This document shows positions 1 to 16,433 of a DNA stretch of 16,433 nt, one piece after another. Positions within the stretch are counted from its first letter, which is position 1, and each line of letters begins with the position of its first letter. This stretch comes from Abditibacteriaceae bacterium (GTDB lineage Bacteria > Armatimonadota > Abditibacteriia > Abditibacteriales > Abditibacteriaceae): the NCBI GenBank assembly GCA_031372065.1, contig JANMKN010000142.1, positions 1-16,433 on the forward strand. Direction: 5' to 3'. Position numbers and translations under genes: made by a program. Below the pieces are notes generated by a model. It made no database searches, was not told the DNA's origin, and was given only the letters and a program-made list of their open reading frames with translations.

Positions 1-142
1 GCTCCCTAATTGGGCGTCCCCCTAAAAAACCGCCAACAAAACCGTCGCCCCCCAAAAACCAACGCGGCGCGATTTTTAAATAAAACCCGCGCCCCGCTTT
101 TCACGCTTCGTTTACTCCTGCTTCGTTTATGCCAACGAAGAG

Positions 143-180
143 GTGTCTATGATAGGCGATTATTCGCCTATTATAGACAC
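143..180. other. 17-bp inverted repeat (hairpin/operator-like), contains TATAAT on minus strand
   Basis: gtgtctatgataggcga (143-159) - ttat - tcgcctattatagacac (164-180), one mismatch; lies downstream of cdaR. Confidence 0.6.
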
Positions 181-311
181 ATCAGGACACCATCACCTCA
201 GGGCACAATCGCCTCAGCCGCGCTTGGCTATGGTGAGCTATGTGCGACAAAATCCTTCGAGCTTTGCATCCGGTTCCGCCATTGCACCCTTTTCGTTATA
301 AATCTCATGGA

Positions 312-1391
312 TCACAGACTCTTGGGCGTAAAGGGCGCTGGTAAAGCCGCAGTAGCAGTCGGTTGTGGCGTAGGTTGCAGGGTCGGCGTTTCTTGCTGCG
401 GCACGATTTGCACCGTCGCGGTAACATCGCTTTTTTCGGCTAACGAGATGCCTGCGGGCAAATCCAGTTTTACGGCGCGTTGCAAAGGCACTTTCTCGTC
501 GGCAATGGCAAGGTGCGCGGTAATTGCTGTGAGTTTTTTCAAAGCCGCCCGCGTGCCACGCACGGCAACTGTAGATTGGGACAATTCTTGCTTTTCAACT
601 TTAAAGCCATTGGCTGGAGCGCCCTCTAATTTGAGCGAAAGCGGCACTTGTTTTTGCCCGTTTTTCTCGCGCAGCATTGCGGAAACGGCTACAGCTTCGG
701 GCGAAATGCGCACATCTTCTAAAACGCGACCCGCTTTATCTACAGCTTCGAGCGACGCGGCTTTAATGGAAAGTTCACCGGCCAATTGATCGGGTGTTTT
801 GATGCCTGCCCGAACGTGAGCCACACGCCCAATGGAATCCGCGGGGCCATAAACGCGGGCTTGACGCGGCACCATCACGACGTTTTCGATCATGTAATTT
901 TGCGCGGCATCGCCCAGAAATTGTGGCTCGATTTTAAATTCCGCACTGGCGGCAGGCGCAAATTCCAAGGTGATAATGTCCGGCTTGGGCGTGACATCTT
1001 CTTTTATATCTTCAAAATCTTCCAGCGTCGAAACGATTTTCACTGGCACGGCCTGCTTACCCGCTTTGACCAGCGAAAAATCCAGAGTCGCTTTCATCTG
1101 CGATTCCGGCAGCATCGGCGCTTCCTCGGCGGGCGCCAAAGGGTTGGGCGGAATCACGCCTTTGATTTCGCGCAATCGCAGGCGCGGCGCTTTGATTTGC
1201 ACCTTGACGAAAGTCGGAATTTCCTTGGAACTCATTAACATCAAGTTCGCAGGCGGCAGTGGCGCCACCAACTTGACGCGAAAGGTCGCATCTTCCCACG
1301 GATTCACCTCGCCGCGAACGTGTCCCCACAAAGCGATGGCGATGACTAACGATGTCAGTTTCAAATTCCAGTTGTTGAGTAAGCGAGACAT
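312..1391 (-). CDS. cdaR: YbbR-domain protein, CdaR-like regulator of diadenylate cyclase
   Basis: N-terminal NNWNLKLTSLVIAIALWGHV TM segment typical of YbbR/CdaR, repeated beta-rich units (P..V.V.GP, V.VRG), directly downstream of cdaA. ATG at 1391 preferred over GTG at 1499, whose extension is only translated repeat. Confidence 0.8.
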   Translation of the reverse strand: MSRLLNNWNLKLTSLVIAIALWGHVRGEVNPWEDATFRVKLVAPLPPANLMLMSSKEIPTFVKVQIKAPRLRLREIKGVIPPNPLAPAEEAPMLPESQMKATLDFSLVKAGKQAVPVKIVSTLEDFEDIKEDVTPKPDIITLEFAPAASAEFKIEPQFLGDAAQNYMIENVVMVPRQARVYGPADSIGRVAHVRAGIKTPDQLAGELSIKAASLEAVDKAGRVLEDVRISPEAVAVSAMLREKNGQKQVPLSLKLEGAPANGFKVEKQELSQSTVAVRGTRAALKKLTAITAHLAIADEKVPLQRAVKLDLPAGISLAEKSDVTATVQIVPQQETPTLQPTPQPTATAALPAPFTPKSL

Positions 1392-1392
1392 T

Positions 1393-1462
1393 TCGGTGGT
1401 CGGTGGTCGGTGGTCGGTGGTCGGTGGTCGGTGGTCGGTGGTCGGTGGTCGGTGGTCGGTGG
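1393..1462. repeat. Perfect tandem heptamer repeat (TCGGTGG)x10, followed by a degenerate complementary heptamer arm (about 1471-1500)
   Basis: 10 exact copies counted at 1393-1462; ctgatca-ccgaaca-ctgctca-ctgacca follows. Confidence 0.95.
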
Positions 1463-1502
1463 CGGCATTGCTGATCACCGAACACTGCTCACTGACCACT
1501 GT

Positions 1503-2441
1503 TTAATGCTTTTTCCACGCGGCTTTTAAGGTTCCAATGGCCGTATCGGGAATGCGACGGGCGACGTGTCCGGCGGCGCGCACGCCACCGGCAACGCCGC
1601 GCGCAAACGGACGCAAACGCACCGAACCGCCCGCGCTGTCCAGCAGCGACAATAGTTCTTCGGTCAGCAAGCGCGGTTGCAAAATCGAGTTCATGCTGCC
1701 TTCGTGCGCGAGGCTGATATTGCCAGTTTCTTCGCTGACGACAATGATAATGGCATCGGTTGTTTCGCTAAGGCCTAAAGCCGCGCGGTGCCGCGTGCCC
1801 ACGGTGCGAGGCAAGGCATTATTTTGTGTCAACGGCAAAATGCAACCAGCGGCCACGAGCATCGTGCCGCGAATGACCACGCCACCATCGTGCAAAGCAG
1901 TGCCGGTTTTAAAAATTGTCAGCAATAGTTCGGCAGACAATTTGGCGTTGAGTGAAGTGCCTGTCGCCGCCACATCGTCGAGGCCGGTTTCACGTTCGAG
2001 CACCATTAAAGCGCCAATGCGATTAGCCGAGAGATTTTCAACGGCGCGGGTGATTTCGGCCACGCCGCGCGCGATTTCGACGGTGGAACTTTCCTGACCG
2101 CGCAAACCGAGAAACTCCAAACGCCCGCGCCCCAATTGGTCAAGCGCGGCGCGCAATTCGGGCTGGAATAAAACCACGACGACAACCGCCGAGGCAAAAA
2201 TGGCCTGTCGTATCATCCAATCCAGCGTGTCCATTCCCAGCCATTGCGCCGCCTTCATAATGACCAGCAAAATCGCCAGCCCTTTTAAAAGCTGCATGGC
2301 GCGCGTGCCCTGCGCGAGTTGCAGCAGATAATAAATGACCGTCGCCACCAAGAGGATGTCGAGGATGGCAACGGCATCTATCTGACGCAGTAGTTCATGC
2401 AGATGCCGAGCGATTTCGCGTTGGGATGATTGCGGAAGCAT
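1503..2441 (-). CDS. cdaA: Membrane-bound diadenylate cyclase CdaA/DacA
   Basis: N-terminal TM helices, LFQPELR(A)L, NRIGAL, LHDGG (DGA-equivalent) and GTRHRAALG, VSEETG motifs of the DAC/DisA_N domain. Confidence 0.95.
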   Translation of the reverse strand: MLPQSSQREIARHLHELLRQIDAVAILDILLVATVIYYLLQLAQGTRAMQLLKGLAILLVIMKAAQWLGMDTLDWMIRQAIFASAVVVVVLFQPELRAALDQLGRGRLEFLGLRGQESSTVEIARGVAEITRAVENLSANRIGALMVLERETGLDDVAATGTSLNAKLSAELLLTIFKTGTALHDGGVVIRGTMLVAAGCILPLTQNNALPRTVGTRHRAALGLSETTDAIIIVVSEETGNISLAHEGSMNSILQPRLLTEELLSLLDSAGGSVRLRPFARGVAGGVRAAGHVARRIPDTAIGTLKAAWKKH

Positions 2442-2448
2442 TTCTTTA

Positions 2449-2490
2449 AGTGAAAAGTGAAAAGCAGCCCGTTACTCTTCACTTTTCACT
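2449..2490. repeat. Heptamer-based inverted repeat between alr and cdaA
   Basis: agtgaaaagtgaa (2449-2461) pairs perfectly with ttcacttttcact (2478-2490); overlaps the alr stop. Confidence 0.7.
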
Positions 2491-3642
2491 GACGTATTTC
2501 CTCGGCACGCGCGTATTGATGCTGGTCAAAATTTCATACGGCGAGGTATCCAGCAAGTCAGCCAGTTCGCCACAGGTGATGCATTCGTTGCCTTGCGCGC
2601 CAAGGAGAACAACTTCATCGTCATTATAAGCCGAATCGCCGCCGATATTGACCATCGTTTGATCCATTGAAACGCGTCCAATAACAGGATAACGCTTGCC
2701 GTGAATTAAAACTTGACCTTTATTTGACAAACCGCGCCGATAGCCATCGCCGTAGCCTACAGGAATGGTCACCACACGCGTTTGCTCAGGCGCGACAAAA
2801 CTGCCATCGTAACCAACAGGCGCGCCTTGCGGCACCACTTTAAAATACACAACACGCGTTTTAAGCGATAAAACGGGCCGCAGCGCCACTGTTTTGCGCG
2901 TCTCGGCATCGGGATAGACACCATAAAGCATGATTCCGGGCCGCACCATGTCGAATATCGTGTCGGGATGCTGCAAAATCGCACCGGAGTTGGCGATGTG
3001 TCGCTTAGGCATGGGCAAACCGTGACGCGGAAAATACGCCAAGGCTTCCTCAAATCTTTGCAGTTGCAATTTTGTGAAACTTTCGTCCGCCGCGTGCGAG
3101 GCCGCAAAATGCGAAAACACGCCTTCGATATCGCAATGACGACACTTTTGCGCCGCATCAAAAAGTTGGTCGGCATTATAATGATGCACGCCGATGCGTT
3201 CCATACCGGTATCAATTTTCAAATGCACTTTGGCGCGCTTGTTCAACTGCGCCGCTGTAGATTCAATCTGTTCCAGTTTAAAAACCGAAGAGGCGGTTAT
3301 CATCAAATTCCAGTTAAGAAAGTGTTCTATTTGGTTGCCGATGATGCCGCCCAGCACCAAAACCGGCGCTTCGATTCCCGCGCGCCGCAAAGCGATGCCT
3401 TCTTCGAGAAACGCCACACCGAGGCCGTAGGCGCCCAATTCAATGAATTTCTGCGCCACAGAAATGAGGCCATGACCATAAGCGTTGGCTTTGACGGTCG
3501 CTAATATTTTGGCCTCGCCCGCTAACTGGCGCACGCACTCGAAGTTGTGCTTGAGCGCGCCGAAATCCACTTCGGCAATTGTGGGGCGCAGAGTAAATTC
3601 TTCGTCAGCGATGACAAATTGCATTCCGCTCTTAGTATTCAT
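2479..3642 (-). CDS. alr: Alanine racemase
   Basis: PLP lysine motif VKANAYGHG, HLKIDTGMERIG, HIANSG, MVRPGIMLYG, GYGDGY, GRVSMDQ; true start could be slightly downstream. Confidence 0.97.
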   Translation of the reverse strand: MNTKSGMQFVIADEEFTLRPTIAEVDFGALKHNFECVRQLAGEAKILATVKANAYGHGLISVAQKFIELGAYGLGVAFLEEGIALRRAGIEAPVLVLGGIIGNQIEHFLNWNLMITASSVFKLEQIESTAAQLNKRAKVHLKIDTGMERIGVHHYNADQLFDAAQKCRHCDIEGVFSHFAASHAADESFTKLQLQRFEEALAYFPRHGLPMPKRHIANSGAILQHPDTIFDMVRPGIMLYGVYPDAETRKTVALRPVLSLKTRVVYFKVVPQGAPVGYDGSFVAPEQTRVVTIPVGYGDGYRRGLSNKGQVLIHGKRYPVIGRVSMDQTMVNIGGDSAYNDDEVVLLGAQGNECITCGELADLLDTSPYEILTSINTRVPRKYVSEK

Positions 3643-3785
3643 TGTTGGTTATCATCATGGCGTTCAAGGAAGGCACTTTTTGATGATGACATTTACTGAT
3701 TAAGAAAAAAAGCCTGCGCGAGAAATTTTCGCACAGACTTTTTGAAAAATGCAAGAAGAAACACACAGCTTGCGACAGTATGGAA

Positions 3786-4769
3786 TTATTTTTTCTCGAA
3801 TTGCAGCGCCGCTGAATTCATGCAGTAACGCAAACCGGTGGGTTGTGGGCCATCGTCGAAAACATGACCTAAGTGTCCGCCACAGCGCGGACATTCGACT
3901 TCGGTGCGCGTCATACCATCCGAATTGTCCACTTTTTCCACCACACTGGTTTTGGTCAGCGGCGCATAAAAACTGGGCCAACCAGTGCCCGATTCAAATT
4001 TTGTTTTTGAGGGAAATAATTCTTGACCGCAACCGGCACAGCGATAAATCCCGCTTTCGTGATTGGTGAGCAATGCGCCCGTGCCTGCCGCTTCGGTGCC
4101 TTCGTGACGCAAGACGTTATACGCCATCGGCGACAGTAATTTTTTCCATTCGGCATCGGTTTTGACGACTTTGCCGTTTTTATTGGCAGGCAAAACGGCT
4201 GGGCGCGGCGCAGTTTCGTTGACTAAATCGGCGATGAGTTCCGTCATTTTCTTGTCGCCGCCTTGCAACTCGCCAACCCACTGATAGCGAATCTTGCCTT
4301 GCTTATCAATCAGGTAAACCGTCGGCCAGTATTGCTGATTCCAACGCTGCCAGTTTTTGTTCTCGCCATCAATCAAAACCGGATACGCGATATTGTTTTT
4401 CTTGATGAACGCCGCCACGTTTTTCGGGTCGCGTTCTTGTGCCAATTCGGGGGTGTGCACGCCAATGAGTTCGACGCCTTGCCGATTGAAACGCTGATAC
4501 CAACTGGCATAGGCGGGCAAATTGGCCTGACAATTGGAACAGGCGAATGTCCAAAATTCGACAATAGTGACTTTGCCTTTGCGCGATTCCAGCGTGATAG
4601 GTTTGTTGCCTTGGGTGTTGAGCCACGAGGTGCCGACCAACTCCGGCGCCGTCTTATCCATTTTTATCGGATTGGCCGAGGCTTCTGGTTTATGCCGCCA
4701 AAACGCGCCGCCCAAAAGTAGCGCGCCCAACGCGCCCGCTGTTGTCAATGTTTTCAAAGTGTTTTTCAT
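3786..4769 (-). CDS. msrB: Exported fusion: TlpA/DipZ-like thioredoxin domain + methionine-R-sulfoxide reductase MsrB
   Basis: Signal-peptide-like N-terminus; EFWTFACSNC, GVHTPE, YWPTVYLIDKQG (redoxin); C-terminal SelR domain with CAGC/CPRC Zn motifs, KFESGTGWPSF, GHLGHVFDDGP, RYCMNS. Confidence 0.92.
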   Translation of the reverse strand: MKNTLKTLTTAGALGALLLGGAFWRHKPEASANPIKMDKTAPELVGTSWLNTQGNKPITLESRKGKVTIVEFWTFACSNCQANLPAYASWYQRFNRQGVELIGVHTPELAQERDPKNVAAFIKKNNIAYPVLIDGENKNWQRWNQQYWPTVYLIDKQGKIRYQWVGELQGGDKKMTELIADLVNETAPRPAVLPANKNGKVVKTDAEWKKLLSPMAYNVLRHEGTEAAGTGALLTNHESGIYRCAGCGQELFPSKTKFESGTGWPSFYAPLTKTSVVEKVDNSDGMTRTEVECPRCGGHLGHVFDDGPQPTGLRYCMNSAALQFEKK

Positions 4770-4931
4770 GATTTTGTCTCCGTCTCATTTTCGATGGATA
4801 GCAGCGCTTTTTCAGGCGACTCATAATCCATCAACCATTCAAACACCTTGGAGGCCGAGTTTGTTCCTGCTCCCAAGCAAATTGCCTATTGCAGCGCTTT
4901 ATATAGCCGCCCCATAGGAATCCGACGCTTC

Positions 4932-7595
4932 TTAAAACGGCAATTGTGTTTTGAGCAGAAGCGCCAATGCGGGGCCGACGATTTTGAGAATGCCCTGAAA
5001 AGCTGTGCCGATTTTCTCGTAGGACTCGAAGCCTTTGGCGGCACCTTCCAGCATGGCAAGCGCGCCGCCCGCTTTTTCCTTCGATTCTTCCGCATCTGGC
5101 TCGCTGACGGCTTCTTCCAATTGTTTCACGTTTCCTGCGGCGGCGTCGCAGACATATTTGTTTGCGCCCGCCGCGCGTGCCTGCTCAATCAAAGCGCGTA
5201 GCTTTTCGATTTCCGCTTTCAACTCTGCCGGATTGTCGGCGAGTTTCTGAATGGAAACTTGGTTGTTGTTGCCGATAACGTTGCCGTCACCGTTAATTGT
5301 GATGCCGCCCGTTGTAACCGGGCCGCTGGCGTCGCCGCCGATGTGAATGCCGTCGCTCATTTTATCTCCTTGAATTAAATCCCCTGCAACATAAATTCCG
5401 GCTTGTTGTTGTTCGCGCTCTTTGCGGGCTTCGCTGCGGACGGAGCCAAGTGCGTCGCTCACCAGCACAGGAATGATTTCGCCGGGTTTGGAGCCTTCAG
5501 CAGGAAGAATGTCGAATTTTCCTTCCCACTCCAAATTCCGCAGATGGCTGTAGCGCAGTAGCGGCGCGTTGGGATGCCCCGGCACCGGAATGAATTCTTC
5601 AACTGGCAAGTCTTTAAACTGGCCGTGAATGTCGTCGAAGGTGAGGCGCACTTTGTCGAGTGCCTCGCGCTGCTTTGCGGCAGGGCCGCTGACGTTGATT
5701 TCGACTTCCTTCTTTTCCCCGTCGGCGCGCACGAGGGCGCGGCAGCCGTTGATTTCCAGCACGCAGCCGTGGCGCCACGGGCCGGGAGTTTGGCTTTGCT
5801 CCTGATGGCGCCGCACGATGAAGCGCGGCAACAGGCCGGACGGCAGCACTTCGTAGCGATACAGAAAGCGAATCGTGCCCGTCTCCGGCCAAGCGAGAGG
5901 CGGCTCTTTTTCGTCCAGCAGGCGCGGCACCAACATGGTGCGCGGGCTGTGGTCGGGCGCGTCGTAGAGCAATTCAAACTGCCGCATCATGTCTTCGATG
6001 AACTGTGGCGAACGGTCGCGGTAATCGGCGGCGCCCAGCGTGTCGGACAATTGGCGGCGTGTCATCAAACCATTACGTTGGCGCAGGGCTTCGTCGTCCA
6101 ACACTGCGTAGACGCCTTTGGTGACCCATTCTGGGTTAAGAATGCCTTGGTCGCTCATAGCCACGCCTTCCTTGTCGCAGAAATAAAGGACGGTGCCCAG
6201 TTTGTGCCACAGGTCGAGCAGCAGTTCTTGATTCTTCTCGTCGCTTTCGCCGTGACGCGTGCATAACTCGCGGTAGGCGTGCAGCGGCAGCGTTTCCGCC
6301 GTCATGCGCTCCAATTCGTCTTTGATTTTCAGCCACGAAACCGGCATCTCGCGGCGCACTTCGCTCATGGCGCCGATGCGCGACAAGATGGCTTCTTTGA
6401 GCGTGTCCAAGCCCTCTCCAGTCCAACAACTGGCGCGGATGAACTGCAAATCATGGCCGTATTTGCGCTTGAGCAGATTTTCGTCGGGGCCGTCGCCGTG
6501 CTGGTCACACTTGTTGACGACGACTAAAACCGGAGCGTCGCCGCCGAAAGAACGAGCCATTTGCAGCCAGTATTCGACGTTATTTTGTCCATCATTGGCC
6601 CGTGCATCCACTACGACAATATAAACGGCGCGCTGCGTGAGAAAGAAGGTGTGTGTGGCGTGGTAAACCTCCTGACCGCCGAAGTCCCACAGGTTGAGAC
6701 GCAATTCGCCCTCATTTTCGCCTTGCGGCCACCACTTTTCGCGCACAATGCCGCGCGTTTTGTCGAAATGGCGCTCTACCGGTCCCGCTTGGAGCGCAGC
6801 TATAAGCGAGCTTTTGCCCACCTCAGCCTCACCTACAAACAGCACTTTAGCTTCATTCAAGGTGCGAACACCACCTGTCCGCCGTTGAGCAAAAAAATAG
6901 CGCAAAATCGCGCGTGGGTCGGCAGCGACTTCAAAAATCTGGACTTTGCTAATCCTCGGCCCCAAGATTTCCGGCGGGATGCCGAGCGAGTCGTTGCTAT
7001 GGAGATAAAGCTCTCTCAGGCGAGCGGCTTCGGCCAACGCCAGCAAACTCTCCGGCAGCGTGCTGAGTTTGTTGTTTCTGGCGTCAAGTTTCCTCAACTG
7101 CGCGAGTTGTCCGATGCTTTCTGGCAGCGTAGTGAGTAAGTTAGAAAAAATAATTAGCTCGCGTAACTGTCCCAATTTTCCCAACGATTCCGGCAACGCA
7201 TTGAGCTGATTGTGAAAGATGGAAATTTGCTCTAATTGACCCATTTGGTCTATACAGTCTGGAAGTTCGCTGATTCGGTTATTATATGCAACAAGGATTC
7301 TTAATCGGGACAATTCGCAGATCGAATCTGGCAAGGCGCTGATGTGGTTGTCAGAAATATCCAACTCTTGCAATTCTTGCAAATTGCTCAGTGAACTTGA
7401 TAATTCGCCCAGTCCGTTGTGAGATAGGTTTAGCTTCTTAATATGACTCAATTGCCAGAGACTTTTCGGAATCTCAGGCAAATCTAAATAGGAAAGATCA
7501 AGTTCTTCGGAGTTTACGCCGCGAACTGTCTCTATACGGCGTTCAGCCTCTGCCAAACGCATTTCGTAACGATTTTTATTGCTTTGGAAAGGCAT
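4932..7595 (-). CDS. Roco-family protein: LRR - Roc GTPase - COR - G/N-rich motif - C-terminal helical domain
   Basis: About 7 LRRs (LxxLxxLxLxxNxLxxLP), P-loop GEAEVGKSS, WDFGGQEVYHATHTFF, NKCD, COR motifs (SWLKIK..L, LHKLG-like WHKLG, ILNPEWVT.GVY, YEVLPSGLLPRFIVR). Confidence 0.92.
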   Translation of the reverse strand: MPFQSNKNRYEMRLAEAERRIETVRGVNSEELDLSYLDLPEIPKSLWQLSHIKKLNLSHNGLGELSSSLSNLQELQELDISDNHISALPDSICELSRLRILVAYNNRISELPDCIDQMGQLEQISIFHNQLNALPESLGKLGQLRELIIFSNLLTTLPESIGQLAQLRKLDARNNKLSTLPESLLALAEAARLRELYLHSNDSLGIPPEILGPRISKVQIFEVAADPRAILRYFFAQRRTGGVRTLNEAKVLFVGEAEVGKSSLIAALQAGPVERHFDKTRGIVREKWWPQGENEGELRLNLWDFGGQEVYHATHTFFLTQRAVYIVVVDARANDGQNNVEYWLQMARSFGGDAPVLVVVNKCDQHGDGPDENLLKRKYGHDLQFIRASCWTGEGLDTLKEAILSRIGAMSEVRREMPVSWLKIKDELERMTAETLPLHAYRELCTRHGESDEKNQELLLDLWHKLGTVLYFCDKEGVAMSDQGILNPEWVTKGVYAVLDDEALRQRNGLMTRRQLSDTLGAADYRDRSPQFIEDMMRQFELLYDAPDHSPRTMLVPRLLDEKEPPLAWPETGTIRFLYRYEVLPSGLLPRFIVRRHQEQSQTPGPWRHGCVLEINGCRALVRADGEKKEVEINVSGPAAKQREALDKVRLTFDDIHGQFKDLPVEEFIPVPGHPNAPLLRYSHLRNLEWEGKFDILPAEGSKPGEIIPVLVSDALGSVRSEARKEREQQQAGIYVAGDLIQGDKMSDGIHIGGDASGPVTTGGITINGDGNVIGNNNQVSIQKLADNPAELKAEIEKLRALIEQARAAGANKYVCDAAAGNVKQLEEAVSEPDAEESKEKAGGALAMLEGAAKGFESYEKIGTAFQGILKIVGPALALLLKTQLPF

Positions 7596-7640
7596 ATCAA
7601 CAAGTATAAATCAGAACACCTTGCCCAAAAGGTTCTGACG

Positions 7641-7896
7641 TGCGTTCTCGCAGTCATTTTCTGCGCCGTCGCACCTTTTTTCTGAGTTGCCACAGTTATT
7701 TTCTGCGTTGTCGCAGCTTTTTACTGCGTTCTCGCAGTTATTTTCTGCGTCGGCGCAGCTTTTTACTGCGTTCTCGCAGTTATTTTCTCCAATGCCGCAG
7801 AAAAAAGGTGCGGCGGCGCAGTTATTTTCCGCGTGGTCGCAGATATTTTCTCCGACCTCGCAGTTATTTTCTGCGACGACGCACCTTTTTTCTGCG
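7641..7896. repeat. Tandem array of 12 x 21-bp degenerate hairpin repeats (consensus TGCG-N4-CGCAGTTATTTTC)
   Basis: Units start at 7641, 7662, 7683, 7704, 7725, 7746, 7767, 7788, 7809, 7830, 7851, 7872; CGCAG-N7-CTGCG can form a 5-bp stem in the consensus units. Confidence 0.92.
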
Positions 7897-7907
7897 AGCG
7901 AGCGGTT

Positions 7908-8372
7908 TTAGGCCGGGTTGGGCGGCGTATTGGCGCCGCCGGCATTCTGTTCAAAGCGCGCTTTCAATTCGCGTTGCTCGGTTTCCATGCCGTCGGCGTG
8001 CTGCACTTGACGGTATACCAAGAGCGCGGCGGTCATCACTTCGCTGCCGATTTGGGTGAGCGTGTCGTCCAACAATTCATGCAGACGGGCCACAGCGGTC
8101 AGGATGGGCATCAAGTCGAAAAACAACTCCAAATCGCGCTCCATCGTGGCGACATCGAAACTGCGGGGCAAAATGTCCTCGTTTTGCTTGGCGATTTCCA
8201 GCGCCTTTTGCACAAAAGCGCGGCTGCCATCGCCCAATTTGGGCAGGGCGCGGCGTTGATGAGTGGTCAAGTCAATCAAAAACGGCACTTTGTCTTTTAT
8301 CAGGGCGACGGCAGCTAAAGCGGCCTGCACATCGGCAGCCGTGACGGTGGCATCAATACGGTTTTGCAACAT
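7908..8372 (-). CDS. Hypothetical all-helical protein (154 aa)
   Basis: Strong RBS (AAGGAG-5nt-ATG); motifs PFLIDLT..RR.LPK.G and LPRSFD....RD resemble, from memory, a widespread uncharacterised family; function unknown. Confidence 0.8.
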   Translation of the reverse strand: MLQNRIDATVTAADVQAALAAVALIKDKVPFLIDLTTHQRRALPKLGDGSRAFVQKALEIAKQNEDILPRSFDVATMERDLELFFDLMPILTAVARLHELLDDTLTQIGSEVMTAALLVYRQVQHADGMETEQRELKARFEQNAGGANTPPNPA

Positions 8373-8840
8373 CTAAACTCCTTCTATGGCGCCAATTTAT
8401 GGCTCCGGGTCGGCGGGCGCGGGTTATACCGCTCCTATTCCGCATCCCGCAAATTCTACAGCACATTTAAAAACAGATGATTTTGGGGTAAATGTATTGA
8501 AACAAGCTCCTTTTACAGTAGATTTGAAAACGCCCATAGAGGCGGAATCAGCAACGTTAAAATAGGGCAAGGCCAGCAATTACGATAAAACGGCCTCTGG
8601 TTCAGGCTTCAAAAAACGTCCCGCGATGAATTAATTTTAACATCGCAGATGCATTTGTAAATATAACGCCTCTGCTTCAATTTGAGATTTGAATTGAGAT
8701 TCACTGTTTAGCAAAAGCAGGCGGCCTCCACTGGAATTTTTTCTGCGTTGCGACTACACTGCCCCGCTTAGTAGGCCCGTTGTTTTGGCCGTTTTTCAAC
8801 TTCATCAATCCATTCGATTTATCGAAACTCAGGAGACATT

Positions 8841-10298
8841 ATGCCAGAAGCAAATTGCGACATTGGTCTGATCGGTTTAGCCGTCATGGGTCAGAATCTC
8901 GTTCTCAACATGAACGATCACGGTTACAAAGTGGCCGTTTACAATCGCACCACATCCAAAGTGGACGATTTTCTCGCCGACGAAGCCAAAGGAACCGAAG
9001 TTGTCGGTTGCCACACCGAAGAAGAATTAGTCGCCGCTCTCAAAAGCCCGCGCCGCATCATGCTGATGGTCAAAGCGGGCGATACGGTGGACAAAGTCAT
9101 TGACCAAATCGCGCCGCTCATGGAAGCGGGCGACATTATCATTGACGGCGGCAACTCGCTGTTCACCGATTCCAATCGCCGCACCAAAGACTTGGCCGCC
9201 AAAGGCATTTTGTTCGTTGGCACCGGCGTTTCCGGCGGCGAAGAAGGGGCGCGAAACGGCCCTTCGATTATGCCGGGCGGCAATCCCGAAGCGTGGCCTC
9301 ACGTCAAGGAAATTTTCCAATCCATCGCTGCCAAAGTGGACGACGGCACGCCGTGTTGCGATTGGGTCGGCGAAGACGGCGCCGGTCACTACGTCAAAAT
9401 GGTGCATAACGGCATCGAATACGGCGATATGCAGCTTATCTGCGAAGCCTATCAACTGATGAAGGACGGCCTTGGCCTTAACGCCGACGAACTGCACCAA
9501 GTTTTTGCCGAATGGAATCAGGGCGAACTCGACAGTTACCTCATCGAAATCACGCGCGACATCTTTGCGAAAAAGGATGAAGACGGCGCGCCGATGGTGG
9601 ACAAAATCCTCGACACCGCCGGACAAAAAGGCACCGGCAAGTGGACGGGCATCAGTTCGCTCGAACTCGGCGTGCCTGTCACCTTGATTGGCGAAGCGGT
9701 TTATGCGCGCTGCGTTTCGGCGATGAAAGAAGAGCGCGTCGCGGCCTCCCAAGTTTTGAGCGGCCCAAAAGCGGAGATTTCCGGCGACAAAAAAGCGATC
9801 ATCGAAGAAGTGCGCAAGGCGCTTTACTGCTCGAAGATGATTTCCTACGCGCAAGGCTATATGCTGCTGCGCGAAGCCGCCAAAGAAAACAAGTGGAATC
9901 TAAATTTCGGTGGTATCGCTTTGATGTGGCGCGGCGGCTGCATTATTCGCAGCGCCTTTTTGGGCAAGATTAAAGATGCCTTTGACAAGAATCCCGACCT
10001 CAATAACCTGCTGATGGACGACTTTTTCAGCGGCGCATTGAACGAATATCAGGATGCGTGGCGCCGCGCCGTCATCAAAGCCATCGAATGCGGCGTGCCG
10101 ACCCCGGCGTTTTCGACGGCGTTGGCATTTTACGACGGCTATCGCACCGGGCGCCTGCCTGCCAACTTGCTGCAAGCGCAGCGCGATTATTTTGGCGCGC
10201 ACACTTACGAGCGCGTGGACAAACCGCGCGGCGAATTTTTTCACACCGACTGGACAGGCCACGGCGGGCGCGTCTCTTCCAGCACTTACAACGTTTAG
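8841..10298 (+). CDS. gnd: 6-phosphogluconate dehydrogenase, decarboxylating (NADP-dependent)
   Basis: IGLIGLAVMGQNL, IIDGGNS, GVSGGEEGA, GHYVKMVHNGIEYGDMQ, QAQRDYFGAHTY; RBS AGGAG upstream. Confidence 0.98.
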   Translation: MPEANCDIGLIGLAVMGQNLVLNMNDHGYKVAVYNRTTSKVDDFLADEAKGTEVVGCHTEEELVAALKSPRRIMLMVKAGDTVDKVIDQIAPLMEAGDIIIDGGNSLFTDSNRRTKDLAAKGILFVGTGVSGGEEGARNGPSIMPGGNPEAWPHVKEIFQSIAAKVDDGTPCCDWVGEDGAGHYVKMVHNGIEYGDMQLICEAYQLMKDGLGLNADELHQVFAEWNQGELDSYLIEITRDIFAKKDEDGAPMVDKILDTAGQKGTGKWTGISSLELGVPVTLIGEAVYARCVSAMKEERVAASQVLSGPKAEISGDKKAIIEEVRKALYCSKMISYAQGYMLLREAAKENKWNLNFGGIALMWRGGCIIRSAFLGKIKDAFDKNPDLNNLLMDDFFSGALNEYQDAWRRAVIKAIECGVPTPAFSTALAFYDGYRTGRLPANLLQAQRDYFGAHTYERVDKPRGEFFHTDWTGHGGRVSSSTYNV

Positions 10299-10307
10299 TT
10301 CTTTGTC

Positions 10308-10364
10308 AATCGTCAATGGTCATGGGTTTGAAAGCAACACGAAAACCTGCGACCATTGACGATT
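10308..10364. terminator. Stem-loop after gnd (terminator or REP-like, heptamer-based)
   Basis: aatcgtcaatggtc (10308-10321) / gaccattgacgatt (10351-10364), perfect 14-bp arms followed by T-rich sequence. Confidence 0.6.
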
Positions 10365-10391
10365 TTGATTTCAAAATGCGGCATTTAGCTC

Positions 10392-10420
10392 TTGCAATTG
10401 CTGCCCGTGATTTGTAAAAT
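10392..10420 (+). promoter_or_regulatory. Sigma70-type promoter for tRNA-Ala
   Basis: TTGCAA-17 nt-TAAAAT, about 30 nt upstream of the tRNA. Confidence 0.65.
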
Positions 10421-10451
10421 CGGTAGGGCTTACGAAGCAGAAGCAGAAAAA

Positions 10452-10524
10452 GGGGCCATAGCTCAGCTGGGAGAGCGTCGGTTTTGCAATCCGAAGGTCA
10501 GCGGTTCGATCCCGCTTGGCTCCA
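10452..10524 (+). tRNA. tRNA-Ala (anticodon TGC), CCA not encoded
   Basis: Acceptor GGGGCCA/TGGCTCC with G3:U70, D-arm AGCTCAGCTGGGAGAGC, loop TT-TGC-AA, T-loop GGTTCGATCC. Confidence 0.95.
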
Positions 10525-10537
10525 CTTTAAGAATCGC

Positions 10538-10586
10538 AAATAAAACGCCGCGCGATTGAAAATCAATCGCGCGGCGTTTTATTTTT
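10538..10586. terminator. Bidirectional intrinsic terminator
   Basis: Perfect 22-bp inverted repeat aaataaaacgccgcgcgattga / tcaatcgcgcggcgttttattt with A/T tails. Confidence 0.85.
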
Positions 10587-10674
10587 CATACAGGAATTCA
10601 TACTACGCCTGAACTAAAGATAAAAACTACGGATAAATCCGCCCAAAGGACAACCAATAAACACAGATAAAAAC

Positions 10675-10709
10675 AAAAAAGCCAAAGCTAAAAATAGCTT
10701 TGGCTTTTT
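10675..10709 (-). terminator. Intrinsic terminator after tRNA-Leu
   Basis: aaaaaagccaaagcta-aaaa-tagctttggcttttt. Confidence 0.8.
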
Positions 10710-10713
10710 CTTA

Positions 10714-10796
10714 TGTCGCAGAGAGGACTCGAACCTCCACGAGATTGCTCTCACTAGCCCCTCAAGCTAGCGCGTCTGCCATTCCGCCACTGCGAC
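10714..10796 (-). tRNA. tRNA-Leu (anticodon GAG), CCA not encoded
   Basis: Minus strand GTCGCAGTGGCGGAATGGCAGACGCGCTAGCTT-GAG-GGGCTAG, long variable arm, GGTTCGAGTCC, CTGCGACA; secG-tRNA-Leu(GAG) synteny as in E. coli secG-leuU. Confidence 0.95.
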
Positions 10797-10817
10797 AAAA
10801 AAGGTATTTACGTCGGT

Positions 10818-11150
10818 TTACGAACGAAGGCCCAACACGGTGCTCCAGATACGATTGCCAAACGTCATGATCACAACGTAAATCAAAAGCAGGACGGCGA
10901 AACGCGCGATGTCCGGCTCTGGCGAGGCGGCAAAGATGGCGGAAAACAGCAAGCCAATGCAAGCCCACCGTGTCAGCGGCTTCAGGATGCGTTCGGCGCC
11001 GACCAGCATATCCACACTGCCTGCCTGACGGCCACTGGCACCGCCAATGCCCATCACGCCACTTTGTTCGACCTTGTCAGTCTGCATCGCCATCAACGCG
11101 ATGACCAAAACCGCGTTAGCGACAAATAAAATTAAAGAGAAAGTTGCCAC
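10818..11150 (-). CDS. secG: Preprotein translocase subunit SecG-like membrane protein
   Basis: TM ending in ..MAMQ, Gly-rich loop (GVMGIGGASG), GAERILKPLT then second TM; GTG start at 11150 with GAGG RBS; followed by tRNA-Leu(GAG). Confidence 0.75.
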   Translation of the reverse strand: MATFSLILFVANAVLVIALMAMQTDKVEQSGVMGIGGASGRQAGSVDMLVGAERILKPLTRWACIGLLFSAIFAASPEPDIARFAVLLLIYVVIMTFGNRIWSTVLGLRS

Positions 11151-11240
11151 AAAAACCTCAAAACACAACAAAAAATCCGACACATCCTCATTTAATTGAA
11201 AAACAAAAGTTTCCTCAACCAAACAGCGACGCGAAATGAA

Positions 11241-11269
11241 ATTATAGACGAGACGCCCCCATGGGTCAA
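11241..11269 (-). promoter_or_regulatory. Sigma70-type promoter for secG-tRNA-Leu
   Basis: Minus strand TTGACC-17 nt-TATAAT. Confidence 0.75.
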
Positions 11270-11317
11270 GCCAAAACTTGAAAATTTAGCAAAGTGTGAC
11301 GCGAGGGCGGAGGTGTT

Positions 11318-11326
11318 TGCTAAAAT
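11318..11326 (+). promoter_or_regulatory. Possible extended -10 promoter for larBC
   Basis: TGC-TAAAAT about 40 nt upstream of the ATG at 11366. Confidence 0.4.
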
Positions 11327-11365
11327 CAAAGGCGTTGTCATTTGTTGACCCTTCATGCAGCATTT

Positions 11366-12127
11366 ATGAATCAAGAAAATTTACGCGCCTTGCTCGAAAA
11401 CGTGCAAAAGGGCGCGCTCTCCAGCGAAGCGGCGCTGGCCCAACTGCGCGATTTGCCGTTCGAAGACCTTGATTTCGCCAAAGTAGATCATCATCGCGGC
11501 CTCCGTCAGGGCTTTCCCGAAGTGATTTTCAGCGAGGGCAAAACGCCCGCTCAAGTGACGGCGATTGCTCAAGCCATGCACGCGCGCGGCGCGACGGTTT
11601 TGGCCTCGCGCGCCTCAAAAATTACTTTTGAAGCCGTGCAAACAGCCATTCCCGCCGCGACTTATCACGAAACCGCGCGCCTGATTCACATCAAAGGCGA
11701 AGTGGCGCCCCATTTGGCGGGTAAGGTCGGCGTTTTGTGCGCCGGAACCAGCGATTTGCCAGTGGCCGAAGAAGCCGCCGGAACGCTCGAAGCGATGGGC
11801 GCTGCCGTGGAACGCATTTATGATGTCGGCGTGGCCGGTTTGCATCGCTTGATGCATCATCGGAGTGTCTTTTCGGCGTGCGACGTGCTGATTGTCTGCG
11901 CCGGCATGGAAGGCGCCTTGCCCAGCGTCGTCGGCGGCTTGGTGGATATTCCGGTGATCGCCGTGCCGACCAGCGTCGGTTATGGCGCCAGCTTCGGCGG
12001 CTTGGCGGCCCTCTTGGGAATGCTCAATTCCTGCGCCAACGGCATCGCCGTAGTAAACATTGACAACGGCTTTGGCGCCGCCGCCTTCGCTGCCTCAATT
12101 TTGCGAAAGAGTAAATCGTCTGATTAG
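11366..12127 (+). CDS. larB: Nickel-pincer cofactor biosynthesis protein LarB (PurE-like carboxylase/hydrolase)
   Basis: DHHRGLRQGFPEVIF.EGKT, AGTSDLPVAEEA, DVGVAGLHRL, AGMEGALPSVVGGL, PTSVGYG, VVNIDNGFGA; ATG at 11366 is the likely start. Confidence 0.95.
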   Translation: MNQENLRALLENVQKGALSSEAALAQLRDLPFEDLDFAKVDHHRGLRQGFPEVIFSEGKTPAQVTAIAQAMHARGATVLASRASKITFEAVQTAIPAATYHETARLIHIKGEVAPHLAGKVGVLCAGTSDLPVAEEAAGTLEAMGAAVERIYDVGVAGLHRLMHHRSVFSACDVLIVCAGMEGALPSVVGGLVDIPVIAVPTSVGYGASFGGLAALLGMLNSCANGIAVVNIDNGFGAAAFAASILRKSKSSD

Positions 12128-12210
12128 GTTTTTTGGATGTTACGTCTTGGGTGTTTACTCAAGCCGTTTATAATTAAGCCCAAAGACCCACAACCTAAAA
12201 CTCAAAACCC
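12125..12210. repeat. Degenerate heptamer repeats in two roughly complementary arms between larB and larC
   Basis: taggttt-tttggat-gttacgt-cttgggt ... taagccc-aaagacc-cacaacc-taaaact-caaaacc. Confidence 0.5.
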
Positions 12211-13602
12211 ATGATCCTTTATTTTGATTGCTTTTCTGGCGTGTCCGGCGACATGGCTTTGGGCGCGCTGCTCGATTGTGGTGTGCCACTGGAAGCGTTG
12301 CGCGAGGGTTTGTCGTCGCTGCCTGTCGAAGGCTGGCATATCGCCGCCGAGCCGACGCTGATTTCAGGAATTCATGCTTTGGATGTGACAATTTCCGAAC
12401 ATGGTCTCACTGATGAGGAAGAACTCGCGCAGCATCAGGGCCACGAGCCTGATGCTCACGAGCATCATCACCATCACGGCCACGATAAACACCACAACTA
12501 CGGCCATCACGAGCATAAGCATGAGCATGAACACGACCATGAACACCATCACGAACATGACCATGAACACACACATGAACATCATCATGGCCGTTCGATG
12601 GCCGAGATTCGCGAAATTATCGAACGAAGCGCGTTGAGTGAGAAAGTGAAATCCACCAGTCTGGCGATCTTTTTAAAAATCGCGGAAGCGGAAGCGGCGA
12701 TGCATCACAGCACCGTGGACGAGGTGCATTTTCACGAAATCGGCGGCATAGATTCGCTGCTCGATATTTGCGGCGTGGCGTGGTGTCTTGACTATCTCGG
12801 CGTGGACGAAGTGCATTGCTCGGCGCTGCCACATTCGAGCGGCTTTGTAGATTGCGCGCATGGCCGGATGCCTATTCCCGCACCGGCCACCTTGCGCATT
12901 TTGCAGGGCGTGCCGATGGTTCCCACCGACATCAAAGGCGAACTCGTCACCCCAACCGGCGCGGCCATTGTCGCGACGCTCGCGCAAAGTTTCGGTGCGC
13001 CGCCGCCCTTAACAATCAGCGCCACCGGACACGGCGCGGGTAAAAAGCGTTGGCCCGACCGCCCTAATATGCTGCGTGCCACGCTCGGCACACGCGCGGA
13101 ACACACTTCTTTAGACGGTTTGGAGTGGCGCACGCTGAACGTGGTGGAATGCAACGTCGATGATATGAACCCAGAGTTGTGGGATCACGTCATGGCGCGA
13201 TTATTTGCCGTCGGTGCGCTGGATGTTTGGCTGCAAAACGCGCAAATGAAGAAAAACCGGCCCGCGACGATTCTACACGCGCTGTGCGATGATGCTACGC
13301 AAAACCAAGTCATCGCCACCCTTTTGCGCGAAACCACTACGCTTGGCGTGCGCGTGCAAAAAGTCCAGCGCGCCGCGATGACGCGCGAAATATCCCAAGT
13401 GGAAACGCCCTTTGGCCTTGTTCGCGTGAAAAGCGCTTATTGGCAACAAGGCAACGTGCAACGCGCCGTGCCAGAATACGACGATGTCACTCGTTTGGCA
13501 ACCGCAAACGGCGTCGCGGCTCGCGAAATTTATGAAGCGGCACAACGAGAGGCACAACAGGCCGCGCCGCGCCATTCGCACAACGACGAGAGCAACAGTT
13601 AA
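12211..13602 (+). CDS. larC: Nickel insertase LarC (full-length, with His-rich insert)
   Basis: YFDCFSGVSGDM.LGAL, VHFHEIG, CAHG.MPIPAPAT, ELVTPTGAAI, ECNVDDM.PE, MKKNRP, ETTTLGVR, PEYDD. Confidence 0.95.
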   Translation: MILYFDCFSGVSGDMALGALLDCGVPLEALREGLSSLPVEGWHIAAEPTLISGIHALDVTISEHGLTDEEELAQHQGHEPDAHEHHHHHGHDKHHNYGHHEHKHEHEHDHEHHHEHDHEHTHEHHHGRSMAEIREIIERSALSEKVKSTSLAIFLKIAEAEAAMHHSTVDEVHFHEIGGIDSLLDICGVAWCLDYLGVDEVHCSALPHSSGFVDCAHGRMPIPAPATLRILQGVPMVPTDIKGELVTPTGAAIVATLAQSFGAPPPLTISATGHGAGKKRWPDRPNMLRATLGTRAEHTSLDGLEWRTLNVVECNVDDMNPELWDHVMARLFAVGALDVWLQNAQMKKNRPATILHALCDDATQNQVIATLLRETTTLGVRVQKVQRAAMTREISQVETPFGLVRVKSAYWQQGNVQRAVPEYDDVTRLATANGVAAREIYEAAQREAQQAAPRHSHNDESNS

Positions 13603-13637
13603 AATAGATTGCGCAAGCAAGAGCAGGAGATAGATTT

Positions 13638-15137
13638 ATGCATTTTCAATGGAATTGGCGCCTGATTTTGGTGACCTTGTTTTTACCCATTTTGGGTTTC
13701 ATCGGCACCGCAAGCGCCCAACGGTCGTTGCCCACGGACACCGTCAACATCGCCGCCGCTTCGCGCGGCGGGCGCATTGTCAATCAGCCGACGGTGCTGG
13801 ACGACCAAAAAGAATACGGCTCGCAAAATTTAATTGACGAGAAAATCTACAGCGCCGATGGCAAAGGTTCTTTTGGTTGGGTTAGTAACCACTATGATCC
13901 GATCAATATGGAAGAAGTCGTTGTTGGCTTCGCTGGCAATGAATCAAAGCGCATTGGGCGCATCGTATTAAATCCCGCCACTTATGTCGCGCGCGAGCGT
14001 TGGGCGAAAGATATTTCGTTGGAGGTTTCCGATAATATCAATGGCCCATGGCAGAACATCGCCGAAATCACCCTCAAACAAGTTCCCGAATGGCAGGAAT
14101 TCAAATTTTTGCCCGTAGATGCGCGTTTTGTCAAATTGCGTTTTCGCACCAATTATGGCTCTGACCGCGCCATTGCGCTGGGCGAAGTGCAAATATTCGA
14201 ATCCATTAACACCGAAAAAGGCATCGGCGGCACGATAGGCCGTTTGGAATCTGCTATTGCTGAACTGGACAAATGGCGCAAGAATCAACTGGAACTGGGA
14301 GTCGGCGCTGCGGTGCAACGCGTCAGCACTCCCAATGCGCCGTCCTCCAACGTCAATATCGCGGCAAAATCGAACGGCGGCAAAATCGTGGCGGTTTCCT
14401 CGGTTTTTGAAAGCGAACGAGGCAAAGGCCCCGACCTCACTTACAACGCCGATAAATTGATTGACGAGCGCGTGTGGCAAAAGGAAGACAAACCCAGCAA
14501 CGGCTGGTCAAGCGAAGGCTTTGTGCCCGGCCAACAGTGGGTCATTCTCGGCTTCAAAGATGATAGAGCGCAGCCTATCGGCAAAATTGTGTTCAGCCTG
14601 ATGTGCTATCAGCCGCGTGATCGCTGGGCACGGCGCGTCGAAGTTCAGGTCAGCAATAAAGCCTACAAAAATGAGGACGATTTAAAATCGTTTCGCACCA
14701 TTCAAACCATTAATTTAGCTTCCGTCACCAGCAATCAGATTTTCGATTTGCCGCCCACCGAAGCCCAATATGTGCGCTTGGTTTTCACCGCCAATGGCCC
14801 CGGCGGTGTAGACATTCCCGGCATTGACCCCGATGTCAATTCTGACCGCGCTGTCGCTTTGGGCGAAGTGGAAATTTATCCGCCAAAAGCGACCAATAGC
14901 GATTTGGATAGCATCATCACGCGCTTTAAAAACATTTCGTCCGATCTCAAGCGCCTGAGCCGCACCAATCCAGAGTTGGCCGCCTTAGAGATTCCTGAAA
15001 TAAACGCGGCCACCGAAAATGCCTTGTTAGACACGCCGGATAAAGATAATCCTCCCAAGGCGCCGCAAGTGACGCCGGCTCAATCGGCAGCGAACACCCG
15101 CATCAAAACCGCCCGAACTCCGATTCGACGACCATAA
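13638..15137 (+). CDS. Secreted protein with two discoidin / F5/8 type C-like (galactose-binding-like) domains
   Basis: Signal peptide ending ASA; duplicated domain NIAA.S.GG.IV ... ARFVKL/AQYVRL ... SDRA.ALGEV.I; RBS AGGAG. Confidence 0.7.
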   Translation: MHFQWNWRLILVTLFLPILGFIGTASAQRSLPTDTVNIAAASRGGRIVNQPTVLDDQKEYGSQNLIDEKIYSADGKGSFGWVSNHYDPINMEEVVVGFAGNESKRIGRIVLNPATYVARERWAKDISLEVSDNINGPWQNIAEITLKQVPEWQEFKFLPVDARFVKLRFRTNYGSDRAIALGEVQIFESINTEKGIGGTIGRLESAIAELDKWRKNQLELGVGAAVQRVSTPNAPSSNVNIAAKSNGGKIVAVSSVFESERGKGPDLTYNADKLIDERVWQKEDKPSNGWSSEGFVPGQQWVILGFKDDRAQPIGKIVFSLMCYQPRDRWARRVEVQVSNKAYKNEDDLKSFRTIQTINLASVTSNQIFDLPPTEAQYVRLVFTANGPGGVDIPGIDPDVNSDRAVALGEVEIYPPKATNSDLDSIITRFKNISSDLKRLSRTNPELAALEIPEINAATENALLDTPDKDNPPKAPQVTPAQSAANTRIKTARTPIRRP

Positions 15138-15144
15138 ACTAATT

Positions 15145-16290
15145 GAGGCCTGGACATAAATAGCCAAACGTAAAAAGGACTGCGTGCAACATTGCGCTGC
15201 ACGCAGTGAGCCTTCTAAGATTGTGGATACCACTCTACAATCAGGAGGCTTACTTTGAGCATACCGCAAGAACGTCTTACCGTCTCGTTAGTTGAATTGG
15301 TGGAGGAATTACCCTATTTTACGCTGGCTGTTGAGGCCCAACAAACTGGCCCACGCCGCCGAGGGCGTCCCAAGGTTTATCACGACAACCTGTTTTACAA
15401 AGCGTTGGTTATCATGGTGGTGCGTCGCCTGACCAGCGCGCATGAATTCTTACAGGTTTTGGAAGAACCCACTTTCGAAATGATGACTTTACGCAACCTT
15501 TTGACTTGCCGGGGCCGTTTTCCCTGCCGCCGCACTTGGGAACGCCGTTTCGCGTCCATGCCCGCCACCTTAGCCGATCAAATTGGGATGTTAGGACGCT
15601 ATCTGGTGGAACAGCTTGATCCTTTTGCCGCTTCGGGACGCGCGGCGGCGGTGGACTCAACACTTTTGCGCGCCTTTGGCGGTTATGTGTGGCATAAAAA
15701 AGATCGGCAGGCCGGTGTGGTGCCTCACCGGGGGATTGACGTGCAAGCGGGTTGGACTAAATCCGGGCATCATGGCTGGGTTTATGGCTGGAAATTGCAT
15801 TTGGCGGCGACCTGTGGTGAGGTTTGGATTCCTTTAGCAGCTCAACTAACGCCTGCCAACCAAGCGGATAATGAAGTCGCGCCCGCATTGCAGGAGCAAC
15901 TGCCTCTTTCGGTGCGTTTTCTATTGGGCGACACCCACTACAACACCTCTGATATTCGGGAAAACTGTGCCTTGCGAGGTCAGACTTTGGTGGCCTTTGG
16001 GCATGGGCGTTATCCTCACCCCGACGATAGCAACAACTCCAAAGAAGTGCGAAGACTCTTCCATAAACTGCGTTCTGTGACCATTGAAAACTTCAATCAA
16101 CAGTTCAAATCCCTCTTCGATGCCCATCGCCCTGTGCCGACCAAAGGACTCCTCAGAACCCAGAATTGGGCTTTAGGTGCGATTTTGACCTATCAACTGT
16201 TACTCTGGCACCGTTGGAAACAAAACTTGCCCTTGAGAGTGGGATTGAAATACGCGCTCAAAGCCGCTTGATGATTTATGTCCAGGCCTC
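15145..16290 (+). mobile_element. Insertion sequence, 1146 bp, DDE transposase (IS4/IS5/IS982-like; family not resolved)
   Basis: Perfect 17-bp terminal IRs GAGGCCTGGACATAAAT (15145-15161) / ATTTATGTCCAGGCCTC (16274-16290); 8-bp direct repeat AACTAATT at 15137-15144 and 16291-16298. Confidence 0.93.
15255..16271 (+). CDS. DDE transposase (DDE_Tnp_1-like)
   Basis: RRGRP N-terminus, AVDST, YGWKLHL, LLGDTHY, RSVTIENFN (D-D-E); AGGAGG RBS with TTG start; enclosed by IRs. Confidence 0.9.
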   Translation: MSIPQERLTVSLVELVEELPYFTLAVEAQQTGPRRRGRPKVYHDNLFYKALVIMVVRRLTSAHEFLQVLEEPTFEMMTLRNLLTCRGRFPCRRTWERRFASMPATLADQIGMLGRYLVEQLDPFAASGRAAAVDSTLLRAFGGYVWHKKDRQAGVVPHRGIDVQAGWTKSGHHGWVYGWKLHLAATCGEVWIPLAAQLTPANQADNEVAPALQEQLPLSVRFLLGDTHYNTSDIRENCALRGQTLVAFGHGRYPHPDDSNNSKEVRRLFHKLRSVTIENFNQQFKSLFDAHRPVPTKGLLRTQNWALGAILTYQLLLWHRWKQNLPLRVGLKYALKAA

Positions 16291-16293
16291 AAC

Positions 16294-16425
16294 TAATTAG
16301 TCGGACAGAATAGATTATGCCAAGGGAGAAGCATAAGCGACGGGCTTAACCGGCTCGGAGAAAATCCCGTCGCTTATGCTCTGGATTCTCAGGGATAGGC
16401 GAATTTAATTGTGTCCGACTAATTA
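16294..16425. mobile_element. MITE/REP-like 132-bp non-coding element with terminal and internal inverted repeats
   Basis: taattagtcggaca (16294-16307) / tgtccgactaatta (16412-16425); inner agcataagcgacggg (16330-16344) / cccgtcgcttatgct (16366-16380). Confidence 0.6.
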
Positions 16426-16433
16426 AGCACCCC

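Follow-up and report, generated by a model that had tools for sequence, protein, structure and literature searches.

The window, a 16,433-nt stretch of DNA from an Abditibacteriaceae bacterium, contains a gene for a 154-aa protein (p154), a tandem array of 21-bp units and a gene for an 887-aa Roco protein. The features of the locus are:

4769-3786, minus strand: msrB-type gene
4932..7595, minus strand: Roco gene, an 887-aa ORF (ORF listing and Pfam)
7603..7608, minus strand: TATACT −10 hexamer, candidate leaderless promoter of the Roco gene, 7 nt 5′ of its ATG
7611..7638, minus strand: imperfect hairpin 3′ of the array, possible terminator and right end of a cassette
7611..8700, minus strand: approximate extent of the putative inserted cassette (promoter, p154, array, hairpin)
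7641..7896, minus strand: tandem array of 12.2 dyad-bearing 21-bp units (TRF, folds)
7908..8372, minus strand: p154, a 154-aa ORF (ORF listing)
8378..8383, minus strand: AAGGAG, ribosome-binding site of p154 (from the sequence)
8423..8452, minus strand: candidate p154 promoter, TTGCGG, 18 nt, TATAAC (inferred from the sequence)
8841-10298, plus strand: gnd, divergent from p154

The ORFs, TRF and Pfam confirm the three parts that an earlier note on this DNA had described: a 154-aa gene, a 12 x 21-bp array and an LRR-Roc-COR gene. The array begins 11 nt 3′ of the p154 stop and ends 45 nt 5′ of the Roco ATG. The block is indeed flanked by msrB and gnd, as the note had it, but gnd lies on the plus strand and is divergent. 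The note had also seen no obvious terminator. A terminator scan likewise made no call, but a weak hairpin (7638-7611, few T after) does lie between the array and the Roco gene; its fold (−11.1 kcal/mol, z −1.35) is not significant. The candidate p154 promoter is absent from the calls of a consensus promoter scan. Contigs from sequencing run X1 match 4700-7788 without differences, and most of p154 lies outside their coverage, so this match is no evidence either way.

The Roco gene

The 887-aa protein is an LRR-Roc-COR protein (Roco/AP-GTPase) of a known kind, with N-terminal LRRs. Its Pfam matches pass the cut-offs: LRR, Roc (residues 250-364, 3.7e-26), COR-A (418-560, 2.4e-32) and COR-B (574-699, 1.5e-22); the C-terminal region matches no Pfam family. 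Passages of PMC8195603 present bacterial LRR-AP-GTPase-COR-effector (Roco) proteins as counter-invader proteins. The protein here resembles them in its N-terminal LRRs, Roc, COR and variable C-terminal region, and in the several paralogues found in each genome. Unlike at this locus, no helical gene or array upstream of a Roco gene is mentioned in those passages.

Does the Roco gene belong with p154 and the array? The suggestion of the earlier note that all three form a single operon or module finds no support. By tblastn, no Roco gene lies near 80 GTDB loci of p154 homologues (best 80 of 347, 4-kb flanks), 80 loci from metagenomes (best 80 of 189, many of them short) or 9 loci from the phylum (1.5-kb flanks), and a role as fixed partner was rejected. 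Roco relatives without p154 occur in 4 of 30 related genomes. A contig of congener G002, which is short, frameshifted and has a second gnd copy, carries gnd beside a Roco gene with neither p154 nor array. Similarity to the G002 gnd leader ends near 8700; the Roco leader common to both genomes begins again at 7610. TATACT with equal spacing precedes the Roco genes of congeners G001 and G002, and the 7611..7638 hairpin is missing from both Roco leaders. Genome-wide, −10 hexamers peak 6-7 nt 5′ of the ATG (45 and 33 of 2568 genes), compared with mostly about 10 genes at most at other distances. As TATACT lies 7 nt 5′ of the Roco ATG, co-transcription of p154 and Roco is therefore not to be assumed. 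The Roco gene is predicted to be a neighbour outside the cassette, with its own leaderless-type promoter.

The gene-array unit and its distribution

The earlier note had also raised the possibility that the small gene and the array are a cassette of their own, to be sought by scanning homologues for downstream arrays of ~21 bp. This idea fared well. An array lies downstream of the p154 homologue at 72/78 GTDB loci (best 80 of 347), compared with 1/76 upstream and 2/74 at a control distance; the metagenome loci (best 80 of 189) give 44/56, 0/68 and 0/43, respectively, and since the homologous loci are interrelated, all these counts overstate independence. In two complete cyanobacterial genomes, 8/8 full-length copies have an array. 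Across the family, the array starts a median of about 80 nt from the stop. In the genome studied here (G000), five of the seven p154 paralogues reach a score of at least 0.55, compared with 222/4169 ORFs, and a sixth scores 0.54. The p154-type gene and its array are thus a conserved, widespread and unnamed unit, and there is no dedicated three-part module. The pair is not described in the literature searched, largely outside subscription journals; neither the p154 family nor its array is named in the libraries or literature searched.

The 21-bp period is the constant feature of the arrays. The best lag is 21, 42 or 63 at 78/80 homologous loci (best 80 of 347), and TRF also scores the window array as 6.1 x 42 bp. 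Of the distances between repeats, 85% equal a multiple of 21 exactly, 8.7% fall one base short and 1.2% are one base over, a distribution that matches a helical repeat of about 10.4 bp rather than codons. Arrays linked to p154 genes show a 7-bp sub-period (0.33 vs 0.25) that is missing genome-wide (0.235), so 21 bp was taken as the primary period and 7 bp rejected as the basic one. The sequence, by comparison, changes with the protein: the consensus match is 18.8/21 at 90-99% protein identity and 10.8 at 50-59% (null 9.4). Dyads are common, with at least 14 self-complementary positions in 57/112 linked consensus units (null 7%). Unit 5 of the window array is inverted, such that units 1-5 form a long fold-back, and the predicted fold of the region is far more stable than that of shuffled sequence, whichever strand is taken (z −9.9 and −9.3). 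Rfam gave no match except two microRNA models below threshold.

The array units look non-coding. Third-position bias and excess open frames were not found in 68 linked arrays, and a heptad-peptide gene was rejected in the absence of codon-phase bias. Two counts point the other way: over 258 arrays genome-wide, open frames number 308 and 300, compared with 232 and 240 in column-permuted controls, and antisense stops are depleted in linked arrays (491 vs 788).

The window array is not unusual in its genome, being one of 301 arrays of at least 80 bp, which fall into about 146 sequence families. The genome also has 71 small genes with mostly helical products, which fall into about a dozen unnamed families, a set found partly via its arrays; 58 have an array, upstream in 50 cases and downstream in 8. 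The dozen families have no detectable shared sequence, yet they share the array period, and some carry a C-terminal FN3/Ig domain. In this lineage the pattern has expanded to about 1% of a chromosome, and no array occurs in samples from two congeners. About 250 of the 301 arrays have no adjoining gene of the helical set. A gene-linked member occurs in 44/146 array families, compared with about 43 expected by random placement, so this count does not point to a source gene behind every orphan family.

Several observations suggest that gene and array move together. The p154 cassette is patchy (6/301 phylum genomes, 0/3 congeners), and the seven paralogues of this genome lie between unrelated genes. 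Paralogous blocks of other families, with 78-88% DNA identity, are found at unrelated sites; they start at the array and stop either where the gene ends or at a hairpin beyond. The window array family recurs without p154 or Roco at three loci (C232, C88 and C265); of these orphans, the one on C232 aligns collinearly with the array of the window from the p154 stop codon onwards. One orphan is antisense to the genes flanking it. Two cyanobacterial genomes likewise have gene-less orphans, 2 in one and 4 in the other. Inspection by eye of six paralogous pairs revealed no terminal inverted repeats or target-site duplication; the copies are 12-22% diverged, so their ends may have eroded. Retro-mobility was rejected, as no RVT_1 reverse transcriptase was found in this genome (94% complete). 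Y1 transposases number 7, compared with 3-6 in four relatives, and none of the 7 is on this contig. The gene and array are likely to move between sites as a cassette, which in this case probably landed 5′ of an independent, immune-type Roco gene.

The p154 protein

p154 belongs to a family of 3777 representatives at 50% identity. Homologues in genomes and metagenomes were found by alignment-based scans; single-protein scans gave none. No homologue was found in viral contigs, and only one partial match among 72,556 plasmids. p154 itself has no family match in Pfam, NCBIfam, PADLOC, PHROGs or PDB, and family searches with 127 members gave only single weak matches.

The AF2 model is all-helical (pLDDT 95.5), with helices at 12-28, 37-42, 48-63, 74-125 and 130-148. 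Modelling also predicts an intertwined homodimer: the score is 0.84, compared with 0.00 for the best control, at a mark attained by 20/30 solved pairs and 1/23 single chains; the runs agree in 93% of contacts, with pLDDT 88. Net charge is −6 (family median −2), and only the tail is rich in K/R. No DNA-binding fold was recognised (best VIA Z 5-6) and no catalytic residue set was found. Fold searches of PDB and BFVD gave nothing at E up to 0.001 (best VIA Z 6.0 and 5.2), which does not establish a new fold. PDB profile matches to occludin and WXG100-like proteins (best natural E 0.06-0.14) were not accepted.

As a side observation, the nearest named Atlas cluster to one protein of another helical family (family C), at 0.86 and with 32% of members, is linked to DUF6261; this is a lead only. 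DUF6261 (PF19775) itself matched neither p154, the 127-member alignment nor 20 representatives of other families, and no homology between p154 and family C was detected.

How the array may be used

What might such a unit do? A predicted homodimer and dyad-rich, apparently non-coding units make it likely that p154 binds its own phased DNA array, although its acidic charge and the absence of a recognised DNA-binding fold weigh against this. Specifically, the dimer would bind dyad sites spaced two DNA turns apart, all on the same face of double-stranded DNA. The bound array may then be a phased nucleoprotein platform for the cassette's own control or spread. Movement could depend on host recombination functions, which are proposed because the cassette encodes no recombinase. 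Arrays may persist as orphans after their genes are lost, and cassettes may gather at intergenic hot spots shared with conflict genes. The reading we favour, at close to an even chance, is a tentative one: p154 and its array would be a self-contained, likely mobile cassette whose dimer likely binds the array dyads, with Roco as an independently promoted neighbour.

A bolder extension would make this a new class of selfish element without transposase, integrase or RT, in which a dozen unrelated small helical families coat their own two-turn-phased arrays and spread as cassettes, and the arrays, acting as landing sites, recruit and reshuffle NLR-like, TIR, Roco and restriction genes. We consider it unlikely. 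Such elements could expand within one lineage to about 70 genes and 300 arrays.

Similarly improbable is a reading in which a host factor, for instance a nucleoid protein or a regulator, uses the array as its phased platform and so controls the gene beside it. p154 would then not read the array and would have another job, e.g., structural or polymer-forming. Such a factor would account for one period among about a dozen sequence-unrelated families, and it is consistent with the acidity of p154 and with arrays that mostly lie upstream (50 up, 8 down of 71). However, p154 loci have the array downstream, and a single reader would favour one sequence rather than about 146 array families. Array sequence also tracks protein sequence, although co-inheritance alone could suffice.

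Neighbouring genes suggest another role. The expectation that cassettes often land by defence-type genes was borne out, with STAND/NLR-like or restriction-modification genes often 3′, but tabulating neighbours gave no Roco. The cassette could be the functional head of NLR-like conflict loci, with p154 as adaptor or regulator of the following STAND or Roco protein; we regard this as doubtful, and somewhat less probable than a host factor. A co-oriented STAND NTPase lies 3′ at 32/80 GTDB loci (best 80 of 347), compared with 1 upstream and 0 on the opposite strand, but the count is biased by the choice of STAND seeds from among the downstream proteins, and orthologous loci are numerous in Nostocales. 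The metagenome loci (best 80 of 189) give 9 vs 1. Downstream STANDs have about eight architectures, upstream neighbours are mostly housekeeping genes (56/71 scanned), and one STAND-TPR protein starts with degenerate p154 residues 4-71. In this genome, an array adjoins 7/11 TIR/STAND/Roco genes, compared with 423/4134 genes, a count biased by a TIR seed from an array-adjacent gene. Against this, there is no STAND at 13 loci named Acidobacteria, Anaerolineales or Abditibacteriaceae, and none was found outside the cyanobacteria-dominated locus set. Only 1/7 p154 paralogues here precedes a conflict NTPase. In the two complete genomes, a STAND lies by 1/8 p154 copies and 18/19 NB-ARC loci have no array. 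Arrays as general marks of NB-ARC genes were rejected on the same count (1/19). A weak, crowded word search found no longer fused forms.

In type III toxin-antitoxin systems (ToxIN, CptIN, TenpIN), an upstream array of 34-57-nt units is followed by a terminator and then an endoribonuclease. By analogy, the p154 array would be transcribed in the 3′ UTR, fold, and bind or neutralise p154. The two share a protein gene adjoining a structured tandem array of pair-specific sequence, and the short distance from the p154 stop (about 80 nt) and the strong fold (z −9.9) fit. However, the opposite strand folds as well, as dyads would, one orphan is antisense to its flanking genes, and upstream-array families have the array before the gene. 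Here the array is downstream with a 21-bp period, and the protein is helical, with no match to a toxin family or fold: no ToxN/CptN/TenpN-type endoribonuclease was matched in Pfam, NCBIfam or PADLOC, and Rfam gave no antitoxin match. The ToxIN parallel drawn by the earlier note breaks down in three respects, namely where the array lies, its period and the family of the protein, and a system of this type is quite improbable. The least credible reading, which the linkage counts go most of the way to refuting, is that the arrays are neutral minisatellites, prone to expansion in some lineages and placed beside these genes by chance: about 250/301 arrays have no helical-set gene alongside, but linkage is one-sided and spans several phyla and unrelated sequences with one period.

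These results tie a large protein family to an apparently non-coding array in which period is kept and sequence turns over. The pattern is common to about a dozen unrelated families and blooms in one lineage while the congener samples are empty. The array-free congener samples are ready natural controls, and one genome supplies seven protein-array pairs suited to a study of cognate binding. If binding is pair-specific, these units would amount to many orthogonal protein-DNA (or RNA) pairs and a new way for immune genes to be moved.

How does the unit compare with known systems? Plasmid centromeres and iterons with dimeric binders (sopC/SopB, parC/ParR, R6K and P1 iterons/Rep) similarly have phased tandem dyad sites at whole helical turns, by a gene for a dimer (predicted here), with pair-specific sequence. 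An apparent difference is that no ParA/ParM/Rep partner was recognised for p154, and no partition NTPase was found among downstream neighbours of p154 loci. No ParB, RHH, Rep-type or winged-helix binder was recognised by sequence match, and fold searches gave no clear match. The p154 cassettes are also chromosomal and numerous, with plasmids nearly free of them. BrickBuilt, a minisatellite-MITE of Porphyromonas gingivalis, has a 23-nt unit in one family, a leader and a tail with terminal inverted repeats, and its abstract reports no linked protein family (PMC4596501). To the extent described there, it is likewise an intergenic tandem array of about 20-bp units, block-dispersed at many loci; here the unit is 21 bp, there are many families and linked genes, and no terminal repeats were seen by eye.

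A further comparison is with systems in which a gene has repeats of its own. RAYT genes are flanked by their own repeat family, with several gene-repeat pairs per genome; gene-less repeats are scattered intergenically, expansion is patchy and lineage-specific, and the protein is an HUH/Y1 transposase. Such REP/REPIN elements with their RAYT transposase are the subject of PMC3116915. The p154 unit likewise has its own repeats, several pairs per genome, patchy expansion and gene-less dispersed copies (3 orphans here; 2 and 4 in the two cyanobacteria). In contrast, p154 has no Y1_Tnp match and is all-helical rather than an HUH/Y1 transposase, and its tandem arrays of 8-12 units keep to a 21-bp grid and lie to one side of the gene, with few copies in each of about 146 families.

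The locus and its Roco neighbor

The three co-oriented parts described in the earlier note are confirmed on the minus strand, flanked by an msrB-type gene on one side and a divergent gnd on the other:

8372-7908, minus strand: open reading frame of 154 aa (p154)
7641-7896, minus strand: tandem array, 12.2 copies of a 21-bp unit
7595-4932, minus strand: open reading frame of 887 aa with LRR-Roc-COR domains (Roco)

Do these parts form a single module, as that note proposed? The evidence does not support this, since there is no Roco or LRR match near p154 in 80 GTDB loci (the best 80 of 347), 80 metagenome loci or nine loci from the window's phylum. p154 was not found in three same-genus genomes searched, two of which have Roco genes. 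A contig of one congener (G002), short and frameshifted and hence an imperfect control, has gnd divergent from Roco and shares the window's gnd leader but has neither p154 nor an array; another congener (G001) reads cdaR-cdaA-alr-gnd with nothing inserted. Roco is a neighbor of the cassette (p154 plus array), which extends in the window from ~8700 to 7611. Roco probably has a leaderless promoter, because TATACT-N7-ATG is kept in the window, G001 (a 64–71% identical relative) and G002, and because −10 hexamers peak genome-wide 6–7 nt before ATG.

LRR-AP-GTPase-COR-effector proteins have been described as predicted counter-invader proteins (PMC8195603). Between the window's Roco and that of G002, identity is 65% over the last 106 residues but only 30–45% over Roc-COR. 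Inside Roco (5372-4932, minus strand), an ATG at 5360 with a GGAG site ahead of it is a possible separate start for the last 143 residues; the surrounding stretch is rich in G/I/N short repeats, which presumably resemble amyloid signaling motifs. Two congeners (L107:1900-2700, L098:1-190) have REP-like palindromes upstream of Roco where the window has the cassette, and such palindromes are widespread in the source genome. The second Roco gene of that genome (G000:C334:13513-17567, locus L226; 1084 aa) has immediately before it a co-oriented gene from a different family of small, apparently helical proteins, without an array. The window also has ten perfect tandem copies of the heptamer TCGGTGG where the cdaR-like gene begins (1393-1462; the corresponding G001 site has a heptamer array of different sequence), a perfect inverted repeat of 22 bp (10538-10584) downstream of gnd, and an IS element (15137-16298) whose inverted ends are 34 nt long and whose DDE_Tnp_1 transposase lies at 15255-16271.

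The gene and array as a conserved unit

The gene plus array is a conserved unit. As the earlier note anticipated, homologues carry a linked array: one of 21, 42 or 63 period lies ≤600 nt downstream in 72 of the 78 GTDB p154 loci with enough flank, compared with 1/76 upstream and 2/74 at a control distance. Metagenome loci give 44/56, 0/68 and 0/43, respectively. The GTDB sample is the best 80 of 347 loci, mostly from Cyanobacteria but also from Acidobacteria, Anaerolineales and Abditibacteriaceae, and all p154 loci are mutually related, so the counts of linkage, repeat distance and dyads overstate independence. In two complete cyanobacterial genomes, an array lies beside 8/8 full-length copies; periodicity is weaker (0.46–0.64) for nine copies in other genomes of the window's phylum. 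Array sequence tracks protein sequence, falling near chance by 50–60% protein identity, while the period stays constant. Repeat distances are exact multiples of 21 in 85% of cases, one base short in 8.7% and one long in 1.2%. Of the consensus units, 57/112 linked and 47/179 genome-wide are dyad-rich, versus 7% expected. Linked arrays have neither a codon-phase bias nor a surplus of open frames; genome-wide, open frames outnumber those in permuted controls.

The p154 profile matches 3777 representatives at 50% identity, and searches of Pfam, NCBIfam, PADLOC, PHROGs and PDB found no family. AlphaFold models a confident all-helical chain (pLDDT 95.5) with a central helix of 52 residues, for which fold searches gave no clear match. 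The predicted assembly of two chains is an intertwined dimer, modeled at pLDDT 88 and with 93% agreement; its score of 0.84 compares with 0.00 for the best control, and the mark used is reached by 20/30 solved pairs and 1/23 single chains. The protein is acidic except for its tail, and no catalytic residues stand out.

Copies across the source genome

The 6.1-Mb source genome has 301 arrays (≥80 bp, period near 21, 42, 63 or 84) in ~146 sequence families, totaling 55 kb; congener samples of 312 kb and 438 kb have none, with 15 and 21 expected. Its seven p154 paralogues, which share 28–41% identity with the window's p154 in the parts that tblastn aligns, sit between unrelated genes, each with a distinct array sequence. 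About a dozen further unnamed families (120–330 aa; e.g., L234-L253) appear helical by sequence, some with a C-terminal FN3/Ig domain; their hits are limited to weak fn3/Ig and PQLLE_fam matches. Among all 71 helical genes, the array is upstream of 50, downstream of 8 and absent from 7, with too little flank for 6, a linked fraction inflated because the set was partly found via its arrays; ~12% of other genes have an array beside them. One helical family has 17 matches here and 0–3 in each of 30 relatives. Paralogous pairs (78–88% identical) at unrelated sites share a block from array through gene, sometimes to a hairpin beyond, with no terminal repeats seen at the block ends.

Gene-less (orphan) arrays also occur, including in two cyanobacterial genomes. 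The window's array family has three in the source genome; the one on contig C232 is collinear with the window from the p154 stop codon on, inverted fifth unit included; in G002, the corresponding sulfatase end is array-free. Linkage to a gene is seen in no more array families than chance would give, which speaks against a simple model of source genes. No RVT_1 match occurs in the genome, and its Y1 transposases are not clearly expanded. In two genomes (G000:C106:20279-21566 and L282), an array-plus-helical-gene cassette has a Y1 (RAYT-like) transposase gene immediately after it.

Possible functions and conflict-gene neighbors

What does the cassette do? We tentatively favor, at slightly less than even chances, a self-contained, likely mobile cassette whose predicted dimer likely binds its own array, with Roco as an independent neighbor. 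Dimers would bind successive array sites on one DNA face; a two-fold protein, two-fold sites and two-helical-turn spacing fit such binding. Alternatively, though this is unlikely, the array could be a platform for a host factor.

Less likely again, p154 could be the adaptor of a conflict locus. The earlier note's suggestion of defense-type neighbors holds in part: 32/80 GTDB loci (best 80 of 347) have a co-oriented STAND NTPase beyond the array (upstream 1, other strand 0), but 0/13 of the loci named as non-cyanobacterial do. These neighbors have ~8 architectures (AAA16-TPR, several NB-ARC-TPR, TIR-NB-ARC, NACHT-pentapeptide, nSTAND1-WD40 and others), and among 67 downstream proteins scanned, several further loci have restriction-modification and Uma2 genes. 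Because the search seeds came from downstream proteins, upstream neighbors were scanned separately (56/71) and are mostly housekeeping, with one STAND-TPR protein. In the two complete cyanobacterial genomes, 1/8 p154 copies has a STAND neighbor and 18/19 NB-ARC loci lack an array. In the source genome, 7/11 TIR/STAND/Roco genes have an adjacent array, versus 423/4134 genes; leaving out the TIR genes, for which the seed came from an array-adjacent gene, gives 3/6. Favoring an adaptor, one STAND-TPR protein begins with degenerate p154 residues 4-71 (L367, Chlorogloeopsis fritschii PCC 6912, next to L064); however, shared insertion hot spots and hitch-hiking in one clade explain the neighbors more simply than a dedicated partnership. 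In the L367 segment, acidic residues replace conserved basic ones, and downstream of the gene lies an intact p154 cassette.

A protein-RNA pair is more doubtful still: the array region is far more stably folded than shuffled sequence, to much the same degree on its two strands (z −9.9 and −9.3), an Rfam scan of it gave just two microRNA models, both below threshold, and p154 fails the protein test for type III toxin-antitoxin systems such as ToxIN. Neutral repeats, set beside the gene linkage, are highly improbable.

The cassette resembles REP-RAYT in genome pattern, although p154 fails the protein test, and centromere/iteron pairs in anatomy, although fold searches give no clear match to a binder. 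BrickBuilt, as described in PMC4596501, is a minisatellite MITE with a 23-nt unit and terminal repeats, whereas the cassette has a 21-bp unit and no terminal repeats seen. Gene and array together form a genuine, widespread two-part unit, for which a literature search found no description.

A gene-less 21-bp array comes after each of four TIR-domain genes (L233, L232, and on source-genome contigs C10 and C197), and these four arrays belong to different families. Three large restriction-modification-like genes, named from sequence, are likewise followed by gene-less 21-bp arrays.

Follow-up and report, generated by a model that had tools for sequence, protein, structure and literature searches.

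Bacterial Roco proteins are relatives of human LRRK2, and the gene described here raises the question of whether a single Roco reading frame yields one protein or two. The gene lies on the minus strand (4932..7595) of the window, the whole 16,433-nt stretch of DNA that was analysed, and encodes 887 amino acids in the order leucine-rich repeats (LRR), Roc, COR-A, COR-B, G/N/I-rich motif and helical module; all features given below are on the same strand. The LRR (aa 44-189, 7029..7466; Pfam LRR_14/LRR_8/LRR_4) are likely the sensor and are followed by the Roc GTPase domain (aa 250-364, 6504..6848; PF08477, E 3.7e-26), COR-A (aa 418-560, 5916..6344; PF16095, E 2.4e-32) and COR-B (aa 574-699, 5499..5876; PF25497, E 1.5e-22), all of them, like the LRR, above the Pfam cut-off, and the last three in the Roc-then-COR order that marks Roco proteins. 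No defence-island context was found within the window, and the second Roco of the same genome (C334) is without such a tail.

The internal Shine-Dalgarno site

An earlier note on this DNA had pointed to a perfect Shine-Dalgarno (SD) sequence 5 nt before an in-frame ATG inside the Roco gene, which proved correct. Around the site, the minus strand has the sequence ATT CAA GGA GAT AAA ATG AGC, with the AAGGAG (5366..5371) written in the uncommon codon pair CAA GGA and separated by the spacer ATAAA (5361..5365) from the ATG of Met746 (5358..5360), which is in frame with the 887-aa ORF and leaves 142 aa to its end. Met746 is located 47 residues C-terminal of the end of COR-B (Pfam, residue 699), and one motif repeat (GIYVAGDLIQGD; aa 733-745, 5361..5399), which belongs to the full-length protein only and whose final codons also serve for ribosome binding, precedes it, with the bulk of the G/N/I-rich stretch following, in agreement with the earlier placement of the site just past COR and inside the G/N-rich motif. 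Pairing with the 3' end of the 16S rRNA of the same genome (GGATCACCTCCTTT) gave a duplex energy of -8.3 for the internal site, as opposed to +1.0 for ATG 7595, which has no SD upstream, and +0.7 for ATG 7562; the proposal that the internal SD is better than anything upstream of the annotated start therefore holds. A contig of sequencing run X1, possibly the source of the same DNA, covers the whole stretch with zero differences, and no strain variants were seen at the SD, X1 being the only covering run among the runs listed, which comprise three of DNA from one study and none of RNA.

Such a site is rare within the genome. Across 2,426 long ORFs, AAGGAG stands 4-9 nt upstream of six of the 18,218 internal in-frame ATGs, Met746 included, and 94 of the 18,218 reach the duplex energy of the Met746 site. 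Two of the other five ATGs preceded by AAGGAG resemble, on our interpretation, true gene starts within over-long ORF calls. The Q-G of QGD peptides is spelled CAAGGA in only 4 of 174 genomic occurrences, and the modal spacing of AGGAG sequences close to ORF 5' ends is the same 5 nt (86/439).

Conservation of the start and of its codons

At the protein level, the column of Met746 holds Met in three of the nearest homologues (P0003, P0004, P0005) and Val in a fourth (P0006), with differing adjacent residues. A same-genus orthologue (L179) keeps AAGGAG, the 5-nt spacing and the ATG with other codons; its tail is frameshifted. When conservation of the SD and Met was followed, as the earlier note had suggested, in Roco ORFs that end in the motif-plus-helical module, a start codon was found in a fixed window in all 39 loci (ATG in 35, GTG in 4), together with an SD match of at least 5 nt in 16 and of at least 6 nt in 10. 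The corresponding counts for 664 control windows, taken from upstream parts of 54 fused ORFs, were 210 for ATG, 14 for an SD of at least 5 nt and three for at least 6 nt. Eleven duplicate loci were excluded from these counts, and the 39 loci are not independent, as 34 are cyanobacterial or cluster with cyanobacterial sequences and a quick tree resolves approximately 4-5 lineages. A held-out cyanobacterial set behaved similarly, with ATG in 13/13 loci versus 62/158 windows and an SD of at least 5 nt in 4/13 versus 3/158. An SD match of even 4 nt was absent from 16 of the 39 loci; the starts of the SD-less loci are unstructured, though Asn/Gln-rich codons alone would give unstructured starts. 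The feature is weaker among non-Roco fusions, where an SD of at least 5 nt was found in 3/15, a set that includes a Roco broken before its tail (L114). Overall, an in-frame start with a ribosome binding site, as expected of an internal-start proteoform, is conserved in homologues, with the SD and Met retained in three phyla, contrary to the lack of conservation that the earlier note had named as a refutation of its proposal. The spacing between SD and start follows lineage, being 4-5 nt here and in Chloroflexota and 11 nt in cyanobacteria, for which a longer optimal SD spacing has been reported (PMC5834881).

Linkers of TIR-tailed Roco proteins, which had been intended as a negative control, contained an SD with a start in 16 of 67 cases, and the signal is therefore not specific to the motif-plus-helical module. 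The TIR assignment behind this count is pattern-based, six of the 16 come from one Nostoc-type lineage, two are the same protein, and several are likely chance occurrences of GAGGTG at the spacing limit.

Synonymous codons around the start provide evidence of selection acting on the DNA. When the first Met was picked with no regard to the upstream DNA, GGA accounted for 13 of the 15 Gly codons at positions -5 to -2 before Met versus 2 of the 133 Gly codons of the motif that follows; a count of 10/10 obtained with starts chosen by SD is partly circular. In 11 cyanobacterial genes that are 49-91% identical and were picked by peptide pattern, the Gly before Met is GGA in every case, while 10 of the 11 other conserved Gly columns vary in codon and the single invariant one is GGC. 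Anaerolineales-type tails with the peptide GGN/xR-V offer a further control, as all three that carry the helical domain use GTG with GGAGG or AGGA, whereas all three that end at the motif use GTC or GTT and have no SD. Given the rarity of the site, its conservation, the codon bias, this GTG control and the stand-alone modules described below, it is very likely that the internal start at Met746 is real and selected, and that ribosomes initiate there.

The probable short product and its stand-alone relatives

The likely free product (4932..5360; 142 aa, 14.6 kDa) equals its stand-alone relatives in size. It begins with a G/N/I/D-rich motif (aa 1-38 of the short form, 5247..5360) that is common to both products and is predicted from its composition to be amyloid-like; the stretch aa 733-783 of the full-length protein contains 12 G, 8 I, 5 N, 5 D, 4 V and 3 Q among 51 residues. 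In an AlphaFold2 model of the short form, pLDDT is below 50 over aa 1-35, and aa 44-138 (4947..5231) fold as a four-helix bundle of no named family; a complex prediction with four copies of residues 1-45 scored 0.18. Among 19-residue stretches, hydrophobicity is highest in the last helix (aa 117-135, 4956..5012), which is moderately hydrophobic (mean Kyte-Doolittle 1.59) and may possibly insert into membranes; the same value falls below 1.05 in 6 of 14 family members. Searches of Pfam, NCBIfam and PADLOC assigned the 142-aa product to no family at cut-off, a word-based homologue search returned 249 candidates with none at E 0.001, and in a search of 31 sequences its link to other helical domains beyond close kin was weak (best E 0.002). 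PDB sequence and fold searches returned generic helical bundles only (best Foldseek E 0.15), Bab, Bell and MLKL structures being absent among the listed matches, and the best VIA match (TTYH3; Z 12.6, rmsd 2.8, 106 aligned) lies in a range common among helical bundles. A feature-based atlas gave the TCAD2 and DUF4404 clusters as look-alikes (scores 0.90-0.91), as leads only. The C-terminal ~100 positions of the PADLOC candidate PDC-M14B are matched by 10 of the 14 family members, the stand-alone copy of this genome among them (E 1.4e-8), and the window's own product (P0001/P0002) gave no match to it at E 0.01; no literature naming PDC-M14 was found.

The same module also occurs as a separate gene of 115-150 aa, located downstream of Roco genes that end in the motif and upstream of NLR genes that start with it. 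In two split cyanobacterial loci (L026 and L079), a motif-ending Roco is followed 37 and 34 nt on by a stand-alone motif-plus-helical gene with a matching motif, and AAGGAG is absent before the start of the latter. A stand-alone module precedes an NB-ARC protein with a matching N-terminal motif in L197, the same module-NLR layout is interrupted by a contig end in C288 of this genome, and in L245 the next gene bears a matching motif. In L146 the motif-ending Roco is followed by a Bell-like gene with a hydrophobic N-terminus and a C-terminal motif, for which there was a weak HetE-N match (E 3e-4, below cut-off) and no match in PDB sequence and fold searches. Among 22 short-tailed Roco loci, two adjoin a stand-alone module, six have the module in the second gene downstream, joined to a DUF4926-like domain, one has the Bell-like gene and one a frameshifted tail; the remaining 12 have no partner within the first 700 nt, with the module present further on in L044, L050 and L103. 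A profile search with the module yielded 1,080 representatives, and the best 149 besides the query comprise 44 short and 105 fused proteins, the latter with Met within the interval searched in 78 cases versus 35% expected, a proportion slightly biased by a profile that itself starts with Met. Fusion partners (53 scanned) include COR, LRR, pentapeptide, AbiTii, CHAT, TCAD9 and EAD11.

The earlier note had further suggested that sensor and effector, sharing one polymerisation motif, are made from a single ORF. Its first half, the start and the free 142-aa product, now has strong comparative support from the SD and Met of homologues, the synonymous codons and the stand-alone genes, whereas polymerisation by the motif and a possible effector role for the helical domain are suggested by analogy and gene context.

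Proposed mechanism, alternatives and known systems

Ribosomes would start at Met746 in addition to ATG 7595, giving two products from one ORF, and the short form would be the more abundant, because ATG 7595 is without an SD, with the full-length receptor scarce. Sensing by the LRR would be followed by Roc-COR oligomerisation, bringing the receptor motifs together and seeding an amyloid-like polymer; free copies would then be recruited by their N-terminal motif, their four-helix bundles would cluster, and the hydrophobic last helix would insert into the membrane, causing cell death (abortive infection) on phage infection. These seeding, recruitment and death steps are modelled on the Bab/Agp system. 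A single gene would do the work of a BASS receptor/effector pair, at a ratio fixed by two ribosome binding sites. That one gene yields a Roco receptor and a free 142-aa protein, co-assembling via their shared motif in a predicted membrane-damaging anti-phage response, is a proposition with about an even chance of being right, and the same balance applies, by analogy, to amyloid-type templating of a membrane-active effector with a polarity reversed relative to BASS and Bab/Agp. Beyond the site, its rarity, its protein- and codon-level conservation and the split two-gene versions, all of which are observed, confidence falls in the order of the start at Met746, the excess of the short over the long form, seeding by the receptor, and effector recruitment and death.

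Other readings also accept a genuine start. The free short form may act as a brake that keeps the receptor from firing spontaneously by capping or titrating its motif or helical domain, comparable to McrB-S in McrBC, where a form without the N-terminal 161 aa modulates activity (PMC2993543), and the excess of short over long form would suit a buffer equally well as an amplifier; however, the split receptors of L026 and L079 end at the motif and have no helical domain to inhibit, yet adjoin a stand-alone module, and the module is also found beside an NLR (L197). A module next to a motif-ending Roco or an NLR is more in keeping with an output, and a braking role is unlikely. It is likewise rather unlikely that the two forms assemble by ordinary helical-bundle or short beta-solenoid contacts, as an adaptor or scaffold resembling SpaO-S or CcmM35, with neither amyloid nor membrane attack. 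The four-helix bundle is generic, its TCAD2 and DUF4404 look-alikes are leads only, and precedents for such assembly exist (PMC13515050), but the split partners have the low-complexity motif in common and not the bundle, and its G, N, I, V and Q-rich composition agrees with the BASS motif description (Dyrka et al., section 9).

Two further readings give the site itself no required role. The SD and ATG may be a remnant of repeated gene fusions in which the stop codon of the receptor was lost, the short protein being perhaps made and dispensable. This agrees with the coexistence of split and fused forms with short gaps, with the weaker feature among non-Roco fusions and with the frameshifted tail of the same-genus orthologue; however, GGA is retained in 11/11 genes with identities as low as 49%, in contrast to the drift of the other Gly codons, and the SD of fused genes was not simply inherited from split ones, because L026 and L079 are without AAGGAG at their own start. 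A remnant is considered improbable. Chance, by which a Q-G-D repeat happens to be spelled CAA GGA GAT ahead of a Met, might be invoked as xQGDK is a common repeat in such motifs and the site was chosen post hoc, but it is largely refuted, and very improbable, in view of the contrast in GGA usage before and after Met, the scarcity of CAAGGA among QGD peptides and the GTG-versus-GTC control.

The favoured reading, that of a receptor releasing its own effector, may extend beyond this locus. The module was seen in three states, namely fused with an internal start, stand-alone after a Roco and stand-alone before an NLR. It is a tentative and somewhat doubtful generalisation that at least three phyla compress an amyloid receptor/effector pair into one gene, that the effector, of reverse polarity, is set free by an internal start under selection and seeded by the motif of the full-length Roco, that the module moves among the three states, and that TIR-tailed Roco genes may use the same device. 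If true, bacterial immune receptors that pass for 'all-in-one' would in many cases conceal a two-component system that annotation overlooks, with a receptor-to-effector ratio that a pair of ribosome binding sites within a single ORF could set, unseen by gene callers; cloning of the C-terminal domain only, or recoding for E. coli, would silently drop one component.

No literature joining Roco, an amyloid motif and an internal start was found, most subscription papers and all bioRxiv supplements (with the BASS motif tables) being outside the coverage of the search, and the accessible parts of Kaur et al. in eLife (PMC7159879, PMC8195603) and of a 2026 review (PMC13506858) contain nothing on this combination. 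The main text of Dyrka et al. (bioRxiv 10.1101/2020.01.06.895854) does not mention Roco, methionine or initiation, and that of Ibarlosa et al. (bioRxiv 10.1101/2024.11.07.622273) contains none of the words Roco, internal, initiation, Shine and methionine. Internal starts that give long and N-terminally truncated forms of one gene are known for CcmM58/35, SpaO L/S, CheA L/S (PMC13515050) and McrB L/S (PMC2993543), the last also a defence GTPase, and their short forms are separate subunits or modulators; in the parts of these sources that were available, none is described as a receptor with its own effector joined by a polymerising motif, or as interchangeable with a two-gene pair.

The closest resemblance is to the BASS effector/NLR pairs of Dyrka et al., in which a short motif rich in G, N, Q, V and I is found on a repeat-bearing NTPase receptor and on a small helical protein, with split forms encoded by adjacent genes and cyanobacteria among the hosts. 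The composition of aa 733-783 corresponds to their section 9 description, and an adjacent gene with a matching motif is present in L026, L079 and L197, whereas in the window receptor and putative effector belong to one ORF. In the BASS cases compared, the motif is C-terminal to Bell and N-terminal on the NB-ARC/NACHT NLR; here the helical protein carries it at the N-terminus and the Roco GTPase at the C-terminus, the reverse polarity. In Bab/Agp (BASS11; Ibarlosa et al.), which has been tested, a large sensor signals by way of amyloid to a small helical protein that brings about cell death in abortive infection; this system consists of two genes, and in Bab, unlike the present module, the hydrophobic helix is N-terminal and the motif C-terminal. 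Bell, HeLo and MLKL similarly carry an N-terminal hydrophobic helix on a four-helix bundle, whereas the hydrophobic helix is the last one here. No published output for bacterial Roco proteins was found in the literature searched, and the present gene would supply a concrete testable one. It shares LRR, Roc, COR-A and COR-B with other bacterial Roco proteins, among which about 67 of 179 distinct loci examined have a TIR-like tail (pattern-based), and differs from them in a tail formed by the motif and an unnamed helical bundle; amyloid-type immune signalling would gain both the Roco GTPases and a helical module of reverse polarity.

The probable internal start site and its surroundings

The LRR-Roc-COR ORF of the window (7595-4932, minus strand; 887 aa, by ORF reading and domain search) contains an in-frame ATG at 5360 (Met746), located 47 residues past COR-B in the context ATT CAA GGA GAT AAA ATG. 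The perfect AAGGAG Shine-Dalgarno (SD) sequence (5371-5366, minus strand), its five-base spacer and the 142-aa product (computed mass 14.6 kDa) claimed in the earlier note were all confirmed in the sequence. The SD is complementary to the genome's own 16S end with a duplex energy of -8.3, against +1.0 at 7595, which bears out the earlier note's ranking of the two sites, and +0.7 at a second ATG near the 5' end of the gene. In the same genome, AGGAG near ORF starts has a modal spacing of 5 nt (86/439). It is very probable that translation initiates at Met746.

Between the Roco gene and its upstream neighbor, positions 7641-7896 consist of degenerate tandem repeats, about 12 copies at a period of 21 nt or 6 at 42 nt, in which short hairpins recur. 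The upstream 154-aa ORF (7908-8372, minus) has a strong SD and no Pfam or PADLOC match. A weak sigma-70-like match (9/12; 7600-7572, minus), from a search yielding 4 sites versus 2 expected by chance, covers ATG 7595 and ends 10 nt before ATG 7562, where a near-leaderless start is possible. Downstream lies an AhpC/TSA thioredoxin-like and SelR/MsrB fusion gene (3786-4769, minus; domain search), and a 338-aa ORF read at 15255-16271 (plus) presumably resembles an IS transposase.

Conservation of the start and of its codons

The Roco loci examined were drawn from genomes and metagenomes and also from the phylum of the window, and the COR end was mapped in 181 of 188. A profile supplied further loci bearing the module (G/N/I-rich motif plus helical domain) in Armatimonadota, Anaerolineae and cyanobacteria. 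The conservation of SD and Met in homologues, named beforehand as a check, held: within a fixed 41-codon span positioned by the helical domain, all 39 Roco ORFs with the module have a start codon (ATG in 35, GTG in the remaining four), and SD matches of at least 4, 5 and 6 nt occur in 23, 16 and 10 of them, versus 210 with ATG and 50, 14 and 3 with such SD matches among 664 control spans from upstream parts of fused ORFs. In the last batch to be added, 13 cyanobacterial Roco genes that were not selected by eye, the corresponding values are 13/13 versus 62/158 for ATG and 4/13 versus 3/158 for an SD of at least 5 nt. A quick tree separates the window, locus L171, three Anaerolineales loci and a large group of cyanobacteria within which one sub-branch stands apart, so these loci appear to represent about four to five independent lineages, which limits the independence of the counts. 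Among four tail-aligned homologues available as protein only, the Met746 column holds Met in three and Val in one, with differing flanks; one close homologue, P0006, is labelled Armatimonadota, which suggests that the window comes from this phylum too.

The 16 of 39 ORFs without an SD belong mainly to one Microcoleus/Nostoc type with a K-A-E-x-x-M end and A-rich unstructured RNA, the latter being confounded with Asn/Gln-rich sequence. Between SD and start lie 4-5 nt in the Armatimonadota and Chloroflexota loci, and 11 nt in those of cyanobacteria, which agrees with the longer optimum reported for Synechocystis (PMC5834881). Non-Roco fusions of the module have ATG in 14/15 cases but an SD of at least 5 nt in just 3/15. 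Since 16 of 67 TIR-tailed Roco linkers also contain an SD and start, internal starts may be more widespread among Roco genes, or the SD rule may be too lax for such linkers. In eight TIR-tailed genes (L027, L029, L054, L111, L116, L118, L089, L092), TAAGGA or AGGAGG lies 6-10 nt before a Met just preceding the TIR domain, and a free TIR product is possible. The orthologue from the same genus (L179, G266:C14) keeps AAGGAG, 5 nt and ATG, with its tail frameshifted after the motif by either a real break or an assembly error.

Three codon tests point to selection on the DNA, and not merely on the peptide. When the first Met was picked blind to the upstream DNA, glycines 2-5 codons before it used GGA in 13/15 cases, versus 2/133 for motif glycines downstream of the Met. 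In 11 cyanobacterial genes (49-91% identity) selected by peptide pattern, the pre-Met Gly is always GGA, while 10 of 11 other conserved Gly columns vary in codon and the invariant one is GGC. Val opens the motif in six Anaerolineales-type tails: the three continuing into the helical domain use GTG preceded by GGAGG or AGGA, and the three ending at the motif use GTC or GTT without an SD. The peptide GGNVTHIHIGG is common to L077 and L124, whose DNA differs exactly in the Val and SD codons.

The module as a separate gene

The Roco gene of L026 (Calothrix) and that of L079 (Leptolyngbya) end directly after the motif; 37 and 34 nt further on begins a stand-alone gene (134 and 115 aa) whose N-terminal motif matches and whose helical domain is the same. 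In six further loci the module lies two genes downstream, with Met at its start and fused to a DUF4926-like domain, a label borrowed from similar proteins. A 111-aa gene and this domain separate Roco motif and module in L018, L025, L045, L056, L096 and L105; the 111-aa gene overlaps the Roco stop, and the arrangement resembles the insertion of a cassette into a once fused gene. In L146, the gene that begins 53 nt after a motif-ending Roco (6241-6639) encodes 133 aa; its hydrophobic N-terminus, weak HetE-N match and C-terminal motif suggest that this Roco is paired with a Bell-like effector of classical polarity.

Partner genes have only the motif in common. The NB-ARC protein of L197 opens with a matching motif and lies downstream of a stand-alone module with TAAGGAG. 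The window's own genome encodes a 120-aa stand-alone module with GGAGG (C288:470-1, minus; L189/L192) that matches the PADLOC candidate PDC-M14B; the gene overlapping its stop opens with the same motif where the contig ends, likely forming a similar effector/NLR pair. PDC-M14B matches 10 of 14 module members, and PADLOC gave no such match for the window's product. A profile of 14 modules retrieved 1,080 representatives; the best 149 (query excluded) comprise 44 short and 105 fused proteins, and in 78 of the 105 a Met lies 26-65 residues ahead of the helical anchor versus 35% expected, with a slight bias toward Met-bearing matches as the profile starts with Met. Fusion partners, among 53 scanned, include COR, LRR, pentapeptide repeats, AbiTii, CHAT, TCAD9, EAD11 and DUF4062. 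The same genome also encodes a TPR protein (C58:1604-6, minus) with a mid-protein ITGDGNVIGN-type motif and no Met before it, and a second Roco (C334:13513-17052, minus), which differs in its tail and has a strong SD before its own start codon.

Proposed function and known systems

Taken together, the comparisons show a rare, conserved and codon-selected ribosome-binding site with its start codon at the boundary of the module, which other loci carry as a separate gene. AlphaFold2 (14-row alignment) predicts residues 1-35 of the short form with low confidence and a four-helix bundle at residues 44-138 (mean pLDDT 66), for which fold comparison returned generic helical bundles only. Hydrophobicity peaks in the last helix (mean Kyte-Doolittle 1.59; 0.78-2.14 in family members). 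The motif abounds in G, I, N, D and V, the compositional bias described for BASS motifs by Dyrka et al. (bioRxiv 10.1101/2020.01.06.895854).

Ribosomes starting at Met746 would release the free short form, and the weak 5' start would leave the full-length receptor as the minor form. In Roco proteins, LRR sensing oligomerises Roc-COR; this would cluster the receptor motifs, which could seed a cross-beta polymer recruiting the short form. On the model of Bab/Agp (Ibarlosa et al., bioRxiv 10.1101/2024.11.07.622273), the clustered helical bundles may then harm the membrane, so that infection is aborted. The whole chain, from internal start to aborted infection, is given an even chance. The reading of the earlier note, a free effector sharing a polymerisation motif with its sensor, is supported in part: the internal start has comparative evidence behind it, and the polymer and the effector role are proposed by analogy.

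A chance origin of the SD and ATG appears extremely improbable: among 18,218 internal in-frame ATGs (2,426 long ORFs, same genome), 94 have an energy as good and six have AAGGAG 4-9 nt before them, and CAAGGA encodes the QG of QGD in 4 of 174 cases. A relic of gene fusion, favoured by the coexistence of separate and fused modules and opposed by the GGA preference, is unlikely. The short form could instead act as a brake on the receptor whose motif it shares, or as a non-amyloid adaptor, a reading compatible with the generic bundle and opposed by the BASS-like composition; each of these two is given a small but real likelihood.

The likeness to BASS pairs would be one of working, and the window's gene is not classed as a member. 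BASS pairs consist of receptor and effector genes, whereas here a single ORF is found; its receptor is a Roco GTPase, unlike BASS receptors, and the motif lies at the C-terminus of the receptor but at the N-terminus of the helical protein, as compared by layout and composition rather than consensus logos. In-frame internal starts are known for CcmM, SpaO and CheA (PMC13515050) and for McrB (PMC2993543), and the parts of these sources consulted do not describe them as receptor plus effector. Searches of openly accessible literature, and term look-ups in BASS/Bab and other single papers, returned no account of a Roco with an internal-start effector. For the hidden product, comparison provides unusually direct evidence, and its effector function is suggested by analogy.
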